A stretch of 36,504 bases of DNA from Minisyncoccota bacterium (GTDB lineage: Bacteria; Patescibacteriota; Minisyncoccia; Phycocordibacterales; CAINVO01). The notes beneath the pieces are model-generated. The model did not search any database. It was not told the origin of the DNA and worked only from the letters and a program-made list of their open reading frames with translations. This document shows positions 1-36,504 of this stretch, in pieces. The stretch covers positions 1 to 36,504 of the forward strand of contig JAQTMP010000002.1 in NCBI GenBank assembly GCA_028714275.1. Direction: 5' to 3'. The position numbers and the translations under genes are program-made. Position 1 is the first letter of the stretch, and every line of letters begins with the position of its first letter.

Positions 1-71
1 TGAACCCACGAGAGGCTTTCACCCCTACAGATGTTCGAGATCTGCGCATTCAACCACTCTGCCATTCCCCC
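1..71 (-). tRNA. tRNA-Ser (anticodon CGA), 3' part cut off by the window start
   Basis: The reverse complement of 1-71 reads GGGGGAA-TG-GCA-GAGTGGTTGAA-TGC-G-CAGAT-CTCGAAC-ATCTG-TAGGGGTGAAAGCCTCT-CGTGG-GTTCA. This is a type II cloverleaf with a long variable arm and anticodon loop CU-CGA-AC. The T arm and 3' acceptor strand run off the window. Confidence 0.8.
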
Positions 72-142
72 AAAAGTCCCATGACTATAACAGTTTTTTG
101 CCTTTTTTACAAAAAATGTTATAGTTGTGGAGCTATTTCGAC

Positions 143-217
143 GGCCCTATCGTCTATCGGTTAGGACATCGCCTTTTCAAGGCGAGAAGCGCGGTTCGAC
201 TCCGCGTAGGGTCACCA
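143..217 (+). tRNA. tRNA-Glu (anticodon TTC) with encoded CCA
   Basis: Acceptor GGCCCTA pairs with TAGGGTC and is followed by A-CCA. Anticodon stem-loop is TCGCC-TTTTCAA-GGCGA (anticodon TTC). T arm is GCGGTTCGACTCCGC. Confidence 0.9.
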
Positions 218-263
218 GTGAACGTTGTGAATGTCGTGAACTTCTTGGTATACTCAAATCTAT

Positions 264-785
264 ATGCCAGAGCTTAATAGCATCCTTGTTCCGTATTCCG
301 AAAAATGGATATTAGACTATCAGGAGGAAGCTGAAAAAATCAAGAACGTATTCGGAAATAATTACATTGATATTCAACATATCGGCAGTACATCAATTCC
401 TAATATGTTATCTAAGCCAATAATAGATGTAGCAGTACTCATAGCTTCATCTGAGAATGCAAATGATTTTATTGCTCCATTAGAAAAATTAGGTTACGTT
501 TATAAACCCGAGATATCTTCTCCCGAAAGACACTTTTTTAAGAAAGGTAGTCCTACGAAATATCATTTGTCTATCGCTTATACAGACAAAGGATCGTATT
601 GGAAAAGACAGATTTTATTTCGAGACTATCTCATTCAACACGATGAAGCCAGAAAAGAATATGAACAATACAAGCTTAATCTCTTAAGAGAAGATGCAAC
701 GATAGACCGTTCGTATAAAGGTAATAAGGAGGAGTTCGTTCAAAAAATACTTTCTTTAGCTGAAAAGAGTGAGAATACTAAATAA
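264..785 (+). CDS. GrpB-family protein (nucleotidyltransferase-like, UPF0157)
   Basis: 173-aa ORF. The block ILVPYSEKW...IQHIGSTSIPNMLSKPIIDVAVLI and the C-terminal RDYLIQHDEARKEYEQYK pattern are typical of GrpB proteins. Confidence 0.75.
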   Translation: MPELNSILVPYSEKWILDYQEEAEKIKNVFGNNYIDIQHIGSTSIPNMLSKPIIDVAVLIASSENANDFIAPLEKLGYVYKPEISSPERHFFKKGSPTKYHLSIAYTDKGSYWKRQILFRDYLIQHDEARKEYEQYKLNLLREDATIDRSYKGNKEEFVQKILSLAEKSENTK

Positions 786-977
786 ATCATACAAAAGCAG
801 CTAATTGTTCAATACCGACTTTTATAGTATCTCTTTGTTCTACAAGTTCTGAAAGCCACCCTATCGGGTCACAGCTTTTAAACCCATATCTATCAACACA
901 TCCTCAGGCCCTGTGAGAAGGGTTCAAAACTGGTATAATGAGGTGGACTTTTTATTCACTAAATTATTTATAAAAAT

Positions 978-1136
978 ATGATAAGAGGAAATTTTATTGG
1001 TGCGGGGATTGTTGCAATAATCTATACGGTTTATATTATGAATAACCCCCTTGCAACAAAATTGCAAACAGCCTTAGTCTTGGTGATTCTCAATGCCTTA
1101 ACTATCGTGCTTTTGTCTTTTGCATTTACAAAATAA
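978..1136 (+). CDS. possible 52-aa two-TM mini-protein (below the ORF-track cutoff)
   Basis: ATG at 978 to TAA at 1134-1136 translates to MIRGNFIGAGIVAIIYTVYIMNNPLATKLQTALVLVILNALTIVLLSFAFTK, giving two hydrophobic helices. An extended -10 (TGgTATAAT, 931-939) lies upstream. Confidence 0.3.
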   Translation: MIRGNFIGAGIVAIIYTVYIMNNPLATKLQTALVLVILNALTIVLLSFAFTK

Positions 1137-1155
1137 AATCAGGTCATCAAGACAA

Positions 1156-1186
1156 AACGCCGCGCCATATTCCATGGCACGGCGTT
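1156..1186. terminator. GC-rich hairpin between convergent small genes
   Basis: AACGCCG (1156-1162) pairs with CGGCGTT (1180-1186), and inner GCCAT pairs with ATGGC. The flanking T-runs are weak, so terminator function is uncertain. Confidence 0.35.
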
Positions 1187-1301
1187 GAAACTAGAAGAAA
1201 AGTTCTTGTTCTGCCCTTGTCGCATGTGCGAGAGGTGCAATTACCTTTTTATGGGAAGTTGATGTCCTTCCAACCCCTGTTCTTGATTACAGAGAAATGT
1301 C

Positions 1302-1679
1302 TCAACGATAATCCTTTCTCAATCGCTCGATGAGGATTTCGAGGTACATTTCTTTTAGCTCTGCTGTCTCGATACCAATCGCCTTGGCATGATTGCCTAC
1401 GATTCTGCCACAGCCACTTCCGAACCCGAGCTTCGAGTCCCTGATGAACATGTGCGCAAGCCAGATCATGGCGATCTGCTTGAGGACTAGGTCATCTTTT
1501 TCTCCCTCCTTGATTCTCCTGACGTAGGCCCTCAGCTCTTCCAGAGGCGTATGCTCATCTGTCCGCACCTCGCCATCATTCACGAAACTATGCAGAATGT
1601 GAACATAACCCTCTCGCCAGAACTTAACCATCAGCATCAAGGCTATTTCATATTTTCTCTCCGATTTCACTTCCATCAC
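1302..1679 (-). CDS. hypothetical protein (125 aa) in a GC-richer patch
   Basis: Clean ORF with AAAGGAGG directly upstream. The exact start is ambiguous among GTG, ATG and a downstream GTG. I recognise no family motif. Confidence 0.5.
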   Translation of the reverse strand: MMEVKSERKYEIALMLMVKFWREGYVHILHSFVNDGEVRTDEHTPLEELRAYVRRIKEGEKDDLVLKQIAMIWLAHMFIRDSKLGFGSGCGRIVGNHAKAIGIETAELKEMYLEILIERLRKDYR

Positions 1680-1749
1680 CTCCTTTCAGGGATAGTTTCC
1701 TCTTATGTAGTATCATCTATCGCAGATGTTGTAAAGGTATAAAAATCTT

Positions 1750-2703
1750 TTATTTAGCCCTCAAATAAACATAAATATCTTCTAAAGCTTTGACAGCGTC
1801 GCCAGCAGCGATATTGTTTTGATGATAGAGGCCATCGGTGCAATCACCGGCAGCCCAGATGCCGTCTGTGGTGGTACGTTGGTTGCGTGGATCGACGACG
1901 ACAAAGCCTCCTGGAGCCAAAGCAACTACATCGGCCACAAAAGAAGTGGCTGGTACAGCTCCAATCTCGACAAAAATACCGGTGACGGGAATCTCGGTCG
2001 ATTCGCCAGTTTTATTATTTTTATAGACTAAACCCGTCACAAATTTATCCCCTTTGACTTCAAGGATAGAGACATCCATGACGGCTTTCATATGAGGATT
2101 GGCGAGGACTGCCGAGACGGTGACAGGGTCTGCTTTGAAATCCGCGTTCTTGTGCAAAAGAGTGACAGATCGGCAATAGGCAAGCAGCTGGGCTGCACTC
2201 TCGAAGCCTGCATTGCCCCCACCGATCACGGCTACATCTTGACCAGTAAAAAGAGGTCCATCACAACTGGCACAGTAGGTGAGTCCTTTATGCTCAAATT
2301 GGTCTGCTCCAACAGCTTGGAGTCGGCGGCGTGAGCTGCCTGTTGTGATGAGGACAGTTTTGGTTTTAAAAATTTCAGGTGATCCGTCGGCATTTTTACC
2401 TGAAGTAATGACAGCAAATTTGGCTTCGATGTCGTCAATTTTTTCAATTTTTTGCACCCTTACCCCTTCCTTTATAAAAACTTCATTGCTGGCGTAAGCT
2501 TTGAGATGTTGTTCGAGATTTTTGGCCAGCTCAGTGCCGCTGATTTTGATTGAGCCAATCCAATTTTCCACACCTTCAGATACAATACTCTGTCCACCAA
2601 AGCTTTCGGTAATAAAAACAGTCTTGAGTTTTTTGCGCGCTGCATACACACCAGCGGCTACACCTGCAGGTCCTCCTCCAATGATAGCTAAATCGTAAAT
2701 CAT
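1750..2703 (-). CDS. trxB: thioredoxin-disulfide reductase
   Basis: FAD Rossmann motif IIGGGPAG, NAD(P)H motif VIGGGNAGFESA, redox-active CASCDG, and C-terminal GIWAAGDC. Confidence 0.9.
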   Translation of the reverse strand: MIYDLAIIGGGPAGVAAGVYAARKKLKTVFITESFGGQSIVSEGVENWIGSIKISGTELAKNLEQHLKAYASNEVFIKEGVRVQKIEKIDDIEAKFAVITSGKNADGSPEIFKTKTVLITTGSSRRRLQAVGADQFEHKGLTYCASCDGPLFTGQDVAVIGGGNAGFESAAQLLAYCRSVTLLHKNADFKADPVTVSAVLANPHMKAVMDVSILEVKGDKFVTGLVYKNNKTGESTEIPVTGIFVEIGAVPATSFVADVVALAPGGFVVVDPRNQRTTTDGIWAAGDCTDGLYHQNNIAAGDAVKALEDIYVYLRAK

Positions 2704-2709
2704 AACTAA

Positions 2710-3882
2710 TTACTTTAGTTTTGACCTCCGAAGAAACGCGGGCACGGCTGCCCAATCATCCTCATCTCCGACGACTTCAATTTTCTTTTCTTCGGCAGTG
2801 GATTCTGAAGGGGTGACGGAATTGAAAATCTTACCTTTCTCACCGTTTGCGTTTGAATCCTGTTTTGTGACCGCTCCGATGCCGAAAGTACTGTCAAAAA
2901 GAGATTTTTTGCCAGGGACATTTCCGCTGTCAGGAAAGCTTGAAGCAATGACAGTGATCTTGATTTCGCTTTTCTTGAGCTTTTCATCTTTGACGGTACC
3001 GAAAATAATTTTGGCGTTGACATCCACTGACTCAGTGATGATCTTGGCAGCATCCTGGATTTCAAACATAGTCAAGTCATCCCCACCTGCAATGGAGAAG
3101 AGGACGCCTTTTGAGCCGGCCATGGAAAGCTCAAGGAGAGGGGAGCTAATAGCCGCTTTGGCTGCTTCTTCGGCTCGTTTTTCACCTGAAGCGGTACCGA
3201 TACCCATAAGAGCCGCGCCAGCATTTTGCATGATGGAGCGAATATCTGCGAAGTCGATGTTGATGATACCAGGAGTAGTAATAAGGTCAGAAATACCCTC
3301 TACGGCTTGCTTGAGAATCTCATCACACATGGCGAAAGCACTTTTAGCTGTAGTTTCCTTGGTAATATTGTTTAAGAGACGATCGTTGGGAACAATAATG
3401 ATGGCATCCACTTCTTTGCGAAGCTCTTCTAAAGCAATATCAGCTACTTTCATGCGCTGCTGACCCTCAAAAAAGAAAGGCTTGGTGACTACGGCCACAG
3501 TGAGAGCGCCAAGCTCTTTAGCTGTACGAGCGACAATAGGACTGGCACCAGATCCGGTACCGCCTCCGAGTCCGCAAGCTACAAATACCATGTCGGCACC
3601 TTTGATAGCTTCCTGGACTTCTTCTTTTGTTTCTTCGACGGCTCGTTTGCCAAGATCAGGATTCATGCCAGTACCCAAACCCTTGGTAAGATTTTTTCCG
3701 ATATGAATTTTTTGTTTAGCGAGAGAATGATGTAAATCCTGAGCGTCAGTGTTGACGGCAATAAAATCAACGCCGCGAACCTTGCTGTTGATCATGTGAT
3801 TGATGGCATTTTTACCTGAACCTCCGACTCCGATCACTTTAATGCGGGCAAATGTTTCTACTTCTGGTTTGACTTGTGGCAT
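2710..3882 (-). CDS. ftsZ: cell division GTPase FtsZ
   Basis: GVGGSGKNAINHM N-terminus, tubulin signature GLGGGTGSGASP, and a C-terminal disordered tail ending in the conserved peptide DDWAAVPAFLRR. Confidence 0.95.
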   Translation of the reverse strand: MPQVKPEVETFARIKVIGVGGSGKNAINHMINSKVRGVDFIAVNTDAQDLHHSLAKQKIHIGKNLTKGLGTGMNPDLGKRAVEETKEEVQEAIKGADMVFVACGLGGGTGSGASPIVARTAKELGALTVAVVTKPFFFEGQQRMKVADIALEELRKEVDAIIIVPNDRLLNNITKETTAKSAFAMCDEILKQAVEGISDLITTPGIINIDFADIRSIMQNAGAALMGIGTASGEKRAEEAAKAAISSPLLELSMAGSKGVLFSIAGGDDLTMFEIQDAAKIITESVDVNAKIIFGTVKDEKLKKSEIKITVIASSFPDSGNVPGKKSLFDSTFGIGAVTKQDSNANGEKGKIFNSVTPSESTAEEKKIEVVGDEDDWAAVPAFLRRSKLK

Positions 3883-3957
3883 GGGATAAGGTGTTAAAGA
3901 TTATATAAAGACTGCTTAATTTTTTCCTGACTTTTTACGAATGTGCCAATCATATCA

Positions 3958-5160
3958 CTAGGGGAGCAACTGAGCAAACAGACGTTTTAGAGAGGGCCAA
4001 ATTTTCAAACCAACCTTGCTTATAGCGCTAGTTCCAGGTCTGAGGCTGGTGATGTCATTGTCTTCGCTGGTGAGACCCACAAGACAGAGGCCATAAGCGA
4101 CAGCCCACTCGGCTTCACGAAAGGAACCCTTGAGAGGGACCGGGAATTTGAAGCTAGCTTTTTTGGAGGGAAGTTTTAGAGATATGCGCGCAAATTCTTC
4201 GATATTGGTCACACCCGAACCGCCACCAGTGATGATGATGCCAGCAGGCAGGAGACCGCTGCGTTCTATTTTTTTCAAATGACCCTCGATCAGCTCAAAA
4301 ATATCGGAGAGGCGGGCCAAAATAATTTCATCCAGTTTCTTTTTTGGATATTGGACTGATTTTGGCCCGCCAAGCTTGATGAGCTCGGCGTCCTCGATCG
4401 AAATTTTTAGACCAAGCGCGATGTCGTTGGTAATGTCGTTTGATCCGATAGAAAATACCTCGACAGACACGGGAATATTATTTTCAAAAACAATGATAGA
4501 AACTGTTTCGGCGCCAATGTTGGCCAGGACACACCCCGCTATTTTTTGAGTCTTGGTCAGAGTCACAAAGCTAGTGGCCAGAGGGGCAGCTATGACGTCC
4601 TCTATTTCAACGTCCGCTTCTCCTAGGGCCTTGACCAAGTCACTCAAATGGTGGCTCAAACAGGTCACGAAAAGGGTGCGTACTTCGAGCTTTGAACCTT
4701 TCATACCTTGAGGCTTGCCGAGGACGGTACGGCCGTCTACCCGAAACATCAAGGGAATAGTGTGGAGAATTTTGCGGTTGAGAGTGAATGATTCAGGGAG
4801 CTCATTTTCGCTGGACTCGAGGGCCTTTTTAACATCAGCGTCGGTGATCTCGGAATCATTTTTGGTAATTAAAACTGTCCCGATATTGGTCACTCCAGAC
4901 AAGCCAGCTCCTCCGACAGCGAGGTATGCTTTTCGAATACGGATGCCGGCACTTTTTTCGGCTTGAGCGATAGCGGTGCGAATACTTTTGGCTGCTTCGG
5001 CCACATTGGTGATATAGCCATGACGAAGTCCTTTTGACTCGGCGTAGCCGGTGGCAATGATGCGGGGCACTTCTTTGTCTTTTTCAGGCGCGAGCTCAGC
5101 CACTACCACCTTGATCTGGTGGGTACCTATATCAATGCCAACAGCGATAGAGCGTGCCAT
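3958..5160 (-). CDS. ftsA: cell division protein FtsA (actin-like ATPase)
   Basis: VGIDIGTHQIKVVV phosphate-1 motif and IIITGGGSG phosphate-2/adenosine motif. It sits directly upstream of ftsZ in the same orientation. Confidence 0.9.
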   Translation of the reverse strand: MARSIAVGIDIGTHQIKVVVAELAPEKDKEVPRIIATGYAESKGLRHGYITNVAEAAKSIRTAIAQAEKSAGIRIRKAYLAVGGAGLSGVTNIGTVLITKNDSEITDADVKKALESSENELPESFTLNRKILHTIPLMFRVDGRTVLGKPQGMKGSKLEVRTLFVTCLSHHLSDLVKALGEADVEIEDVIAAPLATSFVTLTKTQKIAGCVLANIGAETVSIIVFENNIPVSVEVFSIGSNDITNDIALGLKISIEDAELIKLGGPKSVQYPKKKLDEIILARLSDIFELIEGHLKKIERSGLLPAGIIITGGGSGVTNIEEFARISLKLPSKKASFKFPVPLKGSFREAEWAVAYGLCLVGLTSEDNDITSLRPGTSAISKVGLKIWPSLKRLFAQLLP

Positions 5161-5184
5161 GTAGATTTGGGCCTTTAATTTTAG

Positions 5185-5580
5185 CTAAATTTTAAACTTT
5201 CTTCGGACTTTCTCTTCCTTGCTTTCCATTGTACTACTATGCTCGAATCCTTTCAAATGGAAAAGCCCGTGGATAAATAGGAAAAGTAAAAAATTATCAA
5301 ATGTCCTCTCAAATTTTTTAGCTTTAATCGCTGCGCGATGGGGGTCTATAAAAATCTCACCACATTTTTTGTCCAAAGTGAAGCTAAGAATATCTGTCGG
5401 CTTGTTTATCTTGCGGTAGGTTTTATTTAAGGCACGTGAACGAGTCGAACCGATGATGACCAGGCTAAGCTCGTAGTCAGCTCCCATGATGAAGTCTTTG
5501 ATTTTTTCCATAGTACGAAAAAGCAATCCGTTGATAGGATTGCTTTTTACTTTAACGGTGACTGAAAATTTTTCGCTCAT
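5185..5580 (-). CDS. ybeY: rRNA maturation endoribonuclease YbeY
   Basis: Zinc motif HGLFHLKGFEH (HxxxHxxxxxH) and a typical size of about 130 aa. Confidence 0.85.
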   Translation of the reverse strand: MSEKFSVTVKVKSNPINGLLFRTMEKIKDFIMGADYELSLVIIGSTRSRALNKTYRKINKPTDILSFTLDKKCGEIFIDPHRAAIKAKKFERTFDNFLLFLFIHGLFHLKGFEHSSTMESKEEKVRRKFKI

Positions 5581-5598
5581 ATCTTTGGCGAATTTGAC

Positions 5599-5832
5599 TT
5601 AACGAGTTTTGATTGGCATTTTGCCGAGCTTGATCATTTTTTGGATATCGTCGCGGCGGCGAAGGACTTTGAGAGTTTTCTTTTTACGCACATACGAAGA
5701 CTCGTTGCGAGCGCTATAGCGAAGTGAGCGGACACGGTTGAGCACTCCAGACTCTTGGACACGTTTAGTAAAACGTCGAATGATGGACGTTGTGTGCTCT
5801 GTCGGGTTTTTCTCTACTTGGACATTTATCAT
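5599..5832 (-). CDS. rpsU: 30S ribosomal protein S21
   Basis: 77-aa, very basic ORF. The IRRFTKRVQESGVL...YVRKKK pattern is typical of bS21. Confidence 0.85.
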   Translation of the reverse strand: MINVQVEKNPTEHTTSIIRRFTKRVQESGVLNRVRSLRYSARNESSYVRKKKTLKVLRRRDDIQKMIKLGKMPIKTR

Positions 5833-5897
5833 AATAGTAGGGATAGACTACCATATCCCTTTATTTATGGCAACCTTATCAACTCTTCCAGTTTATT

Positions 5898-7106
5898 TTA
5901 AGCTAGCTTTTTTAAATATTCGACCAGTCTGTCTACTGAAACTGTGTCCTGGGCCCGATTGAGCATATTTCTCACCACTACACTGCCTTCTACCGCTTCC
6001 TTTTGACCCATGATCAAGACATAAGGCACGTTGAGTTTTTCTGCCAATCCCAGCTGGCTCGTGAGTTTATCCCGGGAAAGTGATTGCAGGACGGGGATTT
6101 TGGCCTTGCGGAGCATTTCAATAATACCCAGACTCTTGAGCTTGGCATCAAAACCAAGCTGAATGAAATAGAAACGTGGGGCTTGGACTTTCTTTTTTGC
6201 TAAAGAAGATTTGGATGACCCGCTTGAATCCTGCGGAATGAGTACCGCCGCTCCGACCGCTGGGATTTCTTTTTTACCCCAGACTTTTTTAGCCAAGGAA
6301 TTGTAGCGTTCACCGATGGCCACCACCTCGTAGTCTTCCTTGTCTTTGGGTATCGCTTTGATTTCAAAAATAGTTCCCATGCAATAGCTTCTGTTGCCGA
6401 CCAATAAAGGATTGATAGTGTAGGGAATACTCAAGGATTCCAGATACTCGAGCACTTCTTTGAAATGATTACGGCTGGCTTCTGACAAAAAGTTGATTGA
6501 AGGAGGGGCATTTTCCCGCAAGGCAATGCAGCTTTTGTGGGTAGTTGTCAGTAGGGCAAAGACATCCTTTTTTAAAAGTGAACGACATTCTGTCGATAGA
6601 TCGTTGGAGTGTTTTTTGAAGTAGTTAGTCAATTCGCGGGCAAAGCGTCCAATAGAATCCTTGTCCCCAATACTGTTGAGCTCCACTATTACGTCTTTGT
6701 TGTGACGACATTCTTTAACGATGACATAGCAGGTCTCAATAAGCATGGCGTCAGAAATACTTCTTGAATTGCCGATGATGTCTAGATTGAAAGTTTTTTC
6801 ACTGCCAGTACGCTTGAGGTGGGTGTTGCCCTTCATTGGGCCTTCATAATAAATCATTGGAGGCTGGGGGAGATACACCAGTTTTTTTTCAATACTATTG
6901 CGCACGATGCAGATTTTTTCTTCGACATAACCAGAAAAAGCGCAACTCTCATCCTTGAAAGGGTGCACTTCTCTAGCGATGGCTTCTTTAAAGGTTTTAC
7001 CTTTAGCGATGTCTTGTTTTTCAACTTCGAATTCGGGAGATGGGAGAAAGCCATAGTGTTCGGCGATGGCTGAAGCTTTTTTATAGTGATTGTTTTGTTT
7101 CGGCAT
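5898..7106 (-). CDS. histidyl-tRNA synthetase-like class II aaRS paralog with degenerate motif 2
   Basis: HisRS-type motif 3 (GERYNSLAKKVWGKKEIPAVGAAV, compare GGRYD...PAVGFA) and a C-terminal class II anticodon-binding domain (PYVLIMGQKEAVEGSVVVRNM). The expected GPMFRYERPQ block reads GPMKGNTHLKRTG. Confidence 0.65.
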   Translation of the reverse strand: MPKQNNHYKKASAIAEHYGFLPSPEFEVEKQDIAKGKTFKEAIAREVHPFKDESCAFSGYVEEKICIVRNSIEKKLVYLPQPPMIYYEGPMKGNTHLKRTGSEKTFNLDIIGNSRSISDAMLIETCYVIVKECRHNKDVIVELNSIGDKDSIGRFARELTNYFKKHSNDLSTECRSLLKKDVFALLTTTHKSCIALRENAPPSINFLSEASRNHFKEVLEYLESLSIPYTINPLLVGNRSYCMGTIFEIKAIPKDKEDYEVVAIGERYNSLAKKVWGKKEIPAVGAAVLIPQDSSGSSKSSLAKKKVQAPRFYFIQLGFDAKLKSLGIIEMLRKAKIPVLQSLSRDKLTSQLGLAEKLNVPYVLIMGQKEAVEGSVVVRNMLNRAQDTVSVDRLVEYLKKLA

Positions 7107-7146
7107 TGGATTAAAAGCTTTATTTTATTTTCCTACTTTCCTAAAG

Positions 7147-7755
7147 TTAAGGCTGGTATGTGTAGCCTTGGGCTGGGAGCAACGATATTTTGTTGAAAGG
7201 ATACAGTCTCAAAAAAGCTCGGCCGGCAATTTTATCAGCTTTGAGGGGTCCCCAAGAACGGGAATCCGAGCTGACGTCGCGGTTGTCACCCATGACAAAA
7301 TACTCGTCTGGGCCTAAATGCCAAGTGCCTTGCGGCCCTTTATGAAAAGCTAGATAGGGCTCTTTTAGTTCAAAACCTTTAGGGTGATCTGCGTTGATGA
7401 TGTAGACCTGATCGCCATCTACACTGACAGTTTCGTTTGGCAGGCCGATCACTCGTTTGATAAAGTATTTTTTGTCCGAGACTGGAGGGGTGAGGACTAT
7501 GACATCTCCTCGATTGGGAGTGTGAAAATGGTAAGAGAGCTCATCCACAATCAGGTAGTCGCCGGTATTAAAATTTGGTTCCATTGAGCTGCCGTAAACT
7601 ACAAACGGACTGGCTACAAAAATCCGCAGAGGAATGAAAATGGCGAGCAAGATAATAGCAAAACGGAAAAGCTCCCAACGCGAGGGTTCATCCACGGTCT
7701 TTTTTATAGGTTTTTCAAAGTCTTGGTTTTCTTCCGGCTGGATTTCATTGTTCAT
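7147..7755 (-). CDS. lepB: signal peptidase I
   Basis: Catalytic Ser box YGSSMEPNF, Lys box KRVIGLPNE, and GDNRDVSSDSR. The ORF is open to 7806, but the ATG at 7755 (MNNEIQ...) avoids overlap with the divergent pth region. Confidence 0.85.
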   Translation of the reverse strand: MNNEIQPEENQDFEKPIKKTVDEPSRWELFRFAIILLAIFIPLRIFVASPFVVYGSSMEPNFNTGDYLIVDELSYHFHTPNRGDVIVLTPPVSDKKYFIKRVIGLPNETVSVDGDQVYIINADHPKGFELKEPYLAFHKGPQGTWHLGPDEYFVMGDNRDVSSDSRSWGPLKADKIAGRAFLRLYPFNKISLLPAQGYTYQP

Positions 7756-7836
7756 ATGGCGGAATAATACGACGAAAGTTTGGTTTGACACAAGGGGGAG
7801 AAGCATGTCGTGGCTTTTTATGCTACAATTGGAGCC

Positions 7837-8502
7837 ATGCTAATCATTGCTGGTCTCGGAAATCCAGGAGAAGAATACCTAAATACGCGACACAATGTCG
7901 GCCGGATGGTCGCACAGGCTTTTGCCAAAAGAAATGATTTTCCGGATTTTATTTTTAGTAAAAAATACAATGCCTTGATTTCGGAACGAGTAATGACAGT
8001 CGTGTTTGAAACAAATATGCTCAAAAAAGGCAAACCCACTGGCGCTCATAAACTCTCAAAAAAAACTAAAGAAAAGGTGATGGTAATCCTGCCAGAAACC
8101 TTCATGAATAAAAGCGGCAGCGCCCTCAAGCCTCTAGTGTCAAATGCTAAGAAAGCTGAGCAGCTCATTGTCATCCATGATGATTTAGACTTGGCCTTTG
8201 GATCATCAAAATTGGCTTTCAATCGAGGGTCAGGAGGTCACCGTGGGGTGGAGTCTGTGATCCGCGCCCTCAAGACGGAGGCTTTTACACGTTTAAAGAT
8301 AGGGATTTCTCCCTCGACTCCTAGTGGCAAAATCAAAAAGCCCTCAAATGACAAAATTTTAGATTTTATTATTGGAAAATTTAAACCTGCTGAGCTAGAA
8401 CAGATGAAGAAAATTTCAAAAGAATCTGCGGACTATGTGAAAATAATTCTAGAAGAGGGTAGGTCTCATGCTGCAGGGAGTATAAATAACAAAAAGAAGT
8501 AG
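7837..8502 (+). CDS. pth: peptidyl-tRNA hydrolase
   Basis: MLIIAGLGNPGEEYLNTRHNVG N-terminus, FMNKSG, and HDDLDL. The ATG at 7837 is preceded by TACAAT (7823-7828) and GGAG. The track start at 7810 is a GTG. Confidence 0.9.
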   Translation: MLIIAGLGNPGEEYLNTRHNVGRMVAQAFAKRNDFPDFIFSKKYNALISERVMTVVFETNMLKKGKPTGAHKLSKKTKEKVMVILPETFMNKSGSALKPLVSNAKKAEQLIVIHDDLDLAFGSSKLAFNRGSGGHRGVESVIRALKTEAFTRLKIGISPSTPSGKIKKPSNDKILDFIIGKFKPAELEQMKKISKESADYVKIILEEGRSHAAGSINNKKK

Positions 8503-8563
8503 GACCTTTCTCATTAAAGCGCTCGAAGACTCGCTAACCCGTTCGAAAGGTCCTACTTTTTTT
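8501..8563 (+). terminator. intrinsic terminator after pth
   Basis: AGGACCTTTC (8501-8510) pairs with GAAAGGTCCT (8545-8554) and is followed by ACTTTTTTTAT. Confidence 0.7.
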
Positions 8564-8580
8564 ATAATTGGTGGAAAGGT

Positions 8581-8633
8581 AAAAAAAAGACCGGAGCTCC
8601 CACTGGTGTGTGGGGCTCCGGCTTTGATTTTTT
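8581..8633. terminator. bidirectional intrinsic terminator
   Basis: An A8 run, then the GC-rich hairpin CCGGAGC(UCCCAC)...(GUGGGG)GCTCCGG (8591-8621), then CTTTGATTTTTT. Confidence 0.7.
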
Positions 8634-8680
8634 CCGTCAGCCAGCTTTTTGGCTGGCCAGACCAGAAGAGTACCGTGCTT

Positions 8681-9055
8681 TTAGCAGGCGGCCGCCGCGA
8701 TGGCTGTAGTCAGCCGACCGCGACCGGATTCCCGCGCGGCCACTCTCAACCGCAGAAGGTCCTCAGCCTTTTGGAAAAAGGTATGGACCGCTTCGCCGTT
8801 TGAAGGTTGGTCGAAGTGGAACACTTCGAGCTTTGTCGTCCGAAAGGCCTTGCAGGCATCCGGCGGCACAACCTCTGTATCCAAAACCACCATGTTGGGA
8901 TGGTCGGAGTTGAAGTAGAGGCTGGTCGCACACTGATTCTGGACATCCAGGTCAACGATCAGGCTTTTCAGGCCTTGATGATCGCTGATATGTGCTGTGC
9001 TGAGGACTGCGGCATTGAGGACGATGACGGTGAACAACCGATTATGAATTGTCAT
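8681..9055 (-). CDS. hypothetical small secreted protein (124 aa)
   Basis: The N-terminus MTIHNRLFTVIVLNAAVLSTAHI looks like a signal peptide. It lies in a GC-rich patch where several frames are open, so this frame was chosen only for the signal peptide and the downstream terminator. There is no SD. Confidence 0.4.
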   Translation of the reverse strand: MTIHNRLFTVIVLNAAVLSTAHISDHQGLKSLIVDLDVQNQCATSLYFNSDHPNMVVLDTEVVPPDACKAFRTTKLEVFHFDQPSNGEAVHTFFQKAEDLLRLRVAARESGRGRLTTAIAAAAC

Positions 9056-9113
9056 TTTTCTAAAAAGTCTGTAGCAAATAGTAAGGCATTATTGGCTTTG
9101 TGTCAATGGTAAT

Positions 9114-9228
9114 AACAAAATCCTCCACCTACTTGACGGAAACTTGCGCAGGCGCGTCGGCGCCGAGCAGAGCAGAAAAGTCAGCAGACTTTTACGCGTG
9201 TTCCGGAAAGTAGGTGGAGGATTTTGTT
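9114..9228 (+). repeat. structured palindromic element, copy A
   Basis: A 21-bp perfect outer stem (9114-9134 / 9208-9228) encloses GGCGC-GTCG-GCGCC, GAGCAGAGCAG and AAAAGTC-AGCA-GACTTTT. It is homologous to 16485-16641 and 16665-16781. Confidence 0.75.
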
Positions 9229-9233
9229 TACTA

Positions 9234-10340
9234 CTATTTCACAAAGCCTAGTGCCATCTTCTGTTCTTTTGGATCAAAAAGATTGATTTTGAAACTATAG
9301 CTTTTACCGAGTTCGATGGTTTCTCGAAGCTTGGCTTCAGTGCCAAATTCTGATACATGTACAAGTCCAGCCACACCTTCTTCGATACTAGCCAGAGCTC
9401 CGTGTTTGTTGAACTTAATCACTACACCGGTGACGACATCATCTTTTTTATATTTCTTACTTGCAGCCTTCCAAGGGTTTTCTTTGAGGGCTTTGATGGA
9501 AAGGGAAATTTTGCCATCTTTAATTTCGATAATTTTTACTTTTACCTTATCTCCGACTTTAAAGAGGGCGCGAGGATCTTCGACGAGCGCCCAGTCAATC
9601 TCTGAAATATGGACTAGGCCTTCGAGACCTTCCTCAAGTTTTACAAAGACTCCGAAATCTACCATGCCAGTGACATTTCCTTCGACTTCATCGCCGACAG
9701 CATATTTGCCCACGATTTTTTCCTTGTCTTTCTGCTCAGGATTTTTTTCTGAGAAAATAAGCTTGCCTTCTTTTGGAGAAGCGGAAATAATGACTACGGA
9801 AATACGCTTGCCGAGAAGTTTTTTGAGCTCGTCCAGGATTTTATCTTTATCGCCGTCAAGGACTCGAGGGTAGTGGTCGCTCTTGAGCTGAGAAGCAGGC
9901 AAAAATCCCTGGATACCTTGCCATGAGAGGATAAGACCACCCTTGTTGGCCTCGACGACGGGAAGATCGAAAGCGGTTTTCAAACGGATAGCTTCTTCGG
10001 CTTCACTCCAGATGAGGGCTTGTTTAGCTTCTTTTAGAGAGAGCTCAATATAGCCTTCGGGGTGATCATAGCCAACAACCTTGGCGGCGATGCTATCTCC
10101 TATATTTACTTTTTTAATAATATCGCGGGCGTTGATATATTCACGGCCGTAAATAATACCGGTACCGTATGGGTGCAAGTCCACAAACACACCTTTTTTG
10201 TCGATGGCGATGACAGGACCTTCTACAATGTCAGCCACGCTTGGAGGAGTGACAGTGTCGTTGAGCATCTTGCCCATGGGACTGTCCTTTTTACTGTCCT
10301 TTATGTCCTTAATGGTTTCTTTATCTGCTGTTTTAATCAT
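9234..10340 (-). CDS. rpsA: 30S ribosomal protein S1 (four S1/OB repeats)
   Basis: Repeated S1-domain blocks (GDxVxGxV...FGxFVxL...GLxHxSE), for example VEGNVTGMVDFGVFVKLEEGLEGLVHISEI and VTGVVIKFNKHGALASIEEGVAGLVHVSEF. Confidence 0.9.
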   Translation of the reverse strand: MIKTADKETIKDIKDSKKDSPMGKMLNDTVTPPSVADIVEGPVIAIDKKGVFVDLHPYGTGIIYGREYINARDIIKKVNIGDSIAAKVVGYDHPEGYIELSLKEAKQALIWSEAEEAIRLKTAFDLPVVEANKGGLILSWQGIQGFLPASQLKSDHYPRVLDGDKDKILDELKKLLGKRISVVIISASPKEGKLIFSEKNPEQKDKEKIVGKYAVGDEVEGNVTGMVDFGVFVKLEEGLEGLVHISEIDWALVEDPRALFKVGDKVKVKIIEIKDGKISLSIKALKENPWKAASKKYKKDDVVTGVVIKFNKHGALASIEEGVAGLVHVSEFGTEAKLRETIELGKSYSFKINLFDPKEQKMALGFVK

Positions 10341-10346
10341 ATATGG

Positions 10347-10409
10347 TTAGAGCCACAAGGTTCGCATGAAAGTCTGTCATAACACAATGCGAGGTTACTT
10401 GTGGCTAAA
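10347..10409 (-). promoter_or_regulatory. nested hairpin in the rpsA 5' leader
   Basis: AGCCACAAG (10351-10359) pairs with CTTGTGGCT (10398-10406), and inner TCGCAT (10362-10367) pairs with ATGCGA (10387-10392). It ends about 7 nt upstream of the rpsA ATG, and no SD is visible. Confidence 0.3.
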
Positions 10410-10454
10410 CTATTAATAATGGAGACAATATATATTAAAAGGGATATTTTTGCA

Positions 10455-10497
10455 ATTAAAATACAAACCCCCGACCAGCAAACCTGGTCGGGGGGGG
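10455..10497 (-). terminator. intrinsic terminator of the glycosylase-like gene
   Basis: An 11-bp stem, CCCCCGACCAG (10468-10478) with CTGGTCGGGGG (10484-10494). On the minus strand it is followed by TTTGTATTTTAAT. Confidence 0.75.
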
Positions 10498-10504
10498 ATT
10501 CAAC

Positions 10505-11845
10505 TCAAATCAGCATCACCTCGGTCTCGCTGCCCACACCGTTTGTTCCATCCTTTCCAATAAACTGAAGCGCCTGCTCTTTGGCGGCCTGTTTGTCCCA
10601 TTCACTGGTCGGGACTTTGATAGGCACCTCCGATAGATTGAAAAGAAGAACATCCGTTTCCGGCGTAGATCTATAGCGGAGCCGAAGCTGGCCTCCGAGA
10701 TAGTATGGAGCCGACGGCACCGCAAACTTGCAACTGTCCGCCACGGGACACATCCGACAGGAGCGGTCGTAAGCTGCAAGCTGAGCTTCGCCCCAGGTCG
10801 GCGCCACGTGGAGGACACGCGACTTCCTTCCAGGACTTTTGGTGGCATTTTCAAACAACGCCAATCCATCTTCCGGTCTGGGTTTGTGCCCCAATTGCTT
10901 CTTCCGATTGGTCCGGAGCTTTTGCTGCTCCTTTCTTTTCTCGGATTTGTCCGGAGTCTGACTTTCGTTGTCCGGATGCCACGAACACATGGCTCTTGAG
11001 AAAAGCCAAAGGGCATCACAGAGCTCGACCATGTCGATCTTGCTTTGCTCGCAGTAGCTTTGAGCGGCTTCTCTCGCAGTGCTGAGCAGCTGGGGAGAAA
11101 ACACATTGTCACCTACCTGCATGTTCCAGTTTGGCTTGATGATCTCGTTTGAGAGCAACATCCTGAGGACATGAAAGTCCACAGGCACCGGAATGGTGTG
11201 TCGATCGACCAGGTTTGTCTCAGCCAAGAAGTAAGTAATCATGCTGACCATCTTGTGCTGAAAACCCAGAAAGCCGTTTGGCGAACTGAGTTTAAACTTG
11301 CCGCTGTTGGCGATGCGATCAACTAGGTCATCAAATGAATTGACCTGATCAAACAAGCGTCGTGGATCAGATTGCCAAAACTTGTGAAGTTTGATGGCAT
11401 TTAAAATCCAAAAACGGGCGTTTTCCTCGTGGCTGAAGCCTAATCCGTGCGCCTGGAGCTCACTTCTGAGCTCCTGATAAACTTTCTCCTTGGTCAACAG
11501 GGCAATCAGCTTTGGGCCGTAGGGAATCTCCCCATTTTTGAGGGCCAGATTCCGTATTTTTTTGACCAGGTAGCCCGGAACAAACAAATACGGCTTCCTT
11601 TCATGGATGAGGGTGAGCTGTTGCACGGCGACCTTGCTATCAATGCCTCCGCGCATGTAGTAGCAGACGGTCCACAAGAAAACGGCATGTTCAGAGCCGC
11701 CAAAAATCAAGTTGTCGGGCATGTTTTGCCTGATCTGGGGCGGAGTGCTGTGATCGAAAGGGTGTTGCTTGACGCGAAGCCTAGCAATCAACCTATCAAA
11801 AACCGCAAAAGCCCGTTTCCAATCGATAACGTAAGAATATTGCAT
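10505..11845 (-). CDS. HhH-GPD / endonuclease III-like [4Fe-4S] DNA glycosylase homolog with a 75-aa insertion in the Fe-S cluster loop
   Basis: By-eye alignment to E. coli Nth: GFQHKMVSMITYFL matches GVGRKTANVVLNTAF (Lys kept), VPVDFHVLRML matches IAVDTHIFRVC (Asp kept), and ALWLFSRAMC matches HHWLILHGRYTC. Downstream comes C-X75-C-X2-C-X5-C (CRMCPVADSC). The preferred start is the ATG at 11845, with AGGAGG 6 nt upstream; the track start at 11902 is a TTG. Confidence 0.6.
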   Translation of the reverse strand: MQYSYVIDWKRAFAVFDRLIARLRVKQHPFDHSTPPQIRQNMPDNLIFGGSEHAVFLWTVCYYMRGGIDSKVAVQQLTLIHERKPYLFVPGYLVKKIRNLALKNGEIPYGPKLIALLTKEKVYQELRSELQAHGLGFSHEENARFWILNAIKLHKFWQSDPRRLFDQVNSFDDLVDRIANSGKFKLSSPNGFLGFQHKMVSMITYFLAETNLVDRHTIPVPVDFHVLRMLLSNEIIKPNWNMQVGDNVFSPQLLSTAREAAQSYCEQSKIDMVELCDALWLFSRAMCSWHPDNESQTPDKSEKRKEQQKLRTNRKKQLGHKPRPEDGLALFENATKSPGRKSRVLHVAPTWGEAQLAAYDRSCRMCPVADSCKFAVPSAPYYLGGQLRLRYRSTPETDVLLFNLSEVPIKVPTSEWDKQAAKEQALQFIGKDGTNGVGSETEVMLI

Positions 11846-12076
11846 CTGACGCCTCCTTTCTGTTGGATGTTGTATGTCATGGTGCTTATTGTTCTGAGGC
11901 AACGATACGCGTTTAAATTTTGTTTGTAAAGAGCCTCTTCCTCTTTGTCAGTTTTTATTTTTTAATATGTTGTCCACAGGCTTTTACACTGTTTTTAAAA
12001 ATTATTTTTGACAAATGAAGGTACAATAAAATCAGAATAAAAAATAGCTCAAAACCCAACTGGAAAGGAGGGTAAA

Positions 12077-12919
12077 GTGAAAAGATTAACAATCAGAAAT
12101 ACGGGCAGATCTTTATCTGGCAGGAATTTTTATGCCGCGGCCAATCAAGTGATTGAAGTGGTCGCCAGCTTCGGTGAAGAGCTGTGTGCCAAGATCACCG
12201 GCGGAGAAGTTGTCTCGACAGACCAGGACTATGCATCCTTTGCGGATGTGTTTGTCGAGGATCATAGCCTCGCAGTCCAAGTCAAGATGTGCAACCATCG
12301 TCATGCGCATCGGCCGACAATCTCCCAGGTCGTCACTCTTCACGAGCAGGTAAAGGAAGTCAGCTTTTTGGTAAACGTTATGCACGGCGTTTACGCCCTC
12401 GTTTTTTATGGGGGAGTTGGTCTAGGGGGTATCAATCGGGGCAAGTCCAAGATTCTGAGTAGGAAGCTTGGGCGTGAAGGTAAAAAAGTTGTAATTGGTC
12501 GGGAGCTTCAGTACATATATTTCATCGACGTCGAGTTGATGAACTACCTTGCCACAGAAAAGGCTTACGAACATCTTCGCAAGTCTGGCAAAGTCAAAGT
12601 GTGTGCGGAACGAAAGCTCTACTCCAAGATTGACAAGACCGTCCTGTACTTGAATCGGACTTTCCTGCAAGGTTTTGTGGGACAGCCAGTCCAACAGACT
12701 TACAGGGATATGCTCGATGCAAGTTTGGGAAGCGGTGACTGGAGGATCAGAAAGGAGAAAATTAATCTCCGGTTCACCACCTCAGTGGGTCTTGTCCGAA
12801 AGGCTCTGCCCATCATCATGGTGGGTTCAAGGGAGGTCGTCAAAAGCCTCCGAAAAATGGTCAGAAAAGCTGACGGCATCAAAATCCCGTTGGCTAATGG
12901 CAACCAGCCACATTTGTAA
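12077..12919 (+). CDS. hypothetical protein, possible PD-(D/E)xK-fold nuclease (D...QxK variant)
   Basis: GTG start with AGGAGG (12066-12071) 5 nt upstream. The N-terminal region contains IEVV (E27) ... FADVFVEDHSLAVQVK (D57-X10-Q68-V-K70) on predicted beta strands. This is a motif-level guess only. Confidence 0.35.
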   Translation: MKRLTIRNTGRSLSGRNFYAAANQVIEVVASFGEELCAKITGGEVVSTDQDYASFADVFVEDHSLAVQVKMCNHRHAHRPTISQVVTLHEQVKEVSFLVNVMHGVYALVFYGGVGLGGINRGKSKILSRKLGREGKKVVIGRELQYIYFIDVELMNYLATEKAYEHLRKSGKVKVCAERKLYSKIDKTVLYLNRTFLQGFVGQPVQQTYRDMLDASLGSGDWRIRKEKINLRFTTSVGLVRKALPIIMVGSREVVKSLRKMVRKADGIKIPLANGNQPHL

Positions 12920-12928
12920 ATCAAAGGT

Positions 12929-12980
12929 CCGAGTAGCTCATGTCACCACACATGCGCTGCTCGGCCTTTTTCTTTTCTCA
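12929..12980 (+). terminator. intrinsic terminator after the nuclease-like gene
   Basis: CCGAGTAGC (12929-12937) pairs with GCTGCTCGG (12956-12964, one G-U) and is followed by CCTTTTTCTTTTCTC. Confidence 0.65.
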
Positions 12981-13029
12981 TCCTTTTTCTCTTTTCTTGG
13001 CCAGAAGTCTATGCTACAATATCCCCACT

Positions 13030-13698
13030 ATGGTCATCACTTATCAAGGTTTAGAGTGCTTCAAGCTCCAATTTGGAGACCTCACGGTGGTGACCAATCC
13101 ACCGGCTAGAGACTCCGTTTTTAAAACCTCCAAGTTCGGGGCTGATGTGGTTCTGCAAACGGTCCTCGACGAAGATATGGCTGGAGGCGAGGACTATTCC
13201 TATGGAGACAAAAAGCCCTTTATTATCAATGGACCTGGTGAATATGAAACTCGGGGCGTTTTTATTCGAGGTTTTCCTTCAGTGTCAAAATACCATTCTG
13301 CTAACGATAAAACAGATAGTGACGAAGGTGAATCAATCAACACTATATATACTTTCCAAATAGACGGAATCAATCTCTGTTTTCTGGGCGCCCTCGGGTC
13401 CACTGATCTGAAGCCAGAGACAGTGGAGGGCATCGATACGGTGGATATTCTTTTTGTGCCAATAGGCGGAGAGGGGGTGCTGACAGCCGCAGAAGCTTAC
13501 AAACTAGGCGTCAAGCTTGAAGCTAAACTCATTATTCCTATGCATTACGAAGGGACCAATGGAAAAATAAAAGAAGAGGCGCTTAAAACTTTTTTGAAGG
13601 AAGCAGGGGAATCAGCCGCTCCGACGGACAAACTCACTATCAAGAAAAAAGATTTGGAAGGTAAAGAAGGTGACGTGGTAGTGCTTTCAAAGGTATAA
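13030..13698 (+). CDS. MBL-fold metal-dependent hydrolase (UPF0173-like)
   Basis: MVITYQGLECFKLQF...VVTNPP, DILFVPIGGEGVLTAAEA and IIPMHY are typical of this small beta-lactamase-fold family. The track N-terminus (12940-13029) runs through the preceding terminator, so the ATG at 13030 is preferred. Confidence 0.7.
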   Translation: MVITYQGLECFKLQFGDLTVVTNPPARDSVFKTSKFGADVVLQTVLDEDMAGGEDYSYGDKKPFIINGPGEYETRGVFIRGFPSVSKYHSANDKTDSDEGESINTIYTFQIDGINLCFLGALGSTDLKPETVEGIDTVDILFVPIGGEGVLTAAEAYKLGVKLEAKLIIPMHYEGTNGKIKEEALKTFLKEAGESAAPTDKLTIKKKDLEGKEGDVVVLSKV

Positions 13699-13734
13699 TG
13701 TAAACTAAAATAGTAATGAGTAAAAAGTAAAAAA

Positions 13735-13971
13735 ATGCAAAATTTTATTAAAAAATTACATGAAAAGCCTGAGTCGTATCGTCACATGGTGGCGCTCGGT
13801 GTCAGTTTCGGGGTGACCATTTTGATTTTTGGGATCTGGCTGCATTCTTTTATTGCTGGTTTGTCTTCAAATCAAGCTTTGGCTGGGGTGGCCGCTGCCA
13901 ACCCTCTATCCGCTTTGGGAGAGACTATTAGTCAGGGTTATCAAAACAGTCAAAATAGTTCACAAAAATAA
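13735..13971 (+). CDS. hypothetical single-TM mini-protein (78 aa)
   Basis: One clear TM helix (MVALGVSFGVTILIFGIWLHSFIAGL). It is tightly placed upstream of gyrA. Confidence 0.45.
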   Translation: MQNFIKKLHEKPESYRHMVALGVSFGVTILIFGIWLHSFIAGLSSNQALAGVAAANPLSALGETISQGYQNSQNSSQK

Positions 13972-13977
13972 ACGCAT

Positions 13978-16473
13978 ATGCCAAAAAATTCCGCGGAAAA
14001 TCCGAAACATCAGAATGAAAATAATTTGCGTGTCCAAGGTATTGGCAGCGAGCAGATTTCTCCTCGCAACCTGACTATCGAAATGAAAGAGTCGTATATA
14101 GACTACGCTATGTCAGTGATCACGGAGCGTGCCTTGCCTGATGTACGTGACGGACTCAAGCCGGTACATAGACGTATTTTGTATGCCATGCATGAGCGCG
14201 GCCTGACTTCTTCAGCCAAGTTTCGTAAATCAGCCTTCGTAGTCGGTGAAGTGATGGGAAATTATCACCCTCATGGAGACGCGTCTATTTATGATGCACT
14301 TGTAAACATGGCGCAGGATTTTTCCTTGCGCTATCCGCTCGTCTTTGGTCAAGGAAACTTTGGAAACATTGACGGAGACTCAGCGGCGGCTATGCGTTAT
14401 ACCGAAGCTCGCATGGCTCGGATCACTTCAGAGCTTTTGCGAGATATTGAAAAACAGACAGTCGACTATCGTCCCAATTATGACGGTTCACGCAAAGAGC
14501 CGACTGTCTTGCCGACGGCGGTGCCCAATCTCTTGCTCAACGGTGTCCTCGGTATCGCCGTCGGCATGGCCACCAACATTCCTCCGCACAATCTCGGTGA
14601 GCTTGTGGATGCGACCGCTCATCTACTCGCCAATAAAGACGCTACTACTGACGACTTGCTCCAGTTTGTCAAAGGTCCGGATTTTCCTACAGGCGGTGTG
14701 ATCTATGGAGAAAAAGACATTGCGCATGCCTATATCCACGGTCGTGGCGGCGTGGTGGTGCGCGGAGAAGCTGAAATTGTTGAAGACAAAGTAGGCCATT
14801 CAAAAATTATCATCACGTCAATCCCATACCGTGTCAACAAATCTTCCTTGATGGAATCCATCGCTGAGCTTGTGCGCGAGAAAAAACTCGAAGGCATCAA
14901 AGACCTGAGAGATGAATCCACCAAGGACATTCGCATTGCTATCGAGCTCAAGAGTGGCAGCTATCCTCAAAATGTCCTCAACTTTTTATACAAGCACACT
15001 CAGCTTGAAACCACTTTCCATTTCAATATGGTGGCCCTGGTGGACGGAGTTCCTCAGACCCTTTCTCTCAAGAGCTGTCTCGAAGAGTTCATCGGCCACC
15101 GAAAAGTAGTCATTCGTCGTCGCACGGAATTTGATCTCGCTAAGGCTAAAGCCCGCGAACATATTTTACTTGGTTTGAAAAAAGCGCTTGATCATATCGA
15201 CGCCATCATCAAGCTGATCAAAGCTTCAAAAGATACTCCGACCGCTCACCTCAACTTGATGAAGGAATTTAAGTTTTCTGATTTACAGGCGGCGGCGATC
15301 CTCGATATGAAGCTCCAGCGTCTCGCCGGCCTTGAGCGCAAAAAAATCGAGGAAGAGCTCAAAGCCATGCAGCTTTTGATTTCGGACCTCGAAGATATTT
15401 TGAAAAATACCAAGCGTATCCCAGCTATTATCAAAGACGAGCTCGCCGAAGTCCGCGCTAAATACGCTGATGTTCGCAAGACTCGGGTGGTCAAGCATCA
15501 TGCCAAGAATTTTTCGGTAGAGGATTTGATCCCTGATGAGGAAAGCGTGCTAGTCCTCACTTCTGGCGGCTACATCAAACGGACTGATCCAGATGAATAT
15601 CGCAAACAAAAGCGCGGAGGAGTGGGTGTCGTAGATCTTGATACCAAAGAAGAAGACTTTATCACTCACTTTTTGACGGCGTCAGCCCACAGTGATTTGC
15701 TTTTCTTTACTGATAAAGGCAAAGCCTATCAGATCAAGATGTATGATATTCCGGAAGGCAAGCGAGCCACTCGAGGCAAGTCCATTATGAATTTCCTCGC
15801 TCTTTCAGCTGAAGAAAAAATTACTTCCATCCTGCCCATGCCAAAAGAGATTAAAAAGGGTAGCGAGCTATCGCTCTTCTTGGTGACCAAAAATGGCACA
15901 GGCAAAAAAGTGGCCGCCGAAAGTTTTCACGATGTTCGTCGCAGCGGCATCATTGCCATCCGTCTCGATGCCGGCGATGACCTAGTCTCAGCTTCATTTG
16001 TGGAAAAAGGCGACGACATGATCGTGGTCAGTTCTGATGCACAGTCGATTCGTTTCAAGGAGTCAGACGTGCGTGAAATGGGACGAGGGGCCGGAGGTGT
16101 GCGCGTGATGAAAATTGATAAAGGTGAACATGTGGTGGGAGCTAATGTCATTAAAAAAACTACCGCGGGTGACGCCAGTATTTTGACCGTTTCTGGCAAT
16201 GGCTATGGCAAGAAAACTCCTCTCAAAGAATACAAAACCCAAAACCGTGGCGGCTCGGGCATCAAAACTTCCAAAGTGACTCCAAAGACTGGCGCTCTTA
16301 TTGCAGCTATCATCGTCACTCCCGAGCTCGAAGAAGCCGTGGCTATTTCTAAAAAATCCCAGGTCATCCGTTGCGGTCTCGGTGAAATCGCGACCCTAGG
16401 ACGCGATACTCAAGGTGTGCGTATTATGAAGCTCCGAGAAGGAGACGGTATAGCATCATTAATTTGTCTATAG
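13978..16473 (+). CDS. gyrA: DNA gyrase subunit A
   Basis: [29 protein letters not shown], active-site Tyr in [10 protein letters not shown], and C-terminal beta-pinwheel repeats. Confidence 0.95.
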
Positions 16474-16484
16474 ACATTCATATC

Positions 16485-16641
16485 AATTCTCTTTCGACAC
16501 ATACACTAAAGCCACACGCATATTTTTCTGCTGAAAAATTGCTCTGCTCGCGCCGTCGTACCACAAGGGCACTTCTTGTTTGATAAATCAAACAATGTCG
16601 CGCTGCGCAAGGTGTTTTAGTGTATGTATCTACAGAGAATT
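16485..16641 (-). repeat. structured palindromic element, copy B (reverse orientation, with an insertion)
   Basis: Outer stem ACATACACTAAA (16499-16510) pairs with TTTAGTGTATGT (16616-16627) and extends imperfectly to 16485/16641. The reverse complement of the interior shares CTTGCGCAG, CGGCGC-GAGCAGAGCA, TCAGCAGA and GCGTGT with copy A. Confidence 0.75.
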
Positions 16642-16664
16642 AAGCTAATTATTTAATATAGTAA

Positions 16665-16781
16665 TTTTCCGTAGACTCATACACCTAAAAGAGACTCACG
16701 GAGGACGACGGTCCGAGTGTGAGGAAAAAAGTCAGTAGACTTTTTATCCGTGCTCTTTTAGGTGTATGAGTCGAAGGAAAA
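16665..16781 (+). repeat. structured palindromic element, copy C
   Basis: A 20-bp perfect stem, GACTCATACACCTAAAAGAG (16674-16693) with CTCTTTTAGGTGTATGAGTC (16753-16772), plus TTTTCC/GGAAAA. The interior is CACGGA-GGAC-GACG-GTCC-GAGTGTGAGG-AAAAAGTC-AGTA-GACTTTTT-A-TCCGTG. Confidence 0.75.
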
Positions 16782-16793
16782 TTGGTATATAAT

Positions 16794-17342
16794 ATGCTCA
16801 TGTTCGCTAATCCCAAAAAACACATCGCCAAAGCTTATATAGGTGAAGGCATGATTGTGGTGGATTTTGGTGCGGCCGCGGGCTACCATGTTTTTGAAGC
16901 AGCGAAAAAAGTAGGCGAGTATGGAAAAATTTATGCACTTGATGTCCAGACTGATCTTTTGCGGCGGATAAAAAATGAAGCCGACAGACAGGGCCTAAAA
17001 AATATTGAGATCATTCATGCCAATGTTGAAAGAGAAAACGGCAGCGGTCTGATGGAGCATTCTGTCGATCGAGTTTTTATAATCAATCGTCTCTTTCAGG
17101 CGGATGACAACGCCTCTCGGGTCAGAATGTTTAATGAGGCACTTCGTATCCTAAAACCCACGGGCAAACTAGTCGTCGTCGACTGGCTCGCATCTTTTGG
17201 TCACCTTGGGCCGCATCCCGATCAGGTGATTAGCCGGGATGAAGCTGCCACGCTGGGACGTCAAAATAGTTTTGTTTTAGAAAAAGAATTTCCAGCAGGG
17301 GATCACCACTACGGTCTACTATTCACACCCATCAAGAAATAG
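16794..17342 (+). CDS. class I SAM-dependent methyltransferase
   Basis: Motif I VVDFGAAAGYH, an acidic post-I residue (YALD), and motif IV-like LKPTGKLVVVDW. The ATG at 16794 is preferred over the TTG at 16782, which abuts element C. Confidence 0.75.
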   Translation: MLMFANPKKHIAKAYIGEGMIVVDFGAAAGYHVFEAAKKVGEYGKIYALDVQTDLLRRIKNEADRQGLKNIEIIHANVERENGSGLMEHSVDRVFIINRLFQADDNASRVRMFNEALRILKPTGKLVVVDWLASFGHLGPHPDQVISRDEAATLGRQNSFVLEKEFPAGDHHYGLLFTPIKK

Positions 17343-17415
17343 CCCTAGGTTATTCGTTTTTAATACGGTACAATTAAAGTACAAAAGCTAGATTGCACAG
17401 ATATATTATCAATTC

Positions 17416-18705
17416 ATGAGCGCATTTAAACTAGTGACGATTGGCGTTTTTCTCCTCTTGATCATAGGAGGGGTTTTGGTTTTTGCCCGCCTCGGTACCT
17501 CGGGCAACAGCGGTCCCGGTTCGCAGGTAGTCATTTGGGGGACTTTGCCTGAGGTTACGATCAACAACATAATCCGAGACGTCAATCAAAAGTCAGCGGT
17601 GATCAATGCCACCTATGCCCAGATTGATCCAGCAAATTTTGATACAATATTGGTCAACGCTTTGGCAGAGGGTAAAGGCCCCGATGTGGTTTTGATTCCT
17701 GAGTCTGAGATTGCCAAAGATCAGAACAAACTTTTCACCATTCCATTTACCAGTTACCCGGAAAGGACTTTCAAAGATACTTTTGTCAGCGAGGGTGAGC
17801 TTTTTTTGACAGCCAATGGAGTGCTCGGTATTCCATTTTCGATCGATCCTTTGGTGATGTATTGGAATCGGGATATTTTTTCGTCCGCGGGACTAGCCAA
17901 TCCGCCAGCTTATTGGAGTGACATCCCCGCTATTGCTCCCAAAATAATTCAGATTGACCAGGCTTCACATATCAAGCAATCGCTCATTTCTTTTGGCGAA
18001 ACCGCCAATGTCACGCACGCTAAAGAAATTTTAGCGGCTCTTTTTCTCCAGTCTGGCAACCCAATTGTCATTCGTGACGCTCAGTCTGGCAGCTTGGTTT
18101 CAGTTTTAGATCAAAAAAATGATACGACCGGCGCGACCGCAGGATCGGTAATAGATTTTTATACCCAGTTTGCAGATCCCACCAACAAGTTTTATTCCTG
18201 GAGTCGGTCTTTGCCGGCATCCAAGGATGATTTTCTAGCCGGCAACTTGGCTCTTTATGTCGGTTATGCCAGTGAAGCATCTGATTTACAAGCTAAAAAT
18301 CCCAATCTCAATTTTGACGTGGCTCCTCTTCCTCAGCCAAGTCCGAGTGCCAACAAGATTACTTATGGAAAACTCAGTGCTTTTGCCATCACTAAAAGTT
18401 CAAAAAACATTGCAGGGTCTTTGTCGACTATTTTTGCTTTGACCAGTCCAGCCTCTATTACAACTTTGACAAATACACTCAATCTGCCTCCGGTCCGACG
18501 TGATCTTTTGGCCCAAAATCCAGGCAATGCTAACCTCACGGTTTTTTATCAATCAGCTTTGCAGAGCCGCGGCTGGTATGATCCGGATCCAGCTAAGAGC
18601 GACGATATTTTTCAGACTATGATACAATCAGTATCGACCAACAGCCGTCATTCGAGTGAGGCAGCGGCGGATGCCAGGGCCGAAATCCAGGACTTGCTAA
18701 AGTAA
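17416..18705 (+). CDS. membrane-anchored extracellular solute-binding protein (ABC type, family 1-like)
   Basis: N-terminal TM anchor. GKGPDVVLIPESEI, PLVMYWNRDIF and LALYVGYASE are typical of sugar-type SBPs. No permease or ATPase genes are adjacent. Confidence 0.65.
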   Translation: MSAFKLVTIGVFLLLIIGGVLVFARLGTSGNSGPGSQVVIWGTLPEVTINNIIRDVNQKSAVINATYAQIDPANFDTILVNALAEGKGPDVVLIPESEIAKDQNKLFTIPFTSYPERTFKDTFVSEGELFLTANGVLGIPFSIDPLVMYWNRDIFSSAGLANPPAYWSDIPAIAPKIIQIDQASHIKQSLISFGETANVTHAKEILAALFLQSGNPIVIRDAQSGSLVSVLDQKNDTTGATAGSVIDFYTQFADPTNKFYSWSRSLPASKDDFLAGNLALYVGYASEASDLQAKNPNLNFDVAPLPQPSPSANKITYGKLSAFAITKSSKNIAGSLSTIFALTSPASITTLTNTLNLPPVRRDLLAQNPGNANLTVFYQSALQSRGWYDPDPAKSDDIFQTMIQSVSTNSRHSSEAAADARAEIQDLLK

Positions 18706-18748
18706 AGTAGCTAAAATAAGTAAAAAGCGAATTGCCGAAGTAAAAAAA

Positions 18749-19126
18749 ATGAAATTTTTAAAAAAAATTAAGAATCAGACCAAAAAATATTTTTATCAGT
18801 TTTCAGGATCGAGTCTGGTAGTGACCAATCTGTCCTTGCCTTGTTTTAGTAAAGATGGGGGCTGTGACTTCAACGACCTCATGCAGCTTGCCAGCAATTT
18901 TATCAGTTTTGTACTGTATCTCGCCACTTTGATAGCGGTCTTTCTTTTTATTTATGCCGGGGCGATGTACATTTTTTCCGCCGGCGACAGTGGCAAGATC
19001 AGCAAGGCCCACGGCATTTTTACCAGTACGGCCATCGGTATGGTCATTGCTTTTGCGGCGTGGCTGATCGTGCAGTTTATCCTGGTCAAGCTGGGAGTCA
19101 AGGTGGATTTTATCCTAGTTAAATAA
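18749..19126 (+). CDS. TrbC/VirB2-type (T4SS-pilin-like) two-TM mini-protein, paralog 1 of 5
   Basis: Two TM helices flank the loop IYAGAMYIFSAGDSGKISKAH. This motif subfamily is shared with paralog 2. Confidence 0.6.
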   Translation: MKFLKKIKNQTKKYFYQFSGSSLVVTNLSLPCFSKDGGCDFNDLMQLASNFISFVLYLATLIAVFLFIYAGAMYIFSAGDSGKISKAHGIFTSTAIGMVIAFAAWLIVQFILVKLGVKVDFILVK

Positions 19127-19149
19127 TTAATAAATATTATAAATAATTT

Positions 19150-19554
19150 ATGACTAAAAAACTTATTCACTTTTTAAGAATAACTCTAGGGGTCCTGATA
19201 CTTACTATCGTTCCTGCCGGTTTTATTTTTGCACAGTCTGCATCAGGGGGTGGAAGTAATAGTGGAAACGGGGGAGGTTCAAATGGTCCCACACTCATCA
19301 ATCCACTCACTGGCTCGGACAGCCTTTCTTCTTTCCTTGATCAAATTCTCACCGTCGTAATAGACATCGGGGCTGTGGTGATTGTTTTCTTTATTATTTA
19401 CGCAGGTTTTCTTTATGTGACGGCGAGGGGAAGTGAAGAACAAATTAAAAAAGCGCACATGACTTTGACCTGGACGGTGGTCGGGGCGGCTGTCATCCTG
19501 GGAGCCAAAGTCATTTCAGCCGCTATTTCAGGCACCGTCGGAGCCTTAAAATAA
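19150..19554 (+). CDS. T4SS-pilin-like mini-protein, paralog 2 of 5
   Basis: Signal peptide, a Gly/Ser/Asn-rich linker, and then IYAGFLYVTARGSEEQIKKAH between two TM helices. Confidence 0.6.
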   Translation: MTKKLIHFLRITLGVLILTIVPAGFIFAQSASGGGSNSGNGGGSNGPTLINPLTGSDSLSSFLDQILTVVIDIGAVVIVFFIIYAGFLYVTARGSEEQIKKAHMTLTWTVVGAAVILGAKVISAAISGTVGALK

Positions 19555-19578
19555 TTATTAAAATTTTCTAAAAAAATT

Positions 19579-19884
19579 ATGCAACCAAGTTCTCAAGTCG
19601 CAGCAAGTGGTTCAATTGGCAGTTTCAACGATGCCGTTCAGCTGGTCTACACTGCTATCAACCAGCTCCTGCCGCTAATTATCAGTTTGACGCTCCTAGT
19701 CTTTATCTGGGGTATCTTTAAGTTTGTGCTTGGAGGGGATAGTGAAGAAAAACGGACTGAAGGCCGGGCCTTTATGATCTATGGCATTATCGGACTGGCG
19801 GTGATGGTTTCGGTCTGGGGTCTTGTCCATATCCTCACCTCTACTCTTTTTGGGAGTGCTTTGATAGTGCCACAGCTCAAATAG
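19579..19884 (+). CDS. T4SS-pilin-like mini-protein, paralog 3 of 5
   Basis: The core NQLLPLIISLTLLVFIWGIFKFVLGGDSEEKRTEGRAFMIYGIIGLAVMVSVWGLVHIL is shared with paralogs 4 and 5. Confidence 0.6.
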   Translation: MQPSSQVAASGSIGSFNDAVQLVYTAINQLLPLIISLTLLVFIWGIFKFVLGGDSEEKRTEGRAFMIYGIIGLAVMVSVWGLVHILTSTLFGSALIVPQLK

Positions 19885-19997
19885 GCTATCCACACTTTGG
19901 CAAAAACAAGCTTTATTTCTATATACAAAATTGCTAAAATAGAGTAGACTTTAGGGATTGAAGATAGTTAAAGAATTTATCAAGTAATTTATTTATA

Positions 19998-20381
19998 ATG
20001 AAAAAAACACTTATTAAGATTTCGACTCTTGCAGCGTTTGCCACTCCTTTCCTTGCATTGGCTCAGACTTCCGGTGCCAGCGGAGTTTTCTCACTTTTGG
20101 CTACAGCTACAGCCCTCATAAACCAGCTTTTGCCTTTCATCATTTCATTGACAGTGCTGGTTTTCCTTTGGGGTATTCTTATGTACGTTACTTCAGGGGC
20201 TGACACAGAAAAGCGGGCTGAAGCCCGAGGCTATATGATCTGGGGTATCATTGCTCTCTTTGTGATGGTCTCAGTCTGGGGTCTCGTCAACATCTTGGCA
20301 AAAAGTATTCCAGGTCTCGACAATACACCTATCAATGCTCCTAGTCTTCCAAACGTTGGTGGCACAGTGCGTACCTACTAA
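19998..20381 (+). CDS. T4SS-pilin-like mini-protein, paralog 4 of 5
   Basis: Signal peptide (...FLALAQT) followed by NQLLPFIISLTVLVFLWGILMYVTSGADTEKRAEARGYMIWGIIALFVMVSVWGLVNIL. Confidence 0.65.
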   Translation: MKKTLIKISTLAAFATPFLALAQTSGASGVFSLLATATALINQLLPFIISLTVLVFLWGILMYVTSGADTEKRAEARGYMIWGIIALFVMVSVWGLVNILAKSIPGLDNTPINAPSLPNVGGTVRTY

Positions 20382-20390
20382 TCATTCTCG

Positions 20391-20672
20391 ATGCAAAAGG
20401 CTATCGATTTTATTCACAAAGTTGATCAGGTCATCGTCAACCCTCTTATCTTGTTGATGTTTGCTGTAGCTCTCTTGGTTTTCTTGTGGGGTGTCTTCGA
20501 ATTTGTCCGTAGCTCAGATAGTGATGATGCACGGGCTACAGGCCAGCGACATATGCTTTGGGGTATTGTCGGTCTGGCGATTATGATTTCCGCATTCGGA
20601 ATTGTAAACGTAATCATCGGGAGTATTCCTGGAGCTGATCGGACGGGGATTGATAACATTACAAATCAATAA
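20391..20672 (+). CDS. T4SS-pilin-like mini-protein, paralog 5 of 5
   Basis: The same core is present in diverged form: LLVFLWGVFEFVRSSDSDDARATGQRHMLWGIVGLAIMISAFGIVNVI. Confidence 0.6.
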   Translation: MQKAIDFIHKVDQVIVNPLILLMFAVALLVFLWGVFEFVRSSDSDDARATGQRHMLWGIVGLAIMISAFGIVNVIIGSIPGADRTGIDNITNQ

Positions 20673-20730
20673 GCAATAAAATAATTAAAAAAATGGACGG
20701 AGAATAAAGTTTAGTGAAAATTAGTAAATA

Positions 20731-20782
20731 AAAAAGCGAGGAGGGGCAGTTGCACGAATGTGCAAGCCCTCCTCGCTTTTGG
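20731..20782. terminator. bidirectional intrinsic terminator
   Basis: An A-run, GCGAGGAGGGGC (20736-20747) paired with GCCCTCCTCGC (20766-20776, one bulged G), an inner TTGCAC/GTGCAA pairing, and then TTTTGG. Confidence 0.75.
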
Positions 20783-20807
20783 TTGATTGTTTTGGTTGTG
20801 CCAGATT

Positions 20808-21212
20808 TTACTCTGGCCTGACGACATAGTTGACGGTTGCACTTCCTGGGCCAGTGGATTTGAACTCCACGGTCTTCAGGTCAGTGCTCAGATCAATATG
20901 CCCCACCACTGGCTGATCAGCTCCGCCGTTTTTTCGCAGCAGCAACTTGGCTGACTCCTCGGTGTCGAAGTCAAACCGATAGCCTGGCGGCACTCGGATT
21001 TCTGGACCATATTTTCCCTCGGGTGCGGTGTAGGTTTGCATTACCGCTGTAGGTGCTGCGACTGACGACAGGCCAGCATTTTTGGTGGCCGCGTGCGGCC
21101 TATGAGCTGCCGACTCCGCGCACCCTTTCAGGAACACGAAGAAGAAAATGATACCAAGGATGATCACGAGGACCGTTCCTACGGTACGGATTGTTTTTTG
21201 CAAGCCGCTCAT
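20808..21212 (-). CDS. hypothetical membrane-anchored (possibly lipo-) protein, 134 aa
   Basis: An N-terminal TM helix ends in FLKGC (weak lipobox) and is followed by a beta-rich soluble domain. Its ATG overlaps the stop of the upstream gene (ATGA, 21209-21212). Confidence 0.6.
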   Translation of the reverse strand: MSGLQKTIRTVGTVLVIILGIIFFFVFLKGCAESAAHRPHAATKNAGLSSVAAPTAVMQTYTAPEGKYGPEIRVPPGYRFDFDTEESAKLLLRKNGGADQPVVGHIDLSTDLKTVEFKSTGPGSATVNYVVRPE

Positions 21213-22186
21213 TTTCCACCTCCTCCACCCTGAGGTTTGTTGCCACCCGTGCCCCTTGTGATGGGGGCATTGATGACCATGTCGCGGAGATTTTTGGGCA
21301 GACCACCGATGATGAGCTCGATGTATTCTCCCTTGGCCTCTTCGCCCATGATCAGAGCTATCCGTGTGGCCTTTTCCACATCTTGAATCCCCCCGTTTTT
21401 CATGATCTCGCCGACCCGTTTCCGGAACATCTCGGCCTCTTTGACCTTTTGCCTAGCCTTTTGGACCTGGGCCGAGTCGGTGACGCTTTGAAACTGTGGG
21501 TCATCCACATCCATGCCATGCCTCGTTTCCACGACACTTTCGTGGGCCTTTCCACCAAAAACTGATGCCAGCTGAGTACTAACATCGTCCGTGTGTTCAC
21601 GAAACCACTCAGAAGTATTTTGGGTGGTCATCCTTGTAAGTACTGCATCGATCGTGGCAAGCGCCGCTGCTTTTTTGGCAGTGATGCTTGTGAGGATCCA
21701 GGCAGACAGGGTTCGGGGATTTATTGGCCCCCTAATGTCCTGTCTGACCGAAAATTGAGTATAGAAATCAAGAACGACAACGGAGTTGTCGATGATGGTT
21801 GTGTATTCTTTTTTCGGGGACTCGATCAGGATGTGCTTGTTGAGGGAGATTTCCCCCGGTTCATCCTCGAGCCGGGTTTTCCATTGAGGATCGTCAGTGG
21901 CGTTAAGTTTGTCTTCCCAAGGGTACTTGACGTGCACCCCAGAAAGATAAAAATTATTGCCACCGTGCCAACGGTCGATCGTCACGAAGACTTTCTGAGT
22001 CGGCACCTCTACGAGGAAGACTTTCCACATTGCCAGGAAGGCGAGGATGGTGACGATGCCACCACCCAGCATTCCTGCAATCGCTGCATTTCCTGCGGGC
22101 AATCCCAAGCCTGTGAGCACTGTGACCACAACGGTCGACAGTACAAACACAATGGCTAGTGTTACCAAGAGAACTAAAATTCTCAT
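21209..22186 (-). CDS. membrane protein with a putative SPFH/band-7-like domain
   Basis: Two N-terminal TM helices are followed by VPTQKVFVTIDRWHGG..LSGVHVKYPW and IDNSVVVLDFYTQFSV, which resemble the first SPFH strands. A helical AQVQKARQKVKEAEMFRK region and a Gly-rich tail follow. This is a by-eye assignment. Confidence 0.45.
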   Translation of the reverse strand: MRILVLLVTLAIVFVLSTVVVTVLTGLGLPAGNAAIAGMLGGGIVTILAFLAMWKVFLVEVPTQKVFVTIDRWHGGNNFYLSGVHVKYPWEDKLNATDDPQWKTRLEDEPGEISLNKHILIESPKKEYTTIIDNSVVVLDFYTQFSVRQDIRGPINPRTLSAWILTSITAKKAAALATIDAVLTRMTTQNTSEWFREHTDDVSTQLASVFGGKAHESVVETRHGMDVDDPQFQSVTDSAQVQKARQKVKEAEMFRKRVGEIMKNGGIQDVEKATRIALIMGEEAKGEYIELIIGGLPKNLRDMVINAPITRGTGGNKPQGGGGGK

Positions 22187-22290
22187 TGTTTTGTTTTTTC
22201 TATTGTTTTGTCAACGAACCGTATCCCGACAGGGAATAGGTTCCCTGACGTGGTTGATTTTTTTACTGGCTATATTATATCATATTTAGG

Positions 22291-22330
22291 TAAAAAGTCA
22301 ACGCCAGGCCGGGAGTACCGGACTGGCGTT
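22291..22330 (-). terminator. intrinsic terminator after the receiver gene
   Basis: AACGCCAG (22300-22307) pairs with CTGGCGTT (22323-22330), with an inner CCGG/CCGG pairing. On the minus strand it is followed by GACTTTTTA. Confidence 0.7.
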
Positions 22331-22350
22331 TGGTGGCTTTGGGTATGGGT

Positions 22351-22773
22351 TTAAGCCACCTTGCTCTCACTGGCAGGCTGTTTCGGCTCCTTGGGGACGA
22401 TCCGCAACATGGCGCGGGTCAGGCTGGCGATCAGCTCGTCAGGCGTGAACGGCTTTGGTAGGCTGACATCAGCCCCGGCTTTACCGGCCTCGCGAGCGAG
22501 GTCCAGATCCATCCTGCCCGACATAAAGATGATGGGCATTTCCGGACGGCAGCGGGTGAAATGCTCCGTCAAGAGCAGGCCGGCATCCTTGTGGAACCCA
22601 AGGTCGTTGTCTGTGACCAAGATGTCGGGGTTGTAATCACCCGCATTTTTGATCACGTCAGTTGCATTTTCCATGACGAGGACCTCGTGGCCTTGGGCGG
22701 CCAACACTTTTTGCACCAGTAGCGAGGTATAGGGACAATCCTCAACCAGCAGGATTTTGATTTTTTGAGTCAT
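22351..22773 (-). CDS. stand-alone response-regulator receiver (CheY-like) protein
   Basis: KILLVEDCPY acidic pocket, phospho-acceptor context DILVTDNDL, IIFMSG, and LPKPFTPDEL. It has no output domain, and no kinase is present in the window. Confidence 0.85.
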   Translation of the reverse strand: MTQKIKILLVEDCPYTSLLVQKVLAAQGHEVLVMENATDVIKNAGDYNPDILVTDNDLGFHKDAGLLLTEHFTRCRPEMPIIFMSGRMDLDLAREAGKAGADVSLPKPFTPDELIASLTRAMLRIVPKEPKQPASESKVA

Positions 22774-22878
22774 AATTTTCCTTTCGGATTTCTATTCTTT
22801 TTCGATATTATCACAGAATTAGGAAAAGTCAACGGTTGGGGTAGAATTTGCCTGGGTCGTAAGGTAAGGTTTTTCTCA

Positions 22879-22921
22879 ATATGTAATATAAGGCATAAAA
22901 AATATGCTTTATATTACATAT
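22879..22921. promoter_or_regulatory. 18-bp inverted repeat in a divergent promoter region
   Basis: ATATGTAATATAAGGCAT (22879-22896) and ATGCTTTATATTACATAT (22904-22921) match at 17 of 18 positions, with the loop AAAAAAT. Confidence 0.3.
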
Positions 22922-22969
22922 CGAGCATATAGACAACGTATTTTTTATTTTTTATGCTAAGCTACGCCT

Positions 22970-24052
22970 ATGAATTTCTGGCAAAATTTAAAAAATAACC
23001 GAGGAAATAAGCTAGAAAAAAATCCGACAGGACAAGGCCGACCCCTGATGGTCCTCGCTCCTATGGCTGATGTCACGGACGCGGCTTTTCGACGGATCAT
23101 TGCGAAATACGGCAAACCAGATGTGTTGTGGACAGAGTTTGTGGCGGCTGATGGGCTGGTGAAGGCGGATGCCAAGGGTAAGGCTAGACTGATGCGAGAT
23201 CTTGTATTTGATGAGTCCGAGCGACCGATCGTGGCGCAATTTTTTACTTCCAATCCAGAACACATGCAGCAAGTCGCCGAGCTGGCGGTGGAGCTTGGCT
23301 TTGATGGGATTGATATAAATATGGGCTGTCCGGATAAAAGTATTGAGAAGCAGAGCGCGGGCGCCGCACTGATGAAGGATCCGGCGCGCGCCCGCGCTCT
23401 GATCCGCGCCGCCAAGGAGGGTGTAAAAGAAGCGATTGAAAGAGGTGGAAAAAACATTCCCGTATCCGTCAAAACGCGAGTTGGTTTCAACAAAGTCGAG
23501 CTCGAAACTTGGCTACCTGAACTGCTCGCAGAACAGCCAGCAGTCATTACTCTCCACGCCCGCACTCGTAAGGAAATGTCAAAAGTGCCTGCCCGCTGGG
23601 AGCACGTCAAACGCGCGGTAGAAATTCGTGATGAAGTCCAATCCACCTTGCCCGAAAAAGAGCGCACGCTTATATTTGGTAACGGTGACGTGACAGATTT
23701 GGCTGACGCCGAAAAAAAAGCTCACGAAACTGGCTGCGACGGCGTCATGTTTGGCCGAGCGATTTTTGGCAATCCGTGGCTTTTTGCGCCACTTGGGCTG
23801 TCACGTTCGCCATTTGGAAAAAAATCTCGCGAGGAAATCTCTCTCAAGGATCGCTTGGCCGTCATGGTCGAGCACTCCCGACTTTTTGAAAAATTGCTTG
23901 GTGATGTCAAAAATTTTGCGGTGATGAAAAAACATTATAAAGCCTATGTCACTGGTTTTGACGGAGCCAAGGAACTTCGCGAAAAACTCATGGCCTGCAA
24001 TGATGTTGAAGAGGTTGCCGCGGCCGTCAATGCGTTTTGTCGCGCTTTATAA
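22970..24052 (+). CDS. dus: tRNA-dihydrouridine synthase
   Basis: LAPMADVTDAAFRRI, the FMN/active-site region DINMGCP, and HARTR. Confidence 0.9.
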   Translation: MNFWQNLKNNRGNKLEKNPTGQGRPLMVLAPMADVTDAAFRRIIAKYGKPDVLWTEFVAADGLVKADAKGKARLMRDLVFDESERPIVAQFFTSNPEHMQQVAELAVELGFDGIDINMGCPDKSIEKQSAGAALMKDPARARALIRAAKEGVKEAIERGGKNIPVSVKTRVGFNKVELETWLPELLAEQPAVITLHARTRKEMSKVPARWEHVKRAVEIRDEVQSTLPEKERTLIFGNGDVTDLADAEKKAHETGCDGVMFGRAIFGNPWLFAPLGLSRSPFGKKSREEISLKDRLAVMVEHSRLFEKLLGDVKNFAVMKKHYKAYVTGFDGAKELREKLMACNDVEEVAAAVNAFCRAL

Positions 24053-24064
24053 TATACTAGGGTC

Positions 24065-25219
24065 ATGTCACCAAAAACTTCGGAAAAAAATCCAGTCTCT
24101 GAACACCTTTCCTTGTATCGCAAATATCGCCCAAAGGCCTTTGATGAGGTGATTGGTCAGGAGCCGGTTGTCCAGGCTCTCAAGGGGACGCTCGATCGCG
24201 GGACCATAGCCCACGCCTACCTTTTTTATGGTTCACGCGGCACGGGCAAGACTTCGGTGGCTCGTATTTTTGCTGAGGCTCTTGGTACGACTGCCAATGA
24301 TTTATATGAGATTGATGCTGCCTCCAACAACAGCGTCGATCAGATCCGCGAGCTCAATGAGTCGGTCAACACTGTGCCAATGCAGTCTCGTTACAAAGTC
24401 TACATTCTCGACGAGGTGCATATGCTTTCCAAGGCAGCTTTCAATGCCTTTTTAAAAACTCTGGAGGAGCCGCCTCGATATGCTATTTTTATTTTGGCCA
24501 CCACTGAGCTAGAAAAAGTGCCTGAGACCGTCATCTCACGCTGCCAGGTGTTTACTTTTAAAAAACCCAACCAGCAGGTATTGCGAAAAGTGGTTGAGCA
24601 GACAGCCAAAAAAGAAGGCCGGGCGATTTCGCCTGATGCCGCCGAGCTCATCGCCCTCCTCGGTGACGGCTCTTTCCGCGATGCGCATGGAGTGTTGCAG
24701 AAAGTGCTAGGGGCGACCGGAGACGCAGGCGGAAACACAAGTGGAAAAAATGGCGCATCAAAAATCACGCGTGAAGATGTCGAGCAGGTGACCAACGCAC
24801 CGCGCGGTCAGCTGGTAAATAGTCTCGTCAGCGCTTTGGCTGAGCATGACATAGACAGCGCTCTAAAGTCAGTCCATACCGCCAGCCAGTCCAATCTAGA
24901 CATTTCTCTTTTTCTCGCTCTTCTCATTCAAAAAATCCGCGCTGTGCTCCTGATAAAATACAGCCCCTCAGCCGAGACTTTTTTGCGTGAGGATTTTTCC
25001 GAGGAGGACTTTGCTTTTTTGAAGAAAGTGGCGGGGGAGAAAGGGGATGACAAGATCGGCAAAAGTAAAACTATCACCTCACAAACCCTAGCGGAGCTCC
25101 TCTCCGCATCCTCCGCGGTCTCTCGCTCCGCCATTCCCCAAGCCCCGCTCGAGCTTGCATTGATTGGGCTTATCGGGCAGAATGGCGGAGCGGAAGGTGA
25201 GGATAGAAATAGAAAGTGA
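24065..25219 (+). CDS. dnaX: DNA polymerase III subunit gamma/tau (short form)
   Basis: YRKYRPKAFDEVIGQE, Walker A GSRGTGKTS, Walker B ILDEVHML, and sensor TFKKP/SRC. Confidence 0.9.
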   Translation: MSPKTSEKNPVSEHLSLYRKYRPKAFDEVIGQEPVVQALKGTLDRGTIAHAYLFYGSRGTGKTSVARIFAEALGTTANDLYEIDAASNNSVDQIRELNESVNTVPMQSRYKVYILDEVHMLSKAAFNAFLKTLEEPPRYAIFILATTELEKVPETVISRCQVFTFKKPNQQVLRKVVEQTAKKEGRAISPDAAELIALLGDGSFRDAHGVLQKVLGATGDAGGNTSGKNGASKITREDVEQVTNAPRGQLVNSLVSALAEHDIDSALKSVHTASQSNLDISLFLALLIQKIRAVLLIKYSPSAETFLREDFSEEDFAFLKKVAGEKGDDKIGKSKTITSQTLAELLSASSAVSRSAIPQAPLELALIGLIGQNGGAEGEDRNRK

Positions 25220-25244
25220 TAAAATAAATTAGAAGCACAAATAT

Positions 25245-25315
25245 TGGGAGATCGTCTAATGGTAGGACAGCAGCCTTTGAAGCTGTGAATTTTGGTTCGA
25301 TTCCAAGTCTCCCAG
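25245..25315 (+). tRNA. tRNA-Gln (anticodon TTG), CCA not encoded
   Basis: Acceptor TGGGAGA pairs with TCTCCCA. Anticodon arm is GCAGC-CTTTGAA-GCTGT, and T arm is TTTGG-TTCGATT-CCAAG. Confidence 0.85.
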
Positions 25316-25423
25316 CATCGTAGTTAAATCAGCATTTTTAGGTGTTTTATACATCACATCGAAAGGACTTTTAAGCCTCATTTGAGCCACGGTTTTGTTT
25401 TTAAAAGAAAGGTTCCAACATAA

Positions 25424-25800
25424 ACTTTCAATCACCCACAAGAGGCTATGTGTTTTGTAAAACAATTCAAGAAAATTGGTAAGGTTATACCAATGCATTA
25501 TCGCCGTGGGTAGTATCAGACCAGGTCGCCATGGTCCAACAGAATTTTATATCAATGTATAAATCTTCATTTGGTAAGGACCCATTCGTTACTTCCTATT
25601 TTGTCTATGATGGTGCCACCTTACTCGGTCAAGCAAATAAAAGTTGCAATGGAGATGCAAGATGTATAGAAAATTATTTTTATAGTAATAAAGATTTTTC
25701 TGGAGTTCTTGGAAAAGTAACGTATCAACCAAACGGTCAAGTACAAAGGACCTTCTATTTTGATCAGGTGCAGAACGGCAAGTTTGTCGAGGTAAAATAG
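25424..25800 (+). pseudogene. decayed 3' remnant of a type I periplasmic-binding-protein (LivJ-like) gene
   Basis: Two frames carry consecutive C-terminal SBP-like segments: ...FVKQFKKIGKVIPMHYRRG* (25424-25510), then ALSPWVV...FISMYKSSFGKDPFVTSYFVYDGATLL...GVLGKVTYQPNGQVQRTFYFDQVQNGKFVEV (25483-25800). The N-terminal roughly 250 aa are missing. Confidence 0.5.
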
Positions 25801-25907
25801 CTCTAGAAAGCAATATTTAGGTCTACACTATACAAAAAATCTTACACAAGCTTAAAAATTATACAAAATAGCAGAAAATCTGCCCGTTCTAGTCATCTCA
25901 GAATGGC

Positions 25908-25950
25908 TTGACGGCATAAGGTATTGCTATATACTTAGTCTAGCTAACTA
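25908..25950 (+). promoter_or_regulatory. sigma-70-like promoter with a candidate MarR operator
   Basis: TTGACG (25908-25913), a 16-nt spacer, and TATACT (25930-25935). The near-palindrome TAGT-C-TAGCTA-ACTA (25936-25950) follows immediately, about 20 nt before the marR ATG. Confidence 0.4.
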
Positions 25951-25969
25951 TTAGCCATAATAACAAACT

Positions 25970-26401
25970 ATGCCATCTAGCCCAACGCCCACCAACAATA
26001 TCAGTATAGGGGAGCTGCTCCTTGCTTTCAGGAGAAAAATGAATGCCTGCACAAAAAAAGGCTCCTTTGAGAGAGAGCTGACTTTTTCTCAGATGGAAAT
26101 CCTGATGTTTATCGGACCCTCAGAAAAAAAGAGCATGGAGAGCATAGCGAAGTATTTGAAAGTCGCTCCGCCTTCAGCTACGTCCCTGATAGAAAAAATG
26201 GAAAAAGCCGGCCTGGTGCTCAGAAAAAAAGATAAAAATGACCGAAGGGTTGTCTTTATCGAGCTTTCACCCAAGACTAAAAAAATGATTGCCGTTTTGT
26301 GGAAAAAGAAAGAAAAAATCCTCGACAAAATAGTCTCGAAACTCAATCCCACAGACAGAAGTCATTTTAGACGCATTATGAAAATTCTCATCAACGACTA
26401 A
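25970..26401 (+). CDS. MarR-family transcriptional regulator
   Basis: Winged-HTH block LTFSQMEILMFIG...IAKYLKVAPPSATSLIEKMEKAGLVLRKKDKNDRRVVFIELS. Confidence 0.85.
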   Translation: MPSSPTPTNNISIGELLLAFRRKMNACTKKGSFERELTFSQMEILMFIGPSEKKSMESIAKYLKVAPPSATSLIEKMEKAGLVLRKKDKNDRRVVFIELSPKTKKMIAVLWKKKEKILDKIVSKLNPTDRSHFRRIMKILIND

Positions 26402-26406
26402 TCTTT

Positions 26407-27519
26407 ATGAAAAAACATCTAATCACTTTTATTCACAAGCCCGTTCTCGTTTCCACCGTTTCGCTGGTTGTGGCAGCCGGTATTTTGGGAGTAGCCGAAT
26501 ACCGCAACCTCAAGTCACCTTCTGCTCCTCAATTTTCTCTGGCCAGCTCAAGTGCCAATATAGATGTCAGCACGAGTACAGACGTAGCAGCCTCCCAGCA
26601 CGTATTGTTGAGCTTTCTTTCGAGTGGGCGCGTGGCTACTGTCTCGGTCAAAGTGGGTGATCAAGTAAAAAAAGGCATGACCCTGGCCACCCTAGATCCC
26701 GAAAGTACTCTTGGGGCCTTGACTCAGGCCCAGGCCACGTATGCCTCAGCTCAGGCCAACTATGCAAAGGTAGTCAATGGGGCCACCGCTTCGACAGTCG
26801 ATGTGGCTCAAGCGGCTATAGACACAGCCAGTCAAAACCTAGAGCATATTCTCCAAAATTCTTTTACTCAGATAGACAATCTCATCCGCACGGATGTAGA
26901 CAATCTTTATGTCAATCCCAATTTTTATGCGCCTCGATTTGAGATTACTTTTTTTGATCCGACTATCAACACCAACACAAGCTTAGTCCCAAGTGATTTA
27001 AATTTAAAACTGGATCTTGAAAATAAAAGAGTGGATATTGGTAAGCTTCTGGCTGCTTGGAAAGTGGCTACAAGCACAGATAGCCAAACTACGGCCCAGG
27101 TGACCTTGGCCAATCTCACAGTGGTTAAGAATTACCTTGCGGAAGTGTCTGATGGACTGAACTCTATCACTTACGACGCCAAATATCAGACCAATATGGA
27201 CAAATATAAGGCCAATGTAGCTATGGCTCGCTCAGCTGTCGACACGCTTATCAGTAGTATTCAGAGTGCAGAGCAGGCTCTGACGACTGCCAATACAAAC
27301 GCTAGCGTGGTCACGACTTCTGCTCGTCCAGAAGATGTAGCCGTGGCCAAAGCCAACATGGACAATGCTCTTGGAGCTCTTCAGATTGCTCAGGCCAACT
27401 ATAACGGCAGGATTATTATTGCCCCAGAGGACGGCACAGTGACGGCGGTACATATAAATGTAGGGGAAACCGCGGTGGCCAATGTCTCAGCTATAGAAAT
27501 TTCAGGGCAAGGAATTTAA
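26407..27519 (+). CDS. HlyD-family membrane fusion (periplasmic adaptor) protein
   Basis: TM anchor, lipoyl-like VSVKVGDQVKKGMTLATLDP, a long Ala/Gln-rich coiled coil, and C-terminal IIAPEDGTVTAVHINVGE. Confidence 0.7.
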   Translation: MKKHLITFIHKPVLVSTVSLVVAAGILGVAEYRNLKSPSAPQFSLASSSANIDVSTSTDVAASQHVLLSFLSSGRVATVSVKVGDQVKKGMTLATLDPESTLGALTQAQATYASAQANYAKVVNGATASTVDVAQAAIDTASQNLEHILQNSFTQIDNLIRTDVDNLYVNPNFYAPRFEITFFDPTINTNTSLVPSDLNLKLDLENKRVDIGKLLAAWKVATSTDSQTTAQVTLANLTVVKNYLAEVSDGLNSITYDAKYQTNMDKYKANVAMARSAVDTLISSIQSAEQALTTANTNASVVTTSARPEDVAVAKANMDNALGALQIAQANYNGRIIIAPEDGTVTAVHINVGETAVANVSAIEISGQGI

Positions 27520-27528
27520 CTCAAATAT

Positions 27529-28215
27529 ATGCACAACGAAACAATCGAAAAAATAGAAGAGGAAGTAAAGACAATCGAAAAGAAAATAGAAAAAACGGGT
27601 GTTTTTAAAAAACCCTGGGTGCAAAGCCTGATAGCCATGGTATTAATTTTTGGGGCCCTCGGGGGTTTTCTTTATTGGCAATCAGTCCGGGGAAATGTTT
27701 TCGTGGAAAATTCTTACCTGAATGCTCCAATCGCAAACATGGGGCCAAACACACCAGGAGTCCTAAATGCTATATACGTAAAAGAAGGCGACAGGGTGAC
27801 TGCTGGCCAGCAAATCGCCTTGGTTGGATCCGAAACACTTTTTGCCAAGGATAACGGCTTGGTGGCCAACGCACCAGAAGTCGTGGGCAGCTACTTTACT
27901 CCAGGCCAGACTATTGTCTCGATCGTAGCCGATCAACAGATGGAGGTGGTCGGATCACTAAATGAAACAGATGGTTTGAAAAATATAGCTTCTGGTCAAC
28001 GAGCCACTTTTACGGTCGATACTTTTCCCGGAAAAGTGTATGAAGGAGTTGTGGATAAAGTCGGAGTCACCTCGGACGACACGGGTGTTATTTTTTCAAT
28101 CTCCGATAAGCGCCCAGTCAAAAAGTTTAGCGTATACGTCGCCTTTGATGTCAGTAAATATCCGGAGCTCAAAAGCGGCATGTCAGCCAAGATTACGGTC
28201 CATACTCTAAAGTAG
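27529..28215 (+). CDS. HlyD/EmrA-like membrane fusion protein (short)
   Basis: TM anchor, YVKEGDRVTAGQQIALV, and the FTVDTFPGKVYEGVVDKV beta-barrel motif. Confidence 0.7.
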   Translation: MHNETIEKIEEEVKTIEKKIEKTGVFKKPWVQSLIAMVLIFGALGGFLYWQSVRGNVFVENSYLNAPIANMGPNTPGVLNAIYVKEGDRVTAGQQIALVGSETLFAKDNGLVANAPEVVGSYFTPGQTIVSIVADQQMEVVGSLNETDGLKNIASGQRATFTVDTFPGKVYEGVVDKVGVTSDDTGVIFSISDKRPVKKFSVYVAFDVSKYPELKSGMSAKITVHTLK

Positions 28216-28225
28216 GACTTAAAAT

Positions 28226-29719
28226 ATGGAAAAAACCATGGAGGACAAAGATTCCAAAATGCGCTGGTGGATTTTGGCTACCGTCATCATCGGCACATTT
28301 TTGGGTCGCCTTGACCAGACTATCGTCAATCTCGCCCTGCCGAAAATTATCAATGATTTTAATATTACAGTCACGGCTGCCGGCTGGATTGCTACGGCCT
28401 ATATCTTGGCCAATGCAGTTTTTGTGCCTATTTGGGGAAAACTGGGTGACACCATCGGTCGAAAAAAAGTTTATATTCTAGGCTTCGCCATTTTTATTTT
28501 TGGCTCAGTGCTAGCTGGTCTCGCCTGGAATCTTCCTTCGCTGATCGTTTTTAGAGTCATACAGGCGATTGCAGGGTCGGCGGATTATCCTACCGCGATG
28601 GCTATCATTGCGGTCACTTTCAAACAAGGCAAGGAGCGAGGTCAGGCTCTCGGTATCTGGTCCTCATCTTTTGCAGCCGCCTCCGTTTTTGGACCTTTGA
28701 TAGGCGGGCCCCTCATCGACAATTTCGGTTGGCGCTCAGTTTTTTTGGTAAATTTGCCGGTAGGGTTGCTAGGTGTCTTTATGGCCCTGCGTTTTATTCA
28801 CGAATCGGTGTCAGAAAAGAAGACGGTTTATTTTGATTGGTGGGGGGCGCTTAGTCTGGGTGGCATGCTTTCAGCTCTAGTGCTCGTGTTGGACAAAGGC
28901 TCTGATTGGGGCTGGACTTCTTTGGCTAGCACGGCGTGCTATTTTTTGATCATGGCTCTGCTTTGGGTCTTTATCAAAATAGAGCATCATGCAATCGAGC
29001 CAATCGTTGATTTGAAAATGTTTAAGATTCCTGCATTTCTCAATGCCCTAGTCAATAATTTTATTGTCTTCATGGGTTTGATGGGCGGACTGTTTCTCAT
29101 TCCCGTCTTTGCTCAGACTTTTTTGGGATTTAATGCTACAGAATCAGGCTATCTTTTTATGCCGATGGCTGCTGCCCTCATGCTCGCTGCTCCGATCGGA
29201 GGCGCCCTAGCTGGCAAAGTCAAAGCCAAGTATGTCATTTTTGCCAGCACCATTGTCGCCTCTATCGGGCTCTATTTCTTTTCTTTCCTGGATGTAAAAT
29301 CAACTGCCATTGATATTATGTTGCCACTTTCTCTCATGGCCTTTGGGCTGGGTTTTGGAATGGCTCAGCGCACCAATCTCGTTGCATCTGTGGTAGAGCC
29401 TCATGAAATAGGAGTCGCTTCGTCTATTTTGGCTCTGGTTCGAAACGTAGCCGGAGCTTTTGGAATCGCTATTTTCGGCACAATCCTGACCAACCGCATC
29501 GCGGCTAATATTTTTAATATCAACAATCTCAGCTTTCTCAACAGTCAGCTCGGAACAAATGTCCAAAAATATATTGGCTTGGTAGAATTGAAAGCTCAAA
29601 TCGATGCCTATGATTATGTTTTTCTCATAGCCACCCTGATCGTGTTCCTCGGCTCCTTTGCGGTGCTATTTTTGAAAGTTAAAAATGAGAGAGCAGATGT
29701 AAAGGTAGTCGTAGAATAG
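28226..29719 (+). CDS. MFS transporter, DHA2 (EmrB/QacA, 14-TMS) type
   Basis: LDQTIVNLALPKI, GKLGDTIGRKKV (motif A), and about 14 hydrophobic segments. Confidence 0.85.
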   Translation: MEKTMEDKDSKMRWWILATVIIGTFLGRLDQTIVNLALPKIINDFNITVTAAGWIATAYILANAVFVPIWGKLGDTIGRKKVYILGFAIFIFGSVLAGLAWNLPSLIVFRVIQAIAGSADYPTAMAIIAVTFKQGKERGQALGIWSSSFAAASVFGPLIGGPLIDNFGWRSVFLVNLPVGLLGVFMALRFIHESVSEKKTVYFDWWGALSLGGMLSALVLVLDKGSDWGWTSLASTACYFLIMALLWVFIKIEHHAIEPIVDLKMFKIPAFLNALVNNFIVFMGLMGGLFLIPVFAQTFLGFNATESGYLFMPMAAALMLAAPIGGALAGKVKAKYVIFASTIVASIGLYFFSFLDVKSTAIDIMLPLSLMAFGLGFGMAQRTNLVASVVEPHEIGVASSILALVRNVAGAFGIAIFGTILTNRIAANIFNINNLSFLNSQLGTNVQKYIGLVELKAQIDAYDYVFLIATLIVFLGSFAVLFLKVKNERADVKVVVE

Positions 29720-29724
29720 AATCT

Positions 29725-30876
29725 CTATTTTTTATTGAGAGAGGTGCGAGTAGCTGGTCCAACATTGCCTAAAGTGTTGATACCGTGGGCGCTCTGATAA
29801 AGGATGACAGCGGCTCTGGTCAGAGATCCATAGTAGCTGGTGATGGGTCCAGAGTAGAGACCCTCAGCCGTCAATCTTTTTTGAAGCTCGGTCACGTCAT
29901 TGCCTGTCGAACCAAGGTCTAAGGGCTTGTTGAAAATGAAACCGTCTCCTTTTGCAGATGAAACGGCACCATTGCCAGTGACAGTGAGGGTGAGCTGTGT
30001 GCTGGCGGTAGTGTTGTTGATATCAATGGCATTGATAGAAATATTATGGGTACCTATATCTTGGGTCTGAGGTGTCCAGGTAAAATTACTGCCGTTGAGA
30101 TTGCCGTTGTCCAAAGTGTTGTTGCGAAGCGAGTCTCCGAGAGTGTATGTGGGGGAAGTCAGACCATAAGGGGTGATAGTCAATGTCACAGGCACACCTG
30201 CAGAAATATTAGAACCAGAAGTATTTTGAACACTAATACCGTTCACTGTGATAGTTTGGTATAGAGTATCAGTCCGGCCATTTGAAGCACTCACTCTGAT
30301 GGAAAGATTGTGGACCCCTACATCGCTAGTCTTGGGTGTCCAGGCCACATTGCCGGCGGAGCTTATGTTGCTACTTGAAATACTGCTGCCCGCAAAGGTG
30401 TCGCTAATTAAAAATGAAGGATTGCTGAAACCTTGGGCTCCTACGCTGAAAGACAGAACATTATTTGGAAAAATATTTGTGCTGGGAGAAAGATTTTGAA
30501 TGGATAGAGCGGAGAAAGGTCCAACCACCAAAGTCTGAGTCAGGGTACTGCGAAAGCCATATGAATCGATCACCGTGAAAGTAATGTTATGGGTGCCAAT
30601 ATCCGTTGCTCCAGTGGCCCAACTAAATCTACCAGTATTGCTGATGTTTGAATTTGAGAGGGTACTGCCGGGGAGAGAATCGCTTAGGATGTAGGATGGA
30701 TTGCTAACGTCTGGAGCATTTATCTGAAAAGATATAGTGCTGCCAGCTGGAGTGTTGGCATTTGGGGTGATGGTGCCAATAGACAGGGAACTAGCGTCTG
30801 CTAAAGCTGGAGCGAGTAAAAAAGGCAGTAAAAATAATATTAAAAATAGATTCAAAAAATGGATATTTTTTTTCAT
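29725..30876 (-). CDS. secreted protein with three Ig-like repeats and a C-terminal peptidoglycan-binding domain
   Basis: Signal peptide. Three repeats of about 90 aa share the pattern ...SF.(I/V)....SNPS(Y/F).(I/L)SD...GS..S.SNIS..G...W.P...D(I/V)G.HN(I/L).... The C-terminus GNDVTELQKRLTAEGLYSGPITSYYGSLTRAAVILYQ resembles PG_binding_1. Confidence 0.7.
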   Translation of the reverse strand: MKKNIHFLNLFLILFLLPFLLAPALADASSLSIGTITPNANTPAGSTISFQINAPDVSNPSYILSDSLPGSTLSNSNISNTGRFSWATGATDIGTHNITFTVIDSYGFRSTLTQTLVVGPFSALSIQNLSPSTNIFPNNVLSFSVGAQGFSNPSFLISDTFAGSSISSSNISSAGNVAWTPKTSDVGVHNLSIRVSASNGRTDTLYQTITVNGISVQNTSGSNISAGVPVTLTITPYGLTSPTYTLGDSLRNNTLDNGNLNGSNFTWTPQTQDIGTHNISINAIDINNTTASTQLTLTVTGNGAVSSAKGDGFIFNKPLDLGSTGNDVTELQKRLTAEGLYSGPITSYYGSLTRAAVILYQSAHGINTLGNVGPATRTSLNKK

Positions 30877-30955
30877 GTCTACATATTATACACTTTGTCT
30901 GCCCATTATGTATAATAGGTGTATAATAAAAAGATTAGTATAACCTAATAAAAGT

Positions 30956-31210
30956 ATGAACAATTTCAATACAAATTATGCTATCGGTGTCGGAGCGCCT
31001 ACTTGGCTCCATGTTTTTGGACCAGGTTTAGCCATCTTGCTTTTGTGGAGTATTTTCTGGAAGGGTCTGGCTTTGTGGCACTCAGGACGACGGGGACAGT
31101 CAATCTGGTTTATTCTTCTTCTCATCATCAATACGGCTGGTATTCTTGAAATTATCTATCTTTTCTTCGTCGCTAAACTAAAACTTTCTGAACTTTTCAG
31201 TAAGAAATAA
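30956..31210 (+). CDS. small two-TM membrane protein (84 aa)
   Basis: WSIFWKGLALWHSGRRGQSIWFILLLIINTAGILEIIYLFF. I recall this pattern as a small family common in CPR genomes (possibly DUF5652, unverified). Confidence 0.55.
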   Translation: MNNFNTNYAIGVGAPTWLHVFGPGLAILLLWSIFWKGLALWHSGRRGQSIWFILLLIINTAGILEIIYLFFVAKLKLSELFSKK

Positions 31211-31288
31211 TTGTTTGCAAAGCCTGTTGAGGTGTGGTTTACTCTGATACAGAAACTTTAAAATGAACAAATTGGAAAGGTTAGGATA

Positions 31289-32626
31289 ATGAAAAAATTC
31301 TACAGTGTTTTGCGGGTAGCTGGTAATTCCAGAATGGGAGGCAATCCGGATACTGAAGCAGACAAAGCTTTTGATTTCCTCGGATTCAGCTCGGAGCAGC
31401 TCAACGGCCATGCTTACAAGGCCAGTCGTCCAAAGGTGGGTGAGCGGTTTGTAGTCGAAGCCAACATGAACACCAAGACTGCCGGCACCTTCGTCCTGTT
31501 TCGTTTTATGGATGAAAGGTGGGAGGAAATCCTTGGTGGACGCATCACCACGACCAAGCAGGACGATGCAGCCACCACCAACACGTTTTCGTGCATTGGG
31601 GGCCAGTTTTCTCGATTGACAATCATCACTCCAAACGAGCCGATCGCCACACATTTCCAAGATTTGCCGACCGGCACCTTGGTGTCAGCCGTCAACAAAG
31701 AGGAGGGTGTGATCACCCTCAATTCGCAGGGAGAAGAAGTGGTCGGGGAAGAAAAAGTGGTGTTTCTTGATGTCAGCGATATCCGGCGTTTTGAAGGTCA
31801 GCCAAGGATTTTTTTCAATTCAGAAAAACTCCGGGCGCTGGGTGACTCGATCAAGGGGATCGGTCAACTCAAGGCCATCAGTGTTTGGCGGCTGCCTGCC
31901 GATGAAATCGGTGAGGATGGCTGTCATTTTGAACTCGATGATGGAGAACGCCGGTGGCTGGTCCACCAGCATGTGGGATTGAAGAAAATCAAAGCCATCA
32001 TCAAGACAGGCAAAAGGAAAAATCTGCTCGAGCGCTTTACGCTCTCTTTCGTGGCCAACCTCCATGCGGAGCCGCACACCACGTACGAGATTGCCAAGGC
32101 TATCCTCTGGATTTATGAACAGGTGAAAGATCCGGCCGAAATTCACAGGAAAACTGGACTCAGCATTCCGCTGATCTACAGTTATTTGCGGCTGAAAAGT
32201 CTTTCTCCCGCTTTGCTGGAGCAGATGAGTCCCGAGGTGCCGGAGAACAATCGGCTTCGTCTTGAACATGCTAAAACGCTTGCCGGTATCAAGGATCTCG
32301 ACGAGCAACAGCGGATTTACGACGAGGCCTACGGTCATTCGGAGAAAGGGATCAAGACGGTCAGCCGGACGATCAAGGTCTTGGTGGCAAAATCAGAAGC
32401 CGAGCTCAACTTTGTGCCCAGAAAAAGAAGTCCTCGAAAGGCCGCCACCCGAGCGGTCCAAAACTTGCTCAATTCGCTGGTGGAGCTCGACACCAATGAA
32501 ACGGGGCTAAAGCACCACCTCCTCTTTACCACAGAAATGGGTCGGAGGGAGGTTGAAGAAGCTCTACAAAGGGCGGTGATAATTATCCCAAGGCTCCTCA
32601 AGGTGGCCAAAAACATGGCCTCCTAG
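31289..32626 (+). CDS. ParB/Srx-fold protein with HTH and an N-terminal extension of about 165 aa
   Basis: ParB N-domain boxes are EGQPRIFFNSEKLRALGDSIKGIGQLKAISVWRL and DDGERRWLVHQHVGLKKIKAII (GERR box). The HTH region is KTGLSIPLIYSYLRLKSLSPALLEQM. The N-terminal 165 aa are unassigned. Confidence 0.7.
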   Translation: MKKFYSVLRVAGNSRMGGNPDTEADKAFDFLGFSSEQLNGHAYKASRPKVGERFVVEANMNTKTAGTFVLFRFMDERWEEILGGRITTTKQDDAATTNTFSCIGGQFSRLTIITPNEPIATHFQDLPTGTLVSAVNKEEGVITLNSQGEEVVGEEKVVFLDVSDIRRFEGQPRIFFNSEKLRALGDSIKGIGQLKAISVWRLPADEIGEDGCHFELDDGERRWLVHQHVGLKKIKAIIKTGKRKNLLERFTLSFVANLHAEPHTTYEIAKAILWIYEQVKDPAEIHRKTGLSIPLIYSYLRLKSLSPALLEQMSPEVPENNRLRLEHAKTLAGIKDLDEQQRIYDEAYGHSEKGIKTVSRTIKVLVAKSEAELNFVPRKRSPRKAATRAVQNLLNSLVELDTNETGLKHHLLFTTEMGRREVEEALQRAVIIIPRLLKVAKNMAS

Positions 32627-32644
32627 GGTTCCACTAGTTCCCTT

Positions 32645-32696
32645 AAAAAAATAATGCCCGCAGCGTCAAACGACACGCTGCGGGCATTTATGTTTT
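32645..32696. terminator. bidirectional intrinsic terminator
   Basis: A 14-bp perfect stem, AATGCCCGCAGCGT (32653-32666) with ACGCTGCGGGCATT (32675-32688), flanked by AAAAAAAT and TATGTTTT. Confidence 0.85.
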
Positions 32697-32700
32697 GCCT

Positions 32701-33459
32701 TCAGGACTTCAGGAGAAGCGAGGAGTACTCCACTTCCTCCACCGCCTTCCAGTATTCCTGGTCAGAGGCGATGGCTTCGCTTTTTCCATTGGCCAGGTAT
32801 CTCCACACTCCTCGGAGTACCACCTCCACCTCGGTATTCAAGATATTCACCATCTGGGCGAAGACCTTGGGGTCAGGATTGACCTCAGCGTAGGACCCAA
32901 GTCCATACCGCACACAAAGAGCCTCCTTGACCTCAGCAGGGAATTGGGTGCGCGAAACAATTGCTTGCCTCGCCTCTTCAATTTTTTGCTTTCTGGTTTT
33001 GAGGATATTCTCGACCTCCTTGATCTGGGAAGGGAAGAGTTTTCCCTGCCGATTCCAGATTTGCGAAAGATCTCCGCAGAGAATGGAAAGGGTATGCTTT
33101 GCCCTCACTTTTTCCAGTTCACCATTTAGACTTTCAGTCGAGGGGATCAGATTTGCCTTGAGGTTGAACTCGCAGCAAGACTCGTTGATTGGGATGTTGA
33201 AATCGTCGCACGCAAGTCTGACCGCCAAGGCTTCAGGTGACTTGTTGGTTCCTGATTGGCGGACAAGGGTGCAAAGACGTTCCAAGATACTTTCGATGGA
33301 GTTGTTTTTTGCGGACACGTTCCCGAGTAACACCAAATTCACTAGCGGTTTCCTCCAAAGTCCTACTCGGGCCGTAGCCGAAGAGACCATTTTTGGTGAA
33401 GAAAATCCTGCTTGAGCTGCTAGAGGCCACATCTCCATAGAGGTCGCAAACATACTCAT
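32701..33459 (-). CDS. ORF overlapping the 3' end of the sigma gene; either a frameshifted continuation or a separate protein with a weak sigma region-4-like C-terminus
   Basis: 252-aa ORF in the +1 frame relative to the sigma gene, overlapping it by 227 nt. There is no internal ATG until aa 203. The C-terminal EVKEALCVRYGLG...VVLRGVWRYL (32794-32937) faintly resembles sigma-70 region 4. The true 5' end is unknown. Confidence 0.45.
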   Translation of the reverse strand: MSMFATSMEMWPLAAQAGFSSPKMVSSATARVGLWRKPLVNLVLLGNVSAKNNSIESILERLCTLVRQSGTNKSPEALAVRLACDDFNIPINESCCEFNLKANLIPSTESLNGELEKVRAKHTLSILCGDLSQIWNRQGKLFPSQIKEVENILKTRKQKIEEARQAIVSRTQFPAEVKEALCVRYGLGSYAEVNPDPKVFAQMVNILNTEVEVVLRGVWRYLANGKSEAIASDQEYWKAVEEVEYSSLLLKS

Positions 33460-34123
33460 AGAGACCCTTCATCATTTGCGCCGCCCTTCGGCAGTCGTCT
33501 TTGATGGCTGCCGTATCACTTGGCATGTGAGCCTTGTGATCTGGTGTCATTTTGTAGAGATCGGCCGCATCTCCATCTCCAAGCTCGATTGGCTCATCGA
33601 GGCTTTGGGTTGTCATCGTCACTCTGAAGAGTTTGCTGATTTTAGAAACGGAAAGACCCGTCTCCTCGGCAATTTGTTCGAGGCTCGGCTTTTCTCCCAA
33701 TTGTTCTTGCAGACGAAAAGCAATAGCCTTGACCTTTCTGACCTGCTGGCCTACCCCTACAGGGATTCTGATGGTTTGTCCGGTATTGGCTTTCTGGCGG
33801 TAAACTTTTTGACGAATCCACCATACAGCATAAGTGCCGAAGTTTGCTCCCTTCGTGTGGTCGAAACGATCCACTGCCTCCATAATACCCAACATGCCAG
33901 CTTGAAAGGCATCATCGTAGTCTGGAGTGTTTGGTGGGACAGTTTTTGCCGCAAACCAATGCGCGAGTTTTTGATTGCGCATGATCATCTCTTCTCGAGC
34001 TTTGTCATCACCCGCGATGCGCCGGATGTTCAGTGCCGCCATTTCCTCTCGGTTCGGATATACCTTTGCCTTTTCTGCCTCCAATTCAAGGAGACGGACT
34101 TCCGCTTTTTCTTTGGGGTCCAT
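33233..34123 (-). CDS. sigma-70 family RNA polymerase sigma factor (regions 2, 3 and 4)
   Basis: Region 2 is DDAFQAGMLGIMEAVDRFDHTKGANFGTYAVWWIRQKVYR. Region 3 is IRIPVGVGQQVRKVKAI...PSLEQIAEETGLSVSKI. Region 4 is TLEETASEFGVTRERVR. An AAGGAG SD lies 7 nt upstream of the ATG. The C-terminal 22 aa after RERVR look non-native. Confidence 0.85.
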   Translation of the reverse strand: MDPKEKAEVRLLELEAEKAKVYPNREEMAALNIRRIAGDDKAREEMIMRNQKLAHWFAAKTVPPNTPDYDDAFQAGMLGIMEAVDRFDHTKGANFGTYAVWWIRQKVYRQKANTGQTIRIPVGVGQQVRKVKAIAFRLQEQLGEKPSLEQIAEETGLSVSKISKLFRVTMTTQSLDEPIELGDGDAADLYKMTPDHKAHMPSDTAAIKDDCRRAAQMMKGLYEYVCDLYGDVASSSSSRIFFTKNGLFGYGPSRTLEETASEFGVTRERVRKKQLHRKYLGTSLHPCPPIRNQQVT

Positions 34124-34239
34124 ATGACTTCTCCTTGTTTAAGGTTTCGTTTAAAAAACAATACGCCATAGGCGTGTCTGGGTTAAATCTACCATCAGAC
34201 TGACTTTTGTCAAAAGATTTGATTCTGACCGCGTTGTCA

Positions 34240-34267
34240 TTGACACCTTGCCTTTTCTGTGTAAAAT
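34240..34267 (+). promoter_or_regulatory. sigma-70-like promoter for the 143-aa ORF
   Basis: TTGACA (34240-34245), a 16-nt spacer, and TAAAAT (34262-34267). GAAGGA plus ATG lies about 35 nt downstream. Confidence 0.4.
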
Positions 34268-34301
34268 ACTTTACAGACTCGGTAAAAAAGAAGGATTAAA
34301 A

Positions 34302-34733
34302 ATGATAATAAAAGCAGCCATCATCGGCGCCTCGCCAGCGATTCAGGAAGCTTTGAGTGGGGAAAAATTTGCCGCTAGGGTCCTCTCGGCCGTGGTCGGG
34401 CAAGCTCTTGGCGTTGAAAACGTACTCGATCGTCCAGCCGAGTACTACGTCCAGCACGCAGACACCGCTCCCTCACCAAAACACGGATCGTGGGGTGTCG
34501 AAGTCCGTTTGAGTGGAGCATCCCGCCAAGGACGGACCGCCAAACAATTTCACACGGCCCTCGAGGTGCTGCACACCATTGTGAAAGACGTCGTGTCCAA
34601 AGCCATGTATGGTACTCAACGGTGTCAGGTTTTCTGTGTGATCATGATTGATGGCGACGTCGAAACAGCGCCAGGATCCGGGATCTACAGCAACAACCTG
34701 GAAAGCCGGGCCGAATGGGTTGAACCGCAATAA
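34302..34733 (+). CDS. hypothetical protein (143 aa)
   Basis: The ATG at 34302 follows GAAGGA. The track start (TTG at 34248) lies inside the putative promoter. I recognise no motif. Confidence 0.55.
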   Translation: MIIKAAIIGASPAIQEALSGEKFAARVLSAVVGQALGVENVLDRPAEYYVQHADTAPSPKHGSWGVEVRLSGASRQGRTAKQFHTALEVLHTIVKDVVSKAMYGTQRCQVFCVIMIDGDVETAPGSGIYSNNLESRAEWVEPQ

Positions 34734-34744
34734 AATCCAAAATC

Positions 34745-34788
34745 AAGGCGGCACTTCCAGCAAGGAGTGCCGCCTTTTAAATTTTCTT
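34745..34788 (+). terminator. intrinsic terminator
   Basis: AAGGCGGCACT (34745-34755) pairs with AGTGCCGCCTT (34766-34776) and is followed by TTAAATTTTCTT. Confidence 0.8.
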
Positions 34789-34821
34789 GTCATTTGGAAT
34801 GTACAAGGCTATTATAACAAC

Positions 34822-35256
34822 ATGATTTCTAAAACTGAATTCGAAAATTTTAAGAAAAAATTTGACGTGGTGAGTGTTTTTATTGAGAACAATGAAGAAA
34901 TATTGCTATTGCACCGTCAAGATCACAAACCTCAAGGTAATATCTGGGCTTTAGTGGCAGGCAAGGTAGACAATGATGAAGAGCTCGCCGACGCACTAGT
35001 GCGAGAAATACAAGAAGAAATTGGCTTAAAATTTACACCGGAAGAATGTCAGTATTTTGAAAAATATTATGTTCGATACCCCGAGTACGATTTTATTTAT
35101 CACACATTCCACCTTCCTTTAAAAGAAAGACCTACGCTAAATCTAAATTTGGAAGAGCACAAAGATCATAGATGGCTAAAACCTGAAGAAGCCCTAAAGC
35201 TTGATTTGATACCAGATGAGGATGTGTGTATTAAGGGGTTTTATAATATTGTTTAG
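34822..35256 (+). CDS. Nudix hydrolase
   Basis: Nudix box GKVDNDEELADALVREIQEEIGL (GX5EX7REUXEEXGU). The ATG at 34822 is preferred because the longer track ORF reads through the preceding terminator. Composition is AT-rich, like the backbone. Confidence 0.85.
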   Translation: MISKTEFENFKKKFDVVSVFIENNEEILLLHRQDHKPQGNIWALVAGKVDNDEELADALVREIQEEIGLKFTPEECQYFEKYYVRYPEYDFIYHTFHLPLKERPTLNLNLEEHKDHRWLKPEEALKLDLIPDEDVCIKGFYNIV

Positions 35257-35290
35257 CTTGGCGTTCCATTTTTTTGGATTTTTGCAAAGT

Positions 35291-35335
35291 AAAAAGCTCC
35301 TCACGGTTTTCCGCGAGGAGCTTTGATTTTAATTT
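35291..35335. terminator. bidirectional intrinsic terminator
   Basis: AAAGCTCCTC (35293-35302) pairs with GAGGAGCTTT (35315-35324), flanked by an A-run and TGATTTTAATTTTT. Confidence 0.75.
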
Positions 35336-36475
35336 TTACTTCGAGTATGGTCGGCAGACCTTCATCTTGGCCACCCAGAAACCGACGCGGAAGACCTGAG
35401 GCAATCTTCCTCCATATGGCTTCGGCAAATGAGCCAAATCCACGGATTCGGGAGCCTTGGAGACTACCAGGTTCCCATTAAGCCAGCGGCTGTAGGCGCT
35501 TTGCTTTGGTGGTTTTGGCACCTTGGCGAGCACTTTTTCCGGAGTCGGAGGCTTTGTCGCGGCGTAGGCATGCAGTTTATCCGTCAACCGCTTTGCACGC
35601 CACTTTGTCCACCACTGTCCAATTGGCCGGAGCACGAATTTATCCAACGGCGGAGCGATGAACCTGACAAAAAATACTGACGTCAGGAAGATTAGGGTAA
35701 GCACCATAAACAATGCTAAAAACACCGCCCTTATATCAGGGATTGCTTTTGTCAGAAATGGCCACAATGCCACCAGAATTTGCCAGGACAGACAGGCTCC
35801 AACGACCTCAACCGGTGTGACCGGCATGAAGACTTTTTCTCCATTTTTGTTACGCCCCCAATACCGGTATTTTCTGTCCCAATCGTTGGAAGGGTAGTAG
35901 AAAACATCGGGTGAATATTCTACCATTGACCCAGGATCATGATCCCATAGATATTTAATCTCCGAGAAGAACGACCCTGGGCGGAAACCGCAGAAAAACA
36001 CGGCAGCCCGACGTCCCAGCAGAAAAACTGTCAGGATTATCGAGACACAGATTTTGAGAAAGTGTCCGATCAGGAAGAGTGGCGGCTGGACGGTAAAAGC
36101 CCAGATGCAACGCGCCCTGAAAGCACACTGATCACGCGGTGGCGCTTCATGCCACCGATTGACCCAGCCCCAGATGGCTTCGCCGAGCACCCCTTTGGGT
36201 TTCTTGGCAAAAAGCTCAGCCGGAATGGTGAATTCTCGGACGGTCGCCGCGACCACTTCTAGATCACATGAACGATACAGGCACCGAAATTTTCCAGTGC
36301 CAATCTCTTCATAAATGTCTTCCACAGACATACCAGAGCAGTAGCGTCTATTCGAATTTGTTTCCAGGAATTTTTTAATGTTGAGCGCCACGTCGGCTGT
36401 TTTCCTCACTGCCAACACTATCAGACGATGAAGTCCCGGCCGATTGAAGGCCAGAAAATCAACGGTTTTGCCCAC
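35336..36475 (-). CDS. hypothetical polytopic membrane protein; the 5' end may lie beyond the window
   Basis: ORF of at least 379 aa with about four hydrophobic segments (for example LFLIGHFLKICVSIILTVFLLG and VFLALFMVLTLIFLTSVFFV) and a Lys/Pro-rich tail. The frame stays open upstream of the GTG at 36475 through to position 36504. Confidence 0.55.
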   Translation of the reverse strand: MGKTVDFLAFNRPGLHRLIVLAVRKTADVALNIKKFLETNSNRRYCSGMSVEDIYEEIGTGKFRCLYRSCDLEVVAATVREFTIPAELFAKKPKGVLGEAIWGWVNRWHEAPPRDQCAFRARCIWAFTVQPPLFLIGHFLKICVSIILTVFLLGRRAAVFFCGFRPGSFFSEIKYLWDHDPGSMVEYSPDVFYYPSNDWDRKYRYWGRNKNGEKVFMPVTPVEVVGACLSWQILVALWPFLTKAIPDIRAVFLALFMVLTLIFLTSVFFVRFIAPPLDKFVLRPIGQWWTKWRAKRLTDKLHAYAATKPPTPEKVLAKVPKPPKQSAYSRWLNGNLVVSKAPESVDLAHLPKPYGGRLPQVFRVGFWVAKMKVCRPYSK

Positions 36476-36504
36476 CTTGCAGAAATACCGGCGACCGGAA
36501 GTTT

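Follow-up and report, generated by a model that had tools for sequence, protein, structure and literature searches.

Hairpin-tip palindromic repeats at gene ends in an order of Paceibacteria

The palindrome abutting the 3' end of rpsA in the DNA analyzed here (the window, i.e., the whole stretch of 36,504 nucleotides of contig JAQTMP010000002.1) belongs to an interspersed non-coding DNA repeat of one Paceibacteria order (Patescibacteria/CPR). This repeat, called family-1 below, is represented by 36–37 copies, including copies A, B and C of the window, in a 742-kb, 97%-complete genome. Its architecture is unusual: a conserved apex is combined with private stems partly derived from the flanking DNA. 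With a probability of about 0.6, family-1 is a selfish DNA-level hairpin-tip repeat that settles in hairpins at gene ends and lengthens them; thereafter, these hairpins probably serve as terminators in both directions.

The host belongs to the Paceibacteria (Parcubacteria group) and was recovered from a landfill metagenome, the nearest named MAGs being those of Taylorbacteria, Zambryskibacteria and Paceibacterota. The copies were found by motif searches, iterated nhmmer and a covariance model (R1), the last proposed in the initial annotation as a route to further copies. A gap in E-values from 2e-6 to 0.6 separates the members from noise, and the best E-values go down to 1e-27. The genome devotes ~0.6% of its DNA to family-1, and more to two sister families. 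Within the same order, R1 detected family-1 in 24 of 41 genomes, with 0–45 copies in each (e.g., 11 in the congener G001, 34 in G020 and 45 in G035); in the rest of the phylum, copies were found in 3 of 150 sampled genomes, fewer candidates being scored per genome there. The summed depths of the core amount to ~300–500 in three landfill metagenome runs, and the core pattern is also present in contigs from groundwater, soil, peat and sediment. As for carriage by phages, the core pattern had 0 matches in 2.9 million viral contigs. Since the Logan contigs from the landfill runs (X1–X3) stop inside the palindromes, mobility was deduced from between-species comparisons at ~80% identity; an exact-protein look-up returned no near-identical strains on record. 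Full-text literature searches found no publication linking Patescibacteria to such repeats, and family-1 is apparently a repeat of Paceibacteria (CPR) not previously described.

Structure and covariation of the core

Every copy follows the same order of parts: a private arm, CTT(GA/TT)nGGAG, a junction, the hairpin P2, a linker, the hairpin P3, a junction, CTCCn(GA/AA)AAG and the second private arm. On one strand, the core folds into a Y: P1 leads into a three-way junction from which two hairpins emerge, P2, rich in GC and closed by a GACG-type loop, and P3, rich in AU and closed by the loop AGCA. Without exception, the core caps a long inverted repeat with a locus-specific sequence. The ends of the core are covarying terminal inverted repeats of 10–12 bp. 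At least four subfamilies of the core can be distinguished, with identities of up to 97%, and near-identical cores of one subfamily are carried on unrelated arms.

The core of copy A (~77 nt, positions 9132–9210, plus strand; nhmmer E 2e-15) conforms to the consensus fold and its covariation. It starts with the terminal inverted repeat CTTGA.GG...CC.GAAAG containing a tandem G-A internal loop, continues with P1 and the closing helix UGCGC/GCGUG, and encloses P2 (GGCGC-GUCG-GCGCC), the purine linker GAGCAGAGCAG and P3 (AAAAGUC-AGCA-GACUUUU). The architecture read for 9114–9228 in the initial annotation, namely, a 21-bp stem, a closing helix, two hairpins and a linker, is thus borne out in the sequence: the predicted RNA fold of copy A has an energy of -66.9 kcal/mol vs. 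-30.7 +/- 3.3 in dinucleotide shuffles (z = -11.0), the reverse strand folding nearly as well. R1 aligns with copy A at 9128–9214 (81.8 bits, E 1e-20), and the core of this copy is 97% identical to that of copy C21:7070 from the same genome.

The proposal that pairing itself is under selection, made initially from three copies, is now supported for the core by the alignments of the whole family. In 33 genomic copies aligned with MAFFT, 89.6% of the cells are paired, as compared with 65.1 +/- 0.9% in shuffles and 39–53% with the partners slid; double-change cells number 245 vs. 68 expected, and 27 of the 31 pairs display compensatory changes. The corresponding figures for 41 copies from metagenome contigs, in an alignment fitted to the model, are 96% of paired cells and 23 covarying pairs out of 24. 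Covariation is strong in P1, P2 and P3. At the junction, the closing helix (alignment columns 20–22/73–75) and an extension of P2 (19–21/41–43) both covary, the two being mutually exclusive. Both the base of the core and P2 contain tandem G-A internal loops, which are symmetric and give way to U-A pairs in some copies.

Mismatches in the core helices are biased: G·U exceeds A·C by 13 to 4 in the MAFFT alignment and by 12 to 6 in the metagenome set (25 vs. 10 in total), and the candidate closing helix at the junction contains ~31 G·U cells and 0 A·C, although these cells are not independent. Hence, there is a hint that one particular strand, either of RNA or of single-stranded DNA, folds. The mismatches in the arms (28 G·T vs. 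20 A·C) are free of strand bias.

These features bring up a functional structured RNA as an alternative explanation. The core would then be a strand-specific module (e.g., an element of the 3' UTR bound by a protein, a site of processing or a small RNA) presented by the stem, both being maintained by selection acting on the RNA. Strong covariation, the conservation of loop and junction nucleotides across subfamilies and metagenomes, the tandem G-A internal loops as a typical RNA motif, the excess of G·U over A·C and the many G·U pairs of the junction helix all speak for it. At the same time, the family is absent from 17 of the 41 genomes of the order as well as from orthologous sites of the congener, copy numbers vary from 0 to 45, and there is no match in Rfam, which, together with the data on orientation and on sister tip families presented below, makes this explanation unlikely. 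At the gathering thresholds of Rfam, two tRNAs and nothing else pass in the window; permissive scans of both loci returned weak chance matches to snoRNA and miRNA families (13–25 bits vs. gathering scores of 70–101), so the initial statement that no known RNA family matches the element stands. The consensus sequences of hammerhead, twister and hairpin ribozymes and of the K-turn were compared by eye without a match, the G-A loops being symmetric.

Copies in the window and position at gene ends

The three highest-ranking inverted repeats of the window (I1 to I3) are copies A, B and C, though not in this order. The recurrence of the element at 16485–16641, in the opposite orientation, and at 16665–16781 was claimed at the outset and agrees with both the folds (z = -5.9 for copy B and -10.5 for copy C) and the family membership; the blocks reported as shared by copies A and B, i.e., CTTGCGCAG, GGCGCGAGCAGAGCA, TCAGCAGA and GCGTGT, were likewise found. 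As to the outer stems, initially described as perfect, this holds for copy A (9114–9228, plus strand), where arms of 21 bp (9114–9134 and 9208–9228) surround the core, but in copy B (16485–16641, minus strand) the 26-nt arms 16485–16510 and 16616–16641 are 88% complementary. The full palindrome of copy C occupies 16651–16795 (plus strand) and has perfect arms at 16674–16693 and 16753–16772; with the imperfect extension, its arms attain 43 nt each at 86% (I1). The arms of copy A also align beyond the limits set earlier, over ~45 nt including their imperfect outer parts.

The rpsA ORF (9234–10340, minus strand), encoding three S1 domains, terminates with the codons ..ALGFVK and a stop at 9234–9236, 5 nt from the end of copy A, as noted before; the core is antisense to rpsA. 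According to the arm alignment, the native 3' end of rpsA (9229–9257, minus strand) constitutes the outer part of the right arm of copy A, and the decayed outer part of its left arm (9085–9113, plus strand) is an inverted copy of the final rpsA codons. Between 9085–9113 and the reverse complement of 9229–9257, there are 22 matches, a score reached by 0 of 2000 shuffles, and the inverted codons include GGCTTTGTG, corresponding to Gly-Phe-Val. The C-terminus of rpsA is conserved in the congener. Furthermore, a sigma-70-like promoter-like site (TTGACA-17-TACTAT, 9106–9078, minus strand) located upstream of the 124-aa ORF 8681–9055 has its -35 box on the minus strand inside the decayed left arm, so the palindrome overlaps both the end of one gene and the promoter of the next.

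A family-1 core is present at the 3' end of rpsA in this genome, in G020 and in 6 of 80 other Paceibacteria loci, and it is antisense in all eight genomes possessing one, although their arms and core subfamilies differ. Such constancy is not predicted for a random inserter and counts in favor of a structured RNA. It could also reflect an old insertion whose tip has been renewed by conversion from other copies with its orientation preserved; alternatively, a site-specific constraint could be responsible. The rpsA locus of the congener harbors a hairpin with a tip of a different family. On the opposite side of the gene, the rpsA leader (window ~10345–10405) contains a conserved hairpin, AGCCACAAG...CTTGTGGCT, common to the congener, through which ribosomal protein S1 may be regulated.

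Copies B and C lie between gyrA (13978–16473) and a methyltransferase gene. In accordance with the initial reading, copy B begins 11–12 nt past the gyrA stop (16473); its core is antisense to gyrA and is recognized by the covariance model at 16515–16569 on the minus strand (36.7 bits), the core of copy C being recognized at 16680–16766 (80.7 bits). Copy B owes its greater length to a 39-nt two-hairpin insert (16558–16596, minus strand) in the P2 loop, flanked by GTC/GTC direct repeats; considered as a repeat in its own right, this insert is unique in the genome. The outer arms of copy C reach the TATATAAT (TATAAT) promoter region of the methyltransferase gene, the alignment of the outermost arm exceeding chance weakly (equaled by 34 of 2000 shuffles). 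The distance from the gyrA stop to the methyltransferase ATG is 12 nt in the congener vs. 308 nt here, where copy B, a 23-nt spacer and copy C form a block (16474–16781) that is an insertion relative to the congener; copies B and C are therefore dispensable additions. The two are mirror-image units with arms ~80% identical (0 of 2000 shuffles), this match being better in the same-sense than in the opposite assignment, and with cores of different subfamilies; the core of copy C is 90% identical to that of C1:21388. Since the cores of B and C are only 52% identical at ~80% identity of the arms, duplication of a whole unit is insufficient to explain the pair.

Genome-wide, the coding strands were assigned by conservation against the congener. 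All 36 copies examined are intergenic and none is inserted in frame within a protein-coding gene; the distance from the stop codon to the perfect arm is -21 to +10 nt in 22 of 32 cases. Copies are also located after the RNase P RNA gene and, judged by eye, on the flanks of a putative tmRNA (ssrA) beside smpB, and two reside in divergent promoter regions (C1:21388 and C7:14491). The same orientation relative to the upstream gene, noted initially for copies A and B, holds for this pair, both being antisense, but not for the family, where ~13 cores are sense and 13–15 antisense. The reported absence of a U-tract is confirmed for copies B and C, in which the T counts at the arm ends reveal no terminal T-rich run, but copy A has a T-rich run at its end in both reading directions (TTTTGTTTAC and TTTTGTTATT), and a simple terminator scan flags its minus-strand side. 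For the family as a whole, the arm ends contain 4.9–5.3 T out of 12 against a background of 3.3, with at least 8 T in 7–10% of the copies.

A strand-specific RNA role would be hard to maintain genome-wide in view of the ~50:50 orientation relative to the transcribed strand, the unbiased mismatches of the arms and the scarcity of T-rich ends. A role as a symmetric hairpin is compatible with the orientation and arm data. The same body of evidence bears on another explanation, according to which these are ordinary intrinsic terminators with loops alike by convergence or, as the fallback of the initial annotation had it, three coincidental hairpins. Positions past stop codons, A/T-rich outer arms on some copies and the terminator-like call on copy A are what it would predict. 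Nevertheless, 36 copies share a 77-nt core, with E-values and subfamily identities as given above, many of them have no T run, and some sit in divergent promoter regions; this explanation is refuted by the family statistics and can be dismissed as highly improbable.

Arms, tips and the comparison with the congener

The flanks of every copy were compared with the sequence of the congener (~802 kb, 45 contigs, without 12 kb at the end of contig C43). The element at C32:635 is absent from the orthologous site. In the element at C1:46165, the left arm doubles as the coding sequence for the native C-terminal end of the gene upstream (EKIKEKLK-stop vs. EKIREKII-stop in the congener), and the right arm, a perfect inverted copy of the left one, is absent from the congener. 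The hairpin after the RNase P RNA has orthologous arms in the two genomes (CAAAATAGCTAGAAGTA here vs. CAAAATAGCCGGAAGTA in the congener) with a compensatory CTAG/CCGG change at the center of the palindrome, whereas its tip is the family-1 core here and an unrelated 42-nt sequence there. The orthologous C35 locus of the congener features two classical short terminators, and its C5 locus carries a hairpin with a different tip family.

Hence, two processes are distinguished: the tips move or are replaced independently of the arms, and the arms grow by inverted copying of neighboring sequences. The differences between the outer stems, read initially as a sign of selection on pairing, are not accounted for by compensatory changes in a single ancestral stem: the arms are private to their loci and partly represent inverted neighbor DNA, and the cores are exchanged independently of them. 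Insertion into the loops of pre-existing terminators is insufficient on its own: the arms outgrow tip-less hairpins, and some of them copy coding DNA absent in the congener. Among the perfect inverted repeats of 12 bp or more, a census counted 30 family-1 hairpins, whose arms had a median of 21 bp (12–40), and 49 short-loop hairpins, with a median of 13 bp in a distribution cut off at 12. Therefore, long stems go with large tips; either the mode of tip arrival makes these stems or selection keeps a hairpin with a 77-nt "loop" foldable.

The census also revealed at least two further families in which a conserved tip is placed on private arms. One of them is represented in the window at 8497–8558 by the 34-nt tip TCATTAAAGCGCTCGAAGACTCGCTAACCCGTTC with 14-bp arms over the stop codon of pth (peptidyl-tRNA hydrolase, 7810–8502); at least seven copies are present in the genome, and their arms are unrelated. 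The other has a 53-nt tip (TCGTACCCACTC..GGGAAACGTC) on private arms of 19–26 bp and at least five copies in the genome (C14:4061, C30:331, C31:6831, C40:6043 and C55:2516); tips related to it cap the hairpins of the congener after rpsA and at the C5 locus. That tips of several unrelated families are found at equivalent sites, one substituting for another, is a further argument against a functional structured RNA. The palindrome ATATGTAATATAA-N17-TTATATTACATAT at 22879–22921 of the window (also 22893–22957), with at least eight copies, is an element of a different kind, REP-like or operator-like, conserved over its whole length including the arms.

Under the preferred selfish-repeat reading, the cores would spread to, and be exchanged between, gene-end hairpins independently of the arms, and the arms would subsequently be lengthened by inverted copying of the adjoining DNA. 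The likely route of this copying is fold-back or template-switch synthesis at an extruded hairpin, a chemistry that corrects quasi-palindromes. The resulting structure would be a large orientation-independent hairpin just past the stop codons, most likely serving as a bidirectional terminator or a 3'-end protector.

Elements of this kind are also encountered at junctions of insertions and deletions between the two congeners. Apart from the block of copies B and C, two hairpins on contig C9 (14198–15257) lie on either side of an 862-nt stretch that holds two small genes (of 136 and 106 aa); the congener is devoid of this segment and has 22 nt between its two hairpins, the first of which shares orthologous arms with its counterpart here but has a tip of a different family. 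Likewise, a GC-rich two-gene island (window 10505–12919) is absent from the congener, where rpsA and the ortholog of 12940–13698 are separated at this junction by a family-1 hairpin element.

Mobilization, known systems and implications

A RAYT or IS200/IS605-type TnpA was suggested initially as a mobilizer; none was found in the genome and none tracks the element in its relatives. The Y1 transposase domain (PF01797) has 0 matches in this genome (G000) with its 36 copies as well as in G001, G020 (34 copies) and G029, and matches are present in the copy-free genomes G011, G021 and G036, so a RAYT/IS200 mobilizer is rejected on the ground that Y1 does not track copy number. Five rve-type DDE transposase/integrase genes are present here (C26:5112, C12:16535, C58:1769, C33:7364 and C16:13685), and rve is absent from G020, G035 (45 copies), G028, G003 and G001; an IS3-type mobilizer is rejected as well, rve being unrelated to copy number across relatives. 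There are no transposase-like genes between paired copies, and the core borders display inverted repeats of 9–54 nt in their flanks and no direct repeat resembling a target-site duplication.

A DNA recognition site with a cellular role is another conceivable explanation: a host protein would bind the folded strand or cruciform in the course of attC-like recombination, replication/segregation or DNA uptake. Its support comes from the location of the elements at the indel junctions listed above, from the strand-asymmetric core mismatches, which would fit a folded single-stranded DNA substrate, and from an orientation independent of transcription. Family-1 does resemble integron attC sites, which are structured, strand-specific DNA hairpins past the stop codons of cassettes and are recognized by structure more than by sequence. 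However, attC sites depend on IntI and possess conserved outer boxes (R''/R'), a variable center and a fixed orientation relative to the cassette gene, whereas family-1 shows the inverse architecture, a conserved center with private stems, at an orientation of ~50:50. Moreover, the enzymes screened (Y1 and rve) yielded no candidate recombinase, the patchy presence argues against an essential chromosomal signal, and on the large contig of G035, inspection by eye revealed no correspondence between the strands of the listed copies and the halves of the chromosome. On balance, recognition of this sort is rather improbable. Still, the G·U excess in the core and the constant orientation at rpsA keep both this explanation and the structured RNA alive.

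Among the three options put forward in the initial annotation, i.e., a structured RNA, a REP/MITE-like hairpin element and a protein-recognized DNA cruciform, the second fits best. Family-1 behaves like a selfish palindrome of the REP/MITE type parked at terminator positions, though it lacks defining features of REP/RAYT elements and of classical MITEs. The REP/REPIN/BIME elements of Proteobacteria are RAYT-associated palindromes tagged with GTAG or CGTC (PMC3733652). As in family-1, these are high-copy extragenic palindromes just past genes, functional in the form of a hairpin, and their proposed roles are termination and protection of mRNA 3' ends. In contrast to family-1, where conservation is confined to the 77-nt apex and the arms are unrelated between copies, REPs measure 20–40 nt and are conserved over the whole palindrome; they are mobilized by RAYT, whereas the genome studied is without RAYT/Y1 and none co-varies with copy number.

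Bacterial MITEs (Correia/NEMIS, ERIC, RUP and BOX) are likewise small structured repeats, interspersed and non-coding, that have expanded in particular lineages and influence the transcription of their neighbors; their terminal inverted repeats find a counterpart in the conserved ends of the family-1 core. Unlike family-1, flanked by long inverted repeats of local DNA with no target-site duplication and independent of Y1 and rve in copy number, they have fixed ends, direct target-site duplications and related autonomous IS. The palindromic elements of Rickettsia (RPE) offer a parallel as selfish palindromic repeats with conserved secondary structure in the reduced genomes of host-dependent bacteria, but they are often inserted in frame into genes and show conservation from end to end, as opposed to the intergenic copies of family-1 with private stems.

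Fold-back priming, or correction of quasi-palindromes by template switching, is described by Ripley's model, and palindromes initiated by short inverted repeats occur in Tetrahymena and yeast. In such palindromes, a short inverted repeat seeds pairing within the strand and the arms grow by inverted copying of the flank, which is how the arms at C1:46165 and in copies A and C appear; however, these palindromes are sporadic rearrangements, whereas family-1 is inherited in many copies, and its tip, a three-way junction, is conserved and covarying. The position of family-1 copies past stop codons is shared with intrinsic terminators.

A broader proposal, which we put forward tentatively and consider less probable than its negation, is that family-1 exemplifies a transposase-free "hairpin-tip" class, in which unrelated tip families, at least three in this genome, would compete in CPR bacteria for the apices of gene-end hairpins, spread between extruded hairpins by structure-directed template switching or conversion, and build long palindromes from the genes and promoters next to them. 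If such a class exists, streamlined genomes would harbor elements that propagate themselves and thereby supply terminators, rewrite gene ends and set cassette boundaries.

In practical terms, these elements break assemblies and create spurious ORF extensions, and strains of Paceibacteria could be typed by means of them. With its conserved loops, the conserved and covarying three-way junction is a candidate ligand for a protein. The genomes of CPR/Patescibacteria are extremely compact, yet ~0.6% of the DNA here is made up by one repeat family. If the selfish-repeat reading is true, non-coding DNA spreads in these genomes without encoding or obviously borrowing a transposase, and terminators, gene 3' ends and promoters would be overwritten by inverted copies of each other.

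Follow-up and report, generated by a model that had tools for sequence, protein, structure and literature searches.

What is the function of two divergently transcribed genes, both encoding proteins outside all curated libraries, that lie between rpsA (9234-10340, minus strand) and a Lactamase_B_3 gene encoding a predicted MBL hydrolase? A first-pass annotation of the window (the whole 36,504-nucleotide stretch of DNA analysed) had proposed that they pair a base-excision enzyme with a nuclease. Its description of the gene layout was accurate: two divergent genes encode products of 446 and 280 aa, each gene has its own strong terminator, and each start follows a perfect AGGAGG at a spacing of 6 nt (gene A) or 5 nt (gene B). 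The features are as follows.

10468 to 10494, minus strand: intrinsic terminator of gene A (dG -25.2 kcal/mol, z -4.65)
10505 to 11845, minus strand: gene A, 446 aa, ATG start, candidate DNA glycosylase/AP-lyase of the HhH-GPD superfamily
11852 to 11857, minus strand: perfect Shine-Dalgarno AGGAGG of gene A, 6 nt upstream of the ATG
11846 to 12076, no strand: divergent control region between A and B, 231 bp, AT-rich (GC 0.34)
11930 to 11902, minus strand: promoter-like site for gene A, inside the A/B intergenic region
12066 to 12071, plus strand: perfect Shine-Dalgarno AGGAGG of gene B, 5 nt upstream of the GTG
12077 to 12919, plus strand: gene B, 280 aa, GTG start, orphan-family candidate for a PD-(D/E)xK-like nuclease
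12923 to 12969, plus strand: intrinsic terminator of gene B (dG -28.3 kcal/mol, z -9.99)

The gene A terminator consists of an 11-bp stem, with GC at 9 of its pairs, followed by a T-run; that of gene B is a long hairpin with a T-rich tail reaching ~12990, which a pattern scanner overlooked solely because its stem is interrupted. A longer 465-aa ORF with a TTG start was considered for gene A and rejected, as homologue starts give it no support. At the cassette boundaries we found neither flanking direct repeats nor att-like sites.

Among the 35 ORFs of the window, only about two besides A and B have a perfect Shine-Dalgarno sequence at a plausible start. Across seven related loci, a match of at least 5/6 precedes 7 of 14 A/B starts versus 0 of 54 flanking genes, which upholds the contrast previously drawn with the backbone genes. 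A -10-like box lies 3-14 nt upstream of the start in 8 of 29 genes, compared with 4.6% of random positions, and this placement suggests that many of the backbone genes produce leaderless mRNAs. The A/B cassette displays a distinct, Shine-Dalgarno-led expression signature, which we count toward an accessory character. Base composition does not mark it out, and the clearly higher G+C and foreign composition that had been read by eye were not borne out. GC is 0.460 for the window, 0.511 for gene A, 0.488 for gene B, and 0.338 for the region between them (gene mean 0.469, sd 0.047), while GC3 is 0.607 for gene A and 0.566 for gene B (mean 0.498, sd 0.084). Both genes are only about one SD above the mean, and since housekeeping dus (GC 0.504) and dnaX (0.513) and a ParB-like gene (0.516, GC3 0.608) equal their values, we rejected the pair as a compositional island.

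Homologues of the two genes occur together elsewhere, a check that the first-pass annotation had named, and the co-occurrence strongly supports B as an obligate companion of A. B-superfamily genes adjoin an A gene in all 24 informative loci, whether in tandem (A>B or B>A), divergent, or convergent, and the pairs are spread over at least seven unrelated genomic contexts; a search with the close-family B alignment yielded four more loci. Between the window and its relative L003, adjacency was kept despite inversion of A and relocation of rpsA. B was never seen without A. A frequently occurs without B, either alone or beside a ParB-like gene, and the type of partner follows A phylogeny. The ParB-like gene adjoins A in ~20 loci, in all orientations, and takes B's place in one syntenic slot, so different partner genes occupy the same position beside A. 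The ParB-like neighbor may be an ordinary chromosomal ParB/Noc-like gene, because the window also holds a member of this family, 19 kb away. None of the 84 A hits and 28 B hits was an A-B fusion, and the two are separate genes in all 24 loci.

Protein A is a member of the HhH-GPD glycosylase superfamily with intact catalytic residues, a conclusion strongly supported by the family alignment and an AF2 model (pLDDT 88.7, pTM 0.87). Family members are 330-470 aa long and share an N-terminal CYYMRGG motif. The HhH lysine, K198, is invariant within the motif GFxGFQxKMVSM; the segment G194-F-Q-x-K198-M-V-S-M is invariant or nearly so in 56 sequences and opens helix 197-209 of the model. P219-x-P221-V-D223-F-H-V-x-R228 is likewise invariant or nearly so in this alignment and includes, in PxPVDFHVLR, the invariant D223. 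Judged from the alignment, the predicted Schiff-base lysine K198 and D223 are arranged as in bifunctional glycosylase/AP-lyases, and this assignment is strongly supported. Five cysteines (C61, C287, C363, C366, and C372) are also invariant. Their spacing in the window's protein is C287-x75-C363-x2-C366-x5-C372, the first gap being ~35 residues in short homologues, and an expanded K/R-rich loop precedes the C-x2-C-x5-C motif. This pattern points to an EndoIII-type set of four cysteines and a putative Fe-S cluster, with an enlarged basic cluster loop that may serve in DNA binding.

Structural comparison places A near a particular part of the superfamily. The first 26 Foldseek matches in the PDB were all QNG1, Ogg2, OGG1, MutY, or AGOG (probability 0.92-1.0, E 9e-5 to 0.12), although TM scores were modest, at 0.4-0.68 on the target. 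QNG1 gave the best match (7u07, E 9e-5; QNG1 structures 9e-5 to 2e-3), and others included MjaOgg (3knt), TM1821 (3n0u, TM-target 0.68), hOGG1, MutY, and Pa-AGOG. Searches of the PDB by phmmer and with a profile of A returned nothing beyond a marginal profile match to Pa-AGOG (E 0.005), in which the PVD aspartate aligned with AGOG D172. In the Pfam scan there was no match to PF00730 (HhH-GPD), and PF09171 (AGOG) reached E 0.22 and 11 bits, under the cut-off of 26; two A homologues carry a precomputed PF09171 match. NCBIfam and PHROGs scans were without significant match. That A might group with housekeeping Nth/MutY had also been named as a check, and we rejected A as an Nth/MutY orthologue: it has no NCBIfam match, and its hhalign probability against E. 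coli Nth is 10.8%, a value that, coming from a weak single-sequence template, speaks for non-membership and is not proof of absence. Of the original identification as an EndoIII/HhH-GPD enzyme, the Fe-S-type, HhH-GPD-superfamily part stands, but A is closer to Ogg2/AGOG/QNG1 than to EndoIII. Neither of the two outcomes that the first-pass annotation had named as fatal to a two-gene system was therefore observed. The A family is unannotated and confined to Patescibacteria.

Protein B belongs to an orphan family present in no curated library; Pfam, NCBIfam, PHROGs, and PDB phmmer and profile searches were all without match. A third word-index search, using a profile of the 31-sequence superfamily, added two proteins and no Pfam-annotated relative. 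The residues E34, D57, Q68-V-K70, N73, H76, R79, and Q84 are invariant in the close family. The D-x10-QxK arrangement reported earlier for this protein is indeed conserved across the family, with D and K at least 90% conserved in the 31-sequence superfamily, and ExK replaces QxK in a distant branch and in the homologue from L031. The AF2 model (pLDDT 78) predicts the elements H14-41, E58-60, E65-73, H82-93, and E103-111 and a beta-rich C-terminal half after the core. Their order along the chain is compatible with an alpha-beta-beta-beta-alpha-beta core. In this model the E would lie in helix 1, the D at a strand start, and the (Q/E)xK in the following strand, placed as are the catalytic residues of PD-(D/E)xK enzymes. 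We therefore regard B as a candidate PD-(D/E)xK-like nuclease, since E...D...(Q/E)xK fits the predicted core. The restriction-type fold suggested by the first-pass annotation gained no significant structural or profile match. Foldseek against the PDB returned nothing significant; the recurring nuclease fold was EcoRV (best E 0.54, rank 3), whose TM of 0.19-0.28 makes its recurrence only a hint. BFVD likewise gave nothing significant, its best match being an uncharacterised viral protein (E 5e-3). Mrr was chosen for comparison because it is a QxK-type enzyme, and hhalign against E. coli Mrr gave 0.2%, again with a weak single-sequence template that indicates non-membership rather than absence.

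We tentatively favor, at somewhat less than even chances, a model in which A and B make up a self-contained module of two genes, limited to Patescibacteria, that carries out base-excision-triggered DNA cleavage. We infer that A would flip out and excise a non-canonical base, most likely one derived from guanine, and would then nick the strand by beta-elimination. B would act as a PD-(D/E)xK-type metal nuclease, recruited or licensed by A, and would cut at the abasic site or nick or close to it, turning base lesions into hard-to-repair breaks. The role we favor for such a module would be modification-dependent restriction of incoming DNA, from phage or taken up, that carries modified purines; such a module could do without a methyltransferase, since its only target would be modified DNA. 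A broader proposal, possible but somewhat more doubtful, is a Patescibacteria-private, modular form of base-excision restriction in which an active Fe-S HhH protein A works with interchangeable DNA-acting partners, either B or the ParB-like protein. Here A would mark foreign DNA by excising modified purines, and the whole would constitute a two-component, catalytically active relative of the END and Dag systems discussed below. Several observations count against our best explanation: no match confirms the nuclease fold of B, the window's B has Q in the metal-ligand place, the searches for a defence link described below were null, and the distribution of A looks partly vertical. In addition, A often occurs without B, and therefore appears autonomous, like a repair enzyme.

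That observation leads to the main rival, a dedicated base-excision-repair module, which we consider a possible reading though not a probable one. A would be the lineage's Ogg/Nth-like glycosylase/lyase for its own oxidised or alkylated bases, and B would process the product, as an AP endonuclease or a 3'-end-cleaning/incision nuclease, substituting for Xth/Nfo functions that tiny CPR genomes lack or have only in reduced form. Consistent with repair, A retains its catalytic K and D as well as its Fe-S cysteines, as repair enzymes do, its nearest folds are the 8-oxoG glycosylases Ogg2, AGOG, and hOGG1, and it is frequently solo. NUDIX (MutT-like) genes adjoin A or lie close to it in L003, L005, and two solo loci, with MGMT also near in L005. 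The genomic surroundings agree with this reading as well. No integrase, transposase, methyltransferase, or defence gene was found near A/B, the neighbors being all housekeeping (pth, rpsA, gyrA, aaRS genes, enolase, nusG/rplK, redox enzymes, and similar), and neither a defence-island nor a mobile-element setting was found for the A/B loci. PADLOC-DB 2.0 returned no match for A, B, three A homologues, three distant B relatives, or four ParB-like neighbors; A and B are absent from plasmid and phage collections, and A is absent from IMG/VR. With PADLOC, PHROGs, plasmid, phage, and IMG/VR searches null and housekeeping genes all around, the PADLOC and defence-island check that had been proposed gave defence no backing, and a defence role for A/B is unproven.

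Selection and distribution bear on the repair reading from both sides. In a comparison of L030 and L031, which are near-identical genomes, both genes are under purifying selection, as repair would predict, with dN/dS of 0.16 for A and 0.185 for B (dS 1.14); flanking genes, however, are at 0.01-0.09, so that evolution of A and B is 2-10 times faster than that of the genes on either side. The distribution of A looks partly vertical, with synteny conserved in Saccharibacteria, yet for a core function it is very sparse and patchy: A is present in 62 of 185,579 species genomes, all Patescibacteria, and B in only 28 clusters among 1.84 billion representatives. This rarity and the faster evolution also speak for an accessory character, in line with the model that we favor. 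Also arguing against repair, the same syntenic slot holds differing partner genes, the cassette moves between unrelated contexts, and obligate private nucleases are not a feature of known BER glycosylases.

A less likely alternative to our model of coupled excision and cleavage is that B is not a nuclease and its PD-(D/E)xK-like core is dead. B would instead serve A as a DNA-binding adaptor, a regulator, or an inhibitor, for example by steering A to particular DNA or by restraining a potentially genotoxic glycosylase. Most close B homologues have Q in place of E/D at the second acidic position, and the window's protein is itself a QxK variant, with Q where the metal-ligand E would be expected; this substitution, the lack of significant resemblance to any known nuclease by structure or by family, and the failure of B to occur without A all fit a non-catalytic protein. 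Against it, D57, K70, and the alpha-1 acid are conserved though superfamily members are only 13-17% identical, and the canonical ExK is found in the distant branch and L031. Furthermore, A often stands alone, which makes an inhibitor unneeded, and the ParB-like partner that occupies the same slot is also DNA-acting.

Far less probable is a role for A in queuine-type base salvage, as a nucleoside/nucleotide glycosylase resembling QNG1/DUF2419 and not a DNA enzyme, in which case its adjacency to B would have nothing to do with DNA cleavage. QNG1 is the best structural match, its K199/D231 parallel K198/D223 of A, and CPR bacteria rely on salvage; but the TM to QNG1 is only ~0.5, Ogg2 scoring higher (target TM 0.68), the EndoIII-type Fe-S cysteines and basic cluster loop are typical of glycosylases that bind DNA, and A's obligate partner resembles a DNA nuclease while its alternative neighbor is a ParB-like DNA-binding protein. 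Coincidental adjacency of two unrelated hypothetical genes is effectively refuted by co-occurrence in 24/24 informative B loci, in all orientations and at least seven contexts, kept through local rearrangement.

Base-excision-triggered cleavage by A and B would matter in the CPR/Patescibacteria, a large share of bacterial diversity with tiny genomes, in which CRISPR-Cas is rare and defence and repair repertoires are poorly understood (PMC4742961, PMC6509639). The locus defines two families missing from the curated libraries: a predicted Fe-S-type HhH glycosylase in which an Ogg2/AGOG-like core is joined to an EndoIII-like cluster, and a partner seen only beside it. Should the pair serve restriction, CPR would join the groups with glycosylase-based immunity, a phenomenon recognised only in 2024-2025, and an active glycosylase would be able to couple in trans to a nuclease. 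Should it be a repair module, it would represent a lineage-specific BER solution in minimal genomes. Under either reading, both enzymes might be developed into new base-specific DNA tools.

Comparison with characterised glycosylases shows both shared features and differences. A shares its core fold, HhH lysine, and PVD-type aspartate with Ogg2/AGOG (MjaOgg 3KNT, TM1821 3N0U, Pa-AGOG 1XQO), but these enzymes are ~200-250 aa and lack an Fe-S cluster, whereas A is longer and has a C-terminal four-cysteine module and the N-terminal CYYMRGG. With Endonuclease III/MutY (PF00730) it has in common the HhH-GPD core, the catalytic Lys and Asp, and an identical C-x2-C-x5-C spacing; their full pattern, however, is C-x6-C-x2-C-x5-C, while A's first cysteine lies 35-75 residues upstream, separated by a basic insertion. 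The catalytic K199 and D231 of QNG1/DUF2419 (7U07) are topologically equivalent to K198 and D223, yet QNG1 acts on a free nucleoside/nucleotide, lacks an Fe-S cluster, and is only ~11% identical to A.

R.PabI and Brig1 (PMC11078745) make base excision their primary weapon against foreign DNA, as proposed for A. Restriction by R.PabI is strengthened by separate AP endonucleases (PMC10273834), which gives a reason why a glycosylase might be paired with a nuclease. The HALFPIPE fold of R.PabI is unrelated to A, and that of Brig1 is distinct from EndoIII/Ogg (PMC12191111). R.PabI attacks unmethylated sites and has an accompanying methyltransferase, whereas A/B has none.

The earlier statement that no comparable system was known is now out of date, since the Dag glycosylases (bioRxiv 10.1101/2025.10.29.685425) and END nucleases (PMC12191111) were both described in 2025. 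Dag1, a bifunctional HhH glycosylase, destroys DNA containing 7-deazaguanine (bioRxiv 10.1101/2025.10.29.685425). Like A, Dag1 and Dag2 are divergent HhH-superfamily proteins with a fold near aGOG/Ogg that sequence-based annotation missed, and Dag1 has the Lys-Asp pair, together with an aromatic residue. Dag1 and Dag2 are single-gene and integron/mobile-element-associated, with no Fe-S cluster or dedicated partner reported; A, in contrast, includes a subfamily with an obligate partner and was found in no mobile-element setting.

END nucleases include fusions of a PD-DExK to an Ogg-like domain (PMC12191111), and END^Mag, a fusion of NucS-like PD-DExK and Ogg-like HhH parts, restricts phages with modified G (PMC12191111). 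Their HhH domain no longer has catalytic residues and serves only as a sensor, and their genes lie in defence islands of Proteobacteria (PMC12191111). As proposed for A/B, END joins an HhH domain of Ogg/EndoIII type to a PD-(D/E)xK-type nuclease and has no methyltransferase, and the logic of a modular sensor plus a cleavage unit would be the same; the END HhH part resembles archaeal and Thermotoga Ogg, and 3KNT and 3N0U are also among the top folds for A. END is one polypeptide, whereas A and B are two genes in all 24 loci; the END HhH domain is inactivated, whereas A retains invariant K198, D223, and the Fe-S cysteine set and also occurs solo; and END genes lie in Proteobacteria defence islands, A/B among Patescibacteria housekeeping genes. 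B has no detectable similarity to NucS or PLD, and the comparison with END^Mag draws on its published description. Modification-dependent restriction, the role we infer, would make A/B a split, enzymatically active analogue of the END nucleases and Dag glycosylases.

The window is a chromosome fragment of Patescibacteria (CPR); of the genomes fetched, the MAG behind locus L003/L007, titled "Patescibacteria group bacterium", is its closest relative (GyrA identity 84%). Two divergent genes, A (an HhH-GPD-superfamily glycosylase homologue) and B (a nuclease-like candidate), lie between rpsA and a Lactamase_B_3 gene, with an AT-rich spacer of 231 bp (GC 0.34) between the two:

9234-10340, minus strand: rpsA, flanking the A/B pair on one side
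10468-10494, minus strand: A terminator hairpin, 11-bp stem with 9 GC pairs, then a T-run; dG -25.2 kcal/mol, z -4.7
10505-11845, minus strand: gene A, 446 aa, ATG start
12077-12919, plus strand: gene B, 280 aa, GTG start
12923-12969, plus strand: B terminator hairpin, then a T-rich tail; dG -28.3 kcal/mol, z -10

A 465-aa ORF with a TTG start was considered for A, and the aligned N-termini of its homologues do not back this longer form. The start of the Lactamase_B_3 gene (12940-13698) is most likely 13030 (MVITYQG...), matching L003, and not the first ATG (12940); this places the B terminator in a genuine intergenic region. The first-pass annotation had assigned each gene its own strong terminator, and the hairpin energies, z-scores and T-rich ends indicate that both are real. 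It had also described perfect AGGAGG sites that set the pair apart from backbone genes. These sites were recovered 6 nt ahead of the A start and 5 nt ahead of the B start, and the contrast extends to seven related loci (L001, L003, L004, L005, L069, L070, L077), where a Shine-Dalgarno match of at least 5/6 occurs at 7 of 14 A/B starts and at none of 54 flanking genes. The contrast is thus a property of the A/B cassette beyond this one genome. A TATAAT-like (-10-like) box is situated 3-14 nt before the start in 8 of 29 window genes, compared with 4.6% of random positions, which suggests that leaderless mRNAs are widespread in these CPR genomes, with A and B as Shine-Dalgarno-led exceptions. Only about 2 other window ORFs among 35 have a perfect AGGAGG at a plausible start; these, 1302-1679 (-) and 20808-21212 (-), encode 125 and 134 aa, have elevated GC3 (~0.60) and lack a Pfam match. 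The high G+C once taken as a mark of the pair is not distinctive: A (0.511) and B (0.488) compare with a gene mean of 0.469 (sd 0.047), and dus, dnaX and the ParB-like gene are equally GC-rich. No direct repeats were found flanking the pair.

The window contains two further features. A GC-rich segment (8503-9233, GC 0.54) takes the place of a NUDIX gene present in syntenic L003; it has strong hairpins at its borders (8500-8555 and 8569-8639), contains a 124-aa ORF (8681-9055, minus strand, GC3 0.66) with no Pfam match, and is unmatched in all fetched loci and in Rfam. Just downstream of rpsA (9105-9235, minus strand) lies a very stable branched stem-loop of ~125 nt, closed by an 18-bp perfect inverted repeat (9117-9134/9208-9225), far larger than an ordinary terminator (dG -66.7 kcal/mol, z -10.6) and without an Rfam match.

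The two genes also co-occur elsewhere: at every informative B-superfamily locus (24/24), A directly adjoins the B-superfamily gene. These comprise loci of a close B branch (the window, L001, L003, L004, L005, L069, L070, L077, L030, L031, L074, L075, L076) and of a distant branch (L009 [= L078-81], L010, L011, L012, L014, L016, L019, L020, L022, L026, L033). The pairs are found in every arrangement: in tandem as A>B or as B>A (L075, L026), divergently (window, L030/31, L033) and convergently (L009, L011, L020). The pairs occupy at least seven unrelated contexts, namely pth/rpsA/gyrA, enolase/MFS/RF1, NUDIX/MGMT/DivIC, RecO/aaRS/peptidase M16, SWIB/IGPS, nusG-rplK/DHFR-like and amine oxidase/AhpC; between the window and L003, A is inverted and rpsA has moved, with A-B adjacency kept. 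Partner type tracks A phylogeny. A has only miscellaneous housekeeping neighbours at ~25 loci, and at ~20 it is adjoined, in every orientation, by a divergent ParB/Noc-like gene (family c1). B stands beside A at all informative loci and A often stands without B, indicating that A is autonomous and B an obligate accessory, and showing that B is genetically coupled to A. In one locus (L005, 4584-5864), A is broken into ORFs of 147 and 277 aa next to an intact B, reflecting either a frameshift/pseudogene or an assembly error.

The c1 proteins (400-470 aa) carry ParB_N and HTH_ParB below NCBIfam cut-offs; one is encoded in the window 19 kb from A (31289-32626, plus strand), and those beside A are at L013, L017, L021, L025, L027, L036, L043, L047, L050-L053, L055, L057, L062-L065, L067 and L068. 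In the slot nusG-rplK/X/A/c13-c11-c17, X is B in L030 and L031 and the ParB-like gene in L051 and L053. This family may be a functional partner of A or an ordinary chromosomal ParB.

To our searches, A matched no curated library: the Pfam hit to AGOG reaches just E 0.22, and nothing came back from NCBIfam, PHROGs, PADLOC or phmmer against the PDB. Homology search gave 84 clusters, all unnamed or "hypothetical" and, where taxon-labelled, from Patescibacteria; a pattern scan of 185,579 species (one genome each) gave 62 loci, of which those labelled to phylum level are all Patescibacteria (Saccharibacteria, Parcubacteria/Paceibacteria lineages, Falkowbacteria, Kazan) and the rest bear generic "bacterium" titles. 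In a 56-sequence alignment, the motif G-F-x-G-F-Q-x-K198-M-V-S-M forms the HhH hairpin, with the lysine positioned as in EndoIII GVGRK, and P-x-P-V-D223-F-H-V-x-R supplies the Gly/Pro loop and, after it, the catalytic Asp. Of five invariant cysteines (C61, C287, C363, C366, C372), the last three are spaced C-x2-C-x5-C, like those of the EndoIII/MutY [4Fe-4S] cluster; between the first cluster cysteine and these three lies a K/R-rich insertion that varies from 35 to 75 residues, where EndoIII/MutY have 6. The confident AF2 model (pLDDT 88.7, pTM 0.87) has HhH-superfamily enzymes as its best 26 PDB matches, namely QNG1/DUF2419 (E from 9e-5), the Ogg2 enzymes MjaOgg and TM1821 (target TM up to 0.68), OGG1, MutY and Pa-AGOG, and the family profile hits Pa-AGOG (E 0.005), with D223 aligned to the PVD aspartate of AGOG. 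A is not a housekeeping Nth/MutY orthologue (hhalign probability only 11% to authentic E. coli Nth, no curated family match), and membership of Ogg2/AGOG is unsupported by any curated model. By alignment and model, A represents a new family within the HhH superfamily that looks catalytically intact, with an Ogg2/AGOG/QNG1-like core plus an EndoIII-like cysteine module; in sequence and in fold it bears every hallmark of a bifunctional HhH glycosylase/AP-lyase with an Fe-S-type module.

B is rarer, with six homologues in a 5.8-billion-protein index and 28 clusters when 1.84 billion representatives were searched exhaustively by HMM. Its invariant residues are E34, D57, Q68-V-K70, N73, H76, R79 and Q84. 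Clustering of A neighbours yielded the far more divergent branch c3 (13-17% identity), which aligns to B along its full length with D...E-V/I-K-(G/M)-x-x-N; because of this ExK, and the EVK in L031 of the close branch, the motif reads D...(E/Q)xK, and the long helix before it contributes an acid. In the AF2 model (pLDDT 78, pTM 0.81), the elements bearing the conserved residues follow the order helix (14-41), strand (58-60), strand (65-73), helix (82-93) and strand (103-111), the canonical PD-(D/E)xK core order, followed by a beta-rich C-terminal half. Foldseek left the fold unconfirmed against the PDB (EcoRV recurs among top matches, best E 0.54, rank 3, TM 0.19-0.28) and BFVD (best match an uncharacterised haloviral protein, E 5e-3), and profile searches of PDB and Pfam and a comparison with Mrr gave nothing. 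We consider B probably a PD-(D/E)xK-type nuclease.

Between the near-identical genomes of L030 and L031, flanking genes show dS 0.15-0.6 and dN/dS 0.01-0.09, compared with dS 0.53 and dN/dS 0.16 for A and dS 1.14 and dN/dS 0.185 for B, which retains only 68% amino-acid identity (nusG and rplK, 99%). A and B thus evolve at several times the rate of the genes around them, B fastest, and the purifying selection indicates that both are functional. Just downstream of B-A-c13 in these two Saccharibacteria, otherwise 87-97% nucleotide-identical, a tract with a cytidylyltransferase-like gene and others (L030 6391-10065, L031 7881-10714) has only 38-49% protein identity and saturated dS, and looks like an allelic replacement or recombination hot spot.

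In the proposed mechanism, A would excise a non-canonical base, probably a guanine derivative, since modified purines or their partners are what all its fold neighbours (Ogg, AGOG, QNG1, MutY) act on, and B would then cut the resulting abasic or nicked DNA, at that site or close to it. We tentatively assign the pair to restriction or defence: its sparse, patchy distribution, fast evolution, context changes and private expression signals fit an accessory, arms-race-type module. A lineage-specific BER module, a possibility to which we give less credence, is fitted equally well by the housekeeping neighbourhoods, the autonomy of A, the occasional NUDIX or MGMT neighbours and the lack of defence or mobile-element signal; the pair has no integrase, transposase, methyltransferase or known defence gene as a neighbour, and neither gene was found in IMG/VR, phage or plasmid collections. 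NUDIX (MutT-like) genes lie next to or near A in L003 (5488-5901), L005 and two solo-A loci, and L005 has NUDIX and MGMT-type genes (2773-3180 and 3267-3641), a weak hint of a guanine-damage (GO-system-like) context. A non-catalytic B is improbable, and minor rivals share the remainder.

Recent findings on other systems make the defence role plausible by analogy. END nucleases join an HhH domain of Ogg/EndoIII type to a nuclease (PLD, or NucS-like PD-DExK) and restrict hypermodified-DNA phages, the PD-DExK form END^Mag targeting those whose G is modified (PMC12191111). Phage DNA containing 7-deazaguanine is destroyed by Dag1 and Dag2, two divergent HhH glycosylases, Dag1 being bifunctional with a Lys/Asp pair (bioRxiv 10.1101/2025.10.29.685425), and restriction by the glycosylase R.PabI is enhanced by AP endonucleases (PMC10273834). 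Our literature search found no paper linking HhH-GPD to Patescibacteria, and the A and B families are both undescribed. By class, the pair would represent HhH-glycosylase-based DNA surveillance coupled to a nuclease of predicted fold. It may work like an END nuclease split over two genes, but lacks both defining features of END, as A and B are two polypeptides and the HhH domain of A is not inactivated. A is alike in kind to the Dag glycosylases and, unlike them, has an Fe-S-type module and a subfamily with an obligate partner.
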